UHGV virus genome: UHGV-0326727 | Length of the DNA stretch: 64,000 nt | Source: a virus | Strand: one strand, 5' to 3' | Part shown: in pieces, positions 1-64,000 of the stretch | Numbering within the stretch: the first letter of the stretch is position 1 | Layout of the letters: every line of letters starts with the position of its first letter | Made by a program: the position numbers and the translations under genes | Notes under the pieces: model-generated | Seen by the model: only the letters and a program-made list of their open reading frames with translations | Databases searched by the model: none | What the model was told of the DNA's origin: nothing

Positions 1-354
1 AGATTCTTCCACCTGCATCTTCTAACCAATCTTGTTCAGAAGAATAATTAGAGCTTAACCAGCGTTTAAAATCATCTGACCAGATAGTCCAACGTTCTCC
101 GTCATTTTCACCCCAAGTGCGGAAACGGAGTTCACCAAGCTTATTCTCTCCGTTCAGGAACCATAAAGCTTCCCCAATAACTTGCCGTGTAAACACCTGT
201 TTAGATGTTAAGAGTGGGAAACCAGTTCGCATATCAAAACGAAACTGAGGTGGAGCAAATGCAGAGATAACATCTCCAGTTCGTGTAGTACGCAGTTCAC
301 CAACGGATAGAACATGGTTCAGGATATTTTTGTAACTTGAGTCTGCTTGTGACA
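1..354 (-). CDS. thyA: thymidylate synthase, N-terminal part (gene runs off window start)
   Basis: Minus-strand ATG at 352-354, 3 nt past the frd stop; N-terminus ...RTTRTGDVISAFAPPQFRFDMRTGFPLLTSKQV...EALWFLNGE resembles the ThyA dUMP-binding region; frd-td order. Confidence 0.7.
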
Positions 355-356
355 TA

Positions 357-902
357 TCAAAAGTGTCCTTTTACTTGTGGAACATAAATTTCAAAAGTTG
401 CTTTACCATCCTCTGATGGTTTTGACTGTACCTTTGTAAATACACGGTTATCATACAACTTCTCGAAGAAGTTTTCAAAAGGTAAATGCACAGTGGCCTC
501 TTCAGTAACTTTATGAAAGACTGTATGGAACACTACATCAGCATACGGTAAAGCATTGACAAGGACACCTGCACCACCAATTACAAAGACATCTTCATCA
601 ATAGAGCTATCAAGATATTTCAAAAATGCTCCAAATGACTCTTTACTGGCTTTTGCATACATTACATCATCTTTGCCAAAGTCTATGCCTAAGTATGGTA
701 CAGAATTTGTTAAGATTAGGTTTGCACGTTCTGGTAAAGGTTTACTACCCAGAGTCTTAAAAGTCTCATTCCCCATCACTACTAAGTTGTTTTTAGTGAG
801 TCTCTTAAACTCTTGCATATCCTGTTTATGTCGAGGCCACGGCATACCAGTTGGAGTACCAAACTCCCCATTTTCACCACTTGCAAAGATTAGTTTAATC
901 AT
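357..902 (-). CDS. frd: dihydrofolate reductase
   Basis: 181 aa; MIKLIFASGENGEFG...GMPW...LVVMGNETF pattern typical of DHFR; adjacent to thyA. Confidence 0.8.
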   Translation of the reverse strand: MIKLIFASGENGEFGTPTGMPWPRHKQDMQEFKRLTKNNLVVMGNETFKTLGSKPLPERANLILTNSVPYLGIDFGKDDVMYAKASKESFGAFLKYLDSSIDEDVFVIGGAGVLVNALPYADVVFHTVFHKVTEEATVHLPFENFFEKLYDNRVFTKVQSKPSEDGKATFEIYVPQVKGHF

Positions 903-1159
903 TTTATAAATCCTTTCTTAATGAACCAGTTGATAACATTCTTCACAGCTTTATTGCTATGGTAGATTAAGTGTGGTGTAGGCTGGTATGAGCCATAGGC
1001 CCAGAATGATAGATGCTCACCACAACCAACACATGTAGTACTTTCTTCAGCTATATGACCATTAACAATCACATGAACTTCACCTTGCAAGTCTGTACAC
1101 CCACAATGTGGACAACGGATAGGTGTTCCATCAGACTCATAGCAGTGTTCAATTTTCAT
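899..1159 (-). CDS. small zinc-ribbon protein
   Basis: 86 aa; CPHCGC ... CVGCGEH cysteine pairs; 4-nt overlap with frd start. Confidence 0.4.
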   Translation of the reverse strand: MKIEHCYESDGTPIRCPHCGCTDLQGEVHVIVNGHIAEESTTCVGCGEHLSFWAYGSYQPTPHLIYHSNKAVKNVINWFIKKGFIK

Positions 1160-1675
1160 TTATTTAACCTCAAAAACTGGTTCAAGAACCAATATAAAGT
1201 CTACACAGTCATCTTCTTCATCCAGAATACCATCAAAGTTCTTAGGAACGAAGTCGAAGAGGCTCATAACAAAACAGTCAGAAGTAACCCTAATAGTGCC
1301 TCCCATATTCTCTACAGTCAACACTGTACGACTTTCTTTTACCTCTCGCAGAAGATTGCTCACAAAGTCATCTAAGAAGTACTTCATCAGTGACTTAAAA
1401 CCTTTAGGATAATCTGTACCAGAGTATGTTTCAATCTGAGGTACAAGCTTAACATTTATACTAGTCTTTGCTAAGAACGTGCTAGAGAACATACTATCAG
1501 GTAACTTACAAACAGTCTTTCCAGTACCTTCATGTTCAATCTCAACAAAACCAGCTTCGTCGCCACATGTAACTATTTTAAAAGATGCTTCATTCTCATA
1601 CTGTGAAGCCATAAACTTTTTAAGCATGACTTTAAGGAAATCTGCATGAGCATCTTGTAAGTAGATATCAATCAT
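1160..1675 (-). CDS. hypothetical protein
   Basis: 171 aa ORF tightly packed in minus-strand operon. Confidence 0.4.
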   Translation of the reverse strand: MIDIYLQDAHADFLKVMLKKFMASQYENEASFKIVTCGDEAGFVEIEHEGTGKTVCKLPDSMFSSTFLAKTSINVKLVPQIETYSGTDYPKGFKSLMKYFLDDFVSNLLREVKESRTVLTVENMGGTIRVTSDCFVMSLFDFVPKNFDGILDEEDDCVDFILVLEPVFEVK

Positions 1676-1688
1676 AGTTAATCACCTA

Positions 1689-2048
1689 TTATGGGAACAG
1701 ACACTTGATGTCATCATTTTTGAAAACAAAACTTGTGTAGTTGTGACCATCAACATCCAGCCAAACAGCCTGAACATCTACACCATCAAGATTCTGGTAA
1801 AGCTCTTTGATGAAGTGGTCTTTTACAACCTGACTGCTAGTTGTTTCCAGCTTAATGTTAGAGATTGCTGAACCTACAGCCATATAACCCATGACACGTT
1901 TCTTCTCAGTATGCTTAATCTTACCATCTTTGTAAGCCATAATGAGATTGGAAAGAATCTTCACACCATAATACTTTTCAAGGTGAGTAGGTACACCATA
2001 AAAGCCTAATGCGAAGTTTTCAGAGTGGATAATGTTTTCACGTTTCAT
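1689..2048 (-). CDS. hypothetical protein
   Basis: 119 aa ORF, operon context. Confidence 0.4.
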   Translation of the reverse strand: MKRENIIHSENFALGFYGVPTHLEKYYGVKILSNLIMAYKDGKIKHTEKKRVMGYMAVGSAISNIKLETTSSQVVKDHFIKELYQNLDGVDVQAVWLDVDGHNYTSFVFKNDDIKCLFP

Positions 2049-2049
2049 A

Positions 2050-2349
2050 TTAATCTGCCAGCCTTAAATTAAAGTTAACACCAAATTTTTCACATACTTC
2101 CAACATAAACTCAAGGGAGACATTACCAGTGAGATTGATTATGTTGGATACACGAGCCTGAGAGATACCACAAATTTTAGCAACTTGCTCTTGAGAAAGA
2201 CCTCTGGATTTAATCTCTCTCTTAAAACGATGTGCAACGAAATCTCTCATTTCGTCTACATCCATTGGACAAATATAACTCTCCATTTCAGCCTCTCTGT
2301 CAGCCTCCCAATCATCTTGTGGAGCATAAGGGTCAAAAACCTCATTCAT
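2050..2349 (-). CDS. HTH (XRE-like) DNA-binding protein
   Basis: C-terminal LSQEQVAKICGISQARVSNII helix-turn-helix signature; start moved to internal Met (MNEVFDP) just after upstream stop. Confidence 0.5.
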   Translation of the reverse strand: MNEVFDPYAPQDDWEADREAEMESYICPMDVDEMRDFVAHRFKREIKSRGLSQEQVAKICGISQARVSNIINLTGNVSLEFMLEVCEKFGVNFNLRLAD

Positions 2350-2554
2350 CTTTCTTCCTCCGTTTGCGTGGAGTGTCAATCAATGAATCTATGTTTGTAG
2401 CCCTAACCTTTTCACGTTCATCGTTAAGGTAATCATCAAGAGCCTTTTCAATCTGTGAATCATCTTGACAGATAACTGTAAAGACTGTAAAGCCATCTGT
2501 ATCATCAATTATCTTACCATAACCGCTTCTGGGATGTAACTTTTTAAGAGCCAT
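2342..2554 (-). CDS. hypothetical protein, basic C-terminus
   Basis: 70 aa ORF ending ...PRKRRKKDE. Confidence 0.3.
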   Translation of the reverse strand: MALKKLHPRSGYGKIIDDTDGFTVFTVICQDDSQIEKALDDYLNDEREKVRATNIDSLIDTPRKRRKKDE

Positions 2555-2555
2555 A

Positions 2556-2939
2556 TCAAATACCTGTGCAGCTTCTGTTTTCTAAGAAATACTCAACACC
2601 ATACATAGCTTTTTGCATCAAATCTTCTTTAAACTGAATACGATGATTAAGCATAGCCTGTACATCAATATCATCATGGTGCTTCTCTTTAATATTTGCA
2701 GATTGCAGGAAATACTCTGCAAGAACACGATACTGATAGTCAGTTACCTTGTCAGTCATCTCTGTTAAAGATTCTTCAGAGATTGGTTTAAGTAACTCAC
2801 CATTAGCCAAAGCAACACCTTTAACAATCTGACAAGTGTCTTCTGGAACACCTGATAAGTCCACATTTGGAAGTTCTGTTGCATTGACTGGTAAATTCAT
2901 TGCCATAACCATTGCAGCGGCTAATAAAATCTTTTTCAT
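2556..2939 (-). CDS. secreted protein with signal peptide
   Basis: N-terminus MKKILLAAAMVMAMNLPVNA resembles a Sec signal peptide. Confidence 0.45.
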   Translation of the reverse strand: MKKILLAAAMVMAMNLPVNATELPNVDLSGVPEDTCQIVKGVALANGELLKPISEESLTEMTDKVTDYQYRVLAEYFLQSANIKEKHHDDIDVQAMLNHRIQFKEDLMQKAMYGVEYFLENRSCTGI

Positions 2940-3327
2940 AATGACCTCAAAGTTATATTAAATTTTGTATTACATTGAGTATAAAAATAAGCTATAACAC
3001 CTGACTTGTCAACAGATTTTATAGCTTATTTGGCAGATTTTTTATAAGGCTACTGCCATCCTTCCATACATTACCTTACCTTACCTCACCTGACCTGACC
3101 TGACCCTACCTAACATTACCGTGCCACACCTCACTTAAAAACCCTCTTAAAAGACTCTTAAGTGATGTAAGTCTCATTTTAATGTAGCTGAGACTAACTA
3201 CCCATACCTGACCGAACATTACTAGGCCTTACCAGACACTACAGAACAGGACAGCACCGCACCTTATTAAAAGACCCTGTTTAAAGACCTTTTAAAAAGG
3301 AGCCTCCGAAGAGGCTACCTAGTCAAC
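2940..3327. repeat. ORF-free modular repeat region (5-bp periodic ACC tract plus conserved blocks), copy 1
   Basis: cattaccttaccttacctcacctgacctgacctgaccctacc; shares a 42-bp identical block taagtctcattttaatgtagctgagactaactacccatacct and two 35-40 bp near-identical blocks with 4374-4786. Confidence 0.7.
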
Positions 3328-3768
3328 TTAGAAAGGTTTTCTACGTTGCTTGTTAATGTTAGCTTTCATAGCAGCTAAGTGGTTTTGCTGTTCAATCAGT
3401 CGTGAGCGTTCTTGATGGCTAAGTTCCATAGTGTTCACATTCTCAATAGCTTGAGTGGCTTGCTTTAAAGCTCGACCAATCTTACCAGACATTTTACGTT
3501 TTGCAATAGTTGCTTGATGTTTAGGTTCAACCACACGATAACCAACACCCATTGAAGCAACCAGATAAATCTTCTCTTCTTTAAGAAGCTTCTCAATAAA
3601 CTTCTCAAGTCGGTTTAGACGTGTAAGTGCATAAGCCTTCATTTCATCTTCGTACTTAACAATGTCGCCTTGATAAGTTGGCTTCATAATACCTAAGAAG
3701 GTGTCCATCTCAGAATGTGATACAGTGTCACCGTAACTAAACTTTGCTGCTAATGCTTTTGTATTCAT
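3328..3768 (-). CDS. hypothetical protein
   Basis: 146 aa ORF flanked by the two repeat regions. Confidence 0.4.
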   Translation of the reverse strand: MNTKALAAKFSYGDTVSHSEMDTFLGIMKPTYQGDIVKYEDEMKAYALTRLNRLEKFIEKLLKEEKIYLVASMGVGYRVVEPKHQATIAKRKMSGKIGRALKQATQAIENVNTMELSHQERSRLIEQQNHLAAMKANINKQRRKPF

Positions 3769-3770
3769 AA

Positions 3771-4786
<1,016 letters not shown>

Positions 4787-5890
4787 TTATTCATAATCTC
4801 GTATAACGAGGCCAACAGGGAACTGTAAAGAACCTTTACGAGTCATCTTCTGGAACTGAACCGTCAAAGGTTTCCCGATAAACTCTTCAGGATGTTCAGC
4901 AAGATACTGTTTCTTCTCATGAGTAGTCTTCCATGAGACATCTACAAAGACGTTAGGAAGAGTCTCTACAACGAACTTGCCATGACCACGCTTATCAGTC
5001 TTTACACCAGTCACTTTAAACTCTTCAGTGTGCATCTTCTTGTGCTTAATCAAGAAGTATGAACGGTGACAACACTCATAGAAGGAGTCTTCAGAGATTG
5101 AACGGTACATTGCACCTTCAAACTTGGCTTCAACCCACTTATCATGAGCTTCATCAAACTCTTCCCAAGAATTTACACGACGAGACTTAACAGGAACAAC
5201 TTTACAGCCGTCTCTAAAGTCATTCAATGGTGAAGTCTCAATAATATCTCTACGCTCAGGCCACGTCTTAGTACTGTCACAGATATCGTACCAGTAAAAC
5301 TTGAGCAAGTGTCTGTCAGGATTGTCTTCATTTTTAATCATGGAGACGATATCTTCTAAGTCCCACCCATGAGCATAAATCTCTCCATCAAATTCATCAA
5401 CATCTTTGTGGAGCCTTAACATTGCCATAATGTCAGGTATTAGTTCAGTAGGGATTTTATAAACAGTATTCTCACGAGAGTATGCTGTAAATACACTACC
5501 AATGCTTAAGTGCCTCGAAATCCTACAACGGACACCATCAAGCTTCGGTTGAGCATCAGCAGGGAATTTCAAATACTTTGCATGACTAACCTTTGCAGCA
5601 TCATGAGCAAGCTGCACACCTACCTTCTCAGTATTCTGTGCAGACTCTTTTGTGTAAGCATAGCCTTTGCGGTCAACTTGCTTTTTATACTTAGCAGCAA
5701 CTTCAAAGAGAGCTTGCTGTTCAGCGTTACGCTCATTCTTTTTACCGATGTTTTTCGGTTCTGCTGTGTACTCTTCAAACATCATCTTGCCATTTTCTTT
5801 ACCGTAGGTTGTAATAACTTTGTCACCTACAGCAACGCATGACCAGACGTTAAAAGAGCCGTCTTTATTTTGTTTGTACAGTATTGTCAT
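4787..5890 (-). CDS. ATP-dependent DNA ligase (T7-like size)
   Basis: Nucleotidyltransferase motif I KLDGVR (PKLDGVRC), motif IV-like EGAMYRS, motif V-like LIKHKK; start set at MTILYKQ with GAGGA RBS. Confidence 0.65.
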   Translation of the reverse strand: MTILYKQNKDGSFNVWSCVAVGDKVITTYGKENGKMMFEEYTAEPKNIGKKNERNAEQQALFEVAAKYKKQVDRKGYAYTKESAQNTEKVGVQLAHDAAKVSHAKYLKFPADAQPKLDGVRCRISRHLSIGSVFTAYSRENTVYKIPTELIPDIMAMLRLHKDVDEFDGEIYAHGWDLEDIVSMIKNEDNPDRHLLKFYWYDICDSTKTWPERRDIIETSPLNDFRDGCKVVPVKSRRVNSWEEFDEAHDKWVEAKFEGAMYRSISEDSFYECCHRSYFLIKHKKMHTEEFKVTGVKTDKRGHGKFVVETLPNVFVDVSWKTTHEKKQYLAEHPEEFIGKPLTVQFQKMTRKGSLQFPVGLVIRDYE

Positions 5891-5891
5891 T

Positions 5892-6083
5892 TTATTCCTC
5901 TGAGTGATACCAAGTATTGCAAGCATTACATGCGTAAAGCTCTAAGTCATTTTTATCTGGTTTATGAAAACAGTTTGCTCCGCAGTGGCAACGAAACGGC
6001 TTTCCACCAACTGTCAGGATGAAGGATTGAACCTTTCCATCAGGAGTTCGTACAGCATTTTTATGCTTGTCTTCTTTGTTCAT
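5892..6083 (-). CDS. small Zn-binding protein
   Basis: 63 aa; CHCGANC...CNAC cysteine/histidine cluster. Confidence 0.35.
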   Translation of the reverse strand: MNKEDKHKNAVRTPDGKVQSFILTVGGKPFRCHCGANCFHKPDKNDLELYACNACNTWYHSEE

Positions 6084-6286
6084 TTTCTCTTACCACCAAT
6101 CTCTACGTCGATAACTTGAACATCACCAGCAACATCAAACTTATGAATGATGCTTCCCACAGTGTAAGTCCAACCCTCGATGCGAACCAACTCACCTTCT
6201 CGTGGGACGATTGGATTACGTTGAGCTACGGTTGTAGTGGAGTGAACAACATCATAACAATAGATATAGTTTACTAGGACTTCCAT
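6080..6286 (-). CDS. hypothetical protein
   Basis: Start moved to internal Met (MEVLVNY) with GAGG RBS so it no longer overlaps the lipoprotein gene. Confidence 0.3.
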   Translation of the reverse strand: MEVLVNYIYCYDVVHSTTTVAQRNPIVPREGELVRIEGWTYTVGSIIHKFDVAGDVQVIDVEIGGKRK

Positions 6287-6296
6287 CTTGAAAACC

Positions 6297-6533
6297 TCAC
6301 TCAATAACAGTAGTGTGTGATTGACCATTTTTGCCATAGCTATAAGATGTTGTTGTTTGAGAGTTTGGACATCTGACAACAACAATATCTCTGCTTATGG
6401 CATCACCATGTAACTTATAGACCTTACAATCTTGCATTTCTGGTGGGAGGCTATAAGAAGCATTCTTATCTTCATAAGAAGGGTTGCAGCCAGTTAGAAA
6501 AATAACACCAAGTGTAATTACTGCTTTCCACAT
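6297..6533 (-). CDS. small lipoprotein
   Basis: MWKAVITLGVIFLTGCNP: signal peptide with lipobox LTGC. Confidence 0.45.
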   Translation of the reverse strand: MWKAVITLGVIFLTGCNPSYEDKNASYSLPPEMQDCKVYKLHGDAISRDIVVVRCPNSQTTTSYSYGKNGQSHTTVIE

Positions 6534-6721
6534 AACACATCTCCTGTTTTATTGTTCACGATGTTCTACTTCTCTGTATGTACGCCGGTAGTTTATGATG
6601 AGTTGTGCTAATTCGTTGCTTTTAACATCTGAACGTAGCAGTTGCCAATCAAAACCTTTACCGACTCTCCCATATAAACTAAATAATTTTACTTTGCGTT
6701 TCATTTTGGTGTTCCCAATAC

Positions 6722-6949
6722 TCAGAGGTCAATACTGATACGTTCACCCTTAAGGACTCCTGTGCGGTCTCTTGCAATCTTACCGTCAACAATAAGGATA
6801 TGCGCAGACTTTAAAGATTCACTATTAAAACCTTTTACGAACTTACTAGGCATCACCACAATAAGCATCTCTTGAATCAACTCTGGAGTGTAGCAATTAT
6901 CGTGAAGTTGCTGAATAACGTCTGCAAGTGTCATTTTTGATGTCTCCAA
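6722..6949 (-). CDS. small protein, paralog of 7137-7355
   Basis: Shared C-terminal block GKIARDRTGVLKGERISIDL vs GKIAKDKTGYLKGERVNIESLL. Confidence 0.45.
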   Translation of the reverse strand: METSKMTLADVIQQLHDNCYTPELIQEMLIVVMPSKFVKGFNSESLKSAHILIVDGKIARDRTGVLKGERISIDL

Positions 6950-7140
6950 TATTCAATATCAATAAGTTCTTGTGCAATGCTTTTCAGATTACCTTTCAAG
7001 AAAACCTTCTCAGAACCTGAAAGAGATGAATTGTCAATTAGCCTGTTCATTCTCTCAAACAACTTCTGCTTACGGTTCTTGATAGTTTCCTTTGAAGCAC
7101 CTTTCATCATTGCTGCATGGGTTCTTCCACGGTGGCTCAT
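6931..7140 (-). CDS. small basic protein
   Basis: 69 aa ORF between the two paralogs; Lys/Arg rich. Confidence 0.3.
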   Translation of the reverse strand: MSHRGRTHAAMMKGASKETIKNRKQKLFERMNRLIDNSSLSGSEKVFLKGNLKSIAQELIDIEYWRHQK

Positions 7141-7355
7141 AGTAAACTCTCAATATTTACACGCTCACCTTTTAAGTAGCCTGTCTTATCTTTTGCGATT
7201 TTACCTCCAGCAATAAAGATATCTACTCTACGTAGAACTTCAGGGTTTACCTTCAAATTCCTACAGCTACTGCAAAGAACAATAAACATCCCTTCAATCT
7301 CTTTTTGAGAATAACCTGCACATTGCAACTGAACTTCAATCTCTGAAAGTGTCAT
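7137..7355 (-). CDS. small protein, paralog of 6722-6949
   Basis: See 6722-6949. Confidence 0.45.
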   Translation of the reverse strand: MTLSEIEVQLQCAGYSQKEIEGMFIVLCSSCRNLKVNPEVLRRVDIFIAGGKIAKDKTGYLKGERVNIESLL

Positions 7356-7406
7356 ATGTCCTCCTATACAAGATATTGTATAAGGTACTCTTCCATGAGC
7401 ACCTTG

Positions 7407-7931
7407 TCAAGATAGTTTTGCGAACTCTCCGTGTAGTTTTATAGCAGCTTCACAGTAAGCTTTATGGGCTTCTTCTGGTGTGTCAAACATACCAAGATGA
7501 TAGTTTTTACCCTGTAAACGAATCATTGCTCTAAACCTTTTACTTATTTTCTGTACACCTTTTGGCAATCCAGATAGGGACTTTCTTGACCGATTACAAG
7601 AGTTTTGTGAGGCTGTACAAACCCTCAAATTCAAGTATCTATTATCCCAACCATCTCCATTCTTATGGTCAACCTGTAAGGTTTTATCAGGTAGATACCC
7701 ATCCATGTATAGTATTACTAAACGGTTAGCTTGGTAGCCTTTACCATCAAGCAACAACTGAACAGACTTGTGACCATCTGTATTTATCCTATAATTACCT
7801 GCCTTTTTACCTCCAAAACGAGAGTTGAAGTTCCTATTACCTCGTGATATTGGCTCTCTAAACTTCCAAGTAAAGACCCCTGTTTCGGGGTCGTAGTCCA
7901 GTAGTTCCTTAAGACGAATTTCTGTAATCAT
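7407..7931 (-). CDS. HNH homing endonuclease with AP2-type DNA-binding domain
   Basis: HNH motif VDHKNGDGWDNRYLNLRVCT; C-terminal AP2-like FRAMIRLQGKNYHLGMFDTPEEAHKAYCEAA; free-standing 10 nt downstream of the polymerase stop; start set at in-frame ATG 7929-7931. Confidence 0.7.
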   Translation of the reverse strand: MITEIRLKELLDYDPETGVFTWKFREPISRGNRNFNSRFGGKKAGNYRINTDGHKSVQLLLDGKGYQANRLVILYMDGYLPDKTLQVDHKNGDGWDNRYLNLRVCTASQNSCNRSRKSLSGLPKGVQKISKRFRAMIRLQGKNYHLGMFDTPEEAHKAYCEAAIKLHGEFAKLS

Positions 7932-7941
7932 TTCAATACCA

Positions 7942-10671
7942 TCAATGCACTTCCAACCAGCTCTTACCAACCTTACCAGTGCCAGTTACAAGCGTCTCTC
8001 TCTTCAAACCCAAATTCTGAGATGCCTGACCATACATCCAGTCAGTTATAGCTTTAACCTCTTGAGTCATACTTTCTGGGCATTCCCAACTGTTTTCATC
8101 GTGGTATGCCAGCAAAAGTCTAGCACCGATTGCTGGTTTTCGTCCATTTAATTTTGTCAACCCTTCTTCACATGCCCTTCTACAAGCAAGGTTAATTGCC
8201 TCATTTTGAATCTGAGCCTCTGAACCCATCAAAAGATAGTTCAACAGTTTGTGTGGAGATTTACACCACAACCAAGCTCCAGCAACCCTTACAAAACCCC
8301 CTTTAGAGATTGCAGCAGTCTTACCAAACACCTCTTCAAGTGCCTTTTTAGTCGCTTTGTAGTCAGCTTCCAAGTCATCTAGCAGCTTCTTAATCTTAGG
8401 CAAACGGATAAAGTAAGTCTGTTTAGTCAGTGCACCTTCCTGAGTAGTTGCAGCTTTAATTGTCTTAGCAAACTTCTCATCACCTGCACCAAACAGTAGT
8501 GCATAGATGCCATTCTTAGCTTTCTTACGACCCTTGCTAATCTCATGAAGAAGGTTCTCATCCTGAGTAGCTCGACAAGTCAAGATATCCTGCTCATCAT
8601 TCAAGCTAAAGTAAATACTATTCAGTGTGTGTGCATCAGTCCCTGAATAGACAACGTAAAGGTCATTCTCAGAGTCATAACGCAGATACTTGTCAACTTC
8701 TGGGTTAAGGTACTCATCAAAATGTTTGCAGTAATAGCGTCCGTCTTCTTGACGAATAAATTCAATCTCTTCTTTACCTTGCGTTACCGCTTTGGTGAAG
8801 TCTTTGTCACCCATGAAGTTACAAAGAAGAACTAGCTGGGCTGAGTTCATGTCTACAGAGACAACGTTAGTACCTTCTTCACAAATCCACACTGCCCTCA
8901 TTGGTTCCCCATAGACAGCAGCACCAGACGGTACGTTTACAATACCATATTGTGTCATACGTCCAGTTGAAGTACCAAATACCATTGCACCAGCACTAAG
9001 GCGACCATCTGGACGAATCTGGTTCAACCAACCTTTTTCATCATCCTTTGAGTTCTCAATAGTTCTGCGTCTGTGCATCAAAGTATAGTACTTAGCAATC
9101 TTCTGTCCAAGCTCACCTTCAATCGTATCATAAGATGATTCAGTAAGCTTTGGTGAAGTCCTAATCAGACAAGGTTCAAGTAAATCTGTGTACTTCTTAA
9201 CAGACCAGTTATGCTCAATGTACTGGACACCTTCATGTTCAACATAACTCAAACCACACCGTTCAACCATCTCCTGCCACTTAGGATGCTTGGTAATCAT
9301 CTTTTTGTTGTCTTTGAAACGACAAACCTTAACAGGACGACCATCTGAGTCTTTCTTGTAGTTCCAGTCATCTGGAATCCAACCAACTGATTTCAAGTAG
9401 TCTTTAACAACTGCTACCTGAGTCATACGAGAAACTTCGAACTCAATTGGTGTATATGGTGCATCAATCAAACCTGTGTAGCGACTTGACTCAAGCTCAA
9501 AGTGGTTAACAACATGGCTGTTATAGTACTTCACAGTCTTAACTGTTTTTACTGGCTTCCAGTCTTTGCACTTCTTACCAATCTTTGCATTCAACTCATT
9601 GCAAATTGCACGAGCATCCTTCATTGCTACAAAGCCTTCATTGTACTCTTCACCAGTTACAGAGTTGGTTGGTGTATAGCAATTCCGCTTTTCAATGTTA
9701 AAAATCTTTGTAGTTGGCTTACCAAATGGCTTGATTTCATATGTCTGCATTTCACCATTACGTACCTGCTGACGATACTTTGTCTTAGGGTACTTGGTAA
9801 TTCTCTTCAGTCCATCTGCATGACCGAATGCTTCAACATACTCATTCCAAGCTTTTGCAAATTCTTCTCCAGTGACTTTACCTTTGGTCTTAATAGTTGG
9901 TGGAAGGTGTGGTTCAACTTCTGAAGCAAGCTCATTAGTCAACTTGTCAAGTTCCTTTGCATGGAACTCCATAAGCTCTTTATCAGCTTTCCAACCATTG
10001 ATAGCCTGTTGACTCATCCAGAAAGATGTTTCTTTAGCTCGCATATAGGTTTCATAAGTATCTATGCCACACTTCTTCAGCTTGAGATATTCATTATCCA
10101 GTGCACGTTTAGTTTTGGCGTTAATACGGATATCTTCTACAACACGAGTGAAGATTTCTGCATTCCACACACCCCAATGTTCAATCTCTGGTTTACGTAC
10201 ACCAACACGAGCACCCCATGCTGCCAAGCCATGAGCACCTTTATAACCTTTTGGAGTTGGTCTATCCATCCACTGAACACGAGACTGGATAAGAGAATCC
10301 TGAAAGAAATTACTCCACGGCTTACACTTTGGATTATCAAAGTTCCACAAATCAGGTGCAATGTGATTGAAAACCCACCAGTCATACCCCAGACCATTAT
10401 GGATGCAGAGTCGTTTTGCCTTTAACGCAAACTCAATGCCTTCACGTAAGCCACCCTTAATGTACTTGGTATACTTGTGACCGAGGATAGGTTCATCTGT
10501 AAAGACCCATACAGGCGGCTCTTCATCGTCAGATTTATAGTCTGCGAAAGCCATTACGTGCACTTTAGTGAACTCAAGGAGTAAACCATCAGTTTCTGTA
10601 TCACCAACTAAATGTAAGTTTTTAAAATCTACGTTTTCCATTTTTACTCCCTCTAAAATCATTAACCTCAT
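7942..10671 (-). CDS. DNA polymerase, family A (Pol I-like) with 3'-5' exonuclease domain
   Basis: 909 aa; exo I motif GDTETDGL; motif B-like RKKAKNGIYALLFGAG; motif C YHDE; C-terminus ends ...SWLEVH (terminal His typical of family A). Confidence 0.85.
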   Translation of the reverse strand: MRLMILEGVKMENVDFKNLHLVGDTETDGLLLEFTKVHVMAFADYKSDDEEPPVWVFTDEPILGHKYTKYIKGGLREGIEFALKAKRLCIHNGLGYDWWVFNHIAPDLWNFDNPKCKPWSNFFQDSLIQSRVQWMDRPTPKGYKGAHGLAAWGARVGVRKPEIEHWGVWNAEIFTRVVEDIRINAKTKRALDNEYLKLKKCGIDTYETYMRAKETSFWMSQQAINGWKADKELMEFHAKELDKLTNELASEVEPHLPPTIKTKGKVTGEEFAKAWNEYVEAFGHADGLKRITKYPKTKYRQQVRNGEMQTYEIKPFGKPTTKIFNIEKRNCYTPTNSVTGEEYNEGFVAMKDARAICNELNAKIGKKCKDWKPVKTVKTVKYYNSHVVNHFELESSRYTGLIDAPYTPIEFEVSRMTQVAVVKDYLKSVGWIPDDWNYKKDSDGRPVKVCRFKDNKKMITKHPKWQEMVERCGLSYVEHEGVQYIEHNWSVKKYTDLLEPCLIRTSPKLTESSYDTIEGELGQKIAKYYTLMHRRRTIENSKDDEKGWLNQIRPDGRLSAGAMVFGTSTGRMTQYGIVNVPSGAAVYGEPMRAVWICEEGTNVVSVDMNSAQLVLLCNFMGDKDFTKAVTQGKEEIEFIRQEDGRYYCKHFDEYLNPEVDKYLRYDSENDLYVVYSGTDAHTLNSIYFSLNDEQDILTCRATQDENLLHEISKGRKKAKNGIYALLFGAGDEKFAKTIKAATTQEGALTKQTYFIRLPKIKKLLDDLEADYKATKKALEEVFGKTAAISKGGFVRVAGAWLWCKSPHKLLNYLLMGSEAQIQNEAINLACRRACEEGLTKLNGRKPAIGARLLLAYHDENSWECPESMTQEVKAITDWMYGQASQNLGLKRETLVTGTGKVGKSWLEVH

Positions 10672-10701
10672 ACATTACTGCAAAAAATTATAAAAAGCAA
10701 G

Positions 10702-10730
10702 TTGACAATGTGCTTGACAAGGTGTTAATC
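10702..10730 (+). promoter_or_regulatory. sigma70-like promoter in divergent intergenic region
   Basis: A-rich upstream, TTGACA (10702-10707), 17-bp spacer containing a second TTGACAAGGTG, -10 TTAATC. Confidence 0.4.
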
Positions 10731-10898
10731 TTTGCGAAGTGGGTTTTTACTTAAAAGGTTACTTAACAGTTTAACTATACAGATACTTTAAAACTCTTAA
10801 AAGATTATTTAATAGCTTTTAAAAAGCTTTAAAGTATAACGTATAGAATACGTTAAGATAAAAGATTAAAACTTAATAGTTACTTAAAAGAGGCTTAC

Positions 10899-11321
10899 AT
10901 GCAGAAAATGTTTGTTCACCCAGACATAGCTGACTTTGTTAGAGCTTTGCAGAAGTTGGAAGAACTTGACATTGCTGCTCAACGGGAATATGCTCACCAT
11001 CACAGGAGAATGGTTGATATACAACATGAAATAGAGTTGTCTGAAAACTATGAAGATGACTTAAAATGCTCTGTGTTTGAGCATATGAAAGATGTTGCTA
11101 CAGCGAGACGTAAAGCTAAAGACACAGTTGCTTTACTAGATTCTCTTAAAAAGAGGTTGCAAAGTGGTACAGACCTGTGTAATCTAGCGTCACTGATTAA
11201 CGATGTTGAAACTTCTTGGGATAGACATTACTATCCACGTTCTGAAAAGACACTTGACTTTTCTTCATCAGAAAACTTAAAATGTTCTAGAAAGAAACTT
11301 AACCAACTGAGAGAGAAATAA
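10899..11321 (+). CDS. hypothetical protein
   Basis: 140 aa ORF, first gene of plus-strand operon. Confidence 0.4.
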   Translation: MQKMFVHPDIADFVRALQKLEELDIAAQREYAHHHRRMVDIQHEIELSENYEDDLKCSVFEHMKDVATARRKAKDTVALLDSLKKRLQSGTDLCNLASLINDVETSWDRHYYPRSEKTLDFSSSENLKCSRKKLNQLREK

Positions 11322-11322
11322 T

Positions 11323-12135
11323 ATGAATACTACTGTAGACCAGATGCTTGAAGAAAAAGGTATTGACGAAGCATTCTTAATCAATGCCGTAGAAAGCATG
11401 GCTATGATTCTTCGTGGAAACAACTACACAGAACAGTTTATGCCTGCAAGCTATAACTTGCCTAAAGACAAGTCTGATAACGGTGCTTTTGCAGAACAGG
11501 TTAATATGATGCTGTGTGATAAAACACTTGCTTTAGCATCTATCGTTGTAGGTGTTGATGCTCTTGCAGAGTTCATTTTCTATGAGATGCAGAAAAATGA
11601 CTATATTGCCATGACCTCTGAAGAAAAAGACTCGCTACTGCTCTTAGGTTATGATGAGCTAGTTGACCTGTTAATTTCGTCAACAAGTGCTGTTATGGCT
11701 GCTCTTGAGAAGCGAATGGAAGAGAAGCTGTCACGATATGAAAAACTTGATTGGGGTGTAGAAGAGTTAAACCCACGAATCAAAGAGATTATCCAGCAAA
11801 CTAAAGACTCTTTAGCAGAAGCTGTGAAAGATGATTCTGTAGCTGATGTAGAACCACTACAGGTGAAGGTTGCTCTGATGATTCCAGCTATCTCTACAAT
11901 GATGAATATCGTTGCACTAATCCAACTTTCTCAGATGTTGGGTGTAACCATTGAGTTCGTTGAGGAGATGACTGGTGGTGTCAGTATGCAAGCAATCAAT
12001 GATGTTTTGGTAAACATTGGCGCTTCAATCATTGAAGAGAAGCTACGTATCAACTTCGGTGATGATTTTGTGAAGCAAATCTCAGCTATTGCTGAAAAAG
12101 AGCACTCACAAATTACTAGTGACCAACTGCACTAA
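11323..12135 (+). CDS. hypothetical protein
   Basis: 270 aa ORF, 1-nt gap from upstream gene. Confidence 0.4.
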   Translation: MNTTVDQMLEEKGIDEAFLINAVESMAMILRGNNYTEQFMPASYNLPKDKSDNGAFAEQVNMMLCDKTLALASIVVGVDALAEFIFYEMQKNDYIAMTSEEKDSLLLLGYDELVDLLISSTSAVMAALEKRMEEKLSRYEKLDWGVEELNPRIKEIIQQTKDSLAEAVKDDSVADVEPLQVKVALMIPAISTMMNIVALIQLSQMLGVTIEFVEEMTGGVSMQAINDVLVNIGASIIEEKLRINFGDDFVKQISAIAEKEHSQITSDQLH

Positions 12136-12153
12136 GTCTTTATAAATCTTACA

Positions 12154-12177
12154 AGCCTCCTTAATTGGGGGCTTTTT
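12154..12177 (+). terminator. rho-independent terminator
   Basis: agcctccttaattgggggct hairpin followed by TTTTT. Confidence 0.6.
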
Positions 12178-12196
12178 AGTAATTAATGGAGATAAA

Positions 12197-12940
12197 ATGA
12201 GTAATATTATCGCGTTTACTGGAAAAGCACGTTCTGGAAAGGATACCTCATGTTCTATTGTCAAGAATATCTTAGAAGATGAGTATGGTTACAATGTTGC
12301 AGTAATGGCCTATGCAGACAATCTTAAGCTATCTGCATCAAGGATATTTGACTTGACATGGAATGACCTGTACGGTGAAACTAAAGAGACTCCACAGGTT
12401 TTTGATTTATCATACTCTGAACTGATGTTCAAAGTTACAGAAGCTATGGAGTTCACCTTCAGAGATGAACGTTACCATATGGATTTTAAGCTTATGTCGG
12501 AGTTAACCGGACGATTAATCATGGAACTTAAGAAGGTTGCTAAGCCAACTCTATTGACACGTCTGGGATTTAGCAAGAAGTATAAATTCTCATCAAGACA
12601 AATTCAACAGATTTGGGGTACTGAAGTTGTCCGTAAAGTTATGGGTGACAAGTTCTGGGCTAAAGACCTTGAAAAAAGAATGGTAAACTTCTTTGACGTT
12701 TGCTCACTTAGGAATCAAGAAGGTGTTGTTTTAATCAGTGACTTAAGGTTTGACTCTGAAGCTGAGTGGCTGAGTAGGTTTGCACACCAGATTATTGAAG
12801 TAAAAAGAGACAATGTGAACAAGGTTTCATCACATGTTTCAGAAAATGGAATTTCTACCAAATATGCGCGTGACATTATCCATAATAATGGTACTCTTGC
12901 AGACCTTGAAAGTAAGCTGAGAGCTATCCTGAAAATTTAA
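12197..12940 (+). CDS. deoxynucleoside monophosphate kinase (P-loop)
   Basis: N-terminal IIAFTGKARSGKDT P-loop resembling phage dNMP kinases. Confidence 0.55.
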   Translation: MSNIIAFTGKARSGKDTSCSIVKNILEDEYGYNVAVMAYADNLKLSASRIFDLTWNDLYGETKETPQVFDLSYSELMFKVTEAMEFTFRDERYHMDFKLMSELTGRLIMELKKVAKPTLLTRLGFSKKYKFSSRQIQQIWGTEVVRKVMGDKFWAKDLEKRMVNFFDVCSLRNQEGVVLISDLRFDSEAEWLSRFAHQIIEVKRDNVNKVSSHVSENGISTKYARDIIHNNGTLADLESKLRAILKI

Positions 12941-12948
12941 AAGAGAGA

Positions 12949-13149
12949 ATGAAGATGAGAGTAAAAGATAATTTTAAGGTTATTGACCATCGTTTAGTGG
13001 AACTCTCATCTCTTTCCAATGAGGTAATGATTGAACGTCTTAAGAGAGTTGAATCACGAAGGAAAGAGATTGCAGATGAAATTCATGAACTGGACAAGAT
13101 TGAAAATGGATTGAAGGCAGAACTACAACGAAGAGGTGCTAATGTCTAA
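12949..13149 (+). CDS. hypothetical small protein
   Basis: 66 aa ORF, charged/coiled-coil-like. Confidence 0.3.
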   Translation: MKMRVKDNFKVIDHRLVELSSLSNEVMIERLKRVESRRKEIADEIHELDKIENGLKAELQRRGANV

Positions 13150-15127
13150 AGGTCGTAAATTAAAAGAGGCTGGTCAGTTTATTGGTCATTGTGCATGTCC
13201 ACGTTGTGGTTCATCAGATGCTGGTTCAATCTACCATCATGACGATGATTCTTATTCAATGACTTGCTTTAGCTGTAACAAAGGTTTCCCAGAGTGGGAT
13301 TTTGATAAAGGACAAATCGTGAGCACTTATTCTACTGGTTCAGATAATAAAAACCGTACTTTCCGTGGAATGGATTTAGACGATGTAAAAGAAAACCTAG
13401 AAGCAATGGACTTGAAAGACAGGAAGATTCCTGCAAAAGTCCTTGAACGTTTAGGTATCAAGGTTGACATTGATAGTGACGGTGAAATTGATGCACATTT
13501 CTATCCAACTTACAAACGTAATGAAGATGGCAAGCTAGAACATGTTGGTTATCGTGTTCGTCACCGTTACCCAGAAGACCATCCAAAAGAACACCTACGT
13601 GGTAAGCTAAAAGACTTTTCAGGTGGTGTTGGAGATATTAAAGGTGAACTGGCAATGTTCGGTTCATGGATTGCTCCAGAAGGTGGGAACCGACTGTTCA
13701 TCTGGGAAGGTGAGATGGAATGTGCGACAGCTATCTACATGACTTCTTTGGCGATTAAAGATAAGTCTCGTCGTAAGAATTACTGTCACGTATCTGTTCC
13801 ATCAGGTGCAAACATTAAGTCTATCAAAGACAACTATCAGTACATCACATCATTTGATGAGATTTACTTGTGCTTTGATAACGATGAAGCAGGTGCTAAA
13901 GCTACCAAAGAAGCTGCTGGTATCCTACCTATTGAAAAGGTTCGTTTATTCCAGTATCCAGAAGGTGTAAAAGACCTTAACGAATGGTGGACAAAGTTCT
14001 ATAAAGAGAAAGACACAGTTCTGGAAGGATTTAAACAGCGTATCTACAACGCACCTCGTTACTGCCCTGCTGGTATCAAGAACTTCGCAGATGGTTTTGA
14101 GGCAATGAAGAATCGTGGTCAGATTCCATTGATTCCTTTCCCAGAATCTTTCGGTGATTTGAACAGGTTGACTTATGGTGGTTACGGTTTAGGTGAGATT
14201 ACGACTATTGCAGCACCATCTTCAGTAGGTAAGTCAGCTTACACCCGTGAGATGATTTATTCAGCTTGGAAAGAAACTGATTATAATATCGGTGTAATTC
14301 CTGTAGAGGATACCTATGAAGAGTTGATGGAGATGCTCTGTGCAATCCACCTAAGCAAGCAGATTTCTGAGATTCCTTATGATGAACGAGATTGGGATGA
14401 ATTAAAGGGAGCACACGCCGAGCTTTCAAAAGGTCGTCGCATTCATATCGTTGACCATCAAGGGGCAATTGACCAAGATAACCTGCTGGAGTTTGTTGAC
14501 TATCTTGTTAATAGTTTAGACTGTAAGATTATCATTCTTGACCCTATTACGTTGGCTCTGTCACGTTCAGATACGGATGAAGAGGAAGTTTTGTCTGAGC
14601 TATTACGTCGTTGCAAACGCTACCAGTATGCACAGGTAAACGTCTGCCACGTTCGTAAGAGTGCAGGTGGTCAGAAAGCTAACTCTGAAGGTGGAGATAT
14701 CTCTGAAGAGGATATTAAGGGTTCTGGTGCATACTTCCAGATTTCCATGAACAACATTCTGTTAATGCGTAACAAGGTTGACCCAGACCCTGTTAAGAAA
14801 AACTTGACAAAAATCAAGTTAACTAAGTGTCGTCGTCATGGTAAGTCAACAGGTATCGCTGGTCATACTTGGTACAATCCAGACACAGGGCGTCTTATCA
14901 AAGCTTCTGGGTGTGGTGTTGACATTGATGGTGCAGCAGAAAATATCCGTCAACAGTTTGGTATTGGTGAAGCTGAAGACCATTATGATGACTCTTTACC
15001 TCATTATGAGGATGAAGTGTTTGACCGTGAGACTGGTGAAGTTTATACTGAAGAACAGCGTCAAAGCTCAACGATTCCACCTGTATTAAGTGAGGATGCA
15101 GATGACTGCCCATTCGAAACTGAGTGA
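13142..15127 (+). CDS. bifunctional primase-helicase (T7 gp4-like)
   Basis: N-terminal Zn ribbon CPRCG...CFSC; TOPRIM-like acidic motifs (EGEMECATA, DNDEAG); helicase Walker A AAPSSVGKS and Walker B-like IIILD; start at ATG 13142 with GAGGTG RBS. Confidence 0.8.
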   Translation: MSKGRKLKEAGQFIGHCACPRCGSSDAGSIYHHDDDSYSMTCFSCNKGFPEWDFDKGQIVSTYSTGSDNKNRTFRGMDLDDVKENLEAMDLKDRKIPAKVLERLGIKVDIDSDGEIDAHFYPTYKRNEDGKLEHVGYRVRHRYPEDHPKEHLRGKLKDFSGGVGDIKGELAMFGSWIAPEGGNRLFIWEGEMECATAIYMTSLAIKDKSRRKNYCHVSVPSGANIKSIKDNYQYITSFDEIYLCFDNDEAGAKATKEAAGILPIEKVRLFQYPEGVKDLNEWWTKFYKEKDTVLEGFKQRIYNAPRYCPAGIKNFADGFEAMKNRGQIPLIPFPESFGDLNRLTYGGYGLGEITTIAAPSSVGKSAYTREMIYSAWKETDYNIGVIPVEDTYEELMEMLCAIHLSKQISEIPYDERDWDELKGAHAELSKGRRIHIVDHQGAIDQDNLLEFVDYLVNSLDCKIIILDPITLALSRSDTDEEEVLSELLRRCKRYQYAQVNVCHVRKSAGGQKANSEGGDISEEDIKGSGAYFQISMNNILLMRNKVDPDPVKKNLTKIKLTKCRRHGKSTGIAGHTWYNPDTGRLIKASGCGVDIDGAAENIRQQFGIGEAEDHYDDSLPHYEDEVFDRETGEVYTEEQRQSSTIPPVLSEDADDCPFETE

Positions 15128-15379
15128 TAGTTATAAAAGAGAGGGGTTCATACCCTTCTTTGAAGAAAAAAGTTTAAATGAATTTCAGGAAGAGTGTTTG
15201 ACAAAGGTTGATAGGTTCTATAGAATGCTCTACATGAAATGTGATGGAGGCGTTGAGGTAGAAAAAAAGTTCCATCACAACATAATCACAATCATTATTA
15301 CTATACCTGAACATAATATTGGTTGGCTGTTTGTAATAAAAGAAAATGTGTTTGAATATCAAGTATATCGGAGAATATC

Positions 15380-15529
15380 ATGAAACACTCTAAAGCATTT
15401 GAAAAAGTTTTTGGGGATTCCTTAAAAGCCACTGCTGGCAAACCAGCAAAATACTATGAAGAGAAGCGTGTAAGAACTGGAAAAACTGCACGCAAAGCAG
15501 CTTCTAAAGATAAGCACAACTTCCAGTAA
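15380..15529 (+). CDS. hypothetical small protein (49 aa)
   Basis: ATG with GGAGA RBS; below the track length cutoff. Confidence 0.25.
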   Translation: MKHSKAFEKVFGDSLKATAGKPAKYYEEKRVRTGKTARKAASKDKHNFQ

Positions 15530-15601
15530 TTAATGTTTGACAATAGAGTATCAACAAATTAGAATTGGTACTCTTCATAAATTGAGATAGAGGTTTAAAT
15601 A

Positions 15602-16459
15602 ATGTCTAAAGTTGTTAAAATGAAAGCTCCGGTAGAGAAGTACAATGGTACTGAACGTCAAACTCTGCGTTACCTGCTAAAAGATGTTTGGTTTTATTAC
15701 CTGAACACTTCACCACGTCCGGGAAAAGGTAAGTCCATTGATAAGAAATTCCCAGGAAAAGACTGCAACTACAGTGTTTCAATTCTGGCAGAAGACGGTA
15801 ACAAGCTGTTTAAAGAGTTCACTAAGTCTAAGAAAAACCCAGAAGGTTGGGATAAAGTTACTACTGAAGCAGTTGATGCAGATGACTTCGAAGAGAAGTT
15901 TGGTTGCAAACCACCTTTTGAAGCAGACACTTACTACATCTTGAAAGTAAGTCGTGCAGCAGCTTATAAAGATGGTGCTGTGTGGACAGCTAAACAGTCA
16001 TTCCCTGTAATGCTGATTGAAGAAGTAAATGGTAAGCGTGTAGCTGTTAAGCAGCCGATGAAGAAAATCAAAGCTCAAGCATCTGATAAGCATGAAGATG
16101 ACAAGAACTATGATGTAATTCATCCAGATATCGCAGTCGGTAACGGTTCTTTTGGTAGTGTGATTCTTTCTACTCACTTCTACACTTTTGAGAACAATGT
16201 TCTGACAAAACCTATTCAGGAACAGTTTATCATTGATACTCTTGTACCTTACACTGGTGGTAATGGTGCTAATGGCGAACCTGAACTGGATGAAGACGAA
16301 CTGGCTATGCTTGGTCTTGATGGTGTTGAAGATAACGGTGAAATCACTGAAGAGGATGCAACAGACCACAAACCTTCGAATGATTCTGATGATGGCGACG
16401 ATGAAGACTTGCCAGACCCAGATGATGAAGAAGATGAAGACTTCGATACAGAAGACTAA
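15602..16459 (+). CDS. single-stranded DNA-binding protein-like (acidic C-terminal tail)
   Basis: 285 aa; C-terminus DDGDDEDLPDPDDEEDEDFDTED resembles SSB acidic tails; replication-gene context. Confidence 0.5.
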   Translation: MSKVVKMKAPVEKYNGTERQTLRYLLKDVWFYYLNTSPRPGKGKSIDKKFPGKDCNYSVSILAEDGNKLFKEFTKSKKNPEGWDKVTTEAVDADDFEEKFGCKPPFEADTYYILKVSRAAAYKDGAVWTAKQSFPVMLIEEVNGKRVAVKQPMKKIKAQASDKHEDDKNYDVIHPDIAVGNGSFGSVILSTHFYTFENNVLTKPIQEQFIIDTLVPYTGGNGANGEPELDEDELAMLGLDGVEDNGEITEEDATDHKPSNDSDDGDDEDLPDPDDEEDEDFDTED

Positions 16460-16478
16460 TCTCTAAAAGTTACTTTAA

Positions 16479-16505
16479 AGCCCTGTACTTAGTATGGGGC
16501 TTTTT
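16479..16505 (+). terminator. rho-independent terminator
   Basis: agccctgtacttagtatggggct hairpin followed by TTTTT. Confidence 0.5.
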
Positions 16506-16521
16506 CATATGGAGAGTCACA

Positions 16522-17562
16522 ATGGAGAAGTATACGCTAACAAAACTTCCCGATTCAGTTACACATGTCTTTATTGACTCTGATAGTATTGCCTATAAAG
16601 GTGCTTGTGTAGTTGAGAAAGCAAAATATAAATACGTCAATAAACTCACAGCAGAAGAATCTGAACCATTTGATAATGCAAAAGATGCTGCAAGATGGTT
16701 AGCAGACCAGAGAATCCTTGTAGAAGAGCTTGGCCTGACATTTGATGAAGATGAATGGGAAAGACAGACTTGGAAAGAAGCTAAGAGTGAAAAAGAAGCT
16801 ATCATGGCTACTCAGCAGGTTCTTCAGGAATGGCTTAAGGTTGTTGGTAAAGAAAGAACTTGGGTAGGTTACTTAACAGAGAAGGGCGTACATAAACATA
16901 AAGATATTAAAGGTCTTGAGCACCAATATCAAGGTAACCGTAAAGAGGCTGTCACACCAACACACTTAGTTGCTTGTCGTGAATATCTTTTATCCAGACC
17001 AGAGTTCAAACTCTTAAAGGGTGGATTCGAAGCTGATTCAATCGTAATTGCTAAAGCTGAAAAGATGGGTAAGAAAGCTGCTCTTATGAGTATTGACAAA
17101 GACCTTCGACAAGCTGAAGGGACTTATTGTATTGATATGACTTATGAAAAGTCACCACTAATTTTTATTGCTGATAATAATGTTGGTGATATCTGGGATT
17201 GTCCTATCAAATCAAAACCAAAAGCTGCAAAAACAGTTGGTGTAGGTTTTAAATTCTTGTGTTATCAGGCTGTTGCTGGAGATAATGCAGACAACTACTT
17301 CGGCCTCAAAGGTGCTGGCAAAGTAGCTGTGATGAAGGCTTTAGATGGTAAAGAGACTTATAAAGAGTGTCTTGATGCTATCTATGAACTTTATGCTAAA
17401 AAAGAATCTTACACCTATGTGTCATGGGATGGACAGACTGTTACCAAAACACCGTTAGAGTTAATGGAACAGCATTTCTTCCTAGCTTATCAAGAGAGAA
17501 ATCCAAAAGATAATTTCTCTTTTAAGAAATATAATTGGGAGCCGTGTATGAATGAAGATTAA
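16522..17562 (+). CDS. 5'-3' exonuclease / flap endonuclease (FEN family)
   Basis: GGFEADSIVIA matches the FEN G(Y/F)EADD motif; N-terminal acidic cluster VFIDSDSIAY. Confidence 0.6.
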   Translation: MEKYTLTKLPDSVTHVFIDSDSIAYKGACVVEKAKYKYVNKLTAEESEPFDNAKDAARWLADQRILVEELGLTFDEDEWERQTWKEAKSEKEAIMATQQVLQEWLKVVGKERTWVGYLTEKGVHKHKDIKGLEHQYQGNRKEAVTPTHLVACREYLLSRPEFKLLKGGFEADSIVIAKAEKMGKKAALMSIDKDLRQAEGTYCIDMTYEKSPLIFIADNNVGDIWDCPIKSKPKAAKTVGVGFKFLCYQAVAGDNADNYFGLKGAGKVAVMKALDGKETYKECLDAIYELYAKKESYTYVSWDGQTVTKTPLELMEQHFFLAYQERNPKDNFSFKKYNWEPCMNED

Positions 17563-18049
17563 AGGATTTGGCAATTGTCCTACCTATGGTCATTGGGTAT
17601 CTTTATGTGGGGAAGTTGACCCCACTAAACATTTTGGCTTTGTCTATTTAGTATACTGTAAGAAAACCGGACAATATTATATCGGAAAGAAACAGCTTAA
17701 TAGCGTGACCAAAAGAAAAGTTGCTGGCAAGACTCGGAAGAAGGTAGTCACTAAGGAGAGTGATTGGATGACTTATGAGACTTCTTCTGAGTATATTAAA
17801 AAAGATATTGAGAGCTTTGGAAAAGAATTTTTTGACTTTTACATTATCCAAACCTACTACACGAAAGGTGGTCTAGTTTATGGTGAAGCAAACCTCCAAC
17901 ATAAATTCGATGTAATGACAAAAAGGATTGACTCTAAGCTCAGACTCTTCTATAATGCCAATATTGCAGCAATTAAGTTTATCACTAAAGAAACTTATGA
18001 AGATGCTGAAAAAAGAATCCATAAGGTAATGAAAGCAAATTGTGCTTGA
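17552..18049 (+). CDS. GIY-YIG-like nuclease domain protein
   Basis: FVYLVYCKKTGQYYIGKK resembles the GIY...YIG motif; otherwise unassigned. Confidence 0.35.
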   Translation: MKIKGFGNCPTYGHWVSLCGEVDPTKHFGFVYLVYCKKTGQYYIGKKQLNSVTKRKVAGKTRKKVVTKESDWMTYETSSEYIKKDIESFGKEFFDFYIIQTYYTKGGLVYGEANLQHKFDVMTKRIDSKLRLFYNANIAAIKFITKETYEDAEKRIHKVMKANCA

Positions 18050-18055
18050 TAACTA

Positions 18056-18301
18056 TTGAGAGAGAATAAAATGTTTAACAAAAGTAAAGCTGTGAGTCAT
18101 GTAGCAAAGGTTGACAGCAAGATTGAAGAACTTGAGCGCATTCTTGCAAATGCCAGAGAGTCAATAATTAAAGAAGTTGAAGCTGTTGAATCTCAAATGC
18201 AGCACCTAATGCTTAAACGTCAAGAGTTACGTGAGCATCTGGAATATATTGAAACACGAGAGCTAAAAGTTAACAGATTTTTAAGGAGTCCGAATGTTTA
18301 A
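18056..18301 (+). CDS. hypothetical small protein
   Basis: 81 aa ORF. Confidence 0.3.
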   Translation: MRENKMFNKSKAVSHVAKVDSKIEELERILANARESIIKEVEAVESQMQHLMLKRQELREHLEYIETRELKVNRFLRSPNV

Positions 18302-19049
18302 CTCAAGAGAATCAGTAAAAAACTGGAATCTTCGTTGCGGAAACACCCAAAAGCAACCTTACAGTGATGAGTATTGGGAATCTTTGAAATCCCAGTCTCT
18401 GTGTATGCTTGAAGAAGCAAAAGAGCTTGTAAAAGCAATTGAAGAGAAAGACCCCATTGAGACATTGGATGCTCAGGCAGATTTGCAATATGTTCTTGAC
18501 GGTCTGATTTACCTGTCACAACATGACCACAATGGCGCTATGGAAGCTGTTTGCCATAATAATGACCTGAAGTATACAGACAACTATGAAGAAGCTTTAA
18601 AGCGTCTTGCAGATGTTGAGAAGCGTACTGGTCAAGAGTGTATCATCAGAATGTCAGTGGTTGATGGTAAAGAGTGGTATGCGATTGTCCGTGCAGCCGA
18701 TGGGAAGATTATGAAGCAATCAAATCTCCCTAAAGTACAACTTGGTGAATACATTGTAGAACTTGAAAGCCAAGAACTTTTTGTGGTAGTATCTGAGACA
18801 TGCGTTATCTGCAAAGGTATTGTATGTAGCTTAAAGGATTTGGGTGTAGATGGTTTTGTAGAAGTTAATCCAATTACCTCTAAAGCAGATAAAGATTTCT
18901 GTAAAGAGAATGGATTATGGATTGCAGATATTGTCTACTACGATGGTGAGCAGTTCCATGTAACCTCATACCCGAAACTGAATTATGATGCTAATAACCT
19001 AAAGTGCTGGTTAAAAGGGGTTGGTTATAATGGATTCACAGAACATTAA
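18294..19049 (+). CDS. hypothetical protein (possible MazG-like NTP pyrophosphohydrolase)
   Basis: LEEAKELVKAIEEKDPIETLDAQADLQYVLDGL loosely resembles the MazG EExxE...D helix pair; weak. Confidence 0.3.
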   Translation: MFNSRESVKNWNLRCGNTQKQPYSDEYWESLKSQSLCMLEEAKELVKAIEEKDPIETLDAQADLQYVLDGLIYLSQHDHNGAMEAVCHNNDLKYTDNYEEALKRLADVEKRTGQECIIRMSVVDGKEWYAIVRAADGKIMKQSNLPKVQLGEYIVELESQELFVVVSETCVICKGIVCSLKDLGVDGFVEVNPITSKADKDFCKENGLWIADIVYYDGEQFHVTSYPKLNYDANNLKCWLKGVGYNGFTEH

Positions 19050-19353
19050 TAAAGAAGGTGTGGCTCAGAAGAGCCACTTCTCAAACTACAATATTTCTAT
19101 GACGGTGTTTATGAATGACCCGTTACTTGAGAAGTATGGTGAGACTCCAGATACACTTCTGGATAATGAACAAGTTTTAAAAGCAGTTCTGTACAAATAC
19201 GGAATTGATATTGAGAAAGAGTATTCTTTTGAAATCTGTCAACACAGGAATACTTTTGGTAAAGTTGTAATGGCTCCACTCTTCATGGGTGTAGAAAGAA
19301 CTGACTATGGTTGGTTATATCTAAAAAGAAACTTGGAGAAATACCGTGTCTAA
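19021..19353 (+). CDS. hypothetical protein
   Basis: 110 aa ORF. Confidence 0.3.
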   Translation: MVIMDSQNINKEGVAQKSHFSNYNISMTVFMNDPLLEKYGETPDTLLDNEQVLKAVLYKYGIDIEKEYSFEICQHRNTFGKVVMAPLFMGVERTDYGWLYLKRNLEKYRV

Positions 19354-19687
19354 AGCCAAAAAGTTATCTTATGATGACATTATCTCAGGTGCTAAGTTAG
19401 GTGTTGATAGTATCGGACAAGACGTTAAGCACGGAGACACAGTTATGTACTGTGATGACCGAAGAGGGAGAAGTGCAATCTTGTTTGGAAGAATTGTTTG
19501 CAAGATGCGAGGTAATTACGTTGTTGCAGACATGGATGTGAACGTTACACAAAAACTTGAAACACTTATGGATGATAATTCATCATCATCATGGTTCTTC
19601 CTGAATTGTATGCACACTTCTTCAGTCACAAAAGTAAGTGATAAGTTTTACGATATGTGGCAGAATGAGCAAATTTTCAAGATTTAA
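19346..19687 (+). CDS. hypothetical protein
   Basis: 113 aa ORF. Confidence 0.3.
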   Translation: MSKAKKLSYDDIISGAKLGVDSIGQDVKHGDTVMYCDDRRGRSAILFGRIVCKMRGNYVVADMDVNVTQKLETLMDDNSSSSWFFLNCMHTSSVTKVSDKFYDMWQNEQIFKI

Positions 19688-19694
19688 ACTAGGG

Positions 19695-19716
19695 GAGCCT
19701 CTTCGGAGGCTCTTTT
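19695..19716 (+). terminator. rho-independent terminator
   Basis: gagcctcttcggaggctc hairpin (TTCG loop) followed by TTTT. Confidence 0.6.
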
Positions 19717-19734
19717 CATCTGTAGGATTTAAAA

Positions 19735-21969
19735 ATGATTAAGACAATTAAAAAATCAAACGGTACAGTAGTAAACTTTGACCCAGAAAGACTGAATAAG
19801 TGGGCATCATGGGCAGATAAGCGTGGTATTATCTGGTCAGAAGTCACTATGGAAGCTATGAAACGTGTCTATGAAGGTTGCACTACAAAAGAGATGCACC
19901 AAGCCATGATTGATGTTTGTGTTGATAAACAAACTCAAGAGTACTCAGATATGGCTGGACGGCTACTTCTGGGAATTATCTACAAAGAAGCCTTTGGAGG
20001 CTTTACTAAGGTTCCTACGCTGGTTACCTTCGTTAAAAATATGGAGAGAGCAGGACTTTGGGAGAAGATGGACTATTCTCAGGAAGAGCTTGAATATCTG
20101 CAAGGGTACATTGTACACTCAAAAGATATCTCTTACGGTTATGCAGTCCTGAAACAGTTCAGAGACAAGTATGGTATCCGTGATATTAAAACGGGAAGAC
20201 TTTTTGAGTCACCGCAGTTTATGTTTATGGGTATGGCTATGAAAGCCTTCGAGAAGCAACCAAAGCACCGTAGACTGCAAGATGTTATCAAGCTGTACAC
20301 TTACCTATCTGACCTGAAGATTAACGCTCCTACGCCTTATCTGAATGGTTTAAGAGCTACTAAATCAGGTTATGCGTCATGCTGTTTGATTAAGGCAAAT
20401 GATACTGCTGAATCACTCGGTATTGCTGCAAAGGTTGCTTATGATATGACTACAAAGCAAGCTGGTATTGGTATGTTGATGGAGACTCGCACTATTGGTG
20501 ATGGTATTCGTCAAAATACTATTGAGCACATGGGTAAACTACCTTATTACAAGCTTGTACGTTCATCTGTAGAGGCAAACAAACAGAAGAGTCGTGGTGG
20601 TTCAGCTAACAACTTCTACACTGCTCTAGACCCGCAGATTGAAGATTTACTACGTTTGAAGCACCCTACAACGGTTCCTTCAAAACGTATTAACGAGATG
20701 GACTACTCATTCGGCACAAATGATTATTTCTGGCAGTGTGTTCAATATGATACAGACTGGTTGCTATTCTCTTACAAGGATGCACCAAAACTCTATGACA
20801 TGTTTTACACAGCATCTGCTGATGAGTTTGCTATGGCAGTTGGTCACGCAGTACATTCAGGCGTTAAGCACAGACGGGTGAAGGCTCGTGAAATTGCTAA
20901 ACTGTTTATCCAGCAGCGTTATGCAACAGGCCGTGTGTATCCATTCTTTACGAATAATGCAAACACACATACACCATTTAAAGAGCCTTTGAAGATGTCA
21001 AATCTTTGTATGGAAATTGTGTTGCCAGTGTATGGGTTTGAGAAAGAGACAGACCTTTACAGAGATGATGCTGTGAAAGAGGATGGTGAGGTAGCTCTTT
21101 GCTTCCTAGCTAGTTTGGTTGCAGGGAGAATTTCAGAAGATGAATACGCTGACGTTGCTTATTATGCTCTTGCAATGGTTGACTCCGTTATTGACCTTAT
21201 GGATTATCCGTATCCGTCGATGCGTAACCATGTTCAGAAGCGTCGTTCTGTTGGTATTGGCCTTACAAATGTGGCTCATTACCTTGCAAAAAATTACGTG
21301 AACTACTCTTCAAGAGCAGGTAAGACGAAGCTTCATGAGCTTGCTGAAATGCACTCTTACTACTTACACGAAGCTTCTTTAAGACTTGCTAAAGAACGTG
21401 GTGTACCTGAGTATATGCAGTTCACTAAGTATCCTGAAGGTTGGGTTCCTCCGAAGACAGCTAACAGTAAGATTGATGAGAAGCATGATGCAAAACTTCG
21501 TTATGATTGGGATGACTTAGCACAACGTATTAAAGAAAATGGTGGAATCCGTAACTCTGTATTAGAAGCTTACATGCCTAATGAGAGTTCTTCACTGGCA
21601 ACTAATACGACAAATGGCTTGTATCCAATTCGTGACTTTATTTTAACTAAAAAGTCTGCAACTGGTAACGTACTGTTTATTGTTCCAGATTACGAAGAGT
21701 TGAAGTATGTCTATGAAATTGCTTGGGATATTGACACCTTTGACCTGATTGATTGCTATGCAATTGTTCAAAAGTTCACTGGTCAAGCTATCTCTTCAGA
21801 TTTCTATGTTGACTACGCAAAAGCTAAGAAGGTATCATTGGCTCAAGCTTTGAAGTACATGATTTATGCCAACTCAGTAGGTATGAAAACCATGTACTAC
21901 CTTAACAGTCGCATCGGTGTAGGTAAATCTGCACTGCAAGATGCTTATTGCGAGGGTTGTGGTGTTTAG
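19735..21969 (+). CDS. nrdA: ribonucleotide reductase class Ia large subunit
   Basis: 744 aa; N-terminal ATP-cone-like start (MIKTIKKSNGTVVNFDPERLNKW), typical size, followed by the small subunit. Confidence 0.85.
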   Translation: MIKTIKKSNGTVVNFDPERLNKWASWADKRGIIWSEVTMEAMKRVYEGCTTKEMHQAMIDVCVDKQTQEYSDMAGRLLLGIIYKEAFGGFTKVPTLVTFVKNMERAGLWEKMDYSQEELEYLQGYIVHSKDISYGYAVLKQFRDKYGIRDIKTGRLFESPQFMFMGMAMKAFEKQPKHRRLQDVIKLYTYLSDLKINAPTPYLNGLRATKSGYASCCLIKANDTAESLGIAAKVAYDMTTKQAGIGMLMETRTIGDGIRQNTIEHMGKLPYYKLVRSSVEANKQKSRGGSANNFYTALDPQIEDLLRLKHPTTVPSKRINEMDYSFGTNDYFWQCVQYDTDWLLFSYKDAPKLYDMFYTASADEFAMAVGHAVHSGVKHRRVKAREIAKLFIQQRYATGRVYPFFTNNANTHTPFKEPLKMSNLCMEIVLPVYGFEKETDLYRDDAVKEDGEVALCFLASLVAGRISEDEYADVAYYALAMVDSVIDLMDYPYPSMRNHVQKRRSVGIGLTNVAHYLAKNYVNYSSRAGKTKLHELAEMHSYYLHEASLRLAKERGVPEYMQFTKYPEGWVPPKTANSKIDEKHDAKLRYDWDDLAQRIKENGGIRNSVLEAYMPNESSSLATNTTNGLYPIRDFILTKKSATGNVLFIVPDYEELKYVYEIAWDIDTFDLIDCYAIVQKFTGQAISSDFYVDYAKAKKVSLAQALKYMIYANSVGMKTMYYLNSRIGVGKSALQDAYCEGCGV

Positions 21970-22024
21970 TTTTAATAACTATGAGGGTCGTAAAAGACCC
22001 TCTAAAATTAACTTTGGAGAAACT

Positions 22025-22282
22025 ATGAAAGACCTAATAGAAAAACATGAGAGACCCATATACTTGTTCTACAAACCCCGCAAAACATTATACTACGTGA
22101 GCAGCACAGGCATCATGATAAAGCAGAATGATGACTTATGGGTCACTGGAGCCTCTTACATCTCTACAGCAGATGGTAAAATCTACGCAAGACCTTATGA
22201 GATGTTCAATGAAGAAAATTGGGAAGTTTTAGACAGAAAACAAGCCTTAGAGATGATAAAGAAAGGAGAAATCACACTATGA
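22025..22282 (+). CDS. hypothetical small protein
   Basis: Internal ATG with GGAGA RBS chosen over the track start that overlaps nrdA. Confidence 0.3.
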   Translation: MKDLIEKHERPIYLFYKPRKTLYYVSSTGIMIKQNDDLWVTGASYISTADGKIYARPYEMFNEENWEVLDRKQALEMIKKGEITL

Positions 22283-23352
22283 TTAACCAACACCCAATCT
22301 TTTTAGGATGTGAGAGAAAAACATTTGACTCACTTAATAAGCACTACCCAAAAATCTTTGAACTATATAAACAACAAAAAGCACAAGACTGGTCAGAAGA
22401 TGAGTTCCCTTTTGAACAATCACGTCTTGATTTTGAGAGTGTGCCAGCATCAATGTCAGGTGTAATGCTTGAGATTCTTAAGTGGCAGTGGGAAGCAGAC
22501 ACCCAAGTTGCTAAGAGCTTAGCGTTTGCCTTTGCACCATTCATCTCTGATGACATTTATGCAACTGCAATTGTGAAGCAGACTGAGATTGAAAACCTAC
22601 ATGCTCTCACTTACTCAGAGATTGTAAGGCAATGTATTAAAAATCCTGAAACAATCTTAGATGAGATTAACCAGAACATTGCTGTACAAGACCGATTAAA
22701 AACTGTGAATCGTGTTCTTGAAGAATTACTAGATGAAGGCATAAACTATCGTCTGAGTTATGTCCGTGACTCTCTTCTGGACAAAGACCCTTTACACTTC
22801 CATAAAGTGGTTCTGAAAGGTCTATTTGCAGTGACTGCACTTGAAGGTATCTCTTTCATGGCATCCTTTGCATGTACTTTTGCACTTGATGCTCAAGATA
22901 AATTTCAAGGTATTGCTCAAGCTGTCCAGAAAATTATGCTTGACGAAATCCTTCACACTAAAATTGATATTGAAGTTTTAAAAGAAACTTTAAGAGATGA
23001 TGAGTGGCAAAAAGCTTTCCAACAAATTCTTCCAGAGATTAAAGTAATCTTAGATGAAGTAGTTGAAAGTGAAGAGAAATGGTCGTATTATATCTTCTCC
23101 GAAGGACGTGCTGTAGTTGGGTTAAATACAAAGCTTCTTCATGAGTGGGTTTACTATAATGCTGCCCCACTGTATGATATGTTTGGCATTCCCAGAGATT
23201 TTGTAGCTCCTAAAGAACCACCTTTGAAGTATATGATTAAGAAGATGGAAATTGATAAAGAGCAGAATGCTAATCAGGAGCAACAGAACGGTGCGTATTT
23301 ATTGAATACTGTTGTAGATGATTTGAATAGTGGATTTTTAGAGGTTCCTTAA
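22279..23352 (+). CDS. nrdB: ribonucleotide reductase class Ia small subunit
   Basis: Position after nrdA and size; start set at MINQHPIF with AAAGGAGA RBS. Confidence 0.8.
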   Translation: MINQHPIFLGCERKTFDSLNKHYPKIFELYKQQKAQDWSEDEFPFEQSRLDFESVPASMSGVMLEILKWQWEADTQVAKSLAFAFAPFISDDIYATAIVKQTEIENLHALTYSEIVRQCIKNPETILDEINQNIAVQDRLKTVNRVLEELLDEGINYRLSYVRDSLLDKDPLHFHKVVLKGLFAVTALEGISFMASFACTFALDAQDKFQGIAQAVQKIMLDEILHTKIDIEVLKETLRDDEWQKAFQQILPEIKVILDEVVESEEKWSYYIFSEGRAVVGLNTKLLHEWVYYNAAPLYDMFGIPRDFVAPKEPPLKYMIKKMEIDKEQNANQEQQNGAYLLNTVVDDLNSGFLEVP

Positions 23353-23594
23353 TGACTTATGTAATTTACTCCAAAACTGGATGCCCTCAATGTGAGACTG
23401 CAAAGAATTTTGCAAAAGCTCGTGGTATTGACCATGTTGTGAGAATGTTAGGACAGGATTATGAACTGTCAGACCTGATGGATATTGCACAGATGCCAGT
23501 TCGTCAGATGCCATTCATCATGAAAACTGATGGTCAAAATCTAAAACCTGTTGGAACGCTACAGAATTTTATGGCAGAGGTGAATAATGCTTAA
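23352..23594 (+). CDS. glutaredoxin/NrdH-like redoxin
   Basis: 80 aa; CPQC active-site motif near N-terminus; adjacent to nrd genes. Confidence 0.6.
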   Translation: MTYVIYSKTGCPQCETAKNFAKARGIDHVVRMLGQDYELSDLMDIAQMPVRQMPFIMKTDGQNLKPVGTLQNFMAEVNNA

Positions 23595-23793
23595 ACGCCT
23601 TTGGGAAGGTTTGGTTGTTGATGCACCAGCTATTGTGATTGGTATGCTTGTTGTTAACCTATTTACTGATTTTGAACAAGGTTCATTGTTTGGAGCCATG
23701 TTACTATGGGTTATCTTTGAAATATTAGAAATACAGTTAGGCATCACTGAAAAACTAAGAGAACTCTTTTCGAAGTTTTCTAAAAAGATTTAA
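23587..23793 (+). CDS. small hydrophobic protein
   Basis: 68 aa; hydrophobic stretch VVDAPAIVIGMLVVNLF. Confidence 0.3.
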   Translation: MLKRLWEGLVVDAPAIVIGMLVVNLFTDFEQGSLFGAMLLWVIFEILEIQLGITEKLRELFSKFSKKI

Positions 23794-23801
23794 AATGAAA
23801 G

Positions 23802-23822
23802 GGTCTCTTCGGAGACCTTTTT
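23802..23822 (+). terminator. rho-independent terminator
   Basis: ggtctcttcggagacc hairpin followed by TTTTT. Confidence 0.6.
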
Positions 23823-23841
23823 AGCATGTAAAGGGGCAATA

Positions 23842-25986
23842 ATGAACAAAGTACAAATTATTAAAAAGAATGGCTCACTTGAAGAACCGGATATCAAAAA
23901 AGTTTTAGCAGCAGTAACTAAGTCAGCTAACAGGGTTGGATATAAAGAACTTCCACCAGATGTTACCCAAGCTCTTGAGTCAGCATTTATGAGGATTCTG
24001 GTGAAGTCCACTAAGCAGAATAATTTGCTCATCTCAGTAAACGATATTCACAGCATTGTTGAGGGTGCTTTGGCAGAAGTAAATCACGAGATTTATGAGT
24101 CTTACTCAACATACAGAAATTACCGTAAAGAGGTTGCTCAAAATTGGGATGAGCTTTACCAAAAGACCAGAGACACACTCTTCTTAGGTGACCGTGAAAA
24201 TGCTAACTTTGACAGCAGTTTAATTTCTACAAAAGGCTCAATTATTCGTGGTTACTTGACTAAAGAAATCTTTAAACAGTACCATTTAACACCAGAGGAA
24301 CTCGAAGCCATTGAAAAAGGGTTTATCTACATCCATGACTTAAGAGACCTAATTTTTGGTGGGATTAACTGTTGCTTGTTTGACATTGGTAAAGTACTGA
24401 AAGGTGGCTTTGAAATGTCTGGCATCGAATACTGTGAACCGAAGTCTGTACTGTCAGCCTTACAAGTTATCGGTGATGTAGTTCTTTCAGCAACTGCACA
24501 GCAATTTGGTGGATTTACTTTAGCAGAGATTGATAAGGTACTTGTACCGTATGCTAAGAAGTCTCTACGCTATCATGCTGAGAAAGCAGCATCTTATGGT
24601 ATTCCTAAAGAACATTACCATAATTATGTCATGGAGCAGCTACAGATTGAATTAACTCAAGGTTTCCAGTCACTAGAGATGAAGCTAAATACTGTACCTT
24701 GTAGCCGTGGTGATTTCGCATTCACAACTTTAACATTTGGTTTACTTGACTCAGACATGTCTAATGAAGACAACCGACTACAATACATGATTGCAAACAC
24801 CATTCTTGATGTTCGCATGAATGGACAAGGTAAGAGCAAGAAGCCTGTTGTATTCCCTAAACTGGTTTATATTCATGACCAGAAGAGACACGATGAGAAT
24901 ATCTGTCAAGGTCAACTGTACAGTAAAGCTATTGAGTGTTGCTCTAAAGCTATGTATCCAGATTTCTTAAGTGTATCTGGTCATGGTGCTGTAGCAGAGG
25001 CTTTTGAGCGTTCTGGCAAGGTAATTTCACCGATGGGTTGCAGAGCTTTCTTATCCCCATATCTTAACGAGAATGGAGAAGAGTTCTACGTTGGTCGTGC
25101 TAATATTGGTGCTGTATCTTTGAACTTACCTATGATTTACCAGTATTCTAAAGAGAATGGTTTAGATTTCTGGAAAGAACTTGATAAGTACCTAGAGATG
25201 ATTCGCAGCTTCCACAAGAAACGCTACGAAATGATTGCTAATATGCCAGCAAGTTCTAACCCTCTTGCATTCACACAAGGTGGTTTGTACAAAGGAACTA
25301 AAAAACCTACCGACAAGGTTGGTTGGGATATCGTGAAGTCCTTCACAGCTTCTTTTGGGGTTACTGCGCTTGATGAGTTGTCTGTTCTTGCTGAAGGTAA
25401 ACGACTCCATGAAGTTGGAAGTTCTAGTTTTGCATACGATGTTCTGGCATACATTAACATGAAAACTGAAGAGTTTAAGAATGAAGATGGCTTCCTGTAT
25501 GCAGTATATGGCACTCCAGCAGAGTCATTGTGTGGAACTCAGCTAAAACAGTTCAGAGATATGTTTGGTGTTATCAAAGGCGTTTCTGACAAGGAATACT
25601 TTACAAACAGTTTCCATATGAATGTTGCAGCAAACATTTCACCATTTGAGAAGCAGGACTTAGAAGAGCCATTCTTCCACATCTGTAGAGGTGGCAGAAT
25701 CCAGTATGTAAGGGTAGCTAACCCAGAAAACTTAACAGCACTTAAAAGTTGTATTACCAGAGGGATGTTGAAAGGTTTTTATCAGGGGCTTAACTTTGAC
25801 TTAGCAATCTGTGAGCATTGTGGTAACAGACCAAAGGCTGATGTTGAAGAATGTGAGGTTTGCCATTCACATGATATCTCTGTGATTAACAGGGTGTGTG
25901 GTTATCTTGGATGGACTAAGATTAAAGGTGAATCCCGAATGAATGATGCAAAAATTGCTGAGATTCGTGACAGAGTTTCTATGTAA
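23842..25986 (+). CDS. nrdD: anaerobic ribonucleotide reductase (class III) catalytic subunit
   Basis: 714 aa; C-terminal Cys cluster CEHCGN...CEVCHS and glycyl-radical-type motif RVCGYLG. Confidence 0.8.
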   Translation: MNKVQIIKKNGSLEEPDIKKVLAAVTKSANRVGYKELPPDVTQALESAFMRILVKSTKQNNLLISVNDIHSIVEGALAEVNHEIYESYSTYRNYRKEVAQNWDELYQKTRDTLFLGDRENANFDSSLISTKGSIIRGYLTKEIFKQYHLTPEELEAIEKGFIYIHDLRDLIFGGINCCLFDIGKVLKGGFEMSGIEYCEPKSVLSALQVIGDVVLSATAQQFGGFTLAEIDKVLVPYAKKSLRYHAEKAASYGIPKEHYHNYVMEQLQIELTQGFQSLEMKLNTVPCSRGDFAFTTLTFGLLDSDMSNEDNRLQYMIANTILDVRMNGQGKSKKPVVFPKLVYIHDQKRHDENICQGQLYSKAIECCSKAMYPDFLSVSGHGAVAEAFERSGKVISPMGCRAFLSPYLNENGEEFYVGRANIGAVSLNLPMIYQYSKENGLDFWKELDKYLEMIRSFHKKRYEMIANMPASSNPLAFTQGGLYKGTKKPTDKVGWDIVKSFTASFGVTALDELSVLAEGKRLHEVGSSSFAYDVLAYINMKTEEFKNEDGFLYAVYGTPAESLCGTQLKQFRDMFGVIKGVSDKEYFTNSFHMNVAANISPFEKQDLEEPFFHICRGGRIQYVRVANPENLTALKSCITRGMLKGFYQGLNFDLAICEHCGNRPKADVEECEVCHSHDISVINRVCGYLGWTKIKGESRMNDAKIAEIRDRVSM

Positions 25987-25995
25987 AACTTGACA

Positions 25996-26036
25996 AGGTG
26001 GTGTGAGTCTTGATAGGCTTACATCACCTTTTTTTA
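25996..26036 (+). terminator. rho-independent terminator
   Basis: aggtggtgt...acatcacct stem followed by TTTTTTT, right after the nrdD stop. Confidence 0.5.
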
Positions 26037-26141
26037 TTGGATGTTAGATATGGCAGAGAGTATTATTGGGTTGTTCATAGGTTCTGTCTTACTAGGGTTC
26101 TTTTTAGGACTCTCTTATTGTGAATTGAGAGATAAGTTAAA

Positions 26142-26342
26142 ATGTTTAAAATATCAAAAACGTTGATATACATACTCCACATTCTAATCTTCTTCTTTGG
26201 GGTTAGTGTTATGGTATGGGGTTTTTCAGACCCACAATGGAGTTTATCATATCATGGACAAATGGATTTATGGTCATGCTTCAAACCATTTTTAGGGTTA
26301 GCTATAGCATTCAGTGCATTACCAACTAGGGTGAAATTATGA
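26142..26342 (+). CDS. small membrane protein
   Basis: 66 aa, two hydrophobic segments. Confidence 0.3.
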   Translation: MFKISKTLIYILHILIFFFGVSVMVWGFSDPQWSLSYHGQMDLWSCFKPFLGLAIAFSALPTRVKL

Positions 26343-26734
26343 TTAAGTTGAACCAAAAACAGTTAGAGTGGATTAAAGACTACGCCTCAGAGTGTGGCTC
26401 TTGCGAAAAGAATCACGTAAAATACTCAACATTCCATACAGTCTTCACATTGTACATCAGCGACAATGTTCTAAGTGATTCCGTGGAAGACGGTGTAGCG
26501 TTACCTAATGAGTTACTTGATAAACTAGCTGTAGTCACTGGAACTTGGTCTGAAGAAGACGGTCATGAATTATCTGATGATGTTGTCTTCTACACTCTTG
26601 AAAACATCATGAATCCAGAGTACATTATGCTAATGACTTGTGCACAAGACTGTGTGCCATTACAAAACTTCATTAAAGAACACTGTGAAGAATTTATTAC
26701 TAAACAGGTTCCTTGTCAGGTAGTGTTTGAATAA
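26339..26734 (+). CDS. hypothetical protein
   Basis: 131 aa ORF. Confidence 0.35.
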   Translation: MIKLNQKQLEWIKDYASECGSCEKNHVKYSTFHTVFTLYISDNVLSDSVEDGVALPNELLDKLAVVTGTWSEEDGHELSDDVVFYTLENIMNPEYIMLMTCAQDCVPLQNFIKEHCEEFITKQVPCQVVFE

Positions 26735-26769
26735 GTAAAACAATTAAATAATATTGGTGAGGTAACTAG

Positions 26770-27255
26770 ATGAATTACATGGAGATTCGACCATTTGACA
26801 CAGCTAATGGTGAAGGGGTTCGTGTAAGCCTCTTCGTAGCTGGCTGTAAACATCACTGTGAAGGCTGCTTTAACAGGGAGTCTTGGAAGTTTAATGCTGG
26901 TAAAGAGTTTACTTATGCAAACCTCTACGGCATCATTAAGTTAATGGATGATAATGCTATCAGTGGGCTGTCAATACTTGGTGGGGAACCTCTGGATGAC
27001 AGAAACATTCAAGAGGTCACCAACATATGCAAGCGTATTAAAACTGTTTATCCAGAAAAGTCTATATGGCTTTGGACAGGTTTTCAACTACACGAAAAAA
27101 TTCATCTAGATGTGATGAAATATGTTGACGTGGTAATTGATGGTAAGTATGATTCTTCTAAACCAACAGTTAAACCATACCGTGGCTCTGATAACCAAAA
27201 CCTCTGGAGAAAAGAATATGGGTGGCAAGGCGATTGTCAATGGCGAGCAGAATGA
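26770..27255 (+). CDS. nrdG: anaerobic RNR activating enzyme (radical SAM)
   Basis: CKHHCEGC (CxxxCxxC radical-SAM cluster motif) near N-terminus; downstream of nrdD. Confidence 0.75.
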   Translation: MNYMEIRPFDTANGEGVRVSLFVAGCKHHCEGCFNRESWKFNAGKEFTYANLYGIIKLMDDNAISGLSILGGEPLDDRNIQEVTNICKRIKTVYPEKSIWLWTGFQLHEKIHLDVMKYVDVVIDGKYDSSKPTVKPYRGSDNQNLWRKEYGWQGDCQWRAE

Positions 27256-27493
27256 TTATTCTGGCAAGTGGACTTATGACATCAACAAGTTAGATGCCTG
27301 GATTATTTATACAAGAGAAAAATTTGGTGCACATTCATTATGTGCTCTTGCAACGATTGTAAAGAATGTCACCTTTGTCATACACGAGTCAGATAAATTT
27401 GGAGACTTCTACAGGATTCAAAACATGAGAGAGGGTATCACTCCAATAGGAATCACTGAAGAAGAACTTCATAAGTTCTGCATTAAACTTTAA
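27218..27493 (+). CDS. hypothetical protein
   Basis: Internal ATG with GGAGAAAAG RBS chosen; overlaps nrdG 3' end in another frame. Confidence 0.3.
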   Translation: MGGKAIVNGEQNDYSGKWTYDINKLDAWIIYTREKFGAHSLCALATIVKNVTFVIHESDKFGDFYRIQNMREGITPIGITEEELHKFCIKL

Positions 27494-27508
27494 TGAGAGA
27501 GACTAAAA

Positions 27509-27775
27509 ATGGGAATTTTAGGTAATATGAAGGCTGGCTTCTTGAAGGCACTGGCAAAAGCAGCAGCAATCATTTCTATGACTGGAAAGCAGGTTGGTGT
27601 AGATGCTTCAGCAGTTGCACAAGTTCTTGCAAGCCAAATTGAACAGCAGCCTTACATCCACGTAGGTCGTGGCAAAGGTGGTAAAAAACAAGCACATCGA
27701 CCAACTGGTGCAGCAGCAATTAAACGTGCAGCTAAGAAAGCTCGTAACCGTAAACGTAACAAGAAGGCTAAATAA
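27509..27775 (+). CDS. small basic protein
   Basis: 88 aa; Lys/Arg-rich C-terminus KKARNRKRNKKAK. Confidence 0.3.
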   Translation: MGILGNMKAGFLKALAKAAAIISMTGKQVGVDASAVAQVLASQIEQQPYIHVGRGKGGKKQAHRPTGAAAIKRAAKKARNRKRNKKAK

Positions 27776-27777
27776 TC

Positions 27778-28098
27778 ATGAACAAAGTTTATAATACTCG
27801 TAAATTACAGATTTTCGTACTGTGCCAGTTTATGGCTAAAGAGTATAACTACTACTATTGTGGTACAGGGTTCATTAGTGACAATGACGGCTCATATCTA
27901 CCATTTAAAGAGGCTGTAAAACTCTTCAATGAAGAGAAAAGCTCTAAGAAAGATATTGAAAAGGTTAAGCTAACCTACAGCAAGAAAGATAAGAAGATTA
28001 TCTGCCTAGATAACTTTGTCAAAGTTACTGGAGAAGCAAAAGAGTTTATGGATGAGAGTGAAATCTCATTCACAAGCATCTTGAAAGTAGCTCAGTAA
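27778..28098 (+). CDS. hypothetical protein
   Basis: 106 aa ORF. Confidence 0.3.
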   Translation: MNKVYNTRKLQIFVLCQFMAKEYNYYYCGTGFISDNDGSYLPFKEAVKLFNEEKSSKKDIEKVKLTYSKKDKKIICLDNFVKVTGEAKEFMDESEISFTSILKVAQ

Positions 28099-28111
28099 AC
28101 AGATACTATAA

Positions 28112-28140
28112 GGGGACTGTAAAGGTTCCCTTTTTATTTT
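28112..28140 (+). terminator. rho-independent terminator
   Basis: ggggactgtaaaggttccc hairpin followed by TTTTTATTTT. Confidence 0.45.
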
Positions 28141-28149
28141 GGAGATAAC

Positions 28150-28665
28150 ATGTATCTGTCAAATCTGAAACGTTCGGTTGCAATGTCAGTTCTAAGACTG
28201 AGCTTTGAGGAACGTCAAGAGTTCATTGACTCCCACCAATACGACCCTTCTAACTCAAATCACATGATTCTCTGGAATCGTGACAGTACTCGTGAAAGAG
28301 CACTATTCCGCTATTACCCACATTACACCATAGATAATCTGTATGAATGCTTTGTTGTGAAGAACACCATTGCAGTGCTCAATAAGCTTTGTAGATACAA
28401 AGGTAACCAGTCCTTCACACTAGGCCACCATAAACCTGTTACAAAAGGTGGTGAGCATCACTGTGCGAACTGGTTTATCCAAACTAAAGCTGATAATCAG
28501 AAGCAAGGAGATAATCTTTTAAGCACCTCTAAGATGACCTATGAAGAGCAAGAGAAATATATCAAAAATAATATGCCAGATGTGCTTGACAACAACTATA
28601 CAGATTTGGCAATATCTCTCCTGTTGAAGTTCGAGACAGTTTATAGGGCAACTTACAATGGCTAA
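28150..28665 (+). CDS. HNH nuclease domain protein
   Basis: GHHKPVTKGGEHHCANWFIQTKADNQKQGDN resembles the HNH His/Asn motif. Confidence 0.4.
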   Translation: MYLSNLKRSVAMSVLRLSFEERQEFIDSHQYDPSNSNHMILWNRDSTRERALFRYYPHYTIDNLYECFVVKNTIAVLNKLCRYKGNQSFTLGHHKPVTKGGEHHCANWFIQTKADNQKQGDNLLSTSKMTYEEQEKYIKNNMPDVLDNNYTDLAISLLLKFETVYRATYNG

Positions 28666-28936
28666 AGGGAAGTGGGAGATTTTACCACTAGTTAGTGAGG
28701 GTGGTAATGGTTGTGAAATGTACATGATACGTGGTCATGTTCCAGAACCAATTGCACTTGAGATGATAAACAATTTTACAGATGGTTCTTACAAAGACTT
28801 AGGAGAACCAACTGTCAAGCAACAATGGGTTAAACCTGTACCAGACAGCACAGGTAACTGTAGTGTACTTTATCACGTTGTAGACCCTGCAAAATGCAAA
28901 TCTGCAATGGCAGTAACAAACGTAACTTTTGATTGA
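28658..28936 (+). CDS. hypothetical protein
   Basis: 92 aa ORF. Confidence 0.3.
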   Translation: MAKGKWEILPLVSEGGNGCEMYMIRGHVPEPIALEMINNFTDGSYKDLGEPTVKQQWVKPVPDSTGNCSVLYHVVDPAKCKSAMAVTNVTFD

Positions 28937-29829
28937 GAGAGAAAACCATGAAAACATCTATCCGTGTTACAGTTCATTCACCAACTAAAGGAACTCATGA
29001 AGAAGAGTTTAACATCATCCAATTCCCTTCTGGTGAGATTGGTGGAAACTTTTCACCAGAGTTTGTTGATTTTACTGCTTATGCAGCATCATCTATCAAC
29101 AATGTGATTATGATTGTAAAAGGTTATGATAAAGATACATTGTTTGCTGTGGCACTTGCTAAAGAGGCGGTGGACAACTTAGTACCTCATAAGTTTGCTA
29201 TGAAGACCATTATCTTTTACTATTTGCCAAATGCACGTTATGACCGTCACATGTTTAAAGGTGATGCAGCAGCTTTGAAAGTGTTTGCACAACAGGTTAA
29301 TGCAATGGGTTTTGATGCAGTCTGTGCAGTTGACCCTCACAGCTATGTACCAGATAACCTGTTTAACTGCTTCCAGAGTATTCCTCAAAAGGAAATTGCA
29401 GTCCACTATGCAAATGACCCACTAGTTGATTACTTAGTAGCCCCAGATGCAGGTGCTGCTAAGAAGATTGCAGAGACTGCTAAAGAGGTGGATAAACCAT
29501 ACATCACAATGTCTAAAGTGCGTAACCTTAAGACTGGTGAGATTACCGGTATGCGAATCCTTGATGATGTTGATTTGACAGATAAAACCGTTATGATTCT
29601 GGATGATATTTGTGATGGAGGTCGTACCTTTATAGAGGCAGCTAAACATCTTCGTGAAGCAGGTGCAAAACGTGTGGAACTTTATGTAACACATGGTATC
29701 TTCTCTAAAGGTGTTGAAAACCTTCTTGACAATGGTATTGACCACATCTACACTACAAACTCTTTAGGGGAAGCTAAAGACCGTGGTTTAACACATTATG
29801 GTCAAGTTACTGTAGCAAACCTTGATTAA
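28933..29829 (+). CDS. ribose-phosphate pyrophosphokinase (Prs) family protein
   Basis: PRPP/ribose-phosphate binding loop VMILDDICDGGRT and HGIFS motif. Confidence 0.65.
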   Translation: MREKTMKTSIRVTVHSPTKGTHEEEFNIIQFPSGEIGGNFSPEFVDFTAYAASSINNVIMIVKGYDKDTLFAVALAKEAVDNLVPHKFAMKTIIFYYLPNARYDRHMFKGDAAALKVFAQQVNAMGFDAVCAVDPHSYVPDNLFNCFQSIPQKEIAVHYANDPLVDYLVAPDAGAAKKIAETAKEVDKPYITMSKVRNLKTGEITGMRILDDVDLTDKTVMILDDICDGGRTFIEAAKHLREAGAKRVELYVTHGIFSKGVENLLDNGIDHIYTTNSLGEAKDRGLTHYGQVTVANLD

Positions 29830-29838
29830 AACTTTATA

Positions 29839-29860
29839 GGGGGCTTTTAAGCCCCATTTT
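29839..29860 (+). terminator. rho-independent terminator
   Basis: gggggcttttaagcccc hairpin followed by ATTTT. Confidence 0.5.
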
Positions 29861-29875
29861 GAGAGAGATTAAAAG

Positions 29876-31657
29876 ATGACTAAATCACTTTATGCAGTAC
29901 CAGCAGGTTTAAACGCAGATGCTTACAAATCTGGTCACATTTACCAGTATCCTAGTGCAACAGAATACTTGATGTTCAACCTGACACCACGTAGTGATAA
30001 ATGGTTTAACAGTCCTTTAGCAATTGACGGTGTAGTGGCTTTTGGTATTCAACGTTTTATTAAAGACTACTTAATAGACCACTGGAACGCCACCTTCTTC
30101 GAACGTGACAAAGAAGAAGCAATTGACGAAATCTTAGAAGTCATGAACGGTGTTCTGGGTAAAGATGCTATTGGTCGTGAACATTGGGAAGCACTTCACG
30201 ACTTAGGTTATCTACCAGTTGAAGTATACGCTGTAGAAGAAGGCACAGTTGTTCCTATGCGTGTACCAATGATTGTCTTCCAGAACACTGTTTCAGGTTT
30301 CCATTGGGTAGCGGGGTATCTGGAAGATGCTTTCTCTGCTGAGATTTGGAAGGCTTGTACCATTGCAACTATTGCATTGCACTACAAACGTATCTGTAAG
30401 AAGTGGTCTGACCTTACTTGTGATAACGACTTACATTTGCCTTATCAGTGTCATGACTTTGCTATGCGTGGTATGTCCGGCTTTACTGATGACGCATTTA
30501 ACGCTGTAGGACACTTAACCAGCTTTAAAGGAACTGATAGCTTCCCTGCTGTATATACAGCTAAACGCATCTATGGACAGTCCTACCCAATCTCTGATAT
30601 TGGTAGTTCTGTACCAGCCACTGAACACTCTGTAATGTGTGCAAACATTGCTTGGGAAGGTGGTAATGAGTTGATTGAAGAAGAAAGACGCTTTAAAGGT
30701 GAGTTACAAACTTTCCGTCGTTTCTTAACAGAAACTTACCCAACTGGTATTGCAAGTGTTGTTTCAGACACTTATAATTTCTGGAGAACTGTATCAGAAA
30801 TCTTACCAGCACTTCGTAAAGAGATTATGGAACGTGACGGCAAACTGGTAATTCGTCCTGACTCTGGTGACCCTGTACATATTGTCACAGGTTATAAAGC
30901 AATCCACTTAGAGTGTGCTAAAAAGGCTTATTACGAACACCTAAGCAAGCTGGAAGCCAGTGACACAATGCTGAATGCTGTTCTGAACATGAAGCTTGAA
31001 AACATCAACTATGGTATTGCTGGATGGCTATTGTCAGAAGGCTACGAAATGGTTGTTGACAGAGAAGACTTTGAAGTTGCTGATACAGTGCTGTTGAAAA
31101 ATGCTTATATGGTTGGCTCTGCAAACGTTGTAACACGTCCTGTAGCAGAGATTGATGGGGCTATTAAGACCCTGTATAACATCTTTGGAGGGACTATCAA
31201 CTCTAAAGGTTTTAAGGTACTGGATGAGCACATTGGCCTTATTTATGGTGACTCTATCACGTTGGAACGTGCAAACGAAATCCTGAAACGTTTGTATGAA
31301 ATGGGTTTTGCAAGCTCTAACGTAGTGTTTGGTGTAGGTTCTTATACTTACCAGTACATGACTCGTGACACCTTTGCATTTGCTGTCAAAGCAACTCTTG
31401 CAAGTATTGGTGGTAAAGAGATTATGCTTGCAAAAGACCCTAAAACAGATAGCGGTGTTAAGAAGTCTGCTTTTGGTGGTGTAGCACCCATGTGGGATGG
31501 TGATAAGCTGAAAGCTGTAGATGGCTATGGATTCCAGAGCTTTGCAGATGTGCTTGAACATCCAGCTTGTGCTTTACGTTTAGTCTTTAGTGACTCTGAG
31601 CAGTTCGGTTACACAACTCTTGGTGATATTCGAAATAATATTGACAAGCAACTTTAA
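29876..31657 (+). CDS. nicotinamide phosphoribosyltransferase (NAMPT) family protein
   Basis: 593 aa; FKGTDSFPAVYTA and SDTYNFW regions resemble NAMPT/NAPRTase type II phosphoribosyltransferases. Confidence 0.6.
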   Translation: MTKSLYAVPAGLNADAYKSGHIYQYPSATEYLMFNLTPRSDKWFNSPLAIDGVVAFGIQRFIKDYLIDHWNATFFERDKEEAIDEILEVMNGVLGKDAIGREHWEALHDLGYLPVEVYAVEEGTVVPMRVPMIVFQNTVSGFHWVAGYLEDAFSAEIWKACTIATIALHYKRICKKWSDLTCDNDLHLPYQCHDFAMRGMSGFTDDAFNAVGHLTSFKGTDSFPAVYTAKRIYGQSYPISDIGSSVPATEHSVMCANIAWEGGNELIEEERRFKGELQTFRRFLTETYPTGIASVVSDTYNFWRTVSEILPALRKEIMERDGKLVIRPDSGDPVHIVTGYKAIHLECAKKAYYEHLSKLEASDTMLNAVLNMKLENINYGIAGWLLSEGYEMVVDREDFEVADTVLLKNAYMVGSANVVTRPVAEIDGAIKTLYNIFGGTINSKGFKVLDEHIGLIYGDSITLERANEILKRLYEMGFASSNVVFGVGSYTYQYMTRDTFAFAVKATLASIGGKEIMLAKDPKTDSGVKKSAFGGVAPMWDGDKLKAVDGYGFQSFADVLEHPACALRLVFSDSEQFGYTTLGDIRNNIDKQL

Positions 31658-31670
31658 AAGTATATGATAA

Positions 31671-31694
31671 GAGGCTCCTACGGGAGCCTTTTTA
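31671..31694 (+). terminator. rho-independent terminator
   Basis: gaggctcctacgggagcctt hairpin followed by TTTT. Confidence 0.6.
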
Positions 31695-31710
31695 ATTTCT
31701 GGAGAAGATT

Positions 31711-32046
31711 ATGAAAATCAAAGAAATGAACATCAACATTGTCTTAGAAGAACGTTGGGAGAACATCAAGAGGTCTGAAAATGGTCATAAGTTCCTCAAC
31801 AAAATCTTAGTGGCAGCTAAAGAAGAACTGACTGGCAAGGTTGCAGCAGCAATCACAATAAAGGTGTGTGTAAAAGGTCTTCCAGACAATCACCAATTTG
31901 CACTTGACGAGTTTAAAGAAAGCTTCTACAATCCAAACAAACAGATGCTTGAAAGTAACTTTGCAGTATCTACAAGTATCGTTCATGACAGAAGCTTTAT
32001 CCTTTACAAGAATATGAGAGGTGAGTCATGCAAGCATATTGGATAG
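31711..32046 (+). CDS. hypothetical protein
   Basis: 111 aa ORF. Confidence 0.35.
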   Translation: MKIKEMNINIVLEERWENIKRSENGHKFLNKILVAAKEELTGKVAAAITIKVCVKGLPDNHQFALDEFKESFYNPNKQMLESNFAVSTSIVHDRSFILYKNMRGESCKHIG

Positions 32047-32204
32047 AAATTTTACTGTCACTTGGTAGTGTAGCAGTGTTCGTTTACCTTCTTTGCAAGT
32101 ACTATGCAGAGCACAAAAAATGTGACTTCTGTGACGGAGAAGGTTATACAAGAGCAGGTTGTTGCCCTATGTGTGGCGGTTCTGGTAAAATGTTTAATAA
32201 GTAA
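32028..32204 (+). CDS. small membrane protein with C-terminal zinc ribbon (58 aa)
   Basis: ATG 32028 with AGAGGTGAG RBS; hydrophobic N-terminus then CDFCDG...CCPMCGG; below track cutoff. Confidence 0.3.
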   Translation: MQAYWIEILLSLGSVAVFVYLLCKYYAEHKKCDFCDGEGYTRAGCCPMCGGSGKMFNK

Positions 32205-32232
32205 TTTAACAGTAAACTAAGAGGAAAGTATT

Positions 32233-34599
32233 ATGCGCATGGTAAATGACCACGCAGAAGTGATTAAGAGTTCAACTTCTTTAGAGACGTCTCAAGCACA
32301 GATTACAATGACACCTGAAATGTTCAGCCTTTTGAGTTCTGGTGTATATACCTTTAAAGAAAGGGCAGTTATTCGTGAACTGTCATGTAACGCAGTAGAT
32401 GCTCAGAAAGAAGCTGGAAAAGAGAACATCCCGTTCCATGTGCATTTACCTACTCGTTTTGAGCCTTACTTTGAAGTTCGTGATTTTGGAACTGGATTGA
32501 CTCATGATAAAGTTATGAGTTTGTATCTAAATTACGGGGCTTCTACGAAGAATGACTCTAATGACTACATTGGTGCAATGGGTATCGGCTCAAAATCCCC
32601 ATTTGCAATTGCTCAGTCATTCACAGTATCTAGCTATGTTGATGGTGTTGTCAATAAGTACTCTGTTTACCTTGAGAATGGTATCCCTCAAGTAACTAAG
32701 CTGACCACTAACCCAACAAAAGAACCTAATGGTTTAGCTGTACGTGTAGCAGTTGCTGACCACCGTATTTCAAAGTTCTTTGAAGAAGCTGGTCACGTAT
32801 ACTCATACTTTGCTGTAAAACCAGAAAGTAATATCGAGTACGACGATATATTAGCAGACATGAATGTCATTGCCCGTGAAGAAGGTGTTTATGATGCCAT
32901 GATTCATAAGCAAAGCTGGCGCTCTAGTGGTAACAGGACAGAGTTTAATGTGGTGATGGGTAACATCGCCTACCCTGTTAACATGGAAGCACTACTTGGT
33001 GATGATTTCTTCAAAGTCTTGCCAGAGTTTTTCCGTAGGAGCGTAGACCTTGTAAACATCTATATGCCTATTGGTTCAGTTGCTATTGCAGCTTCTCGTG
33101 AAGCATTGCAGATGAATGATACAACAAAAAATGTTATCATTGAGGCTACTAAAAAGATAACTGAAGCAATTACAAAGGATGTTATCAAGAAAGTTAATAG
33201 CCAACCTACACTCATGGATGCTGCACAGGCTTATGCTGAGTTACGTTTAAACTCACGAGAGATGTTTAATGCTGTGTGTCCAAAACTAGAGTGGGGAGGC
33301 GTTAAGCTTGATTCTTTGGAAGAAGAATTGCTAAACATTCGTCGTGGAATTATCTACGCAGAAGACGGCTCAGTTATCTATGAACGTGACGGCAAAGGTA
33401 ATATTAAGGTTGATAGGAACGGGAACAACATCCCTAAAGTAGATTATCTTTATAATCCAGTTGCTTATGTTAAGTTTAACTCTTTAGAGAGTAAGATTCG
33501 TGCAACAGCGCTTTCCTACACTCAAGAGGCAAGTATGTTCAATATCTTTGGCGCAATGCGTAAAAGTCAAATTGAGCAGTTTTTGTTTGTTATAAATGAC
33601 CGTCGCAATAAAAATGGTACTGAGAAGACTGTAGGACGCAATCAGATTCTGCGTGGTGCATGTCGAGACTATGCCAGTGAATCCAGTCTGTTTCACAGAT
33701 ACAATGGTATTGTCTTTGTATTCTCGACTGAAAAAGAGCTAGATGATTTAATCAATCTTCACAAACTTGATAAAAGCTTGTTAAAGATTGTGAAGATGTC
33801 TGATAAGGAACATCATTATCAGCGTAAAGAAGCTGTAAGAGGTGTTGTAAAACTTTGGAAAGCTGTTCCAGCAGAAGGTGTAGCTTCATACAAAGAGGTG
33901 TCAGAAGACTTAGATACGATTGAAGAGCCTCAGCTTTATATTAAGGCAGTAGGCGACACAGTTGATGGCGAATGTTTTTGCTCATCTCCAGAAGATGTAG
34001 CTAAGTCAGTTGCCAATGTCATTGGAAAGACAGTATATGTTTTCCGAAAAGCAAATTGGAAAAAGATACCAGAAGACTGGATTGAAGTAGATGAGAAGCT
34101 CTTGAACGACAGCTTAACTGATGTTCACTGGATTAATCATAATAGGTATATGACACGTATCTATATGAATGGTGTCCTTGACCTTACAAGCAGTTGGATT
34201 ATTGCCAGAAACTTTACGTTCAATAACAGGAAGATTTCTCGTGGCTATTGCTATTCACGAGACACAAACAAAACTATCTTCTTAGAAGGTAATGAAGATG
34301 CTGTTGAGGCAATGTTTGGTAAAATCCAATACGTTGCTGCACCGTTTGCATACACTTACACTGTTAGTCGGTTGCAAACTTTGAAAGAATGCCTTGACAA
34401 TGACACAAAGTTGTACAAGAAAATTAAGAAAGCTGGTGACCGTATGGTTATTAAGGTGACAAACTATCTTTTAAAAAGAAAACAAGAAAACTTCTTGCTT
34501 TCTCATTTAGATTGGAATAAAGTGTCACCCATCGAAGTAAGTAAGTTCTTAGGCTTTGATGTGAAGTGTGTTCCAGAAGGGACTACAATTTACGATTAA
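32233..34599 (+). CDS. rIIA: rIIA-like protein with N-terminal GHKL-type ATPase domain
   Basis: 788 aa; Bergerat-fold motifs RELSCNAVDA (N box), DFGTGLT (G1), GAMGIGSKSPF (G2); size and position fit rIIA. Confidence 0.55.
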   Translation: MRMVNDHAEVIKSSTSLETSQAQITMTPEMFSLLSSGVYTFKERAVIRELSCNAVDAQKEAGKENIPFHVHLPTRFEPYFEVRDFGTGLTHDKVMSLYLNYGASTKNDSNDYIGAMGIGSKSPFAIAQSFTVSSYVDGVVNKYSVYLENGIPQVTKLTTNPTKEPNGLAVRVAVADHRISKFFEEAGHVYSYFAVKPESNIEYDDILADMNVIAREEGVYDAMIHKQSWRSSGNRTEFNVVMGNIAYPVNMEALLGDDFFKVLPEFFRRSVDLVNIYMPIGSVAIAASREALQMNDTTKNVIIEATKKITEAITKDVIKKVNSQPTLMDAAQAYAELRLNSREMFNAVCPKLEWGGVKLDSLEEELLNIRRGIIYAEDGSVIYERDGKGNIKVDRNGNNIPKVDYLYNPVAYVKFNSLESKIRATALSYTQEASMFNIFGAMRKSQIEQFLFVINDRRNKNGTEKTVGRNQILRGACRDYASESSLFHRYNGIVFVFSTEKELDDLINLHKLDKSLLKIVKMSDKEHHYQRKEAVRGVVKLWKAVPAEGVASYKEVSEDLDTIEEPQLYIKAVGDTVDGECFCSSPEDVAKSVANVIGKTVYVFRKANWKKIPEDWIEVDEKLLNDSLTDVHWINHNRYMTRIYMNGVLDLTSSWIIARNFTFNNRKISRGYCYSRDTNKTIFLEGNEDAVEAMFGKIQYVAAPFAYTYTVSRLQTLKECLDNDTKLYKKIKKAGDRMVIKVTNYLLKRKQENFLLSHLDWNKVSPIEVSKFLGFDVKCVPEGTTIYD

Positions 34600-34604
34600 A
34601 GTGT

Positions 34605-34634
34605 TTGACAAGGGGCTTTGAAGCCCCTTAGAAT
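34605..34634 (+). promoter_or_regulatory. sigma70-like promoter with hairpin in spacer
   Basis: TTGACA at 34605-34610, about 18-bp spacer forming aggggctttgaagcccct hairpin, -10 TAGAAT. Confidence 0.35.
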
Positions 34635-34678
34635 ATCCTTACAAAATGATTTATTAACTGACAAGAGAGAGTAATAAG

Positions 34679-35788
34679 ATGACTACTAAAACTAAAGCAC
34701 AGATTGACGCAGAAATTTACAAACTGGTTAAAGAAGGTAAGCTGACTAAAACAGCTATTGCACAGAAGTTCAATACTTCAACCCGTTCAGTTGGTCGTGC
34801 TGTAGAGCGTCATGAAGCAACCTTAAAAGGTAAGAAAAAGGTAGCTTCTAAACCAGCTAAGAAGACTTTGAAGCAAGTTGCTAAGTCAGTTAAAAAGAAA
34901 GCTGGCAAACCAGTTGAAAAGGTTGTTAAAGAGGCTGTACAGAAAGCTCCAGTAAATAAACTACACGAAGCTATGCAGAATGGTGACCGAATTGAGTATA
35001 TGATTACTGGCGATTCTGTTATCATGACTTTCGGTGCAGATTCTGAAATCGTTGAGTCTACCCATCCGAACTACAAAGAAATCGTAATGGCTGTTGTAGG
35101 TGGTGAGTACAAGAAAGCTTTCGAACTGATGAACATTCGTAAGTCTATCGAAAACTTCACTCAGGGTGCTATCACAATCAAAGGTGATAAGTTATTCTAC
35201 GGTGCTGTTGAGATGCGTTCTACTCTGGTTGACCGTATCCTTCACATGATGAAGACTGGTGATAAAGGTTTTGAACGACTTGTAATGTTCTTCGAAAAAC
35301 TGATGGAAAACCCATCTAAAGACTCTGTAGAACAACTTTGGGGATTCGTATCTCATCTTGATGTTGAAATTGATGAAGAAGGTTACATCATTGGTTGGAA
35401 GAAAGTCTCTACTCGTGAAGGCAAGCTGGTTGACTCTCACACCTACAAAGTACCTAATGATTTGGGTAACATTGTAGAGATGCCACGTTGGATGGTTGAT
35501 AACAACCGTAACGTAACTTGCTCTCAAGGTCTTCATGTTGGTGCTTGGGATTATGTTCGTTGCTTCTCAGGTGATACCATCCTGAAGGTTCGTGTCCATC
35601 CACGAGATGTTGTATCTGTTCCAACTGATTACAACGATATGAAGATGCGTTCCTCTCGTTATGAAGTTGCAGCAATCGTTGATAATCAACGTAAAGTGCT
35701 GAAAGCATGGGATGGTAAGACTGAAGCTTTGCATGTCATCGTTGGCACTGCTGGTGAACTCATCTCTCAACGTAAACGTGAAATCTAA
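34679..35788 (+). CDS. rIIB: rIIB-like protein
   Basis: 369 aa immediately downstream of the rIIA-like gene; call is by position and size only. Confidence 0.4.
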   Translation: MTTKTKAQIDAEIYKLVKEGKLTKTAIAQKFNTSTRSVGRAVERHEATLKGKKKVASKPAKKTLKQVAKSVKKKAGKPVEKVVKEAVQKAPVNKLHEAMQNGDRIEYMITGDSVIMTFGADSEIVESTHPNYKEIVMAVVGGEYKKAFELMNIRKSIENFTQGAITIKGDKLFYGAVEMRSTLVDRILHMMKTGDKGFERLVMFFEKLMENPSKDSVEQLWGFVSHLDVEIDEEGYIIGWKKVSTREGKLVDSHTYKVPNDLGNIVEMPRWMVDNNRNVTCSQGLHVGAWDYVRCFSGDTILKVRVHPRDVVSVPTDYNDMKMRSSRYEVAAIVDNQRKVLKAWDGKTEALHVIVGTAGELISQRKREI

Positions 35789-35804
35789 TAAGTAATTTCT
35801 TAAA

Positions 35805-35828
35805 AGGCTGCTTCGGCGGCCTTTTTTA
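35805..35828 (+). terminator. rho-independent terminator
   Basis: ggctgcttcggcggcc hairpin followed by TTTTTT. Confidence 0.6.
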
Positions 35829-35888
35829 TTTGTATTTTGTGCAGAGTGCTGTATAATTGTGGTCACGATAAACTAAACAGGAGAACCA

Positions 35889-36437
35889 ATGAAGAAGTTG
35901 ATTCTAGGTTTGTGCTTAATGTTTACAGCACACTTATCTTATGCAGTTGACTGCCCAGAGCTATCAATTAGCCAAAAAGTAAACATGTTAAAAGCTTACC
36001 AGTATGGTGAGAATAATATGGGGAAGGGCTGGGGTATTACTCTAGCAGCTATAGCCTTACAAGAGTCAGAGTTAGGTCTGAAGGTAGAGAATAAAAAGAC
36101 CCATGACTATGGTATTTTCCAGAATCACTTGAAGACTGTTGTAAAGCGTAACAAAATTAGTCCTAATGTGGCTAAAAAGAAACTCTTAAAAGATTTTGAC
36201 TATGCAGCAAAAGAGACGCATAAAGAGCTTGAGTTTTGGACGAAGGTACATGGTCAACCAAAGTCAAAGAAGACTTTACAAAAAGTTTTAGCATCATATA
36301 ATGCTGGGTATTCGTACAAAATTCCTAAAGCTAAGAAATACTCTCAAGATGTCTACAACAATATGAAAGTTATTGCTCAATGTGAATTTGCAACAAACAT
36401 TTCTAAGGTAAATCATGAAAAAATTAAGAAAGTCTGA
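35889..36437 (+). CDS. secreted lytic transglycosylase-like protein
   Basis: Signal peptide MKKLILGLCLMFTAHLSYA; AIALQESELG and DYGIFQ resemble SLT-domain catalytic Glu and GLMQ motifs. Confidence 0.4.
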   Translation: MKKLILGLCLMFTAHLSYAVDCPELSISQKVNMLKAYQYGENNMGKGWGITLAAIALQESELGLKVENKKTHDYGIFQNHLKTVVKRNKISPNVAKKKLLKDFDYAAKETHKELEFWTKVHGQPKSKKTLQKVLASYNAGYSYKIPKAKKYSQDVYNNMKVIAQCEFATNISKVNHEKIKKV

Positions 36438-37110
36438 TGAAGTACTGTGTCATGCTTATGACTTACATCCTCATGAGTTAGGTCTTGATTCCTGTGTATG
36501 GACCCCAGAACAGTGCAGAGATTTTGAAGATACTGCAAGAGAGGTTGTATGCTCACTTGAAGAGTTCCACACATCAGAATCAATTGTGAACGTTGTGGAC
36601 AAAGAGACTGGACAATCTATAGGTGTAAGACGTGACAGTTTAGTCATAGTCAATAAAGACCTTGTAGAAAAAGGTAACCTTATCTTAGCAGACATTGATG
36701 GTGTTCTTACAAATTTTAATCACGAAGATTTCTCAACGGAATTGATTGATGGGTCATTTTCACAGTACACTAATTTACTTGACTCTGTAAGTGCAAAGCC
36801 AACGTATGTTTTCAATATTATTGATGCAATCTCTAATCATGCTGCCATTGGACTCTTGACAGCGAGGGGTGAATCTCAGAGAATACCTACTGAGATGTTT
36901 TTAAGGCATTACATAGAGCATGATTACATGCTTTTTATGCGTGGTTTTGGAACTAATTCTATAAGTGCAGAAAGTTTGAAAGTGAGGATGATTCAGTCTT
37001 GCATTCTGCCTTACTTTAATATAGTATGTTTTATAGAAGATACAGAGAAGAATGTTCAGAAGGTAAACAGAATCCTTCCACACATTAAAACCATGTTAGT
37101 TAAACATTGA
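36415..37110 (+). CDS. HAD-superfamily hydrolase-like protein
   Basis: DIDGVL matches HAD motif I DxDG(T/V); start uncertain (overlaps upstream gene). Confidence 0.4.
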   Translation: MKKLRKSDEVLCHAYDLHPHELGLDSCVWTPEQCRDFEDTAREVVCSLEEFHTSESIVNVVDKETGQSIGVRRDSLVIVNKDLVEKGNLILADIDGVLTNFNHEDFSTELIDGSFSQYTNLLDSVSAKPTYVFNIIDAISNHAAIGLLTARGESQRIPTEMFLRHYIEHDYMLFMRGFGTNSISAESLKVRMIQSCILPYFNIVCFIEDTEKNVQKVNRILPHIKTMLVKH

Positions 37111-37586
37111 GAGAAAAACTTATGAACAATATCATTACGGTAGCACTGGACGATACGACAAACAAATCTGTAGTAGTTCGTAAAATGATTCAAGGTAACT
37201 TTGAAGGTAAAATTTTTCGTGCTGTTAATGTAAAAGCTGATGGCAGTATTCGTGAATATCGTGCATTGTTGAATGTTAAAAAGCACGTAAAAGGTGCTGG
37301 TTCAACGACTGCACACAAAGAAAACCTGATGACTATTTATGATATGGGTAAGGCTTCAGAGTTAGGTGCTGAAGGTATCGTTAAAGAAGGTGCTCCGTAT
37401 CGCTCTTTCAATCTGGAAACTACTCTTATGCTTTCCTTTACAAGTGGTTCTAAAACAATCACTTACCTCTTTACTGATGCTGCAACGGTATCTGCTATCA
37501 AGGATAGCACTGTCAAAGCTGGCGTAGTTGCTGCTGCAAAAGCTTCTTCGATGGCTGCAAATATCCTTGCTAAAGTCCTCGGTTAA
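37107..37586 (+). CDS. hypothetical protein
   Basis: 159 aa ORF followed by a strong terminator. Confidence 0.35.
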   Translation: MREKLMNNIITVALDDTTNKSVVVRKMIQGNFEGKIFRAVNVKADGSIREYRALLNVKKHVKGAGSTTAHKENLMTIYDMGKASELGAEGIVKEGAPYRSFNLETTLMLSFTSGSKTITYLFTDAATVSAIKDSTVKAGVVAAAKASSMAANILAKVLG

Positions 37587-37597
37587 GGTTAAGATAC

Positions 37598-37619
37598 AGG
37601 CTCCTTCGGGAGCCTTTTT
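37598..37619 (+). terminator. rho-independent terminator
   Basis: aggctccttcgggagcct hairpin followed by TTTTT. Confidence 0.65.
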
Positions 37620-37638
37620 CATTTCAGGAGATTGTTAA

Positions 37639-37986
37639 ATGACATTTAAAGAGTTCTGTCAAGCCACTTTCATAATTGTTTTCTTAGTTGGAGCAGGTGT
37701 CTGGGGAGGATACTCTTACAGAGACTATCAAGTTGCTGAAGCTGAGCTAAATAATGAGAAACTAATAAGTGTTGCTAAAGATGCTTATCAGGAAGGTTTA
37801 GCCACACTCAGCACCAATTACAAAAATGATTTGAAAGATGTGCTTGCTAAGAATAAGCATACAAAAGAGGTACTAACATATGAAAAAACTAAGCCAGAGT
37901 TTTATAATGTTTGTGTTACTGATAATTATGTCAGGGTGTTCAACGAACAAAGTGAACAGTACATTCAAAAACTCCCAAGTAAGTGA
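37639..37986 (+). CDS. putative i-spanin (N-terminal TM, periplasmic domain)
   Basis: TM segment ATFIIVFLVGAGVWGG then charged helical region; downstream lipoprotein gene embedded out of frame. Confidence 0.4.
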   Translation: MTFKEFCQATFIIVFLVGAGVWGGYSYRDYQVAEAELNNEKLISVAKDAYQEGLATLSTNYKNDLKDVLAKNKHTKEVLTYEKTKPEFYNVCVTDNYVRVFNEQSEQYIQKLPSK

Positions 37987-38149
37987 GAGTGACAAGTACA
38001 CTCAAGAAGAGACAAGATTCATTGTCAAAGGTAATACTGGCAGTGATGTGGCAGCAGCCCTTGAGTTTTATCGTGATGGTTTTTACCAGTGCACAATAAA
38101 AGCTAATAACCTTATTGATATGATTTTATTAGGAAACAAACAGCAATGA
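37880..38149 (+). CDS. putative o-spanin / lipoprotein embedded in +1 frame
   Basis: MKKLSQSFIMFVLLIIMSGCS signal peptide with lipobox MSGC; starts inside the preceding gene. Confidence 0.4.
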   Translation: MKKLSQSFIMFVLLIIMSGCSTNKVNSTFKNSQVSESDKYTQEETRFIVKGNTGSDVAAALEFYRDGFYQCTIKANNLIDMILLGNKQQ

Positions 38150-38415
38150 CAGAGAATGAAGACACTTTCTATGTAGAAGGGTACTTACTGCTACCACGAC
38201 CAAAAGAAACTTATATGCGGTTTGATTTCTCACCAACCATTATGGATAATGTGATGTGTCATATCTTTATGCAAGGTGTCACAGCACAGCTTAAGCATGT
38301 TGGTAAAGAGTGCAAAATAAAGGTTGACACTCATCCAGAAATCAAAGAGAATCACTACGCATGGTTCTTACCAGACTCTAAAGAAATCTTAGCAGTTCTA
38401 AAAACGAGGAAATGA
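38146..38415 (+). CDS. hypothetical protein
   Basis: 89 aa ORF. Confidence 0.3.
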   Translation: MTENEDTFYVEGYLLLPRPKETYMRFDFSPTIMDNVMCHIFMQGVTAQLKHVGKECKIKVDTHPEIKENHYAWFLPDSKEILAVLKTRK

Positions 38416-38726
38416 TTATGCAATTCCAGCCAACAAATCGTGGATTTTCTTATGCAGAATTTAAAGATGCTAAAGGAGAGATTTGTACTTTACAAGAAAG
38501 TTCATCATATGAACCATGTATCTGGTTAGGTGCTAAAGAGGTCTCTGTTCAGTACCTAGATGGTGGCTGGAAAACACTTGATATCCCAGCATTAGTAGGC
38601 AAAGATTTTGTAGGTAACCAAAGAATGAAACTCAATCAAGAACAGGTAAAAGAACTGTTGCCGTACCTCCAATACTTTGCTGAAAATGGTGAATTACCAA
38701 CAGAGGAACTTACAAATGCAGATTAA
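38412..38726 (+). CDS. hypothetical protein
   Basis: 104 aa ORF. Confidence 0.3.
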   Translation: MIMQFQPTNRGFSYAEFKDAKGEICTLQESSSYEPCIWLGAKEVSVQYLDGGWKTLDIPALVGKDFVGNQRMKLNQEQVKELLPYLQYFAENGELPTEELTNAD

Positions 38727-39042
38727 CGGAAGAGATTTTGTAGCCGTTTACTACGAGAAAGATAAAGAAGTTGGCGTAGCACAAGTATCTTATGGTAATG
38801 GTAAGTGGTTGTATGGGACAATCGCAGTAGTCGGAACAAGAAGTGATACAAAAACTTTTAAAGACTGTGTTGACCTTCTTGAGGAATCCATCCATAATCA
38901 TTGGTGTCTGATATGGATGACTGACAACGAAGTGATAGAACGCTTCAAAAAGATTGGTATCAACATTGATAGCATTGAGCATGTTGACTTGTATGAGCTA
39001 ACTGAGAAGGTAAACTATGAAAGTAATACTAGCCAGAGATAA
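38677..39042 (+). CDS. hypothetical protein
   Basis: 121 aa ORF. Confidence 0.3.
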   Translation: MLKMVNYQQRNLQMQINGRDFVAVYYEKDKEVGVAQVSYGNGKWLYGTIAVVGTRSDTKTFKDCVDLLEESIHNHWCLIWMTDNEVIERFKKIGINIDSIEHVDLYELTEKVNYESNTSQR

Positions 39043-39250
39043 AAAGACCCGCAAGATTGTACGTTCAGCAGTATTCATAGGGAGAGATGAAGTCGTCCCG
39101 TTTGCAGGGGAAGATGTGCTAACTTATAAGAAGGGTTTAAAACGTAAATTCAGTGACCGTTTACGCGGCTTCATCTCTGAACCATTAGAAGATTTCAAAA
39201 GTCGCTGTGGCAAAGGCATCATCATTCAAGAGGCAATTATTCATGGCTGA
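39017..39250 (+). CDS. hypothetical protein
   Basis: 77 aa ORF. Confidence 0.3.
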   Translation: MKVILARDKKTRKIVRSAVFIGRDEVVPFAGEDVLTYKKGLKRKFSDRLRGFISEPLEDFKSRCGKGIIIQEAIIHG

Positions 39251-39443
39251 TTTCTGCAAAGATTGTGCTATCGAAATGTTTGGACGTGATACAGGTGACT
39301 TAAAAGGTCTTATCACTGAAGATGACTTTAAAGCTGGCTATGCAATGCCAGTAATCTGTGAAGGTTGTGGATGTATCTGGGTAGACCACGAAGGACAACG
39401 TGTAAAACCTTCAGAAGATAAAGAATCTTGGGAGAGATGCTAA
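39207..39443 (+). CDS. small Cys-rich protein
   Basis: 78 aa; CKDC...CEGCGC cysteines. Confidence 0.3.
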   Translation: MAKASSFKRQLFMADFCKDCAIEMFGRDTGDLKGLITEDDFKAGYAMPVICEGCGCIWVDHEGQRVKPSEDKESWERC

Positions 39444-40229
39444 ATGGGTATTGTAAAAATCATCAATGGGGATATCTTCTCCGCATTTGATAAAGGTAAG
39501 TTTGATATTATTGGTCACGGTTGCAACTGTATGAATTTAATGGGTGCAGGTATCGCTGATAAGATTTCTAAACTTTACCCAAAAGCATATGAGACCGATA
39601 CAGAAGTTTATCTGTATGCAGGTGGTATAGGCCACAAACCCTGTGAAAATTTACTAGGCAATTTCTCTGTAGCACGTTTAAAACAAGGACGTATAGCTAA
39701 CCTTTACACTCAGCTTAAGACTGGTAAAGATGCCCGATACAGTGCTTTAGAGTCATCTTTGAAACAGCTTAACAGATACTGTGAAGTTAATCAGTTGAAG
39801 AAAGTTGGGCTACCTATGATTGGTGCAGGTATCGGTGGGCTAGACCCTCAAGCCGTCACCGTTATCATTAATCAGGTGATGAAGAGTGTAGATGTGTATC
39901 TGTATGTCTACGAAGGAGAGATGTACCACAAGTTACGCTCAGGTTGGAAGAACTACTGTGAACCAGAATACTTTGCAGGTGTAGTAGTGTTCACTGATGA
40001 TGCAGTTACCCTCTTCAGACGAAGAAAAGGTAAGATACATCAAAGTAACCCTCCGGTTGAAAAGATGTCTCTAAGTAACGCTCTAGTTACCCACCTGTCG
40101 AAGAGCAATCACAGAATTGCAGTAACATTTGGCAGTGATGCAGATACATATATCTATGCAAGAACTGATGAGGATGTTGAGGAAATTTTCTCTTCACCGG
40201 AAGTAACCTTCTTAGACGCAAAGAACTAA
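39444..40229 (+). CDS. macro-domain-like protein (putative ADP-ribose binding/processing)
   Basis: N-terminus IVKIINGDIFSAF...FDIIGHGCNCMNLMGAGIADKI parallels the macro-domain GDIT...VNAAN..LxGGGGVxxAI signature. Confidence 0.45.
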   Translation: MGIVKIINGDIFSAFDKGKFDIIGHGCNCMNLMGAGIADKISKLYPKAYETDTEVYLYAGGIGHKPCENLLGNFSVARLKQGRIANLYTQLKTGKDARYSALESSLKQLNRYCEVNQLKKVGLPMIGAGIGGLDPQAVTVIINQVMKSVDVYLYVYEGEMYHKLRSGWKNYCEPEYFAGVVVFTDDAVTLFRRRKGKIHQSNPPVEKMSLSNALVTHLSKSNHRIAVTFGSDADTYIYARTDEDVEEIFSSPEVTFLDAKN

Positions 40230-40289
40230 GAAACTCTGTAGAATATTCACAATAGGTTAAGCCTTTCTTATCTGGTAAATTTTTCAGGT

Positions 40290-40500
40290 AAGGAGGGCTT
40301 TTTCATTTCAGGATTGTGCAGGTAGAGTTCTGGACAGAAATCTGTAGAGAAAATTTTGAACTCCAAAGAGAAAATTCATTTTCAAACTGTGCAGGTAATC
40401 TCCAAAGAGCTTTTTCATTTTCAAAACGTGCAGACCCCGCTCAGGTCGGGCAAGAAAAATCATTTTAGAATTGTGCAGGTAGGTGGGTGCAGGTGGGGAT
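40290..40500. repeat. four direct repeats of a 25-bp motif (iteron-like)
   Basis: tcatttcaggattgtgcaggta / tcattttcaaactgtgcaggta / tcattttcaaaacgtgcaga / tcattttagaattgtgcaggta, plus extra gtgcaggtgggg; no ORF. Confidence 0.6.
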
Positions 40501-40657
40501 GTCGCCATTTCTCACAAGGCTACCACATCTGAAAAGAAAAGTCAACAGAAAAATTTGTAGCGGATTGAAAAATAATTCTTGATTGTAGTTCTGTTTTGTG
40601 GTAGTCGCGTGCGCCCGTTTCATTACAGTTTTTGCAAAAATATTTTTAAAATTCCTA

Positions 40658-40686
40658 TTGACTCTTTGAATATGGTTATCTAATAT
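40658..40686 (+). promoter_or_regulatory. sigma70-like promoter for the small-gene array
   Basis: TTGACT, 17-bp spacer, TAATAT. Confidence 0.5.
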
Positions 40687-40736
40687 TTGCATCAGACGGG
40701 CAATCAAGCCCACTTCCTAAACTGGAGAATCAAAAA

Positions 40737-40943
40737 ATGCTTTACAGTCGTGAATTGATGGTTACAACTAACGTTAACACAAAGTTAAAACGTTTTTATA
40801 TGCAAGTGTGCGGCGCATGGCGTAGAATATCAGAAGCTGATTATTGCAACTATGTAGAAACGGCAATCAATTCTAATTGCTACCTTACGAAGAATACAAA
40901 GCGACATATAAAACAGACAGCGGTTTACTATTACGATATATAA
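40737..40943 (+). CDS. hypothetical small protein (array gene 1)
   Basis: ATG preceded by the ...ctaaactggagaatcaaaaaatg leader. Confidence 0.4.
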   Translation: MLYSRELMVTTNVNTKLKRFYMQVCGAWRRISEADYCNYVETAINSNCYLTKNTKRHIKQTAVYYYDI

Positions 40944-41033
40944 AAAGTACTTTACAGGGGGCTTAAAAGCTGATATCTTAAGCCCCAGATAAAGAGCTTT
41001 ACTTAATTAACCCTTAAACTAGGAGATTCAAAA

Positions 41034-41414
41034 ATGGCTTATCGTGCACCTAAATTCATCAACAAAGACAACTTTCGCAACGCACTGGAGAAGTCACTTG
41101 ATGAAAATTTTAAAGGTAACATTATCGTTGTTCACGCATTCAATTTTAAGTATGATGTAAACGGGAATAGAATCAACCATTACACAGCAACCATGTTAGA
41201 TGGTACGCTATCAAGTGAAAAAGCTGTACTGAATGCACTTGCAGGACGTGGTAAAAACCTGATAAGATGCGATAAGAGACGTTATCAGGGTGGCGCATAT
41301 GGTTATGATGATGCTGTTTATCATCTTGAAAATATGGGCTATTCAGTGGAAAAAGCTGGAGTATCTCAAATAATCGGCAGTGACGGCTATGTGACAATTT
41401 TCAAAATTAACTAA
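41034..41414 (+). CDS. hypothetical small protein (array gene 2)
   Basis: Type-1 cassette upstream (hairpin ggggcttaa..ttaagcccc then ccttaaactaggagattcaaaaatg). Confidence 0.45.
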   Translation: MAYRAPKFINKDNFRNALEKSLDENFKGNIIVVHAFNFKYDVNGNRINHYTATMLDGTLSSEKAVLNALAGRGKNLIRCDKRRYQGGAYGYDDAVYHLENMGYSVEKAGVSQIIGSDGYVTIFKIN

Positions 41415-41502
41415 TAAAGTACTTTACAGGGGGCTTATAGTTCGATAAAGTAAGCCCCAGATAAAGAGCTTTACCACTAAATCCTAAATTGGAGATTCAA
41501 AA

Positions 41503-41793
41503 ATGGCTATTATTAAAAACGTTGTAATTCCTGCAAAAACTCGTGATGACGCTCGCATCATGGCGAAAAAGTTAGGCGGGAAAGTGGTTGACAACGGAAA
41601 ACAAACTGCTGTAAGGTGGAACGTGAAGGCGGATAAACAAATGAATTTAAAAAATTCACCAATAAACCTTTTTACATGTGTAAACACTATCGGGAAAACG
41701 AATGTATACACTAAAAAGGCATATATCAGACGCATCGCCATGACGTCACCTATTCGCACAATGAGAAGTCATGCAAAGCTGAAAATTAAGTAA
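41503..41793 (+). CDS. hypothetical small basic protein (array gene 3)
   Basis: Type-1 cassette upstream. Confidence 0.45.
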   Translation: MAIIKNVVIPAKTRDDARIMAKKLGGKVVDNGKQTAVRWNVKADKQMNLKNSPINLFTCVNTIGKTNVYTKKAYIRRIAMTSPIRTMRSHAKLKIK

Positions 41794-41883
41794 TAGAGTA
41801 CTTTACAGGGGGCTTAAAAGCTGATATCTTAAGCCCCAGATAAAGAGCTTTACCACTCAATCCTTAAACTAGGAGATTCAAAA

Positions 41884-42396
41884 ATGAAAACTGTAGACGC
41901 TACCTTTGAAGTTGTAAAAGAAAAATTTTCCATCATTTACGAAGCTGTCAATTGCTACGAAGCAAGCCATAATCTTGATAATTGGAAGTTTACAGATGAC
42001 CATCAAGGCGGTGTGACTATTAAAAACCCCAACTGTCAGCGTAATGGATTTAAATATGCAATTCCTTTACATTACAGCCTTAAACAGCTTTCAATTGACT
42101 ATGCAAAACAAGGCCGGGAAAATCCATCGAAAGAGGCTTACATCAGCTTACAGAAAGAACTAGAAAGAGATTTAGAGGCTTCAGAATATAACATCGCCGC
42201 GAAAGTTGTAGATGCAAACGGTAGCACGGTTTTAGAGAGTTTTTATATTGGTTATGCTTTCGATTGGTGCTACAGTGACGGCGATGATTTAGATGACAGA
42301 CTAAAAGAGGAAGTGAACAACGCAGACGCAGAATCTGAAGTATTAGAACGCTTGGAAGCATTAAAAGATTCAGTGATGAATATCTTTAAGAACTAA
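41884..42396 (+). CDS. hypothetical protein (array gene 4)
   Basis: Type-1 cassette upstream. Confidence 0.45.
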   Translation: MKTVDATFEVVKEKFSIIYEAVNCYEASHNLDNWKFTDDHQGGVTIKNPNCQRNGFKYAIPLHYSLKQLSIDYAKQGRENPSKEAYISLQKELERDLEASEYNIAAKVVDANGSTVLESFYIGYAFDWCYSDGDDLDDRLKEEVNNADAESEVLERLEALKDSVMNIFKN

Positions 42397-42487
42397 ATAG
42401 ACCTCTTTACACGGGGCTAACAAGCGGATATGATAGCCCCAGATAAAGAGATTTATCAAATTAACCCTTAAACTAGGAGATTCAAAA

Positions 42488-42784
42488 ATGAAATTATCAA
42501 ATAAAGTTAGGGAAAACCTTAGCAAATTACTCAACAAAATTGATTTTATAGAGACATCAAGGAATAGTCATGATGTTATGGAATGGTTACACGGCAAAAT
42601 AAAAGGCCGTCGTGTAGTGATTTGCTTATGGAATAGTTGCAGGGAGTATAAAAAGCCTGTATTGCAAATTAATGTTTATGATGATACTTTTAAAAGTCCT
42701 GTAAAGTCTAAAAGCGATTTATTAGAATCCTATGAGATAACTGTAAATGGCAAAGTATCACGTAAAGAGGAAACACCATGTTAA
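42488..42784 (+). CDS. hypothetical small protein (array gene 5)
   Basis: Type-1 cassette variant upstream (hairpin ggggcta..tagcccc). Confidence 0.45.
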   Translation: MKLSNKVRENLSKLLNKIDFIETSRNSHDVMEWLHGKIKGRRVVICLWNSCREYKKPVLQINVYDDTFKSPVKSKSDLLESYEITVNGKVSRKEETPC

Positions 42785-43110
42785 TGACTGGTATCACTGC
42801 AATCATTGCCATTTTCGCGCTATATAAGGCATATAAAGCCTATAATCTAGCAAATAAGGCAATCACACAGCAAGTTAGCAATAACCTTGTAGAGAGCTTT
42901 CTATGGCGTTTAAGTGATGAGCAAATAAAGCGGCTAGAGATGAGCTTCAGATATAAAGCGAAAACCTATCAGATAAGTGACATCTTCAAAGATGATTTCC
43001 AGTTAGTTGATGATTATAATTCTCTGATAAATGCTTTAAACATCAGTGACTTGAAAGACTATCACGCTGTAATTGTTCAAGAATTGAGCAAACGAAAACA
43101 AAGTGTTTGA
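42778..43110 (+). CDS. small membrane protein (array gene 6)
   Basis: Start overlaps upstream stop with GAGGA RBS; N-terminal hydrophobic segment. Confidence 0.4.
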   Translation: MLMTGITAIIAIFALYKAYKAYNLANKAITQQVSNNLVESFLWRLSDEQIKRLEMSFRYKAKTYQISDIFKDDFQLVDDYNSLINALNISDLKDYHAVIVQELSKRKQSV

Positions 43111-43135
43111 CACTGATTTTTAGATAGGTTAAATT
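43107..43135 (+). promoter_or_regulatory. sigma70-like promoter of type-2 cassette
   Basis: TTGACA, 17-bp spacer, TAAATT, followed by 5' UTR hairpin ggggaggggatgaccttcccc and conserved leader. Confidence 0.55.
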
Positions 43136-43201
43136 ACACATCAACGGGGAGGGGATGACCTTCCCCACTAAATAAAGTCCTTAAACTAGGAGATTCTAAA
43201 A

Positions 43202-43360
43202 ATGTTTTGTGCAGGTGATAAAGTTGTCTGGAATGATATAGATGACGGTTTATGTACGAAAGTTGTTGTTATCTTAGAAATTGATTATATCACTGGTGTT
43301 GCAACTGTAGCAGATAATGATATAATCTTTGATGTCTTAATTAGTGAACTGTCAAAATAA
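43202..43360 (+). CDS. hypothetical small protein (52 aa, array gene 7)
   Basis: Type-2 cassette upstream; below track cutoff. Confidence 0.4.
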   Translation: MFCAGDKVVWNDIDDGLCTKVVVILEIDYITGVATVADNDIIFDVLISELSK

Positions 43361-43386
43361 AGTCCTTAAACTAGGAGATTCAAAAA

Positions 43387-43659
43387 ATGTACACTACTAA
43401 CAACGGTCGCACCTTAAACGTAACCCTACGCCACTATGTGAACGGTGTAATGCACTTCGAGGATTTACAAGCTGAACAGCACATTTTGGATTGGCAACTT
43501 GCAGGATTCCAAAAAACTGCTACCGGATACGGGAAAAAGATTCCAACTAGCTGGAAAGTATACTACGAAGGCCGTTTGCGTAGAATTTATCAAGATGTAT
43601 ACAGTAATAGCGCATCAAGTTACATCATAGTAAAAGGTAAAAAGCTGCATTTAGTATAA
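43387..43659 (+). CDS. hypothetical small protein (array gene 8)
   Basis: Minimal leader taaagtccttaaactaggagattcaaaaaatg. Confidence 0.45.
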   Translation: MYTTNNGRTLNVTLRHYVNGVMHFEDLQAEQHILDWQLAGFQKTATGYGKKIPTSWKVYYEGRLRRIYQDVYSNSASSYIIVKGKKLHLV

Positions 43660-43744
43660 AGTACTTTACAAGGGGCTTATAGTTCGATAAAGTAAGCCCC
43701 AGATAAAGAGCTTTACCACTCAATCCTAAATTGGAGATTCTAAA

Positions 43745-44149
43745 ATGGCTATTAATAACCGTGAGTTATCAATCTTAAAAGCACGTTTGACCGTTAACCG
43801 GATTAATGTTATTACATCATCAGCACCGGATGAGACATTGCACAACATTATCGGGAAGATTCAAAGTGTTATCTTAGACGTTGAAAACGTAAAAAACTCA
43901 TTGGCTGACGTTGCAGCAGGTATCACGCTAGACGGTGCACAACATGAGATGTCTGACATGTTAGGCAAATCTAAGGTAATGAATAAAGAGCTTGATTTGA
44001 AAATGTTTCGTTTTGCTGTTAAAGTGTGGCTATCTGTCGAGTATGACGCAAATTTTGCAATCGCTGACTTTTTCGCAACATGGTTACAACGTAATTTAAC
44101 AAATCTTGATTTCCGTGATATCTGTGATGCAATTTACGCAGAACTTTAA
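43745..44149 (+). CDS. hypothetical protein (array gene 9)
   Basis: Type-1 cassette upstream. Confidence 0.45.
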   Translation: MAINNRELSILKARLTVNRINVITSSAPDETLHNIIGKIQSVILDVENVKNSLADVAAGITLDGAQHEMSDMLGKSKVMNKELDLKMFRFAVKVWLSVEYDANFAIADFFATWLQRNLTNLDFRDICDAIYAEL

Positions 44150-44158
44150 AAATTTTTC

Positions 44159-44187
44159 TTGATTTTGGTTTTAAAAGCAAGTAAATT
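44159..44187 (+). promoter_or_regulatory. sigma70-like promoter of type-2 cassette
   Basis: TTGATT, 17-bp spacer, TAAATT, then hairpin ggggagggaatgaccttcccc. Confidence 0.5.
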
Positions 44188-44252
44188 ACTAATCAACGGG
44201 GAGGGAATGACCTTCCCCACTAAGTAAAGTCCTTAAACTAGGAGATTCAAAA

Positions 44253-44456
44253 ATGGCTATTATTAACGGTTTAAACATTGAAACTACTCACATCAAAGAT
44301 ATCAAAGTCGGGGATATAGTCCTTTTTCACGGCGTAGAAAAAACCGTCACTGAAAAGGATATCAAGGAGGACTCATTCATGGGCCGGACTCTCTTCGGTG
44401 ATTCCTATTGCTTAGGTTACCTTGCAGTTTTAAAAGTTGTCAAAAATAATCGTTAA
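44253..44456 (+). CDS. hypothetical small protein (array gene 10)
   Basis: Type-2 cassette upstream. Confidence 0.45.
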   Translation: MAIINGLNIETTHIKDIKVGDIVLFHGVEKTVTEKDIKEDSFMGRTLFGDSYCLGYLAVLKVVKNNR

Positions 44457-44543
44457 AGTACTTTACAAGGGGCTTATAGTTCGATAAAGTAAGCCCCAGA
44501 TAAAGAGCTTTATCACTAAATCCTTAAACTAGGAGATTCAAAA

Positions 44544-45086
44544 ATGAAATGCTTTCACGGTACTACTCAAGAAAACTTTATCAACCTGATTAATAACGGT
44601 GATAAACCATCAGGCGCATGGAATTGTTCGGATATGGACGGCAATTTTTACGTGTATCCAGAAAATAAAATCTATGGCGACGATGAGGAAGAAATAATCT
44701 CTGAAGGTATCCAGCAAGCTTTAGGCAATGCCACTATAACCGCAGCTTTCCAGATGAAAACCCAAAATATTGTTATCTTAGAACTTGATATCCCAGAGGA
44801 TGAGTTGAATGATGATTATTCTTGTGATAATATGTCGAGCGTAGCAAGTTTTACAGAATACTTCGATTTAAATTGGATTAAAAAGGTTTACGTAACCGAG
44901 TTTAATGCAATGTTTTCACCTTTTTGTCTTCCTTCACTGGATAACCCAAATTTAAACTATCTTGAGGAGACATTAGAACTACTTGCTAAAAGTGTTCAAC
45001 AGTCGGACAGTATTCAGGTTTTTTGTGACATCATGGATACACTGACAGGAAACATTACAGAAGAGGATTTAAAGAGCTTTTTATAA
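44544..45086 (+). CDS. hypothetical acidic protein with N-terminal FHGT motif (array gene 11)
   Basis: Type-1 cassette upstream; MKCFHGTTQENF... see findings. Confidence 0.4.
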   Translation: MKCFHGTTQENFINLINNGDKPSGAWNCSDMDGNFYVYPENKIYGDDEEEIISEGIQQALGNATITAAFQMKTQNIVILELDIPEDELNDDYSCDNMSSVASFTEYFDLNWIKKVYVTEFNAMFSPFCLPSLDNPNLNYLEETLELLAKSVQQSDSIQVFCDIMDTLTGNITEEDLKSFL

Positions 45087-45151
45087 TAACCTATACAATC
45101 CCTTATAAATACTGATTAGCCCCTCATAGGGGCTTTTAGGAGGCTTAAATC

Positions 45152-45385
45152 ATGCTTACAACCATTTACCTCATCCTTTCTATTTGTAATGGTCATTCAT
45201 GCGATTTTAAAGGGCTTGAGGAGTTTACAGGGAGTAAAGAAAATGCCGTTCAAGTGTGCCAGATAGCAAGGCAAGACTATCCCGCCAGTGATGATATACA
45301 ATGTTACTTTAAGACAGAAGATGAAGACGGTATCTATTTTGACAGCGTAGATGGTCAATATGAAATTATCATTGAAAAAGACTAG
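45152..45385 (+). CDS. hypothetical small protein (array gene 12)
   Basis: Upstream hairpin agcccctcataggggct and AGGAGG RBS. Confidence 0.4.
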   Translation: MLTTIYLILSICNGHSCDFKGLEEFTGSKENAVQVCQIARQDYPASDDIQCYFKTEDEDGIYFDSVDGQYEIIIEKD

Positions 45386-45474
45386 ACAAGCCTGATAAAA
45401 GTCTGTAAATTGTCAATCAACGGGAGGTAATAACCTCCCCACTAAGTAAAGTCCTTAAACTAGGAGATTCTAAA

Positions 45475-45816
45475 ATGGCTTATGTAACCGTAATTACCGA
45501 TAAAGCTGGCTCATCTTGGTCAACTCAAGTAAGTGATAAGATGTCACCTATGCAGTGCCTAAAATACTTTGAGCAATGGAACAAAGGCGAGAATGTCAGC
45601 CCCTTTCAAGTCATGCAGATTATCCATACAGATAACGAAGGGAATAAAACTGTTTTGAATAGTGAGTACTATGCAACCAGATTCGAAACGAGAAGTAAAG
45701 CAATGAAGCTTTTGCGTGAGTCTGGTTATTCTCATATTGCCTCACTAATCTGGGATGACCTGCTAAAAAATCAGCGTATCAGCTATGTAAAACCTGAAAA
45801 AATATTCATCAGTTAA
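45475..45816 (+). CDS. hypothetical protein (array gene 13)
   Basis: Type-2 cassette upstream. Confidence 0.45.
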   Translation: MAYVTVITDKAGSSWSTQVSDKMSPMQCLKYFEQWNKGENVSPFQVMQIIHTDNEGNKTVLNSEYYATRFETRSKAMKLLRESGYSHIASLIWDDLLKNQRISYVKPEKIFIS

Positions 45817-45848
45817 TCAATAACTTACAAAAAACTTTTTAAAAAGTA

Positions 45849-45877
45849 TTGACAATACCCCTTGACATTGGTAAATT
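45849..45877 (+). promoter_or_regulatory. sigma70-like promoter
   Basis: TTGACA, 17-bp spacer, TAAATT. Confidence 0.5.
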
Positions 45878-45944
45878 TGTTCGAGGGGGTTTATCTAAAA
45901 GGGATTAACTTAAAAGATTCTTTATAGATAAGCTTAAAAAATTG

Positions 45945-45973
45945 CTTGCAATCAGATATCAAAACAAGTAAAT
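45945..45973 (+). promoter_or_regulatory. sigma70-like promoter of type-2 cassette
   Basis: TTGCAA, 17-bp spacer, TAAATT, followed by hairpin gggagggataacctccct. Confidence 0.5.
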
Positions 45974-46037
45974 TACTAATCAACGGGAGGGATAACCTCC
46001 CTACTAAGTAAAGTCCTTAAACTAGGAGATTCAAAAA

Positions 46038-46568
46038 ATGAACAAGTTCAAAGCTATCAACTTCATTCGTTCAAATAGTGTTATGTCAAAGCCTGTTAAA
46101 GATACCTATGAATTTCGTTGCAATGGGGTGCATTTTGCAACCATCACCAAATCAGAAAACGGAGCTTATTACATCCATCGCCGTAATGTTGCAACCGTTG
46201 TTGTCTCTCACTTTATGCAAGCTGTCGCGGAACTTCTCCCGATGTTTTTAGGGCTTTACTTGGATGAGTGTAAAAACGTTCACAATCACGTTAAAAACCT
46301 TTTAAACAGCTATAAAATGGCTTATGAACGTTCTATCAAGTCATTGAACAAGTTTTACAACGCACCTGAAAATACTGTATCAATAGCTTATGGTGTAAGC
46401 GGTGAAATGGTAAACTTATCCAATGTGGAAGAAATCAAGCTGCATGATTTACGCCCTAACGGTTACGCTAAAACCATCGGTGAAGGTTTAACTTTCAATA
46501 TCAAGAACTTAGAAAAAACTTTAAAAGATATTGAAAAAGATATTGACGAGACAATCAAAAGTCTGTAA
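46038..46568 (+). CDS. hypothetical protein (array gene 14)
   Basis: Type-2 cassette upstream. Confidence 0.45.
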   Translation: MNKFKAINFIRSNSVMSKPVKDTYEFRCNGVHFATITKSENGAYYIHRRNVATVVVSHFMQAVAELLPMFLGLYLDECKNVHNHVKNLLNSYKMAYERSIKSLNKFYNAPENTVSIAYGVSGEMVNLSNVEEIKLHDLRPNGYAKTIGEGLTFNIKNLEKTLKDIEKDIDETIKSL

Positions 46569-46634
46569 ATTGTCAATCAACGGGGAGGGAATGGCCTTCC
46601 CCACTAAATAAAGTCCTAAACTGGAGTTATCAAG

Positions 46635-46898
46635 ATGGAAAACGTCGAACTGACCACACTTTTACAAATTGCAACCGACAAAGAGGATGTAGCATTATTC
46701 CACCGTATCGAAAGTGATTTGTTCAATGGTGAAATCATTAAAGAATCTTACGAAGTGGTCGGATTCAAAGATGGTAAAACATTTGGATTCTTTGACCTCG
46801 ACAAAGGCAACGCTATTACAAAGTATGATGTTTTATCTTGTGAGATTCTGACAAAATACAACGAAAAAAGACTTGCAACATACGCCAACATGCAGTAA
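46635..46898 (+). CDS. hypothetical small protein (array gene 15)
   Basis: Type-2 cassette variant upstream. Confidence 0.45.
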   Translation: MENVELTTLLQIATDKEDVALFHRIESDLFNGEIIKESYEVVGFKDGKTFGFFDLDKGNAITKYDVLSCEILTKYNEKRLATYANMQ

Positions 46899-46974
46899 AT
46901 TACTAATCAACGGGAGGGATGACCTCCCTACTAAATAAAGTCCTTAAACTACTTCCTAAACTGGAGATTCTAAA

Positions 46975-47223
46975 ATGGCAACTATCCGCGCAATTGTAAA
47001 TTCTTATGGCTGCTACACTCTGGACGTTAAATTTGATATCGGTGGGACTGATGAGTGTTTCGAACTGGTGAAGACAGTCATTAAACAAGTTATCCCAGAC
47101 TATAACCCTACTGATGACTTCTGGAAAGATGCCGTAAAAGAGGCGTTGAACGATGAATATCATTACCATTATTGGGGTGACTTGATTGTCTCACTGTACT
47201 ACAATAAACAAGGTTGCAACTAA
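46975..47223 (+). CDS. hypothetical small protein (array gene 16)
   Basis: Type-2 cassette upstream; last gene before terminator. Confidence 0.45.
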   Translation: MATIRAIVNSYGCYTLDVKFDIGGTDECFELVKTVIKQVIPDYNPTDDFWKDAVKEALNDEYHYHYWGDLIVSLYYNKQGCN

Positions 47224-47260
47224 TCGACGCAACGGGGCAAATAGCCCCAGATACCTTTAC

Positions 47261-47284
47261 AGCCCCTTAAATGGGGCTTTTTTA
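47261..47284 (+). terminator. rho-independent terminator ending the plus-strand array
   Basis: agccccttaaatggggct hairpin followed by TTTTTT. Confidence 0.65.
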
Positions 47285-47285
47285 C

Positions 47286-48810
47286 GTCTTATCAAATCCC
47301 TATGCAATCCTTTCCCTTTCCTTTCCAGAATCTATCCCATACCTTAAAAGCAATAACTCTATAGCTTACTCTATAGCCCCTTATCAAATCAACTTAAATA
47401 TAAGCCCATAACCCGAAAGGGAAGGGCAACCATTTAAACGCTCTATAAAGCCCTATAACAGCCTTATCAACCTAACTTAAGGGATTGCATTACCTCACCC
47501 TTAAAAGCCCTTTATAAAGCTTCCCAGAGCCTTAAAAGAATCTTATAAGGGTGTAAGCTTTATTATCTCGTTAGCTATCTTGTGAATGGTTAAACAACCC
47601 CTTGATAGTCACTAAAAAGTATGTTATAGGGGCTATAAAGTTACTTCAAAGTTACGTAAATGCTAGCCCCCTTAACATTTTCTTAACAATTTCTTAACAA
47701 TCCCTACATAGTTATGCTTTTAAGGCACTTGTTAGCAACTTGTTAGCCCCTTGTTAAATCTCTGTTAATACCTCGTAAAAGCCTTGTAAGAGCCTTTGGC
47801 ATAGCCTTTAAAGCTTCTGTAAAGCCTTATAAAGAGCTTTCTACATAGTTGGGGTGTAATTACTAGAAAGAGATTAAAAAGAGCTTATAAGGGGCTATAA
47901 AGGGCTTTTAAGAGGGCTATTTAAAGAGTCACTAAGAAGGAAAGGGAACGATAAGAAAGAGATAGTGACCATGTTAATAGCTTGTTAAAAAGATTAGACA
48001 CTTGTTAGGAACTTGTTAATTATCTTAACAAAATAACTCTTTAAAATTAACTTGTTAGCTCTTGTTAGTCATCTGTTAAGCCTCTGTAAAGACTATGTAT
48101 CAACTGTTAAGAAACTGTTAAGCTCTTGTTAGTTCTGTTAAGGAACTGTTAAGACCTCTGAAGAGATGTTAAGAAGATGTAGCAACTGTTAAGGGATTGT
48201 TAATGATATTTTAAAATTCTGCAAAGGGGATGTTACAGAGATGTTAAGGGCTACCAAGCAGATATACATCTTCTACAGATATTTTTCAGTTCCTTCAAAG
48301 ACCCTAAAAAATGACTTGATAGTCCTATTTTATAAAAATTTTAAAATTCTGAATAATTACCTATACAGTCTTTTAAAAATACAGGCATAAACAGGCTTAT
48401 AAGATACCTTGTTAGTACCGTGTTAGACCTTGTGAGATAAGGTCTGTAAAGATATTCCTGTTAAGTTTGTTAAAACAGCCTATATAGAGGCTTAGTAATA
48501 CCTAGTGAACACCTATAGAGGGTAACATAGCTAACCTAGAGATTAAGAGGTGTATAGGGGCTTCTAAGAGGGTGTAGAGTGATGGTTAAGGTGATTGTAT
48601 AGGTTGTTAAGAAGGCTTGTTAGAAGAGTGTTTAGAAGGGCTATACAGAGGGGCTATTAAGACCACTAGATAGATACTAAGATACTATATAGTACTATAT
48701 AACTATATATATAGAGAGTAAGCTTAAGAAGGTTGTTAAGAAGGTTAGATATTTTATTCACATATGATGGTGACCCATAGGTTGGGACAACCGATAAAAT
48801 TTTATAAAAA
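47286..48810. repeat. 1.5-kb ORF-free island of degenerate 9-11 bp periodic repeats
   Basis: No ORF of 60 aa or more on either strand; repeat families ccTTATAAag/cTATAAAG (about 47400-47900), CTTGTTAG/CTGTTAAG in both orientations (47680-48200, e.g. caactgttaag aaactgttaag ctcttgttag ttctgttaag gaactgttaag), and a TATATA-rich tract near 48650-48720. Confidence 0.75.
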
Positions 48811-48811
48811 T

Positions 48812-48836
48812 TAAAAAGCCCCCAATTAAGGAGGCT
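48812..48836 (-). terminator. rho-independent terminator for the minus-strand block
   Basis: Reverse complement reads agcctccttaattgggggct + TTTTT, the same hairpin as at 12154-12177. Confidence 0.6.
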
Positions 48837-48847
48837 CTTAAGATATT

Positions 48848-49441
48848 TTAAATCAATGTTTCCAGAACTGTCTTCAGTGATGACTTGGTTGTCTGATAAA
48901 AATGAGTGAATCCATTGTTGTTATCGAATACTTGCATCATGATGTCATCTCCCTTGATTGGGTACACTCGGATATCATAGTGAAAACCATTAAAGACACA
49001 AGAACCACTACAGAATGCTCTAAAGTCATCCACTGAGATATACTCTTCATGTCCTGTGATTTTTATACAAACACCTTTACTCGGTCTCTTAGGGTTGATA
49101 TCTTCCATCACAGACATGCTCTGTCCACCAAGAGAGACCATAGTGACCACTTTACGGTTCTTCTGTCTAAAGTACATCTTAACTTTCTGCAAAGTGTCTT
49201 CATAGAACGGATAAGACCTTTCTACAAAGATTCCTTCAAGTGGCTCTTTACCATTTTCAACTTCTCTGTTATGCCGTACTGCAAAGATAATTTGTTGGAA
49301 CCAGTCAAAATTTTCTTCAGATAGTGCTTCCCGAACATCAGCCCAATCAAGGACTAGGTAGTTGCCTTCAACATCTTTTAAGTTATCTTTTTCCATATCT
49401 ATCACACCATTATCGTAAAACTTGGTAATCTGGTACTGCAA
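48848..49441 (-). CDS. hypothetical protein
   Basis: 197 aa ORF, last gene of minus-strand block. Confidence 0.4.
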   Translation of the reverse strand: MQYQITKFYDNGVIDMEKDNLKDVEGNYLVLDWADVREALSEENFDWFQQIIFAVRHNREVENGKEPLEGIFVERSYPFYEDTLQKVKMYFRQKNRKVVTMVSLGGQSMSVMEDINPKRPSKGVCIKITGHEEYISVDDFRAFCSGSCVFNGFHYDIRVYPIKGDDIMMQVFDNNNGFTHFYQTTKSSLKTVLETLI

Positions 49442-49874
49442 ACTTGTTGTTGTTGTTCTTAATGAGGTCTTCTTCTGTTACTAAGAATGTAAGCCCACAT
49501 AAGTGTGTGTAGTGGCTATCATACTCAAATATCTTAAGTAAGTATTTACCATCATGGTAAACAAATTCTACTACACCTTTTGCAACAATCTTTCCAGTCT
49601 TGAAGTCTTTAAGGCGGTATACATTACCAACTTTAGGAACTGTTTTCATCTCAGGTTCTTTTAGCTTCTCACCAACTTCTACATCACCCAGTAAGTGAGA
49701 ACTTTCAAACGCTACATGTTGCATATAAGCTTCTGAGCATTCCCAGATAAAACAATGTACAAGAACCTTAGCAGCATGTCTTGAACAATTCAACTTATCA
49801 CAAATCTCTTTGTACATTTCATCTTTAGTTGAGTTGTCAAGCATTGCTTTTTGGACTACTTCTTTAATTTTCAT
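49410..49874 (-). CDS. hypothetical protein
   Basis: 154 aa ORF. Confidence 0.4.
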   Translation of the reverse strand: MKIKEVVQKAMLDNSTKDEMYKEICDKLNCSRHAAKVLVHCFIWECSEAYMQHVAFESSHLLGDVEVGEKLKEPEMKTVPKVGNVYRLKDFKTGKIVAKGVVEFVYHDGKYLLKIFEYDSHYTHLCGLTFLVTEEDLIKNNNNKFAVPDYQVLR

Positions 49875-49927
49875 TTCGCTACCTTCTAAGTTTCTACAAA
49901 GGGGCTATCAAGTAACCCCTCAAGTTA

Positions 49928-50152
49928 CTACTCAGACTTTTCAGCCTTCTTGTCGGATTTCTTACTAGCCTTCTTCTCAGCTTTCTGCTCAGGTTCCTTC
50001 TCAGAAGTTGCCTTGATAACCATATCAAGAAGCTCTGATAAGTCACTCTTCAGCAGAGTAACAGGCTGCTCATTGTAGAAGTTTTTATCAAGATAGACTT
50101 TGAACTCTTCAATAGATGGAAATCCAAAAATTGGTACAGGTGTCTTAATCAT
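49928..50152 (-). CDS. small protein with Lys-rich C-terminal tail
   Basis: 74 aa; C-terminus EQKAEKKASKKSDKKAEKSE. Confidence 0.35.
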   Translation of the reverse strand: MIKTPVPIFGFPSIEEFKVYLDKNFYNEQPVTLLKSDLSELLDMVIKATSEKEPEQKAEKKASKKSDKKAEKSE

Positions 50153-50228
50153 TACTTAGTTTCTCCATAAGCATCTTTCAAGATTGCCTTGTTAATCATC
50201 TCAGCGATTGCAAAACGAACATATACAG

Positions 50229-50762
50229 CTATAATTGTAGGTTGCATTCTTTACTTACCTCTTCAAGTTTAACCTCAGAGTCCTTAAGTCGTTTCTTATG
50301 AACTCTAAACCTCATTAGTGAGATGATGATACCAACTAAAGGGACAGCATACAAGTACCAAACATCATATACCTTTGCAGTAATCTGTGTAATGGTCAAA
50401 TCTTGAGCTATAGAACTGATTGCTGATACTGCCAGTAATGTTGCTAAGAAAAATGCCAGTACCATTACTGTACTTAAACAACCTCTGGCATGGTGTTCAT
50501 GCTTAATGCACTTATTCTTTTCGTCAACAACCCTGTTGTAGTCGTTTGTAAAGTCTCTGTAGAAAGCTTTCAAGTATTCTTTATTGTAGCCTTCAAAGCA
50601 ACCTGTACCGTACCAATAATCACCACCAAAATGTGCTATGATACCAGTATCTCCGTTTGGTTTAGTTACTCTCAAAGATGTGTGATGACGAGTGTCTTGA
50701 TAGTCTATTTTGTATCTTTCTTCGTAAATCATTTTCCAATCCCTCTCAATCGTTTGTTCCAC
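50229..50762 (-). CDS. membrane protein
   Basis: 177 aa; two hydrophobic segments (LSTVMVLAFFLATLLAVSAISSIA, YLYAVPLVGIIISLM). Confidence 0.4.
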   Translation of the reverse strand: MEQTIERDWKMIYEERYKIDYQDTRHHTSLRVTKPNGDTGIIAHFGGDYWYGTGCFEGYNKEYLKAFYRDFTNDYNRVVDEKNKCIKHEHHARGCLSTVMVLAFFLATLLAVSAISSIAQDLTITQITAKVYDVWYLYAVPLVGIIISLMRFRVHKKRLKDSEVKLEEVSKECNLQL

Positions 50763-50947
50763 TCAAGGTCAACAAGTCTTTGTAGGACTTTACCTCTAGG
50801 TGTTACACCTTTTAAGTCTGCATCGTAACAATGGTAAAAATCACCTTCAGCGTGTCTACCATAGCATTTTCTGATGTTCTGACTTCTGCGATATTGTTCT
50901 AATAATGATACCTTATAGTAATCTTCAACTGTAGTTAACTTTTTCAT
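50729..50947 (-). CDS. hypothetical small protein
   Basis: 72 aa ORF. Confidence 0.3.
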   Translation of the reverse strand: MKKLTTVEDYYKVSLLEQYRRSQNIRKCYGRHAEGDFYHCYDADLKGVTPRGKVLQRLVDLEWNKRLRGIGK

Positions 50948-51489
50948 TCTTTCACCATAGCATTTCTGAACTGACGTTGAGTTTCTCTTGTAATTTCGTC
51001 TGGAGTAAACCCTGCTTTCAGCATATCTCTGAAAAGAACTTCTAAGTGATTCTTTTCAATAATGTAAATTGCATTCTGCACAGATGTTTTAAGTTCCTTC
51101 AGGTCACTGCTAATTTCTTCGCACTTGTTGACAATCTCTGTATCAACTTTCTTAAAGACTGGCATGGTATATCTACGACCACCATTAGCAGCATCCATGA
51201 AAAATTTAAAAGATTCCTCAGAGTCCTTTAAAGCAATCCCGATAAAGTCCTTGTAAGCACCTGTGAAAGCTAAAGACTCAATCTCAGCAGTTGAGTAAAC
51301 AGTTCCTGCACACAGTCTTGCAGAGGTACTAAATGTGTAGCTTTGTGTTATGTCAAAGTCTAAGTTCTTCAGTGGTCGAAAATAAACTGTGCCAGTATGT
51401 GAGACATGTGTTACAACAGCCTCCACACTCTTTGAAGGGTTCTGTTTAACATACAGAATAATTTTATCGTGTTCTTTCACTTTAGGCAT
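50944..51489 (-). CDS. hypothetical protein
   Basis: 181 aa ORF. Confidence 0.4.
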   Translation of the reverse strand: MPKVKEHDKIILYVKQNPSKSVEAVVTHVSHTGTVYFRPLKNLDFDITQSYTFSTSARLCAGTVYSTAEIESLAFTGAYKDFIGIALKDSEESFKFFMDAANGGRRYTMPVFKKVDTEIVNKCEEISSDLKELKTSVQNAIYIIEKNHLEVLFRDMLKAGFTPDEITRETQRQFRNAMVKE

Positions 51490-51561
51490 ATCTATTCTCC
51501 AGAAACTAAAAAGGGAACTACCTCTCGATAGCTCCCATCATAGTTAATGTTGTATACTTGG

Positions 51562-52143
51562 TCAAGAGTATTTTTTAGGCAGTAATGCGCTACGCTTGTT
51601 ACTCTCTTCACTCAATAGTGCGATAAACTCATCACTTTTCCCTTTCCACGGGCTGAATGTAGGGATGTGCTCTCTGATAGCCTCAATCACTGTTTTCAGG
51701 GCGTTGTTCTTTAACCACCAATCAGACACTGCCGAAGCTACAATATAGTAAGCACCGTCATCTGTGAAGATTGGCTCAGAGATACATGGTGAAATCATAG
51801 TGGTAATGATAGAGCCATTATTCATGTAGTATGTTCTTTTTTCAACCTTGTCAAGAAGTTTATGAAGGTCTGCAAAGAGACTTACCACCTCTTTATGGTC
51901 AATATCCTTTTCAAGATTTGCCCTGTATTTCAATAGTGCAGCATCAACCTCTTTATCATTGAATTTGAAGTATTGGACTTCTTCATTCACACATACACTG
52001 ATATTGTTGGTGTTTATCGTCAATTTGCACAGTTTGACTGGAGAGTTGATGTTGGTCTGGAAAAGTGCTACACAGCCTTCTACATTCCCGAAATGTTTGA
52101 CTAGTGTAACTTCTGGTTGAATGTGCTCATGTTCTTCGGACAT
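51562..52143 (-). CDS. hypothetical protein
   Basis: 193 aa ORF. Confidence 0.4.
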   Translation of the reverse strand: MSEEHEHIQPEVTLVKHFGNVEGCVALFQTNINSPVKLCKLTINTNNISVCVNEEVQYFKFNDKEVDAALLKYRANLEKDIDHKEVVSLFADLHKLLDKVEKRTYYMNNGSIITTMISPCISEPIFTDDGAYYIVASAVSDWWLKNNALKTVIEAIREHIPTFSPWKGKSDEFIALLSEESNKRSALLPKKYS

Positions 52144-52487
52144 TACAGTTTCCTCATTAAATACTTTTTAAGTTGTGTGTTAGGTTTCTCAAAAACTTCT
52201 ATAGAAGATATCTTGACAGACTCACCACGCATACCAGTGTGTTTGAAAATATAGTATTCTAACATACCTATGTATTTTGCTGGTAAGTCATACTTGACGT
52301 ACACTGTTACAGAATCTTCAAATTCAACAACCTTTGTACCATCTTTGTAGTTAAACTCTTTAGGATGGTTGTAATTGTCGATGTCGTACATTAAAAAGAG
52401 TCTTTTACGCTGCATATCTAGCTTATTTGTCAAAGACTCTTTGATATCTGAAAAGTTTTTATAGACTGTGACATGGAGCTTACTCAT
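52143..52487 (-). CDS. hypothetical protein
   Basis: 114 aa ORF. Confidence 0.35.
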   Translation of the reverse strand: MSKLHVTVYKNFSDIKESLTNKLDMQRKRLFLMYDIDNYNHPKEFNYKDGTKVVEFEDSVTVYVKYDLPAKYIGMLEYYIFKHTGMRGESVKISSIEVFEKPNTQLKKYLMRKL

Positions 52488-52773
52488 CGTTAAACTCTCT
52501 GACGAAGAAATAGTTGACTTTGTTATTACCTACCATAAGGTCAAAGCAGGTGTTCTCAAAAGGTTTGTTGTAGGCATCATATGAAGTGTACGTATCAGCT
52601 ACTTGTTTAGTGTTGAGCTTTTTACTTGATGGATTTAAGAGGCCACCATACAGTTTCTTGATAGCCTCTTCTACAACAGACCAGATGATTTCGTCAGTAA
52701 TTTCTTCGTACAGGTCAAGTTCACGCTCTAGTGAGAAGTCACAAATAGGGAAAATAACCTGTACTTTACTCAT
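52480..52773 (-). CDS. hypothetical protein
   Basis: 97 aa ORF. Confidence 0.35.
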   Translation of the reverse strand: MSKVQVIFPICDFSLERELDLYEEITDEIIWSVVEEAIKKLYGGLLNPSSKKLNTKQVADTYTSYDAYNKPFENTCFDLMVGNNKVNYFFVREFNDE

Positions 52774-53168
52774 TAACGGATAACCTGTGTGACTTGAATT
52801 GCTTCAGTTACGGACAATTCACCTACTTTCTCTTCTTTGATAAAAGTGAAGGTGAGTTCAACAGGTTCTTCCTCTTCTTGCTCAACTGGAATGCCGTTAA
52901 GCTCATCAAAGATTGATTGAGTTGTCCAGTCTTCTCCACCATCTGGGTAGTGGATTGCGTAAAGTGGAAACTCTAAATTATACCAAGCAAAAACAGGGCA
53001 ACCATCTGCATCATCTCGACATCTGTGGAGATATGTGTTTGTTCCTTCAAAATGCAAATGGAGATTACCATTCTTCTCAAAGAGAATAGCATCTTGCAGG
53101 TCTAGTTCCTCATTTTCGCTGTAACGGCTGACATCAACTTTAACGTGAATATGACTGTTATTATTCAT
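52773..53168 (-). CDS. hypothetical protein
   Basis: 131 aa ORF. Confidence 0.35.
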   Translation of the reverse strand: MNNNSHIHVKVDVSRYSENEELDLQDAILFEKNGNLHLHFEGTNTYLHRCRDDADGCPVFAWYNLEFPLYAIHYPDGGEDWTTQSIFDELNGIPVEQEEEEPVELTFTFIKEEKVGELSVTEAIQVTQVIR

Positions 53169-53559
53169 AAAAACCTCTCTCTGCTTGTTCGATTTTTGCT
53201 CTTAAAATTTCACAATGTTGTAAATGGTAGTTAGCTTCTTGTTCATGTGTTGCTAACTGCCTTTCAAGAACAGTTTTATAATAACCTGCAAGTTGCTCTT
53301 TTGTCAACGGGTGTTCTGAAATAATATCAAGTCCACTTTCGCCAAGAGGGTTGAATTGTCCATACTCATTGACATTGTAAGTCTCAAACTTGAACAGGCC
53401 ATTGTTCACAGACTCAATAGGTGACAGTTCAACAAGCTCTACAGTAAACCGTGTATACACCTTGTCGCCTCTTGAAACCACATTGTTTCCGACAATGCGT
53501 ACAAGCGAACCATTACGAGTGTACTTAAAAGTCCCAAAGTCACTAGCCCAAAGCTTCAT
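53161..53559 (-). CDS. hypothetical protein
   Basis: 132 aa ORF. Confidence 0.35.
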   Translation of the reverse strand: MKLWASDFGTFKYTRNGSLVRIVGNNVVSRGDKVYTRFTVELVELSPIESVNNGLFKFETYNVNEYGQFNPLGESGLDIISEHPLTKEQLAGYYKTVLERQLATHEQEANYHLQHCEILRAKIEQAERGFYE

Positions 53560-53572
53560 AGTTTTCTCCTTA

Positions 53573-53600
53573 GAAAATAAAAAGGCTCCCGAAGGAGCCT
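53573..53600 (-). terminator. rho-independent terminator (minus strand)
   Basis: Reverse complement ggctccttcgggagcc hairpin followed by TTTTTATTTT, just past the endolysin stop. Confidence 0.5.
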
Positions 53601-53609
53601 ATGAAGATA

Positions 53610-54074
53610 TTACTTTGGGTATACGCTGTCAAGATAAATGTCAGCTTCCATTCTACGTCTGTTTTTAAGACCATTTGAAGTGACCTTCTTACCTTTGACT
53701 GTAACCTTGTTCCACCACTGCATAGCTTCTGCACAACCTACCTTGTTACCATCATTGTGGCGCTTGATAAATGTAGAATCCTGCATAGCTGTGATACCGA
53801 TGTTGTATGTTTCACTTACAAGTGCATCGAACTCATTCTGAGAAGTTGGAGCTTTGATAGCTTTATTCACTGCTGCAACAAACTTCTCAACATCTGCGAG
53901 AAGATAATGTTCAGCTTGTTCAGCAGTAATTTTCATACCCATCTTAACAGGTTTTCCGTCAATACGGATTGTACCATAACCGATTGTTGGGAGTCCGGCA
54001 GAGTCTTCGTAAGCCTCTAACTTCAGACCTTCAAAGAACTTAATAGCCTCTAAACCTTTTCTTGAGAGTTGCAT
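53610..54074 (-). CDS. endolysin, GH24 lysozyme family
   Basis: 154 aa; FEGLKLEAYEDSAGLPTIGYGT matches the T4-lysozyme-type catalytic region (E...D...T, TIGYG). Confidence 0.8.
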   Translation of the reverse strand: MQLSRKGLEAIKFFEGLKLEAYEDSAGLPTIGYGTIRIDGKPVKMGMKITAEQAEHYLLADVEKFVAAVNKAIKAPTSQNEFDALVSETYNIGITAMQDSTFIKRHNDGNKVGCAEAMQWWNKVTVKGKKVTSNGLKNRRRMEADIYLDSVYPK

Positions 54075-55207
54075 TATGCCTCCCCTGCTGGGTTAACTGT
54101 AACTGTTGCCACATTAGATGTTACAGAGCCACCTGCACCAGTAACTACACAAGTGTAGCTTCCTGCATCAGCAGCAGTTGCACCTTCTTTGGTGTAAGTT
54201 GCAGCAGTTGCGTCTGGGATGACTTCCTCACCTTTCTTCCACTGATAACCTGTTGCACCAGTTGCCACAACATTCAGCGTTAATGTCTCACCTTCAGTGA
54301 TTTCTTGATTGGCTGGTTGTTGAGTGATAACTGGCAAAGCATTTACCGTGATAGTTGCAGGGTTAGAAGTAACAGAACCCCCAGCACCAGTCACAACACA
54401 TGTGTAAGAACCTGCATCTGCTGGAAGCGCACCAGATTTACTGTAGTTAGCCTTCGTAGCTGAAGGGATGTTAGAACCATCTTTCTTCCATTGGTAACCA
54501 GTTGCACCTGTTGCAGTCACTGCTAAGTTGATGTTCCCACCTTCATTGATGGTCTGGCTAGAAGGTTGTTTGGTAATCACTGGTAAGGCGTTCACAGTAA
54601 CTGTTGCTGCATCTGAGGTGACACTTGTCCCGCCCTCTCCAGATACAACGCAAGTGTATGAACCAGCATCAGAAGGCGCTACAGATTGTTTTGTATAGGT
54701 TGCAGATGTGGCACTGGAGATATTCTCACCATCCTTCTTCCATTGATACCCAGTGGCATTAGTTGCGAGAACGCTTAGGGTAAGTGCTCCACCTTCATTG
54801 ACTGTTTGGTTTGTTGGTTGCTGAGTAATTACTGGTGGCTTAATGGCATCCTTCAACTTAGCATTCAACATTGAGAACGGCTTAACTCTTGCCAACCATT
54901 CACAATACACTGTGTCAACGTCTTTACCATTGATAATTGCATATTGTAAATCCATGAAGAAGTCAGAAGTTCTCATTTGAGCACCGACGCTGTAAAGCAA
55001 ATCATCACTAAAAGGAACTTTGTAGTCTGGTTTGTAGTCAAACTTCTCAACTTCTGCGATATCAGCTTCAGGCCAATATGAGCTATATGTTAGTGGTAAA
55101 ATAGCCTCTTGATATGTTCTAAAATCATATCTCTTACCAGCTTTTACATTTGCGATGAAGCCCTTCACAAATTCTTTGAAGTCTGGGTAAGTCTTTGCTT
55201 TAATCAT
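54074..55207 (-). CDS. protein with N-terminal domain plus three tandem Ig-like repeats
   Basis: Three repeats of about 85 aa each with ATGYQWKKDG...AGSYTCVV...VTVNALPVIT pattern; N-terminal about 110 aa paralogous to 55204-55575. Confidence 0.5.
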   Translation of the reverse strand: MIKAKTYPDFKEFVKGFIANVKAGKRYDFRTYQEAILPLTYSSYWPEADIAEVEKFDYKPDYKVPFSDDLLYSVGAQMRTSDFFMDLQYAIINGKDVDTVYCEWLARVKPFSMLNAKLKDAIKPPVITQQPTNQTVNEGGALTLSVLATNATGYQWKKDGENISSATSATYTKQSVAPSDAGSYTCVVSGEGGTSVTSDAATVTVNALPVITKQPSSQTINEGGNINLAVTATGATGYQWKKDGSNIPSATKANYSKSGALPADAGSYTCVVTGAGGSVTSNPATITVNALPVITQQPANQEITEGETLTLNVVATGATGYQWKKGEEVIPDATAATYTKEGATAADAGSYTCVVTGAGGSVTSNVATVTVNPAGEA

Positions 55208-55575
55208 TTCTTTTTAGCCTCTAAACGTGCGTTTAATCTAAAATAGCCTTTATGTTGTGGAGACACATCACCAACAACGATACCTTCAACTTTATAACCT
55301 TTACCGATTACATACTGGATATCCATAAGAAATGTACCAAGTCCTACAATGTGGAACATTGGATATAATAACTTATCTGAATCTGGGAGATTAATATCTG
55401 GGTTGTAGGTAGGTTGTTTACTAGTAGGTGTAATATCTTCTTCAGGCCATTTACTTAGTCTCCATGTCAAAGGTGTTGGGATAACATCATTAAGATTGTA
55501 CCTCCCACCATTCTCCACGGAATGGATATAGGATTGTAGGAAGCAATAAAAGTCTTTTGCACTCTTAGCTTTCAT
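55204..55575 (-). CDS. hypothetical protein, paralog of the N-terminal domain of 54074-55207
   Basis: Shared features MKAK..DF..F, LLY, FMD(L/I)QY(A/V)I..GK, LNA(K/R)L. Confidence 0.45.
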   Translation of the reverse strand: MKAKSAKDFYCFLQSYIHSVENGGRYNLNDVIPTPLTWRLSKWPEEDITPTSKQPTYNPDINLPDSDKLLYPMFHIVGLGTFLMDIQYVIGKGYKVEGIVVGDVSPQHKGYFRLNARLEAKKK

Positions 55576-55622
55576 TAAATATCCTTATAAATAGATAAAG
55601 GGGCATTAGCCCCTGTTTACAC

Positions 55623-56213
55623 TTAAGCTTTGGTCTTAAGTAGGTTCTTAAGTTTTTTGAGATTCATGCTCTCGTCAAACTTAAAACCAAATCCATTGAC
55701 ATAATCAATGAACTCGGATTTCTTACTAAGTGATAGCGCGTAACTCATATCAAAGTTATTACTTGTTTCTGCGTCTGGACTAGAGTTCACATCAAATGAA
55801 ATTTCTGTAGGCTCTTGCTTGCTACTTCTCATATTATCAATTAATAGGCATGTATAGTTCGCTGGATAGAAGTTTGCACTGCCATCAACATACCCATACT
55901 TATTGTTGTGAATAAGGTTTGAAAATACCTTAAGAAATGTTTCTGAGTCGTGGCATACAAGTTTGAATTGGCTGCATTCTCCAAGAGCCACTAAAGAATA
56001 AGGGCTTTCACTATCAATGTCGTAGTTTGGATTTGATGTTGTAACCGTCACACGCATCAAGTTATTAGCAATAGTCTTCTGCTTGAAAGAATTTGGGACA
56101 TAGTGAAGACCTCTATCACACTGATTAACTAACTCTTTAAGTAGGTCGTTTGCATATGGTGAATTAATTGATACAGAGCCATCACTATTATAGTTAAAAC
56201 TTACTGTTAACAT
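55623..56213 (-). CDS. hypothetical protein
   Basis: 196 aa ORF. Confidence 0.4.
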   Translation of the reverse strand: MLTVSFNYNSDGSVSINSPYANDLLKELVNQCDRGLHYVPNSFKQKTIANNLMRVTVTTSNPNYDIDSESPYSLVALGECSQFKLVCHDSETFLKVFSNLIHNNKYGYVDGSANFYPANYTCLLIDNMRSSKQEPTEISFDVNSSPDAETSNNFDMSYALSLSKKSEFIDYVNGFGFKFDESMNLKKLKNLLKTKA

Positions 56214-56440
56214 TTTTCAGTTCTCCTGCGATTTATGATTTTGCTGCAATAGAGAAACGAAGTAAACTCACTGGAAGAAACCATTAAGTGTTGTTCACTA
56301 GATTGAGCCATTGCCCTGAAATACATTCCAGTCAAAGCATCGTAGTGACTATTCTTTCCAATTGAGGTTATATAGCCATGACTCTTTGCAGTTTGATATA
56401 AATCTATAATATCTGCGATTTCTAATTGGGAACTACACAT
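56207..56440 (-). CDS. hypothetical small protein
   Basis: 77 aa ORF. Confidence 0.3.
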   Translation of the reverse strand: MCSSQLEIADIIDLYQTAKSHGYITSIGKNSHYDALTGMYFRAMAQSSEQHLMVSSSEFTSFLYCSKIINRRRTEKC

Positions 56441-56604
56441 AGATAATCCTCTTGCCTTCTGTAATTTTGAAAGAACAGGTACAGACCAATTTCAGAGGAT
56501 GAATAGTAGAGTAACTCTACCCTTTTTGATTCCTTACAGTGATTGGTATTTTTACCTTTCTTCGGGTTATTTGATTTTCTCATTAAGTCTCCTTTGTAGA
56601 ACAA
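56422..56604 (-). CDS. hypothetical small protein
   Basis: 60 aa ORF, first gene of minus-strand block. Confidence 0.25.
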   Translation of the reverse strand: MFYKGDLMRKSNNPKKGKNTNHCKESKRVELLYYSSSEIGLYLFFQNYRRQEDYLCVVPN

Positions 56605-56832
56605 GGCAGACCTACAGCTTTAAGTAAGATGGTACAGTAATCCATACAACAAGTCAAGAACTATTGCAAGTTAAAAAAGTTGTTGACAAAGTACTTGACA
56701 AGGTGTAGGCTTATAAATACTTAGAAGATAACTTAAAAGGTTCCTCTAAAAAGGCTATTTAAACAGATATCTTTCTGGATATCTATCTTTTATCTTAAAA
56801 GCCTTTTAAGAGGTCTTATAAGAGGCATACCA

Positions 56833-57204
56833 ATGAAAAACAGAACAAACAAAGGCCAGTTTAAAAAAGGCCAGTCTGGAAACCCATCTGGAAGACCAAA
56901 AGGCTCTCGTAACAAAAGTTCACTTGTAAAAGCTCAACTGACCATTGATAATTCTGCTGAGTTTGCTGCAAAGTTGTTTGAAGCGATTGTTACAAGGGAC
57001 GCTGCTAAGCTTGCAGAGTTCGGGTTAAACACAGATGACGTAACCATCAAGAGCATGATTGAGGTCGGTAAAACTATCTTTACTCACTCAGCAGGTGAGA
57101 TGAAAGCGCTTGCAGCAGACACTAAGAAGACTTCTGATAATGGTGGTCAGTCACAGACAGATAACAAACCGACGTTCTCTGCTGTAGCGACTCTCAAAAA
57201 ATAA
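56833..57204 (+). CDS. hypothetical protein with KKGQSGNPSGRPKG motif
   Basis: 123 aa; N-terminal basic Gly/Pro-rich motif, possibly nucleic-acid binding. Confidence 0.35.
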   Translation: MKNRTNKGQFKKGQSGNPSGRPKGSRNKSSLVKAQLTIDNSAEFAAKLFEAIVTRDAAKLAEFGLNTDDVTIKSMIEVGKTIFTHSAGEMKALAADTKKTSDNGGQSQTDNKPTFSAVATLKK

Positions 57205-57285
57205 TTTTAAAAGGTGTTGACAGACTCTGCAAAGTTGCTCTAAAGTCTGTCACATCAAACAACAAATGAGAGAAGAGAGTAAAAT

Positions 57286-63047: not shown

Positions 63048-63120
63048 GTGGCCTTATCATAAATGGTAATGACCCATGCTGTGAACATGGTCTATACGGG
63101 TTCAAATCCCGTAGGTCACC
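63048..63120 (+). tRNA. tRNA-His (anticodon GTG)
   Basis: Acceptor gtggcct/aggtcac, D-stem tcat/atga, anticodon stem ccatg/catgg perfect with loop ctGTGaa, discriminator C; CCA encoded. Confidence 0.75.
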
Positions 63121-63129
63121 CCAATTTAT

Positions 63130-63202
63130 AGTCCAAGTAGCTTATATGGTTAAAGCGCGTGTCTGAAAAACATGAGAAGAGGGTTCAAATCCCACTGGAC
63201 TA
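63130..63202 (+). tRNA. tRNA-Phe (anticodon GAA), slightly irregular acceptor/T junction
   Basis: D-stem gctt/aagc, anticodon stem cgtgt/acatg with loop ctGAAaa, T-loop TTCAAAT; acceptor agtccaa/ctggact with one unpaired base; CCA encoded. Confidence 0.6.
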
Positions 63203-63221
63203 CCAATTTCAAAGGTGCTTA

Positions 63222-63956
63222 ATGAAAGAGATGACAGAACAAGGTAAGGAGATTTTTAATCTCTTAAAAACCGGTAGAGGGTTTTCTAATCCCCTTATTA
63301 CTGGTGCAGCAGTTCTCGGTGGAACCGTAGCTGCCTCTACATCACTTGTAAGCTCTATTAGCTCTGTAACAGACCCTACAATAAAGGATAAGCTTATTGC
63401 TGCTGGACTTACAACAGTTCTGCTTAATAGCTTTACAACGAGTCTGACAAGCACTACATCAACTACTAAGACACTGACAGATTACGGTCAAAAGTCCATT
63501 GATGAGTTTTCATCACGTATGCAGGTAGCAAAAGGATATTCCAATGTTATGGGTGCAGCAGGAGAGCAAGTCGGTTGTACACCATTTAGTGGTATCATGG
63601 GTGTTGCTACAGAGTACGGTCAAAAAGCTATTGACACAATTAACAGTACACTAGACAGTGTTAATGATGTATTAAGTGACTTACAAGATGCTATTGATAA
63701 AGGTCTTGATACTGTTTCTGATTTAGCTAACCAAGCTGTTAGCAAGATTAATGAAGGTATCTCGAAGATTACGGCTTATGCAGATGAAGTTGTGCAGATG
63801 ATTGAAGAAGAAGCTGCCCTTATTGCAGAGTACCTTAAAACGAATATCAATGGGTTCTTAGCAGGTATCTTACCAGACTGGTTTGATGATGCTTGTAAAA
63901 CTGGTGTAATTGATACTATTGCAACACCAGAAATGAAGAACGCATTACAGAAATAA
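63222..63956 (+). CDS. hypothetical protein (Ser/Thr-rich, helical C-terminal half)
   Basis: Start moved from track position 63159 (inside tRNA-Phe) to in-frame ATG 63222 with AAAGG RBS. Confidence 0.4.
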   Translation: MKEMTEQGKEIFNLLKTGRGFSNPLITGAAVLGGTVAASTSLVSSISSVTDPTIKDKLIAAGLTTVLLNSFTTSLTSTTSTTKTLTDYGQKSIDEFSSRMQVAKGYSNVMGAAGEQVGCTPFSGIMGVATEYGQKAIDTINSTLDSVNDVLSDLQDAIDKGLDTVSDLANQAVSKINEGISKITAYADEVVQMIEEEAALIAEYLKTNINGFLAGILPDWFDDACKTGVIDTIATPEMKNALQK

Positions 63957-64000
63957 TGGAAGATTAACCCTAAAAGGTAAGGGAGCAGTTTGCTAAACTG

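What the first reader, a model, noticed from the sequence alone, without database searches (positions are those of the whole stretch)
40290..40500. Iteron-like direct repeats upstream of the small-gene array promoter
Four copies of a roughly 25-bp motif (TCATTTTCAAAnTGTGCAGGTA) spaced about 42-75 bp apart, plus an extra GTGCAGGTGGGG, lie in an ORF-free stretch just upstream of the TTGACT-17-TAATAT promoter at 40658. This looks like an operator array or replication iterons.
Basis: seen in the sequence. Interest (0 to 1): 0.5.

Follow-up and report, generated by a model that had tools for sequence, protein, structure and literature searches.

The report
Conserved repeat array in Felix O1-like phages
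A non-coding gap in this Felix O1-type phage genome holds four same-direction copies of an 18-base two-part motif that stays almost unchanged across the whole phage subfamily and occurs nowhere else in the genome, so it is very probably a docking site for a DNA-binding protein, although its job (starting replication or controlling nearby genes) is not yet known.

Summary
The window is a Felixounavirus genome (98.9% identical to Escherichia phage SME50). Four same-strand copies of TCATTTY-N6-GTGCA start at 40303, 40376, 40415 and 40460. They sit in the 507-bp gap between the macro-domain "phosphatase" gene with its terminator and the first early small-gene promoter (TTGACT-17-TAATAT, 40658-40686).

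The array is far beyond chance and is unique in the ~90-kb genome. It keeps the same position in all four Ounavirinae genera and in a relative with only 40-60% protein identity. Core identity between lineages is 0.95-0.97, against 0.25-0.36 for the flanks.

It is not coding, not a structured RNA and not a sigma-70 promoter set. It is also not the genome terminus: the direct terminal repeat maps to about 47666-48257. The extra GTGCAGGTGGGG is specific to one sequence variant and is not part of the element.

The best reading is a multi-site platform for a sequence-specific DNA-binding protein. I slightly favour an origin or iteron-like role because the array is genome-unique and lies about 200 bp from the nearest promoter. 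No initiator was found and the replication proteins are T7-like, so a regulatory or insulator role stays nearly as likely. I found no published description. Interest is moderate.

The parts
39444..40229 (+). Macro-domain 'phosphatase' gene. It is the last gene of the long rightward transcription unit, and the array always follows it.
   Evidence: Pfam Macro domain, E=1e-7. Annotated as phosphatase or macro-domain protein in relatives. The same gene order holds in the divergent contig L031.
40259..40308 (+). Intrinsic terminator: a 17-pair hairpin (40259-40300) and a T-rich tail. The tail forms the left half of repeat R1.
   Evidence: Terminator scan. The RNA fold shows the hairpin. It is identical to terminator t13 of Felix O1 in Table 2 of PMC3185647.
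40303..40324 (+). Repeat R1, TCATTTC-AGGATT-GTGCA-GGTA.
   Evidence: A homologous copy overlaps the terminator tail in all genera.
40376..40397 (+). Repeat R2, TCATTTT-CAAACT-GTGCA-GGTA. It is absent from the BPS17L1/Si3-type relatives, which have three copies.
40415..40432 (+). Repeat R3, TCATTTT-CAAAAC-GTGCA. The core is intact but the 3' flank is GACC rather than GGTA.
40460..40481 (+). Repeat R4, TCATTTT-AGAATT-GTGCA-GGTA.
40487..40498 (+). It is not a conserved part of the array.
   Evidence: Present only in the window, mio and AYO145A-type sequences. Absent from FO1a, SUSP2, Moogle, Mordin, Sf13, BPS17L1 and the Erwinia phages.
40484..40536 (.). A 53-bp variable segment. It is G-rich in the window, while FO1a has a C-rich polypyrimidine segment of exactly equal length. 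Other lineages also have C-rich sequence here.
   Evidence: Alignment. Equal length, with no significant similarity in either direct or inverted orientation. The distance from R4 to the promoter is 198 bp with either variant.
40537..40657 (+). A/T-rich conserved spacer (up to 70-80% A+T). It ends in an UP-element-like tract, AAAAATATTTTTAAAATTCCT (about 40635-40655).
   Evidence: A+T profile. Conserved in the alignment of all genera. The resemblance to the rrnB P1 UP element rests on my own knowledge and was not tested.
40658..40686 (+). Sigma-70-type promoter TTGACT-17-TAATAT, the first promoter of the terminal array of small early genes.
   Evidence: Promoter scan. A TTGAC-N-(16-18)-TA-NNN-T promoter starts 189-223 bp after the start of the last repeat in nearly all relatives.
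40737..40943 (+). First small gene (68 aa) after the gap. It is not a candidate binder.
   Evidence: ORF list. No Pfam match. The gene is missing in AYO145A and BPS17L1-type relatives that keep the array.

Best explanation
**Shown.** The element is a tandem array of units about 37-45 bp long. Each unit carries an almost invariant two-part 18-bp site, TCATTTY-N6-GTGCA. The array sits between the terminator that ends the long rightward operon and the strong first promoter of the terminal early-gene block. It occurs once per genome and is conserved across the Ounavirinae.

**Inferred.**
- It works at the DNA level as a multi-site docking platform for a sequence-specific DNA-binding protein.
- The two unlike half-sites lie about 12 bp apart centre to centre, which is one helical turn. 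The site has no dyad symmetry and all copies point the same way.
- That geometry suits a monomer with two DNA-reading modules, or an asymmetric complex, binding each unit and building a higher-order nucleoprotein complex.

**Most likely role (my commitment, speculative).** This is an origin-type locus whose repeats act like iterons. A phage-encoded protein, or a phage protein helped by a host protein, would bind the repeats. Together with the adjacent A/T-rich tract and the neighbouring strong transcription, this would mark where replication starts or where the replisome is loaded.
For: **Real and non-random.**

**One cluster per genome.** No other copy with up to 1 mismatch occurs in the 64-kb window or in the remaining ~26 kb of the closest relative SME50.

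**Deep conservation at one locus.**
- There are 3-4 same-strand copies directly after the macro-domain gene terminator in Felixounavirus, Suspvirus, Mooglevirus and Kolesnikvirus, and 4 strict (5 with a degenerate one) in contig L031, whose proteins are only 40-60% identical.
- A whole-gap blastn against Erwinia phages matches only the stretch spanning R2-R4.
- Core identity between lineages is 0.95-0.97, against 0.46-0.50 for the N6 spacer and 0.25-0.36 for the flanks.

**Specific to this phage group.** A scan of IMG/VR for two adjacent copies returned 31 loci. Thirty lie on contigs of 51-94 kb that carry the full 3-4-copy array; the one exception, L023, shares no detectable protein similarity with the window.

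**Not RNA and not coding.** Folding gave no significant structure beyond the terminator, Rfam gave nothing, and no ORF is conserved.

**Favouring an origin over an operator.**
- The array is unique in the genome.
- It lies about 200 bp from the nearest promoter, and no copy sits at any of the other early promoters.
- An A/T-rich tract lies next to it.
- From my own knowledge, lytic lactococcal phage origins and the lambda origin are likewise direct-repeat arrays beside A/T-rich DNA.
Against: **No binder identified.**
- Neighbouring genes have no recognisable DNA-binding domain.
- The only clear helix-turn-helix protein is at 2050-2379 on the minus strand. It was not detected in Erwinia phages and is missing from its usual position in phage M7.

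**Replication machinery.** It is T7-like, with a family-A polymerase and a Toprim/DnaB-type primase-helicase. In T7 itself the origin is promoter-driven and needs no iteron-binding initiator (own knowledge).

**Spacing.** The 37-45 bp period is about 3.5-4.3 helical turns. This is unlike classical iterons, which sit about two turns apart.

**No host-factor signatures.** No conserved IHF or Fis site and no oriC-type 13-mer was found. DnaA-box likeness is good only in Erwinia phages (1 mismatch) and is poor here (3 of 8 specified positions mismatch).

**Other limits.**
- The rigid 198-bp distance to the promoter could equally point to a transcriptional role.
- Some divergent-lineage copies were found by pattern search, which inflates the apparent core conservation somewhat.
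- No experimental data exist. The held literature contains nothing on this element.
Confidence: 0.33

Rival explanations
1. **Regulatory or insulator array.** A phage or host protein binds the four sites. It would either control the strong early promoter about 200 bp downstream, by looping or as an upstream regulatory region, or act as a one-directional roadblock. The roadblock would back up terminator t13 and keep read-through from the 29-kb upstream operon out of the terminal early-gene block.
For: - The array always sits between the operon-ending terminator and the first early promoter, and R1 overlaps the terminator tail.
- The distance from the start of the last repeat to the -35 hexamer is tightly kept. 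It is 198 bp in Felixounavirus even when the intervening 53 bp are swapped, 192-194 bp in Mooglevirus and 223 bp in Kolesnikvirus.
- All copies share the direction of transcription.
- Most lineages have a C-rich, rut-like tract just after the array, which fits a termination zone.
- From my own knowledge, DnaA bound to DnaA boxes can block RNA polymerase in an orientation-dependent way. The Erwinia-phage repeats carry near-consensus DnaA boxes.
- PMC3185647 states that temporal regulation in Felix O1 is unexplained.
Against: - No copy overlaps or adjoins any promoter.
- The many similar early promoters downstream have none.
- The site lacks the dyad symmetry typical of repressor operators.
- The one helix-turn-helix regulator found is not shared by all lineages that have the array.
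- In this window the C-rich tract is replaced by a G-rich one, yet the array is unchanged.
Confidence: 0.28
2. **Boundary element for the genome end.** The array would be a cis-acting site that marks the inner edge of the terminal early segment. For example, it could be a pause or stop signal for DNA entry, like the injection-stop region of phage T5, or an anchoring or fork-barrier site.
For: - The physical ends are known. [quoted passage not shown]
- The array therefore lies about 8 kb from the right end, roughly 9% of the genome. It sits just upstream of the first promoter of a block of small early genes transcribed toward that end.
- Erwinia phage M7 has its array about 7.85 kb from the end of its record.
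- In the L031/L066 lineage both contigs stop at the same base about 0.8-1 kb beyond the array.
- From my own knowledge, the T5 injection-stop region is a repeat-rich, ORF-free stretch at about 8% of the genome.
Against: - There is no evidence that Felix O1-type myoviruses inject in two steps, or that the right end enters first.
- The distance to the putative end is not conserved (about 1 kb in L031 against about 8 kb here).
- The T5 comparison is from memory and was not tested.
- The array has no sequence similarity to the terminal repeat.
Confidence: 0.1
3. **Host DnaA-binding cluster.** The right half-site read on the other strand, (n)nnTGCACA, would be a DnaA box. The array would recruit or soak up host DnaA.
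For: - All 20 Kolesnikvirus units read CTATGCACA or TTATGCACG, one mismatch from TTWTNCACA, and all have the same orientation. One L031 unit also has a single mismatch.
- The invariant TGCAC(A/G) matches positions 4-9 of the box.
Against: - In Felixounavirus, Mooglevirus and Suspvirus, including this window, the sites mostly have 3 mismatches out of 8 specified positions (ACCTGCACA).
- The equally invariant TCATTTT half is not explained by DnaA.
- DnaA is nearly identical in the hosts concerned (own knowledge), so the site should not differ by phage lineage.
Confidence: 0.07
4. **Neutral leftover or small protein gene.** The repeats would be a decaying tandem duplication of the terminator tail with no function, or part of a small gene as some annotators have called.
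For: - The left half, CTTTTTCATTT, equals the usual terminator tail of this phage. Terminators t5 and t13 of Felix O1 both end this way (PMC3185647).
- Linker sequences are alike within a genome but differ between lineages, as expected for tandem repeats that homogenise.
- SME50 and FO1a annotate plus-strand ORFs here.
Against: - Twelve core positions are 95-97% identical between lineages whose flanks are at random-level identity and whose proteins are 40-60% identical. Neutral decay would have erased them.
- The ORFs called differ in strand and frame between relatives. The 37/37/39 spacing in Erwinia phages breaks any frame, and Coenus has no open stretch of 45 codons or more.
Confidence: 0.04

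Closest known systems
Iteron-type replication origins (lambda ori with O protein, plasmid Rep/iteron origins, direct-repeat origins of lytic lactococcal phages)
   Same: - Three to five same-orientation repeats of about 18-22 bp, once per genome, in non-coding DNA.
- An A/T-rich tract and active transcription lie next to the repeats.
- The repeats are conserved within a phage group.
- The site is asymmetric, as for monomer-bound plasmid iterons.
   Different: - The repeat period is 37-45 bp rather than about 22 bp.
- No initiator gene lies nearby or was recognised anywhere in the window.
- No conserved DnaA or IHF sites were found.
- The replication proteins are T7-like.
- Origin activity has not been tested.
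Upstream or asymmetric phage regulator sites (P1 C1 monomer operators; phi29 p4 sites upstream of promoters)
   Same: - Asymmetric sites bound without dyad symmetry.
- Multiple sites near an early promoter region.
- A role in temporal control would fill a gap acknowledged for Felix O1.
   Different: - P1 C1 operators are scattered over the genome at many promoters. Here all copies are in one cluster about 200-380 bp upstream of a single promoter.
- None of the copies overlaps promoter elements.
- The comparison rests on my own knowledge.
Injection-stop signal region of phage T5
   Same: - A repeat-rich, ORF-free stretch at about 8-9% from one genome end.
- It lies at the inner edge of a block of small early host-takeover genes.
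   Different: - T5 is a siphovirus with 10-kb terminal repeats and proven two-step DNA transfer. Nothing comparable is known for Felix O1-type myoviruses.
- No sequence similarity was tested.
- The distance to the end is not conserved in the L031 lineage.
DnaA-box clusters (oriC, datA, DnaA-box transcription roadblocks)
   Same: In Erwinia phages each unit carries a same-orientation 9-mer that is one mismatch from the DnaA box.
   Different: - In this window the match is poor (3 mismatches).
- The second invariant half, TCATTTT, has no counterpart in the DnaA box.
Tandem-repeat partition sites such as F plasmid sopC (43-bp units)
   Same: A tandem array with a period of about 40 bp, each unit holding one protein-binding site.
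   Different: - sopC sites are palindromic and come with sopA and sopB genes.
- No partition genes were seen, and a virulent phage has no obvious need for one.

Membership tests
Iteron-type replication origin | Three or more direct repeats of about 17-22 bp in the same orientation | tested here: met
   Four same-strand copies of an 18-22 bp site are present. Relatives have 3-5 copies.
Iteron-type replication origin | Repeats spaced in helical register, about 11 or 22 bp apart | tested here: not met
   Spacing is 73/39/45 bp here and 37/37/39 bp in Kolesnikvirus. Neighbouring sites lie roughly half a turn out of phase.
Iteron-type replication origin | A cognate initiator (Rep or O-type) gene containing or adjoining the repeats | tested here: not met
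   Pfam found no DNA-binding or Rep domain in the 20 flanking proteins. Pfam and PHROGs scans of the replication module found none either.
Iteron-type replication origin | An adjacent A/T-rich unwinding region | tested here: inconclusive
   A/T reaches 70-80% at about 40530-40660. However, that tract also reads as a promoter UP element, and no 13-mer-type motif is conserved.
Iteron-type replication origin | Replication actually initiates at the site | not testable with these tools
   This needs marker-frequency sequencing, 2D gels or a plasmid-origin assay.
Repressor/operator array | Sites overlap or adjoin the -35/-10 elements of the controlled promoter | tested here: not met
   R4 starts 198 bp upstream of the -35 hexamer. 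No copy lies at any promoter in the genome.
Repressor/operator array | Dyad symmetry of the site, as for dimeric helix-turn-helix repressors | tested here: not met
   The invariant halves TCATTTT and GTGCA are unlike each other. Inverted-repeat searches found nothing consistent across copies.
Repressor/operator array | A cognate regulator encoded by every genome that carries the sites | tested here: inconclusive
   An HTH_3 protein lies at 2050-2379 on the minus strand. It occurs in 259 Felixounavirus, Suspvirus and Mooglevirus records. No Erwinia phage gave a hit at E<=1e-5, and the gene is absent from its usual position in M7.
Direct terminal repeat / packaging site | The sequence lies at the physical genome ends | tested here: not met
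   The experimentally determined terminal repeat of UAB_Phi87 maps to 47674-48257. Several records, including three from a study that reported terminal repeats by PhageTerm, begin within a few bases of that point.
Structured non-coding RNA | Stable or conserved secondary structure, or a match to an RNA family | tested here: not met
   Fold z-scores were +0.75 (DNA, plus strand) and -0.06 (RNA, minus strand). The -1.71 for plus-strand RNA is due to the terminator hairpin. Rfam gave no relevant hit.
DnaA-box cluster | A 9-mer matching TTWTNCACA with at most 1 mismatch | tested here: not met
   The window's units read ACCTGCACA or GTCTGCACG, with 3 mismatches. The feature is met only in Kolesnikvirus.

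The most novel reading that the evidence does not exclude
The array is a one-directional boundary element for the genome end. A nucleoprotein complex on the repeats would pause or stop DNA entry, or arrest forks or transcription, at the inner edge of the roughly 8-kb terminal block of small early genes. That would give a Felix O1-type myovirus a T5-like staged infection. No such mechanism has been described for this subfamily.
Probability: 0.07. Interest if true: 0.75.

Novelty: new variant of a known kind. Interest (0 to 1): 0.42.

Why it matters
Felix O1 is a classical diagnostic and biocontrol phage, and its relatives are widely used in therapy and food safety. Neither a replication origin nor the way early and late transcription are timed has been described in the literature I could search. 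The 2010 genome paper says the timing is unknown.

A single cis-element conserved across the subfamily gives a concrete handle on both questions. It can be used as bait to fish out the binding protein. It can be deleted or mutated to test for effects on replication or regulation. It is also a region to avoid or exploit when engineering these phages, for example when inserting reporters or payloads near the non-essential early-gene block. If it proves to be the origin with an unrecognised initiator, that would define a new initiator family.

Tried and rejected
**1. Genome terminus or terminal repeat.**
- This looked attractive because the KhF1 GenBank record begins and ends inside this gap.
- I rejected it. 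The KhF1 ends are an overlapping, N-rich, low-quality stretch. The experimentally determined repeat of UAB_Phi87 and many records place the ends at about 47666-48257.

**2. Sigma-70 promoters inside the repeats.** No acceptable -35/-10 pair occurs on either strand, by the scan and by manual inspection.

**3. Structured RNA, or tandem weak terminators.** Folding and Rfam were negative. The small stem before R4 is not conserved.

**4. Coding ORF.** The ORFs called are inconsistent between relatives.

**5. Genome-wide excess of GTGCAGGT.** There are 12 copies against 1.5 expected.
- The 8 copies outside the gap all lie on the strand that is transcribed locally.
- The two I checked, inside the macro-domain gene, read Gly-Ala-Gly codons (GGT GCA GGT).
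- This is unrelated to the array.

**6. Chi-like sites (GCAGGTGG against GCTGGTGG).** The resemblance is confined to the non-conserved variant and is absent in Erwinia phages.

**7. Host factor sites.** IHF, Fis, CRP and oriC 13-mers gave no conserved matches. A MarA/SoxS/Rob 'marbox' resemblance (GCAC ... AAA) is out of register by 1-2 bp; this was a comparison from memory only.

**8. A host or plasmid counterpart.** A scan of 185,579 bacterial and archaeal genomes for two adjacent copies found only tandem repeats in distant taxa and nothing in Enterobacterales. The four contigs I compared showed no similarity to the phage.

**9. Inversion of the 53-bp variable segment.** The alignment to the reverse complement was not significant (p=0.09).

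**10. Identifying the binder.** Pfam and PHROGs scans of 50 proteins found only one helix-turn-helix protein, and its distribution does not match the array.

**11. Published functional data.** The Bas63 PhageMaP paper, which covers a Felixounavirus, includes intergenic insertions. No data for this locus are in the held text and no supplements are held.

Full report
**What the window is.** The 2.1 kb around the finding is 94-99% identical to dozens of Felixounavirus genomes. The best match is Escherichia phage SME50 at 98.9%.
- Genes run on the minus strand up to about 10.7 kb, then on the plus strand from 10.9 to about 47.6 kb.
- An ORF-poor stretch follows, then minus-strand genes from 48.8 to 56.2 kb, then plus-strand genes with 24 tRNA genes.
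- The finding lies in a 507-bp gap. Upstream is a macro-domain 'phosphatase' gene (39444-40229; Pfam Macro). Downstream is the first of a run of small genes (40737 onward).

**The observation.** Four plus-strand copies of TCATTTY-N6-GTGCA(GGTA) start at 40303, 40376, 40415 and 40460.
- Shuffles of the window give 0.04 expected hits for the 22-nt pattern against 3 observed. They give 0.77 for the 18-nt core against 4 observed, and all four lie within 175 bp.
- R1 overlaps the T-tail of a strong intrinsic terminator (hairpin 40259-40300). That terminator is listed as t13 in the Felix O1 genome paper (PMC3185647).

**Conservation.** I extracted the same gap from 11 annotated relatives in four genera: Felixounavirus, Suspvirus, Mooglevirus and Kolesnikvirus of Erwinia.
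- Every one has 3-4 same-strand copies directly after the macro-domain gene's terminator.
- A blastn of the whole gap against Erwinia phages matches only query positions 151-253, the stretch spanning R2-R4.
- A scan of IMG/VR for two adjacent copies gave 31 loci. Thirty lie on contigs of 51-94 kb that carry the full 3-4-copy array. The exception, L023, is an unrelated 10-kb contig with a 50-bp tandem duplication, which I take as chance.
- One locus, L031, and its relative L066 belong to a lineage whose proteins are only 40-60% identical to the window's. The macro-domain gene is still followed by 4-5 copies, some of them degenerate.
- Between lineages the 12 core positions are 95-97% identical. 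The N6 spacer is 46-50% identical and the flanks 25-36%. Some units were located by pattern, so the core figure is somewhat inflated.
- Architecture is rigid within groups. Spacing is 73/39/45 bp with the promoter's -35 hexamer 198 bp after the start of the last repeat in Felixounavirus. It is 75/41/45 with 192-194 bp in Mooglevirus, and 37/37/39 with 223 bp in Kolesnikvirus.
- The underlying unit is a head-to-tail repeat of about 37-39 bp. The 73-bp interval here is about two units, so one copy may have decayed.

**Uniqueness.** No other copy with up to 1 mismatch exists in the window or in the ~26 kb of SME50 that the window lacks. A scan of 185,579 bacterial and archaeal genomes found only tandem repeats in distant taxa (Ignavibacteria, Prevotellaceae and others), and nothing in Enterobacterales. 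The four contigs I compared showed no similarity to the phage.

**What it is not.**

*Not the genome end.*
- The KhF1 record happens to start and end in this gap. Its ends are an overlapping stretch that degrades into Ns.
- The terminal repeat of the relative UAB_Phi87 was determined by Bal31 digestion and run-off sequencing (PMC4837284, Fig. S1). It maps to window 47674-48257 at 84% identity.
- Many records begin or end within a few bases of that point. They include three from a study that reported direct terminal repeats by PhageTerm. Reported repeat sizes of 581-613 bp agree.
- The array is therefore about 7.3 kb upstream of the right terminal repeat.

*Not coding.*
- Annotators disagree on strand and frame, and stop-free stretches are not shared.
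- The Erwinia-phage spacing breaks any common frame.

*Not a structured RNA or single-strand element.* Fold z-scores are +0.75, -0.06 and -1.71. The last reflects the terminator hairpin. Rfam finds nothing relevant.

*Not sigma-70 promoters.* See and manual inspection.

*The extra GTGCAGGTGGGG.*
- It sits in a 53-bp segment (about 40484-40536) for which FO1a has a C-rich tract of exactly equal length; most other lineages are also C-rich here.
- It is therefore not part of the conserved element.

**How it most likely works.**
- The conserved information is two unlike blocks, 7 bp and 5 bp, whose centres are about one helical turn apart. The 6 bp between them vary freely.
- There is no dyad symmetry, all copies point the same way, and there are 3-5 copies at a period of about 37-45 bp.
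- That is the signature of a DNA site read by a protein through two successive major grooves, repeated to build a larger complex. I hold this part with about 0.8 confidence.
- The specific role is uncertain.

*Points toward an origin-type role.*
- The array occurs once per genome.
- Its nearest copy starts about 200 bp from the nearest promoter.
- The many other early promoters carry no copy.
- A/T-rich DNA and strong transcription lie alongside.

*Points against an origin-type role.*
- No initiator was found in Pfam and PHROGs scans of 50 proteins.
- The replication proteins are T7-like.
- The spacing is not that of classical iterons.

*The main rival is a regulatory, insulator or roadblock role.*
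- It is supported by the array's fixed place between terminator and promoter and by the tightly kept distance to the promoter.
- Most lineages also have a C-rich tract after the array.
- I rate it only slightly lower.

*The candidate regulator.*
- The only recognisable sequence-specific DNA-binding protein is an XRE-type helix-turn-helix protein at 2050-2379 on the minus strand.
- It occurs in 259 records, but no Erwinia phage gave a hit. It is missing from its usual position in phage M7.
- It is therefore a poor candidate for the conserved binder.

**A lead that stays open.** Read on the other strand, the right half-site resembles a DnaA box.
- All 20 Erwinia-phage units are one mismatch from TTWTNCACA.
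- The units in this window have three mismatches.
- The equally invariant TCATTTT half is not explained by DnaA. I treat this as a lead, not a finding.

**Position relative to the ends.**
- With the terminal repeat at about 47666-48257, the array heads the last rightward transcription unit, about 8 kb from the right end.
- In Erwinia phage M7 it lies 7.85 kb from the end of the record.
- In L031 and L066 both contigs end at the same base, just past a terminator, about 0.8-1 kb beyond the array.
- This allows a more exotic reading: a boundary element for a terminal early segment, loosely like the T5 injection-stop region. Nothing tests it here, and the T5 comparison is from my own memory.

**Literature.** Searches of the held library found no description of this element, of an Ounavirinae replication origin, or of transcription start-site maps for these phages. 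The Felix O1 genome paper lists other direct repeats and terminator t13. It also says temporal regulation is unknown.

**Verdict.**
The element is a genuine, conserved, apparently undescribed cis-element of a known general kind (a direct-repeat protein-binding array).
- Its spacing and two-part asymmetric core are unusual, and no partner protein has been identified.
- Interest is moderate at 0.42.

Noticed in passing
window 46570-48850, especially 47666-48257: This is a 2.3-kb ORF-poor region holding the direct terminal repeat, that is, the physical genome ends. It is packed with short repeats of the type TGTTAAG, TTGTTAG and CTGTAAAG, which may be packaging-recognition sites. Transcription converges on it from both sides.
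   Followed up: partly
window 40635-40686: The first early promoter carries an A/T tract, AAAAATATTTTTAAAATTCCT, directly upstream of TTGACT. From memory it closely resembles the UP element of E. coli rrnB P1. It is conserved in all four genera, which suggests a very strong early promoter.
   Followed up: partly
window 40484-40536: A 53-bp segment after R4 exists in two unrelated forms of exactly equal length. It is G-rich here (and in mio and AYO145A) and a C-rich polypyrimidine tract in FO1a; other lineages are also C-rich here. The distance from R4 to the promoter is 198 bp with both forms. A test for inversion was not significant (p=0.09).
   Followed up: partly
window 40944-41002 and 41416-41474, with further copies downstream: Cassettes of about 59 bp, each a hairpin with an overlapping promoter-like TTTACA-17-TATCTT, recur between the small early genes. 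They correspond to the 57-bp repeats noted in the Felix O1 paper. They resemble the mobile promoter/stem-loop cassettes of T4-type phages (own knowledge), which could explain the variable gene content of this block.
   Followed up: no
L031 positions 560-760 (minus strand) and L066 positions 3360-3500: In the divergent lineage the array is followed by about 200 bp dense in TTAACA/TAACA motifs, similar to those at the start of the Felixounavirus terminal repeat. Both contigs end at the same base just after a terminator about 0.8-1 kb beyond the array, which hints at a genome end there.
   Followed up: partly
L007 (Erwinia phage M7) gap positions 59-190; also L008, L009, L030, L035: All four repeats in Kolesnikvirus carry a same-orientation 9-mer, CTATGCACA or TTATGCACG, one mismatch from the DnaA box. 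The window's repeats do not.
   Followed up: partly
L004/L005 (KhF1, KT184313) record ends: This GenBank record starts and ends inside the repeat gap. It has an overlap of about 270 bp that degrades into N-rich, low-quality sequence. This looks like an untrimmed assembly artefact rather than true ends.
   Followed up: yes
window 2050-2379 (minus strand): This is an XRE-type helix-turn-helix protein of 109 aa, the only clear transcription-factor-like gene found. It is conserved in Felixounavirus, Suspvirus and Mooglevirus. It was not detected in Erwinia phages, where the syntenic slot between the DHFR and ligase genes holds a single unrelated gene.
   Followed up: partly
window 7407-7970 (minus strand) and 17552-18049 (plus strand): There are two homing-endonuclease-type genes. 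One has HNH and AP2 domains and lies next to the DNA polymerase gene. The other is a SegE-like GIY-YIG protein.
   Followed up: no
window 567, 7314, 8482, 14661, 39544, 39823, 43209, 54131: The octamer GTGCAGGT is about 8-fold over-represented, and each of these copies lies on the strand that is transcribed locally. The two copies I checked, in the macro-domain gene, read GGT-GCA-GGT (Gly-Ala-Gly). This is a codon-usage effect, not extra copies of the array.
   Followed up: yes

What the first reader, a model, noticed from the sequence alone, without database searches (positions are those of the whole stretch)
40737..47285. Array of 16 unrelated small genes, each behind a stereotyped promoter/stem-loop/RBS cassette
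Nearly every gene is preceded by one of two cassette types that share the leader TCCTTAAACTAGGAGATTCAAAAATG. Type 1 has a hairpin ggggcttaa...ttaagcccc (with a covarying variant ggggcta...tagcccc) followed by agataaagagctttaccact. Type 2 has a sigma70-like promoter (-35 TTGACA/TTGATT/TTGCAA, 17 bp, -10 TAAATT) followed by a G/C hairpin ggggaggg...ccttcccc. The encoded proteins (52-180 aa) show no obvious mutual similarity. Repeated regulatory cassettes around diverse small ORFs are what one expects in hyperplastic accessory regions that often hold host-takeover or anti-defence genes.
Basis: partly seen in the sequence, partly recalled or inferred. Interest (0 to 1): 0.7.

Follow-up and report, generated by a model that had tools for sequence, protein, structure and literature searches.

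The report
Phage early-gene promoter–hairpin cassette array
This is the variable early-gene block at the right end of a Felix O1-like phage genome, where 16 small genes of unknown function each sit behind a repeated promoter/hairpin/ribosome-site cassette; the cassettes closely resemble the "PeSL" shuffling cassettes known from T4-like phages, so it is a real, tidy extension of a known idea rather than a new kind of system.

Summary
The window is a Felixounavirus (Felix O1-like). Positions 40737-47223 hold 16 same-strand ORFs (52-180 aa) in 16 unrelated families. None has a Pfam domain.

Twelve of the 15 junctions, plus the entry junction, carry one of two stereotyped cassettes. The motifs occur nowhere else in the 64 kb.

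It reads TTTACA-N17-TAnnnT, with the spacer and -10 inside the GC hairpin. Over 174 unique copies the -35 is invariant, and -10 positions 1, 2 and 6 are conserved while 3-5 vary. Type 2 is UP/TTGACA-N17-TAAATT, followed by a hairpin about 3 nt from the predicted transcript start.

The hairpins show G.U pairs, strand asymmetry and compensatory changes. Type 1 extends to a roughly 60-nt three-helix hairpin.

Across relatives, gene order is collinear but content varies (9-17 of the window's families). A missing gene is usually replaced by exactly one cassette. Crossover points differ between phages, and empty, duplicated and chimeric cassettes occur. Stems evolve in concert.

This matches the PeSL cassettes of T4-like phages by architecture, not by homology. 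The Felix O1 paper and the wV8 GenBank record list the repeats only as "direct repeats". No promoter activity, RNA role or gene function has been tested.

The parts
40259..40300 (+). Intrinsic terminator ending the upstream unit (Felix O1 t13 equivalent), after the macro-domain/phosphatase gene 39444-40229
   Evidence: 17-bp stem plus T run; t13 sequence in PMC3185647; Macro domain
40630..40736 (+). Entry cassette: A/T-rich UP-like tract, promoter TTGACT-17-TAATAT (40658-40686), hairpin GGGCAATCAAGCCC (40698-40711), leader CTTCCTAAACTGGAGAATC
   Evidence: hairpin plus SD mini-hairpin, -11.1 kcal/mol
40737..40943 (+). g1, 68 aa, phrog_5293, unknown
40944..41033 (+). Type-1 cassette: promoter TTTACA-17-TATCTT (40951-40979); long hairpin 40944-41000; leader plus SD
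   Evidence: (I5)
41034..41414 (+). g2, 126 aa, phrog_4495, unknown
41415..41502 (+). Type-1 cassette: promoter TTTACA-17-TAAAGT (41423-41451); hairpin arms 41406-41437 / 41451-41482
   Evidence: (I2)
41503..41793 (+). g3, 96 aa, very basic (pI 11), phrog_5089
41794..41883 (+). Type-1 cassette: promoter TTTACA-17-TATCTT (41802-41830); three-helix hairpin, MFE -25.6 kcal/mol, z -3.4
   Evidence: (I1)
41884..42396 (+). g4, 170 aa, acidic; homologue of Felix O1 ORF16 (maximal at 5 min)
42397..42487 (+). Type-1 cassette, short-stem variant: promoter TTTACA-17-TATGAT (42406-42434); hairpin 42397-42456, MFE -25.1, z -4.8
   Evidence: (I3)
42488..43110 (+). g5 (98 aa) and g6 (110 aa, N-terminal hydrophobic segment); they overlap by 7 nt with no cassette between them
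43107..43201 (+). Type-2 cassette: TTGACA-17-TAAATT (43107-43135; the g6 stop TGA lies inside the -35), hairpin 43146-43166, leader
43202..43360 (+). g7, 52 aa, no PHROG; rare among relatives; flanked on both sides by direct repeats of the ~25-nt leader
43361..43386 (+). Leader-only junction (ATAAAGTCCTTAAACTAGGAGATTC), with no promoter or hairpin
43387..43659 (+). g8, 90 aa, phrog_3436; present in all relatives examined, including Kolesnikvirus
43660..43744 (+). Type-1 cassette: TTTACA-17-TAAAGT (43665-43693); hairpin 43657-43715
   Evidence: (I6)
43745..44149 (+). g9, 134 aa; homologue of Felix O1 ORF20 (maximal at 5 min)
44150..44252 (+). Type-2 cassette: TTGATT-17-TAAATT (44159-44187), hairpin 44198-44218
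   Evidence: (D5)
44253..44456 (+). g10, 67 aa, phrog_3623
44457..44543 (+). Type-1 cassette: TTTACA-17-TAAAGT (44462-44490); hairpin 44454-44512
   Evidence: I7
44544..45086 (+). g11, 180 aa, pI 4.1, net charge -24; weak ADP-ribosyltransferase-fold hint
45087..45151 (+). Non-cassette junction: terminator-like hairpin AGCCCCTCATAGGGGCT plus TTTT (45118-45137), then its own SD (AGGAGG)
   Evidence: annotated as a terminator in the wV8 and Barry records
45152..45385 (+). g12, 77 aa, acidic, N-terminal hydrophobic stretch with Cys
45383..45474 (+). Type-2 cassette: TAGACA-17-TAAATT (45383-45411; the g12 stop TAG lies inside the -35), hairpin 45422-45440
45475..45816 (+). g13, 113 aa; homologue of Felix O1 ORF21 (maximal at 5 min)
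45817..46037 (+). Long junction with two promoters: TTGACA-17-TAAATT with TG (45849-45877), and type-2 TTGCAA-17-TAAATT (45946-45974) with hairpin 45985-46001
   Evidence: (D7)
46038..46568 (+). g14, 176 aa; homologue of Felix O1 ORF22 (maximal at 5 min); conserved out to Kolesnikvirus
46543..46634 (+). Type-2 cassette: -35 TTGACG inside g14; the g14 stop TAA is the start of the -10 TAAATT (46566-46571); hairpin 46582-46602
46635..46898 (+). g15, 87 aa, phrog_7022
46873..46974 (+). Type-2 cassette: TTGCAA-17-TAAATT (46873-46901; the g15 stop lies inside the -10), hairpin 46912-46928, and a duplicated chimeric leader TCCTTAAACTA|CTTCCTAAACTGGAG (about 46937-46965), read as a recombination scar
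   Evidence: JN01 has the single leader at the same junction
46975..47223 (+). g16, 82 aa; last gene; present in all Felixounavirus and Mooglevirus loci examined
47230..47284 (+). Exit: degenerate cassette remnant (CAACGGGGCAAATAGCCCCAGATACCTTTACA) fused to a canonical intrinsic terminator (47261-47278 plus T6)

Best explanation
The array is the last block of the host-RNA-polymerase-dependent early transcription unit of a Felix O1-like myovirus. It lies about 390 bp from the terminal repeat. It is built from single-gene expression modules of the form: stop codon, sigma70-type promoter, G-rich/C-rich stem-loop, conserved 5' leader with SD, small ORF.

Type 1 is TTTACA-N17-TAnnnT, with the spacer and -10 embedded in a GC stem. 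That stem extends into a roughly 60-nt three-helix hairpin.

Type 2 is UP tract/TTGACA-like-N17-TAAATT. Its transcript would begin 2-3 nt before a stable GC hairpin.

Proposed working:
1. Each small gene is transcribed on its own by host E-sigma70 immediately after infection (inferred).
2. The hairpins act at RNA level as module boundaries. In type 2 they would be a 5'-terminal protective stem-loop. In type 1, which folds only in read-through RNA, they would be a 3'-end, processing or attenuation structure (inferred).
3. The 25-100 nt of near-identical sequence between genes serves as in-register homology for the phage's recombination. This adds, deletes, duplicates and occasionally moves whole gene-plus-cassette units and homogenises the cassettes. 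The comparative patterns show this; the rate and the enzymes involved are not known.

It works like the PeSL cassettes of T4-like phages.
For: Identity of the phage: 254 phage records match, nearly all Felix O1-like phages (named Escherichia, Salmonella, Shigella, Citrobacter or Felixounavirus); the best are 90-92% identical.

Promoters:
- An independent scan finds TTTACA-17-TATCTT, TAAAGT or TATGAT in all six type-1 copies. It finds TTGACA-like-17-TAAATT in four of the six type-2 junctions, plus an extra promoter in the g13/g14 spacer; the other two (44159, 45946) match only 8 of 12 positions and were read from the sequence.
- Over 174 unique type-1 copies from 61 sources, anchored only on the -35 and the downstream motif, the hexamer at spacer 17 reads T 167/174, A 167/174, three variable positions (information 0.46, 0.09, 0.20 bits), then T 168/174.
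- Over 144 unique type-2 copies: T T G a c a at -33..-28, a variable 17-nt spacer, T(144) A(143) a a t T(143), and an A tract at -43..-38.

Hairpins:
- All 144 type-2 copies fold, with 46 distinct hairpin sequences and a mean of -13.3 kcal/mol. Ninety-eight have a G.U pair. The sense strand is more stable than the antisense in 109.
- On 79 distinct type-1 sequences the named structure pairs in 92.8% of cells, against at most 54.5% when the partners are slid. There are GC-to-UA double changes at two pairs, and U.G versus C-G at a third.
- Type-1 MFE is -24 to -25.6 kcal/mol, z -3.4 to -4.8.

Plasticity:
- Order is collinear while content varies: 13 architectures in 16 full loci.
- Of 56 junctions where a window gene is missing, 45 hold exactly one cassette of 110 nt or less.
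- Crossover points differ between phages. For example, g14/g16 junctions carry either the g14-type or the g15-type sequence after TAAATT.
- Scars exist: empty tandem cassettes in E9, a g3 duplication in Michonne, chimeric leaders in the window, HMD-P10 and JN01, and direct leader repeats flanking g7.
- Stems are genus-specific in all copies: GGGGC, GGGGT, GGTGT..GCACC.

Timing: Felix O1 homologues of g4, g9, g13 and g14 are maximal at 5 min.

PeSL definition and the T4/PST consensus TTTACW-N17-TAYWAT: PMC2839356 and PMC4122927.
Against: - There are no transcription-start, reporter or RNA-end data for any Felix O1-like phage in the searched literature.
- Cassette copies are related by descent and gene conversion, so the counts are not independent events. 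Some loci are the same phage from two collections.
- The -10 position-6 T is also part of the stem, so its conservation has two possible causes.
- The Felix O1 RT-PCR placed homologues of g5, g8 and g16 at 25 min, not 5 min.
- Not every indel is cassette-mediated: g5 is lost in L27 leaving a 16-nt non-cassette junction.
- Order is collinear within the two closest genera, so 'shuffling' there is mostly gain and loss. Changes of position are seen only against Kolesnikvirus (g5 and f31).
- Neither hairpin type is followed by a U tract, so the terminator role shown for PeSLs may not apply here.
Confidence: 0.7

Rival explanations
1. Type-1 elements are primarily RNA processing or stabilising sites, not promoters. 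The array would be transcribed as one long RNA from the entry promoter and the type-2 promoters. The roughly 60-nt three-helix hairpin (6+5+9 bp with 1x1 and 3x3 internal loops) would be cut by RNase III or an equivalent enzyme, as at the intergenic sites of T7 early RNA. That would give gene-sized mRNAs with protective 3' hairpins.
For: - The inverted repeat is long, with arms of 23-33 nt, and the MFE structure uses all three helices.
- The lower helix shows a GC-to-UA double change in 12 sequences. The otherwise mismatched pair 8-54 becomes U-A in 9.
- The segment CAGATAAAGAGCTTTA, which forms the 3' arm, is the most conserved part of the cassette across three genera.
- The architecture resembles T7 RNase III sites (my own knowledge).
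Against: - The TAnnnT signature at exactly 17 nt from an invariant TTTACA, with positions 3-5 free, is what a promoter predicts and what a stem-loop does not.
- The two readings are compatible, since read-through RNA can fold while the DNA acts as a promoter.
- No RNase III determinant can be scored with these tools.
Confidence: 0.25
2. The hairpins are transcription terminators or attenuators that insulate each module, as shown by reporter assay for an RB49 PeSL stem-loop and as annotated for some copies in public records.
For: - PeSL stem-loops were effective terminators in a lacZ assay (PMC2839356).
- The KhF1 and wV8 records label some copies as 'terminator'.
- The stems are GC-rich, 8-9 bp.
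Against: - No U tract follows either type. Type 1 is followed by AGAUAAAG and type 2 by ACUAAAUAAAG, and the terminator scan reports none of them.
- The same phage uses canonical hairpin-plus-T-run terminators at both array borders, and a weaker hairpin-plus-TTTT after g11 that the scan did not report.
- In type 2 the hairpin lies downstream of its own promoter. An efficient terminator there would abort the cassette's own transcript.
Confidence: 0.15
3. The conserved palindromes (TAAAGTACTTTA and TAAAGAGCTTTA flanking the type-1 stem, ATAAAGTCCTT after type 2) are operators for a phage or host DNA-binding protein that shuts early promoters off. On this reading the apparent hairpins are by-products of dyad-symmetric binding sites.
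For: - TAAAGNNCTTTA occurs 8 times in the window, all inside the array, against 0.24 expected.
- ATAAAGNNCTT occurs 21 times against 1.1 expected, 13 of them inside the array.
- One copy overlaps the -35 and the other the predicted +1.
- Early shut-off must exist in this phage, and its mechanism is unknown (PMC3185647).
Against: - G.U (G.T) pairs and the constant G-arm-first orientation point to folding of the + strand RNA, not to symmetric duplex sites.
- In the variant TAAATTGCTTTA the internal dyad is broken, while complementarity to the distal arm (GAGATTT) is kept.
- No candidate regulator was identified.
Confidence: 0.1
4. The cassettes are only conserved expression signals inherited from a common ancestor. 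The gene-content differences arise from ordinary deletions filtered by selection, and the cassettes have no special role in recombination.
For: - Gene order is collinear in Felixounavirus and Mooglevirus.
- Some losses are not cassette-bounded, for example g4/g6 with a 16-nt junction.
Against: - 45 of 56 gene-missing junctions are one intact cassette.
- Several different crossover points occur for the same gene loss.
- Tandem empty cassettes, a cassette-bounded duplication and chimeric type-1/type-2 leaders exist.
- All paralogous copies in a genome share genus-specific stem changes, including the compensatory pair in Kolesnikvirus. That needs gene conversion between copies.
Confidence: 0.12

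Closest known systems
PeSL (promoter-early stem-loop) cassettes of T4-like phages RB49/phi1, T4/PST and KVP40/nt-1 (Arbiol et al. 2010, PMC2839356; Comeau et al. 2014, PMC4122927)
   Same: - Intergenic repeats of about 60-100 bp, clustered in a variable block of small genes of unknown function.
- Each runs from the upstream stop codon, through an A/T-rich stretch, a sigma70-type -35/N17/-10 and a G-run/C-run stem-loop, to SD and ATG.
- The stem-loop lies either between or over the -35 and -10 (like type 1 here) or just downstream of the -10 (like type 2 here).
- They are associated with whole-gene indels between close relatives, with crossovers inside the cassette.
- The T4/PST PeSL promoter consensus TTTACW-N17-TAYWAT is nearly the type-1 consensus found here.
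   Different: - There is no sequence homology: the cassette query hits almost only Ounavirinae (Felix O1-like) records and no T4-like phage records.
- The host lineage is different, Ounavirinae rather than T4-like.
- There is one array next to the genome terminus rather than several hyperplastic regions.
- Type 1 has an extended three-helix hairpin that pairs the -35 flank with the start of the transcript.
- A shared leader with an SD-occluding mini-hairpin is present.
- Promoter and terminator activity and mini-circles were shown for PeSLs and are untested here.
'Direct repeats' in the Felix O1 paper (Whichard et al. 2010, PMC3185647) and DR_1-DR_9 in the wV8 GenBank record EU877232
   Same: They are the same sequences. 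The Felix O1 57-bp repeat CTTTACATGGGGCTTAAAAGTCTGTAAAGTAAGCCCCAGATAAAGAGCTTTACCACT is type 1. The 39-bp repeat TTGACACTGGTTTTTAGATAGATTAAATTACACATCAAC is the type-2 promoter.
   Different: They were listed only as repeats. They were not recognised as promoters (they are absent from that paper's promoter list), as hairpins or as recombination linkers.
SPO1 host-takeover module and the T5 pre-early region (clusters of small early genes near a terminal repeat, each with strong host-type promoters)
   Same: A dense block of small early genes of mostly unknown or host-directed function, next to the direct terminal repeat, driven by multiple host-sigma promoters with strong SDs (my own knowledge; abstracts of PMC6873191 and 10.64898/2026.04.02.716235).
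   Different: A host-takeover function is shown for SPO1 and T5 and is unknown here. Those modules are not described as repeated promoter/stem-loop cassettes with in-register gene indels.
T7 early-region RNase III processing sites
   Same: Intergenic hairpins of roughly 20 bp with internal loops, lying between consecutive early genes.
   Different: T7 sites contain no promoters and are not near-identical repeats. Cleavage is not tested here.
Integron gene cassettes and lambdoid 'morons'
   Same: Single-gene units that are added to or lost from an array. Morons carry their own promoter and terminator.
   Different: No integrase or attC-type site is present. Exchange would be by general homologous recombination between repeated regulatory DNA.

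Membership tests
PeSL-type regulatory/recombination cassette | Repeated intergenic motif clustered in a variable block of small ORFs | tested here: met
   Motifs are confined to 40.7-47.0 kb of the 64-kb window. There are 13 architectures in 16 full loci.
PeSL-type regulatory/recombination cassette | Contains a sigma70-type early promoter (-35, about 17 nt, -10), often with an A/T-rich upstream tract | tested here: met
   Met at sequence level only. The scan finds all six type-1 promoters and four of six type-2 promoters. Position-specific conservation was measured over 174 and 144 unique copies. Activity is not tested.
PeSL-type regulatory/recombination cassette | Stable stem-loop (G run ... 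C run) placed between or over the -35 and -10, or just downstream of the -10 | tested here: met
   Type 1: stem between the -35 and -10, overlapping the -10. Type 2: stem 10 nt after the -10.
PeSL-type regulatory/recombination cassette | Upstream stop codon at the 5' edge; SD and start codon at the 3' edge | tested here: met
   Stops are embedded in TAAAGTAC, in the -35 (TGA, TAG) or in the -10 (TAA). The SD (GGAG) lies 8-10 nt before the ATG.
PeSL-type regulatory/recombination cassette | Gene insertions, deletions or replacements between close relatives have their ends inside the cassettes | tested here: met
   45 of 56 gene-missing junctions are one cassette. Crossover points vary, and scars and duplications exist. 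The sample has partly redundant loci.
PeSL-type regulatory/recombination cassette | Stem-loop acts as a terminator/attenuator; the promoter is active in vivo | not testable with these tools
   Needs reporter, TSS or Term-seq data. None was found for Felix O1-like phages. The absence of a U tract argues against efficient intrinsic termination.
PeSL-type regulatory/recombination cassette | Formation of cassette-bounded mini-circles during infection | not testable with these tools
   Needs inverse PCR on infected cells.
PeSL-type regulatory/recombination cassette | Sequence homology to the T4-like PeSLs, or residence in a T4-like genome | tested here: not met
   Cassette queries hit almost only Felix O1-like (Ounavirinae) phage records and no T4-like phage records. 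PeSL sets of different T4-like clades also differ in sequence, so this is analogy within an architecture-defined class.
Intrinsic (Rho-independent) terminator | GC-rich hairpin immediately followed by a U-rich tract | tested here: not met
   None of the 12 cassette hairpins is reported by the terminator scan. The two border terminators (40259-40300 and 47261-47278) are reported; the third site reported lies inside g10. The 45118-45137 hairpin was read from the sequence and from the wV8 and Barry records.
RNase III processing site (T7 early type) | About two turns of imperfect dsRNA with an internal loop, supported by covariation | tested here: inconclusive
   A structure of 20 pairs in three helices is predicted, is 92.8% paired, and has two pairs with compensatory changes. 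Cleavage determinants cannot be scored.
Known RNA families (Rfam 15) | Match to a curated covariance model | tested here: not met
   Only one sub-threshold chance hit, outside the array.
Integron | Integrase gene plus attI/attC recombination sites | tested here: not met
   No array ORF or the upstream macro-domain gene has any integrase or other recombinase domain in Pfam. The rest of the window was not scanned. The repeats are promoters and hairpins, not attC-like sites.

The most novel reading that the evidence does not exclude
The type-1 element may be a true dual-use module: a sigma70 promoter nested inside a roughly 60-nt three-helix RNA hairpin. The 3' arm of that hairpin is also the conserved start of the promoter's own transcript. 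Read-through RNA would then fold and be processed or insulated, while locally initiated RNA could not fold.

Together with type 2, and with the concerted evolution of the copies, this would make the block a recombinase-independent, integron-like gene-cassette platform at the genome terminus. It would be conserved across a whole subfamily (Felixounavirus, Mooglevirus, Kolesnikvirus) and would trade small host-directed genes. One of those genes may be a divergent ADP-ribosyltransferase, sitting next to a macro-domain gene.
Probability: 0.15. Interest if true: 0.7.

Novelty: new member of a known kind. Interest (0 to 1): 0.42.

Why it matters
If confirmed, PeSL-type cassettes are not a peculiarity of T4-like phages. 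They would be a convergent solution in large virulent phages: one short repeat that gives each accessory gene its own early expression and also keeps gene gain and loss in register.

It would also supply the early promoters of Felix O1-like phages. These phages are widely used for Salmonella and E. coli typing and biocontrol, and the genome paper said it could not explain how their early region is transcribed.

Finally, it marks a defined set of about 16-20 small early genes as the place to look for host-takeover or anti-defence functions. It also offers natural, portable expression cassettes and safe insertion sites for engineering these phages.

Tried and rejected
- Rfam on 40-49 kb: nothing.
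- Pfam on all 16 ORFs: nothing. PHROGs: only 'unknown function' families.
- g11 was followed further because it is very acidic.
  - Its homologues appear to come only from Felix O1-like phages (named hits are Shigella and Enterobacteria phages and one E. coli entry; most hits are unnamed).
  - The AlphaFold model is poor, pLDDT 57.
  - A profile search against PDB sequences and a per-member Pfam scan gave no support.
  - I keep this only as a lead.
- Palindromic-operator reading of TAAAGnnCTTTA: considered and ranked low, because the variants keep inter-arm pairing rather than the internal dyad.
- Mot-box-like GCTTTA-N11-12-TAAAYT inside type 1 (compare the PmSLs of nt-1): a start there would remove the SD, and Felix O1 is reported to lack MotA/AsiA-type factors. 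Not pursued.
- The paired T/A insertion in the leader (250 versus 154 instances, no mixed forms) could be a helix-extending indel, but two tightly linked alleles explain it equally well. I do not count it as covariation.
- I tried to place the terminal repeat from the UAB_Phi87 record, but that record is not opened at the physical ends. I used the 580-nt identical ends of the E9 record instead.
- Literature searches for TSS mapping or RNA-seq of Felix O1-like phages, and for PeSL together with Felix O1, found nothing relevant.
- The comparative Felixounavirus paper (PMC8300805) does not discuss this region.

Full report
**What the window is.** The 6.6-kb stretch matches 254 phage records. Nearly all are Felix O1-like phages of Escherichia, Salmonella, Shigella and Citrobacter, and the best full-length matches are 90-92% identical (finno, HMD-P10). 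The window also carries the block of 24 tRNA genes typical of these phages. Felix O1 itself has the homologous block as ORF15-ORF23. The array starts after a macro-domain 'phosphatase' gene (39444-40229) and a strong intrinsic terminator (40259-40300). It ends at another intrinsic terminator (47261-47278).

**Check of the observation.**
- There are 16 + strand ORFs of 52-180 aa between 40737 and 47223.
- All-against-all blastp puts them in 16 separate families. None has a Pfam domain. Fifteen belong to 15 different PHROGs, all of unknown function.
- The shared leader CCTTAAACTAGGAGATTC occurs 9 times exactly, against 0.08 expected.
- The type-1 motif CCCCAGATAAAGAGCTTTA occurs 6 times, against 0.04 expected.
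- The type-2 motif TAAATTnnnnATCAACGGG occurs 6 times exactly.
- All copies are on the + strand and only inside the array. A repeat search of the flanking 26 kb finds none.
- Reading every junction gives six type-1 cassettes, six type-2 cassettes plus a type-2-like entry cassette, one leader-only junction (g7/g8), one terminator-like hairpin with its own SD (g11/g12), and one gene overlap (g5/g6).

- Type 1 is also a promoter. An independent consensus scan reports TTTACA-17-TATCTT, TAAAGT or TATGAT in all six type-1 cassettes.
- To avoid circularity I collected 174 unique type-1 copies from the window, 12 GenBank loci and 48 IMG/VR loci. I anchored them only on the downstream motif and the -35.
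- At a 17-nt spacing the hexamer reads T (167/174), A (167/174), three nearly free positions (0.46, 0.09 and 0.20 bits), then T (168/174). The TTTACA is invariant.
- That is the TAnnnT signature of a sigma70 -10 element. It lies in the loop and 3' arm of the hairpin.
- One caveat: position 6 is also a stem base, and the copies are not independent.

**Type 2.**
- Over 144 unique copies anchored on ATCAACGGG, type 2 shows T T G a c a at -33..-28 and a variable 17-nt spacer. The -10 reads T(144) A(143) a a t T(143), and there is an A tract at -43..-38.
- In several cassettes the upstream stop codon is built into the promoter. TGA or TAG lies in the -35, and TAA is the start of TAAATT.

**The hairpins.**
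- A start 7-8 nt after TAAATT falls on the AA of ATCAAC. The GC stem begins 3 nt from that AA in all 144 type-2 copies.
- There are 46 different type-2 hairpin sequences, with a mean of -13.3 kcal/mol. Ninety-eight contain a G.U pair. The sense strand folds better than the antisense in 109 of 144.
- In type 1 the GC stem (GGGGCTTA/TAAGCCCC) is only the top of a longer structure. The inverted repeat has arms of 23-33 nt.
- The predicted minimum-energy fold is three helices of 6, 5 and 9 pairs. They are separated by a 1x1 and a 3x3 internal loop. MFE is -24 to -25.6 kcal/mol and z is -3.4 to -4.8.
- On an alignment of 79 distinct copies this named structure is paired in 92.8% of cells, against at most 54.5% when the partners are slid.
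- Pair 19-43 changes from G-C to U-A in the 8 Kolesnikvirus sequences. Pair 6-56 changes from G-C to U-A in 12 sequences. Pair 21-41 is U.G in 40 sequences and C-G in 37.
- G.U pairs and the constant G-arm-first orientation indicate folding of the + strand RNA rather than a symmetric DNA site.
- Because the type-1 start would lie inside the 3' arm, this hairpin can form only in RNA that reads through from upstream.
- Neither hairpin type is followed by a U tract. The terminator scan reports only the two border terminators and one site inside g10. Efficient intrinsic termination is therefore unlikely.
- No Rfam family matches.
- The leaders also fold into a small CCU(U)...(A)GG hairpin over the SD. 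Only two leader forms exist, never mixed, which I treat as suggestive only.

**Comparative evidence.**
- Cassette-like sequences occur throughout Ounavirinae. Type 1 reaches Mooglevirus and Kolesnikvirus (Erwinia, Hafnia and Cronobacter phages). Type 2 reaches Mooglevirus.
- Kolesnikvirus has further versions with the same layout but other stems, for example TTGCAA/TTTACA followed by GGGGTTA...TAACCCC.
- Within Felixounavirus and Mooglevirus the gene order is strictly collinear, but content varies. There are 13 architectures in 16 complete loci. Felix O1 keeps 9 of the 16 genes, and other phages carry extra genes.
- Against Kolesnikvirus, g5 and family f31 sit at different positions.
- Of 56 junctions where one or more window genes are missing, 45 consist of exactly one cassette of normal length.
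- The same loss has different crossover points in different phages. g14/g16 junctions carry either the g14-type (GTCA) or the g15-type (ACTA) sequence after TAAATT. g3/g5 junctions switch either just after the stem or in the leader.
- Scars are present:
  - two cassettes in tandem with no gene in E9;
  - a cassette-bounded duplication of g3 with an empty cassette in Michonne;
  - type-1/type-2 chimeric leaders in HMD-P10 and JN01;
  - a duplicated chimeric leader in the window itself at about 46937-46965;
  - direct leader repeats on both sides of the rare gene g7.
- All paralogous copies in a genome share genus-specific stem bases: GGGGC in most Felixounavirus, GGGGT in all 10 Michonne copies, and GGTGT..GCACC in all 4 Kolesnikvirus copies. 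This needs gene conversion between copies.
- Not every event is cassette-mediated. Loss of g5 in L27 leaves a 16-nt junction.

**Timing and context.**
- In Felix O1, RT-PCR gave maximal signal at 5 min for ORF16, 20, 21 and 22 (g4, g9, g13, g14) and at 25 min for ORF17, 19 and 23 (g5, g8, g16) (PMC3185647).
- The E9 record has identical first and last 580 nt, which map to window positions about 47666-48255. This fits the 608-bp terminal repeat measured for UAB_Phi87 (PMC4837284).
- The array is therefore the last transcription unit before the physical right end of the genome.

**Comparison with what is known.**
- The Felix O1 paper lists a 57-bp and a 39-bp 'direct repeat' that are exactly type 1 and the type-2 promoter. 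It does not include them among its promoters, and it states that transcription past the terminators is unexplained.
- The wV8 GenBank record annotates them as DR_1 to DR_9. The wV8 paper does not mention repeats, promoters or terminators.
- I found no paper linking these phages to PeSLs, and none mapping their transcripts.
- The architecture matches PeSLs:
  - repeated intergenic cassettes in variable regions of T4-like phages;
  - stop codon, A/T-rich tract, sigma70-type promoter and G-run/C-run stem-loop, with the stem-loop between or over the -35 and -10 or after the -10;
  - SD and ATG at the 3' edge;
  - recombination inside the cassettes.
- The T4/PST PeSL promoter consensus is TTTACW-N17-TAYWAT.
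- There is no sequence homology to the T4-like PeSLs, and the promoter, terminator and mini-circle experiments have not been done here.
- I therefore file this as a new member of an architecture-defined class, found in another phage subfamily. It has its own features: the extended type-1 hairpin, the shared leader, and a single terminal array.

**Gene functions remain unknown.**
- Simple properties: g3 is very basic, g4, g11 and g12 are acidic, and g6 has an N-terminal hydrophobic segment.
- There is no sequence-level support for that reading. It is only a lead, made slightly more interesting by the macro-domain gene next to the array.

**Verdict.**
- Best explanation, at about 0.7: PeSL-like early promoter/stem-loop cassettes that give each small gene its own early expression and serve as in-register recombination linkers.
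- Shown: the sequence signatures, the RNA-level pairing signals and the comparative recombination patterns.
- Inferred: promoter activity, the RNA role of the hairpins and the functions of the genes.

Noticed in passing
window 40294-40500 (also 35817-35844): Four tandem copies, 39-73 bp apart, of TTTTCATTT(T)-N6-8-(T)GTGCAG(G/A). They lie between the upstream terminator and the array's entry promoter. The same motif follows the rIIB terminator. It is conserved in Barry, finno, wV8, Felix O1, HMD-P10, JN01, L27 and Michonne. Its function is unknown; a phage-specific promoter or regulator sites are possibilities.
   Followed up: partly
window ~47666-48255: Probable direct terminal repeat. The E9 record has identical first and last 580 nt that map here, so the window spans the joined genome ends. 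The array ends about 390 bp before the repeat.
   Followed up: partly
window 47290-48840: A 1.5-kb stretch with no ORF of 60 aa or more. It is full of short repeats: CTTGTTAG/ACTGTTAAG units with 11-bp spacing at 47723-48203, and CTTATAAAG/CCTTTAAAG-like words. These are possibly packaging or replication signals of the terminal region.
   Followed up: no
window 31672-31705, 35805-35838, 37598-37631: A second stereotyped junction type in the upstream early region. A terminator hairpin (AGGCTCC-TTCG-GGAGCC) plus TTTTT is followed directly by (C/A)ATTTC(A/T)GGAGA and a start codon, giving a terminator/RBS cassette without the type-1 or type-2 motifs.
   Followed up: no
window 46937-46965: Duplicated chimeric leader TCCTTAAACTA|CTTCCTAAACTGGAG before g16. 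JN01 has a single leader at the same junction. I read it as a recombination scar between two leader variants.
   Followed up: yes
window 40995-41030 and the other type-1 cassettes: GCTTTA, then 11-12 nt, then TAAAYT inside the 3' half of type 1. This resembles the Mot-box/-10 layout of T4 middle promoters and the 'PmSL' of phage nt-1. A start there would lack the SD, and no MotA/AsiA homologue is reported for Felix O1.
   Followed up: partly
[not shown]
   Followed up: partly
window 47230-47284: The exit terminator is built on a cassette remnant. CAACGGGG...CCCCAGATA (type-2 prefix plus type-1 suffix) and CTTTACA are followed by the terminator hairpin where a type-1 stem would sit.
   Followed up: no
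L010-L012 (Erwinia, Hafnia and Cronobacter phages), e.g. L010 10140-10620: Kolesnikvirus arrays carry a third cassette form, TTGCAA or TTTACA followed by GGGGTTACGGTTATGAGACTATAACCCC, and a different leader (AACAACCCTTAyAAAGGAATCA). The layout is the same as in the window but the sequence differs.
   Followed up: partly
phage collection hits GU169904 (Staphylococcus phage SA1) and one Campylobacter record: Felix O1-type cassettes occur in records named for unrelated hosts. These are most likely mixed or contaminated assemblies.
   Followed up: no

What the first reader, a model, noticed from the sequence alone, without database searches (positions are those of the whole stretch)
47286..48810. 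1.5-kb ORF-free island of periodic degenerate repeats between convergent terminators
Plus-strand transcription ends at a strong terminator (47261-47284) and the minus-strand block ends at a terminator at 48812-48836. Between them there is no ORF of 60 aa or more on either strand. The DNA is packed with 9-11 bp periodic motifs: a TATAAAG family (about 47400-47900), a CTTGTTAG/CTGTTAAG family in reverse then forward orientation (about 47680-48200), and a TATATA-rich tract (about 48650-48720). Helical-repeat spacing plus an AT-rich unwinding-like tract resembles iteron-type replication origins or centromere-like sites, but the function is unknown.
Basis: seen in the sequence. Interest (0 to 1): 0.8.

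Follow-up and report, generated by a model that had tools for sequence, protein, structure and literature searches.

The report
Phage genome end: terminal repeat region
The gene-free, repeat-packed 1.5 kb is where the linear chromosome of this Felix O1-like phage begins and ends: it holds the ~590-bp direct terminal repeat already mapped in close relatives, here filled with about two dozen copies of a short motif (TGTTAA) that all lie on one face of the DNA helix.

Summary
Positions 47224-48847 are the longest ORF-free stretch in the window. Convergent terminators bracket it, and its 11-bp repeat signal is far above shuffled controls (z=28).

The window is a Felixounavirus (Felix O1-like myophage) genome. 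The island is orthologous to the virion-DNA end region of relatives. The direct terminal repeat (DTR) of UAB_Phi87, sequenced experimentally, and the DTRs annotated in Pr103Blw (PhageTerm), UAB_69 and Citrobacter phage HP1 all map to window 47666-48255 (590 bp). This assembly holds one collapsed copy. It is flanked by 380 bp and 555 bp of conserved non-coding DNA.

The DTR holds 24 TGTTA[A/G] sites, about 44 times the background density. The left flank has none.
- The 20 forward copies keep a 10.4-bp phase across the whole repeat.
- The TGTTAA cores are conserved at 93-99%, against 73-85% for the spacers.
- Both DTR boundaries carry the same module in inverted orientation.
- The plan recurs in Mooglevirus, Suspvirus and Erwinia Kolesnikvirus.

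Most likely the motifs are binding sites for an unidentified packaging or end-processing protein that positions the terminase cuts. Nothing specifically supports a replication origin or a centromere. The element's identity is already known; its internal anatomy appears undescribed.

The parts
47261..47284 (+). Rho-independent terminator that closes the 36-kb plus-strand gene block
   Evidence: Stem AGCCCC-ttaaat-GGGGCT plus a T-run. Conserved 82-98% in relatives.
47286..47665 (.). Left non-coding flank. In the virion this is the unique DNA just inside the right-end DTR copy. The top strand is C-rich (GC skew -0.3 to -0.36). It carries CTnnnnAG words (CTATAAAG, CTTAAAAG, CTCTATAG) and no TGTTA[AG] site.
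   Evidence: It is 67-74% identical in Mooglevirus/Suspvirus, against 56-61% for the adjacent gene. Indels come in 11-, 22- and 33-bp units.
47404..47427 (.). Small conserved stem-loop GCCC-ataa-CCC-gaaa-GGG-aa-GGGC, about 240 bp outside the left DTR boundary
   Evidence: Invariant in 11 of 12 aligned genomes. Phage H12 carries changes that keep a stem possible. DNA fold -5.3 kcal/mol, z=-2.5. The H12 version (z=-0.63) and the unrelated phiEa104 hairpin at a similar place (z=-1.97) fold little or no better than shuffles. Weak evidence.
47666..48255 (.). Direct terminal repeat (DTR), present as a single collapsed copy of 590 bp. The left physical end of the virion DNA is at 47666. The right physical end is at 48255.
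   Evidence: The Pr103Blw DTR (PhageTerm, 581 bp, identical copies at both ends of the record) aligns to exactly these limits. The UAB_69 annotated DTR is 2 nt longer on each side. The UAB_Phi87 run-off-sequenced DTR runs AACATTTTC...GGGCTACCAA, which is window 47674-48257. The HP1 (Mooglevirus) 570-bp repeat, identical at both ends, has the same limits. Records H12, E9 and NBEco005 start at 47666, NBEco004 ends there, and SLAM_phiST56 ends at 48255.
47669..47701 (-). Left boundary module: three TGTTAAG sites on the minus strand at 11-bp spacing, pointing outward, starting 3 nt inside the terminus
   Evidence: The block TA|GCCCCCTTwACATTnnnTTAACAAnnTCTTAACAA is almost invariant across 12 genomes of three genera.
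47728..47771 (+). Four forward (C)TTGTTA[G/A] sites at 11-bp spacing
   Evidence: Relatives gain or lose units in 11- and 22-bp steps.
47772..47969 (.). Central DTR segment without TGTTAA sites. It carries CTnnnnAG words (CTTGTAAG, CTTTAAAG, CTGTAAAG, CTTATAAG, CTATAAAG, CTTTTAAG). Their flanking bases switch from GCC-type to GGG-type near 47850, where the GC skew changes sign.
47970..48250 (+). Main TGTTA[A/G] array: 17 sites (16 forward, 1 reverse). Together with the four at 47728-47771, the 20 forward sites are phase-coherent at 10.4 bp.
   Evidence: Phase coherence R=0.79, p=0.002 against random placement, with the same period in Felix O1, UAB_69, HP1, Sf13 and SUSP1. Core positions are conserved at 0.93-0.99 against 0.73-0.85 for spacers, Mann-Whitney p=9e-11.
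48013..48031 (.). Perfect palindrome TTGTTAA-ttatc-TTAACAA (two sites head to head)
   Evidence: Read from the sequence. Invariant in 11 of 12 aligned genomes; Pr103Blw has one substitution, TTAATAA.
48242..48268 (+). Right boundary module TGTTAAGGGCTACC|AAGCAGATATACA, with the terminus after 48255
   Evidence: Invariant except for one base across 12 genomes. ...ACTAAGCAGATATACA is retained in Erwinia phage phiEa104. The reverse complement of GGGCTA...TGTTAA mirrors the left boundary TAGCCC(CC)TTAACAT.
48256..48810 (.). Right non-coding flank. In the virion this is the unique DNA just inside the left-end DTR copy. The top strand is G-rich (GC skew up to +0.43). It holds 7 more forward TGTTA[AG] sites and is the best-conserved part within Felixounavirus (88-97%).
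48670..48711 (.). ACTATATA-type tandem tract (period 8, about 4.8 copies). The copy number varies among relatives.
   Evidence: Annotated only as 'repeat_region' in the Danish wastewater phage records.
48804..48839 (-). Rho-independent terminator that closes the minus-strand gene block
   Evidence: 10-bp stem followed by a T-run.

Best explanation
The island is the chromosome-end (concatemer-junction) region of a Felixounavirus.

What is shown or follows from homology:
- In the virion the DNA is linear and not permuted. It starts at window 47666 and ends at 48255, so the 590 bp between these points is present at both ends as a direct terminal repeat (DTR).
- The assembly behind this window joined the ends and kept one copy.
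- Both flanking gene blocks are transcribed toward the ends. Each stops at its own terminator, which leaves the junction free of transcription.

What is inferred:
- The DTR is built as a scaffold of about 24 TGTTAA sites. The forward copies lie on one face of the helix for roughly 57 turns.
- An outward-facing TGTTAAGGG copy and a shared TAGCCC..TTAACAT module sit at each boundary.
- A phage-encoded DNA-binding protein, not yet identified, coats or wraps this array. No small terminase is annotated in this subfamily. The bound protein presents the two boundary modules to the large terminase.
- The terminase cuts or nicks at both DTR limits. The repeat is then duplicated by strand-displacement synthesis, as in the classical T7-type model.
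- The conserved flanks would hold accessory sites for the same process.
For: Identity of the element:
- 257 phage records, all Ounavirinae apart from one mislabelled record, match the island, and 196 of them cover at least 80% of it.
- The DTR limits of four relatives fall on the same nucleotides, within 2-8 nt. They were obtained by three routes: run-off Sanger sequencing with Bal31 digestion for UAB_Phi87; PhageTerm for Pr103Blw; and GenBank annotation for UAB_69 and HP1.
- In-silico SpeI digestion of UAB_Phi87 with ends placed here gives terminal fragments of 2747 and 4435 bp. The published Bal31-sensitive fragments are 2819 and 4322 bp.
- At least seven further records were opened or closed at exactly 47666 or 48255.

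The repeats are functional sites:
- The island is more conserved than the flanking genes (67-75% against 56-61% in other genera).
- TGTTAA cores are conserved while spacers drift.
- Indels come in 11-, 12- and 22-bp units that preserve phase.
- The 10.4-bp global phase is kept in three genera.

Link to the termini:
- There is no site in the 380-bp left flank. The first site lies 3 nt inside the left end, and the last DTR site ends 7 nt before the right end. The density is 34 per kb against 0.77 per kb background.
- The same plan appears in Erwinia phiEa104 even though alignable similarity is almost gone.

Precedent:
- The terminal repeat of T7 is likewise filled and flanked by heptamer arrays (CCTAAAG, 13-bp spacing).
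Against: - No reads from this phage's virion DNA are available, so the termini are inferred by homology (86-96% identity in the DTR).
- The protein that reads TGTTAA is unknown. The 66-aa ORF just upstream of the large terminase gene in Pr103Blw is acidic and matches no known family or solved structure.
- Seven TGTTA[AG] sites lie outside the DTR in the right flank, so the array is not strictly confined to the repeat.
- The cut positions relative to the shared boundary module differ by about 4 nt between the two ends. The three boundary determinations disagree by 2-8 nt.
- About 24 sites is far more than a terminase normally needs, so another role or an extra role is possible: end protection, ejection control or replication.
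- The function of the T7 arrays, the closest precedent, is not well established either (my own knowledge).
Confidence: 0.8

Rival explanations
1. An iteron-type replication origin. A phage initiator binds the phased TGTTAA repeats and melts a nearby AT-rich tract, such as the TATATA array at 48670-48711. This could operate in addition to the DTR role.
For: Many direct repeats are in helical phase. A TA-rich tandem tract lies nearby and is conserved. The GC skew changes sign inside the island with the polarity expected of a bidirectional origin. No origin has been mapped in this subfamily, and the Felix O1 genome paper names none.
Against: - DnaA boxes are not enriched: one site with one mismatch, at chance level.
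- No initiator-like gene is nearby; all ten neighbours are of unknown function.
- The island's GC content is barely below the genome mean.
- The skew comes from motif orientation over 1.5 kb, not from a genome-scale trend.
- The array edges coincide with the packaging cut sites, which an origin would not require.
- The site (6 bp) and copy number (24) differ from the iteron origins I recall (lambda, with four 19-bp repeats; SPP1) (my own knowledge).
Confidence: 0.1
2. A centromere-like, end-protection or ejection-control array. A phage or virion protein coats the terminal repeat. It would shield the linear ends from RecBCD, tether or segregate genomes, or pace DNA entry, as at the repeat-rich injection-stop region in the terminal repeat of T5.
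For: The one-face phasing at 10.4 bp over about 57 turns resembles, from my own knowledge, the ParR-parC type of filament-forming array. The location at both physical ends fits an end-specific function. The number of sites exceeds what cutting alone should need.
Against: No ParA/ParB/ParR-like or other recognisable DNA-binding gene is adjacent. A lytic phage has no evident need for partition. Two-step transfer is not reported for Felix O1 in the papers read. The boundary modules are the most conserved parts, which points to cutting.
Confidence: 0.08
3. A long non-coding transcript, or several small RNAs, is made from the island.
For: 1.5 kb of conserved non-coding DNA and a small conserved hairpin with changes that keep a stem possible.
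Against: Terminators on both sides face inward. Promoter-like sites are not above shuffles (11 against 6.5 +/- 2.6, all 9/12 matches). There is no Rfam match. Conservation follows 6-bp cores in 10.4-bp phase, which is a DNA-level signature rather than an RNA-structure one.
Confidence: 0.02

Closest known systems
Direct terminal repeats of Felixounavirus and Mooglevirus phages: UAB_Phi87 (608 bp, experimental), Pr103Blw (581 bp), Ro111lw (613 bp), UAB_69 (618 bp), HP1 (570 bp)
   Same: Orthologous sequence, 74-96% identical across the DTR. The boundary blocks, the position between the same two gene blocks and the length class are the same.
   Different: Nothing essential. This phage's copy is 590 bp because of 11- and 22-bp unit indels. 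The papers read give only the length and sequence of the repeat. None of them describes the TGTTAA array, its phasing or the inverted boundary modules.
Terminal repeat of phage T7 and its adjoining short-repeat arrays (SRL/SRR of Dunn and Studier 1983; names from my own knowledge)
   Same: A short exact DTR at site-specific ends, filled and flanked by arrays of a 7-bp word at a fixed spacing near one helical turn. T7 has 3 CCTAAAG copies inside its 160-bp repeat and about 12 just after it, at 13-bp spacing. DTRs are used in replication, concatemer formation and packaging.
   Different: No sequence homology, and a different phage family (Autographiviridae podovirus against Ounavirinae myovirus). 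The spacing is 13 bp against 11 bp locally and 10.4 bp globally. In T7 most copies lie outside the repeat; here most lie inside. T7 has early promoters next to the repeat, whereas here the neighbouring genes point toward the ends. T7 has a known small terminase (gp18), and none is known here.
pac/cos recognition regions bound by small terminase at repeated, phased sites (lambda cosB R-sites with IHF; SPP1 pacL/pacR) - my own knowledge
   Same: Repeated short sites next to the terminase cut site. Phasing implies DNA wrapping.
   Different: Those regions have 3-7 sites over 100-200 bp and a known TerS. Here there are about 24 sites over 590 bp, two cut sites in inverted orientation, and no identified TerS.
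Iteron origins and ParR-parC-type centromeres
   Same: Arrays of short direct repeats in helical phase.
   Different: No cognate initiator or partition genes are adjacent. The location coincides with the packaging termini. No DnaA boxes are present.

Membership tests
Felixounavirus-type short direct terminal repeat (non-permuted, site-specific ends) | Sequence orthologous to a DTR whose ends were determined experimentally | tested here: met
   The UAB_Phi87 run-off-sequenced DTR aligns to window 47674-48257. The DTR is 86% identical overall and the boundary blocks are invariant.
Felixounavirus-type short direct terminal repeat (non-permuted, site-specific ends) | The same segment is present at both ends of the virion DNA | not testable with these tools
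   No reads or virion DNA exist for this phage, and the window holds one copy. In relatives the two end copies are identical: Pr103Blw 581 bp and HP1 570 bp.
Felixounavirus-type short direct terminal repeat (non-permuted, site-specific ends) | Fixed termini, i.e. the same end nucleotides in independent isolates | tested here: met
   Records Pr103Blw, H12, E9 and NBEco005 start at window 47666, and NBEco004 ends there. HP1 and SLAM_phiST56 end at 48255. The terminal SpeI fragments predicted for UAB_Phi87 (2747 and 4435 bp) roughly match the published Bal31-sensitive fragments (2819 and 4322 bp).
Felixounavirus-type short direct terminal repeat (non-permuted, site-specific ends) | Large terminase belongs to the short-DTR clade | not tested
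   The TerL gene lies just beyond the right end of the window. The UAB_Phi87 paper places Felix O1-type TerL in a DTR cluster.
Iteron-type replication origin | Several direct repeats of an initiator-binding site | tested here: met
   24 TGTTA[AG] sites lie in 590 bp. This feature is not specific to origins.
Iteron-type replication origin | Initiator gene adjacent to or overlapping the repeats | tested here: not met
   The ten nearest genes match only PHROGs families of unknown function and no Pfam family. An unrecognised initiator cannot be excluded.
Iteron-type replication origin | AT-rich unwinding element and host-factor sites (DnaA, IHF) | tested here: inconclusive
   A TATATA tandem array is present, but GC content is only 0.30-0.36 against 0.37. 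DnaA boxes are at chance level. The one IHF-consensus site is not conserved.
Iteron-type replication origin | Replication initiates here | not testable with these tools
   Needs marker-frequency analysis or 2D gels.
Centromere-like partition site (parC/parS type) | Phased repeat array | tested here: met
   10.4-bp phase coherence, R=0.79, p=0.002.
Centromere-like partition site (parC/parS type) | Adjacent genes for a centromere-binding protein and a partition NTPase | tested here: not met
   No such families are found among the ten flanking genes.
Terminase recognition (pac/cos-type) region | Lies at the terminase cut site or sites | tested here: met
   The array limits and the conserved boundary modules coincide with the mapped termini.
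Terminase recognition (pac/cos-type) region | Bound by the small terminase subunit | not testable with these tools
   No TerS is known for Felix O1-like phages. The ORFs next to TerL give no match.

The most novel reading that the evidence does not exclude
The whole terminal repeat of the Felix O1 group is a one-face array of TGTTAA sites, about 57 helical turns long and closed at each end by the same module in inverted orientation. This would be a recognition architecture not described for any terminase. It would nucleate a nucleoprotein filament or wrap made by a still-unidentified phage protein, either a cryptic small terminase or an end-binding protein, in a subfamily where no TerS has been found. 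That complex, rather than a short pac site, would set both cut sites and hence the length of the repeat. The 11-bp unit gains and losses seen between isolates would then explain why DTR length varies (570-618 bp).
Probability: 0.35. Interest if true: 0.6.

Novelty: already known. Interest (0 to 1): 0.33.

Why it matters
For annotation, the island should be labelled as the genome terminus and DTR. The genome should be opened at 47666, and the small ORFs some records call inside the island (for example the 49-aa ORF at 48241-48390) should be dropped.

For biology, how short exact terminal repeats are recognised, cut and duplicated is still poorly understood outside T7. Felix O1-like phages lack a recognisable small terminase. 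The conserved, phased TGTTAA array with mirrored boundary modules gives a concrete DNA bait for finding the missing recognition protein. It also gives defined mutations for testing how the two cuts are placed.

For engineering therapeutic Felix O1-like phages, this 1.5 kb should be treated as cis-essential until shown otherwise, not as free space for insertions.

Tried and rejected
- T5-type injection-stop region. This was my first guess from the look of the sequence. I dropped it once BLAST showed a Felixounavirus.
- The UAB_Phi87 GenBank record as a guide to the ends. It starts in the tRNA region, not at a physical end, so I used the paper's supplementary DTR sequence instead.
- The 'repeat_region' features in the Danish wastewater phage records. 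They are only the two tandem arrays, not DTR annotations.
- Promoters and RNA. Promoter-like sites are not above shuffles and there is no Rfam hit.
- DnaA and IHF sites. Both are at chance level.
- Coding potential. The 49-aa ORF at 48241-48390 has its ATG replaced by CTG or TTG in 8 of 12 relatives and straddles the DTR boundary, so I rejected it as a gene.
- A specific long-range pairing from the perfect 17-nt inverted repeat 47500-47516 / 47896-47912. The complementarity is not kept in relatives, so it reflects word-family resemblance only.
- A shared cut-site consensus C^WAGCA at both boundaries. It holds in Felixounavirus, but the left version changes in Mooglevirus and Suspvirus, so I make no claim from it.
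- A search for a small terminase next to TerL in Pr103Blw. The 66-aa, 80-aa, 185-aa and 253-aa ORFs match only unknown-function families, and the 66-aa protein is acidic with no PDB match.
- PhageMaP essentiality data for Bas63. The main text reports nothing for this intergenic region.
- Phase test on Erwinia phiEa104. It is not significant (p=0.06, best period 9.9 bp), so the one-face claim covers only the three enterobacterial genera.
Full report
**1. What is in the sequence**

Positions 47224-48847 form the longest stretch of the 64-kb window without an ORF of 60 aa or more on either strand (1,624 bp). The next longest stretches are tRNA clusters.

A plus-strand terminator lies at 47261-47284 and a minus-strand terminator at 48839-48804. 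They close a 36-kb rightward gene block and an 8-kb leftward block.

The DNA between them is strongly periodic.
- Identical 5-mers at a distance of 11 bp occur 69 times, against 2.9 +/- 2.35 in 200 dinucleotide-preserving shuffles (z=28).
- Further peaks fall at 10, 12, 20-22, 31 and 42 bp.
- No other part of the window comes close.

Only the 'AT-rich unwinding tract' is overstated: GC content is 0.30-0.36, against about 0.37 nearby.

**2. Where the window comes from**

The island matches 257 phage records, all Felix O1-like myophages apart from one mislabelled record. They belong to Ounavirinae: Felixounavirus, plus Mooglevirus at about 79% identity. In 196 records the match covers at least 80% of the island, and it is almost never annotated.

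Felix O1 itself has the same gap between its ORF23 and ORF24. SUSP1 (Suspvirus), Sf13 (Mooglevirus) and Erwinia phage phiEa104 (Kolesnikvirus) have syntenic non-coding gaps of 1.4-1.7 kb between convergent genes.

**3. The decisive finding: this is the end of the virion chromosome**

Several records begin or end inside the island at one particular nucleotide.

- Pr103Blw carries an annotated 581-bp 'short direct terminal repeat' at both ends, and the two copies are identical. Its paper obtained the repeat with PhageTerm.
- UAB_69 annotates a 618-bp DTR.
- Citrobacter phage HP1 (Mooglevirus) carries identical 570-bp repeats at both ends.
- For UAB_Phi87 the ends were found with Bal31 digestion and run-off sequencing. 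The 608-bp DTR sequence is printed in the supplement.

All four map to the same place in the window. The left end is at 47666 (GCCCCCTTAACA...; 47664 in UAB_69, 47674 in the run-off version). The right end is at 48255 (...TGTTAAGGGCTACC; 48257 in the two UAB phages).

Placing the ends there in UAB_Phi87 predicts terminal SpeI fragments of 2747 and 4435 bp. The published Bal31-sensitive fragments are 2819 and 4322 bp. The deposited record is 66 bp shorter than the published length, which may account for part of the difference.

The window therefore contains one collapsed copy of a 590-bp DTR. It is flanked by 380 bp (left) and 555 bp (right) of non-coding DNA. In the virion these flanks lie just inside the right and left ends, respectively. 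Both neighbouring gene blocks are transcribed toward the ends.

**4. Anatomy of the repeat**

The core motif is TGTTA[A/G].

- The DTR holds 24 copies (20 forward, 4 reverse), the right flank 7 and the left flank none. The background is 0.77 per kb per strand.
- All eight CTTGTTAG octamers of the window lie in the island.
- Three inverted copies at 11-bp spacing begin 3 nt inside the left end.
- The last forward DTR copy ends 7 nt before the right end. Each boundary therefore has an outward-facing ...ATGTTAAGGG.
- Both boundaries share the module TAGCCC(CC)TTAACAT in inverted orientation.
- A perfect palindrome, TTGTTAAttatcTTAACAA, sits at 48013-48031.
- Local spacing is mostly 11 bp, with occasional 9-, 10- and 20-bp steps. 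As a result the 20 forward sites stay in phase at 10.4 bp across the whole repeat (R=0.79, p=0.002).
- The same period is found in Felix O1, UAB_69, HP1, Sf13 and SUSP1. These genomes are homologous, so they are not independent tests. The phase does survive their 11- and 22-bp indels.

The looser TATAAAG-type words belong to a CTnnnnAG family. This family fills the left flank and the middle of the DTR, and its orientation flips near 47850, which produces the GC-skew sign change. Some of these words, such as CTTAAAAG, are common in promoter-leader regions elsewhere in the genome. They are therefore not specific to the island.

**5. Evidence of selection**

In a 12-genome alignment the island is more conserved than the genes beside it.

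| Comparison | Island | Flanking genes |
|---|---|---|
| Mooglevirus / Suspvirus | 67-75% | 56-61% |
| Felix O1 | 82-94% | 71-82% |

- Within the DTR the six core positions are conserved at 0.93-0.99, against 0.73-0.85 for neighbouring positions (p=9e-11).
- The boundary blocks are nearly invariant: GTwACGTAAAnnnTA|GCCCCCTTwACATT and TGTTwAGGGCTACC|AAGCAGATATACA.
- Indels come in 11-, 12-, 22- and 33-bp units.

Erwinia phiEa104 has lost almost all alignable similarity. It still shows inverted TTAACA copies, then forward TGTTAAG(A) copies (17 sites in a predicted DTR of about 439 bp), then ...ACTAAGCAGATATACA. Its left flank uses a different repeat family, TCTTCTAA. This pattern is what protein-binding sites show. 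Decaying duplications or RNA structure would not give it.

**6. Mechanism**

Shown, or following from homology: the ends of the packaged DNA lie at 47666 and 48255, so the terminase must act at both limits of the repeat.

Inferred:
- The phased array is bound along one face of the helix by a phage protein.
- That protein presents the mirrored boundary modules to the large terminase.
- The single junction copy of the repeat is then duplicated, as in the staggered-nick, strand-displacement scheme proposed for T7 (textbook model, my own knowledge).

Which strand is cut, and by what, cannot be read from the sequence.

No small terminase is known in this group. The ORFs next to TerL in Pr103Blw give no lead.

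T7 offers a precedent. Its 160-bp repeat contains three CCTAAAG heptamers and is followed by about twelve more at 13-bp spacing. To my knowledge the role of those arrays is still not settled.

**7. Rivals**

- Replication origin. The repeats and a TA-rich tandem tract are present. There are no enriched DnaA boxes, no conserved IHF site, no initiator-like neighbour and little AT enrichment. An origin also gives no reason for the array to stop at the packaging cuts. A co-resident origin remains possible (about 0.1).
- Centromere, end protection or ejection control. The one-face phasing and the excess of sites would fit. There are no partner genes and no supporting phenotype in the papers read (about 0.08).
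- Non-coding RNA. Inward-facing terminators, no promoters above chance and no Rfam match argue against it.

**8. Novelty and verdict**

The identity of the element is already known. DTRs of about 570-618 bp are published or annotated for this group.

Across six literature searches and the six papers I consulted, I found no description of the TGTTAA array, its phasing, the mirrored boundary modules or the conservation across genera. That anatomy is a modest new detail, and it yields testable predictions.

The finding is real but ordinary in kind.

Noticed in passing
window 2940-3327: A 388-bp ORF-free stretch between minus-strand genes carries a different, C-rich short-period repeat (ccttaccttacctcacctgacctgacctgaccctacc, about 3060-3130, and again about 3200-3260). 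It is followed by CTTAAAAG-type words.
   Followed up: no
window 10680-10900 and 56660-56830: Two promoter regions each have tandem TTGACA boxes (agTTGACAatgtgcTTGACAagg; TTGTTGACAaagtaCTTGACAagg). Leaders packed with CTTAAAAG / CTTATAAG / CTTTTAAG words at roughly 11-bp spacing follow, ending in AAGAGG ribosome-binding sites. These words are a genome-wide intergenic vocabulary.
   Followed up: partly
window 47404-47427: A small stem-loop (GCCC-ataa-CCC-gaaa-GGG-aa-GGGC) is invariant in 11 of 12 relatives. Phage H12 has changes that keep a stem possible, but its version folds no better than shuffles (z=-0.63). Erwinia phiEa104 has an unrelated hairpin at a similar place (z=-1.97). Stability is low (-5.3 kcal/mol as DNA). 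Its position, about 240 bp before the right-end repeat copy, recalls the hairpin intermediate proposed for T7 concatemer processing (from memory).
   Followed up: partly
window 48241-48390: A 49-aa ORF is annotated as 'hypothetical protein' in SME50, UAB_69 and UAB_Phi87. It straddles the DTR boundary, and its ATG is CTG or TTG in 8 of 12 relatives. It is probably a spurious gene call.
   Followed up: yes
window 46975-47223 and 48848-49441: The genes on either side of the island diverge faster than the non-coding island itself. The 82-aa protein is only 46-65% identical in many relatives whose island is 79-90% identical at the DNA level. All ten neighbouring genes belong to families of unknown function.
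   Followed up: partly
window 58867-63205: A cluster of 24 tRNA genes, interrupted by small ORFs, is typical of Felix O1-like phages. The GenBank record of UAB_Phi87 is opened inside this cluster rather than at a physical end.
   Followed up: no
L013 (Erwinia phage phiEa104) 2110-3538: In this syntenic 1.43-kb non-coding island the left flank uses a different repeat family (TCTTCTAA[A/G], 9-12 copies at about 11 bp), while the TGTTAAG array and ...AAGCAGATATACA are retained. From the conserved boundary motifs I predict a DTR of about 439 bp (L013 2666-3104). I found no DTR annotation for this phage.
   Followed up: partly
L017 (Pr103Blw) 2577-2777, just beyond the right end of the window: The 66-aa ORF immediately upstream of the large terminase gene is acidic (MSETVYKELYEANKK...). 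It belongs to phrog_4397 (unknown function) and has no PDB relative. It does not look like a DNA-binding small terminase.
   Followed up: partly
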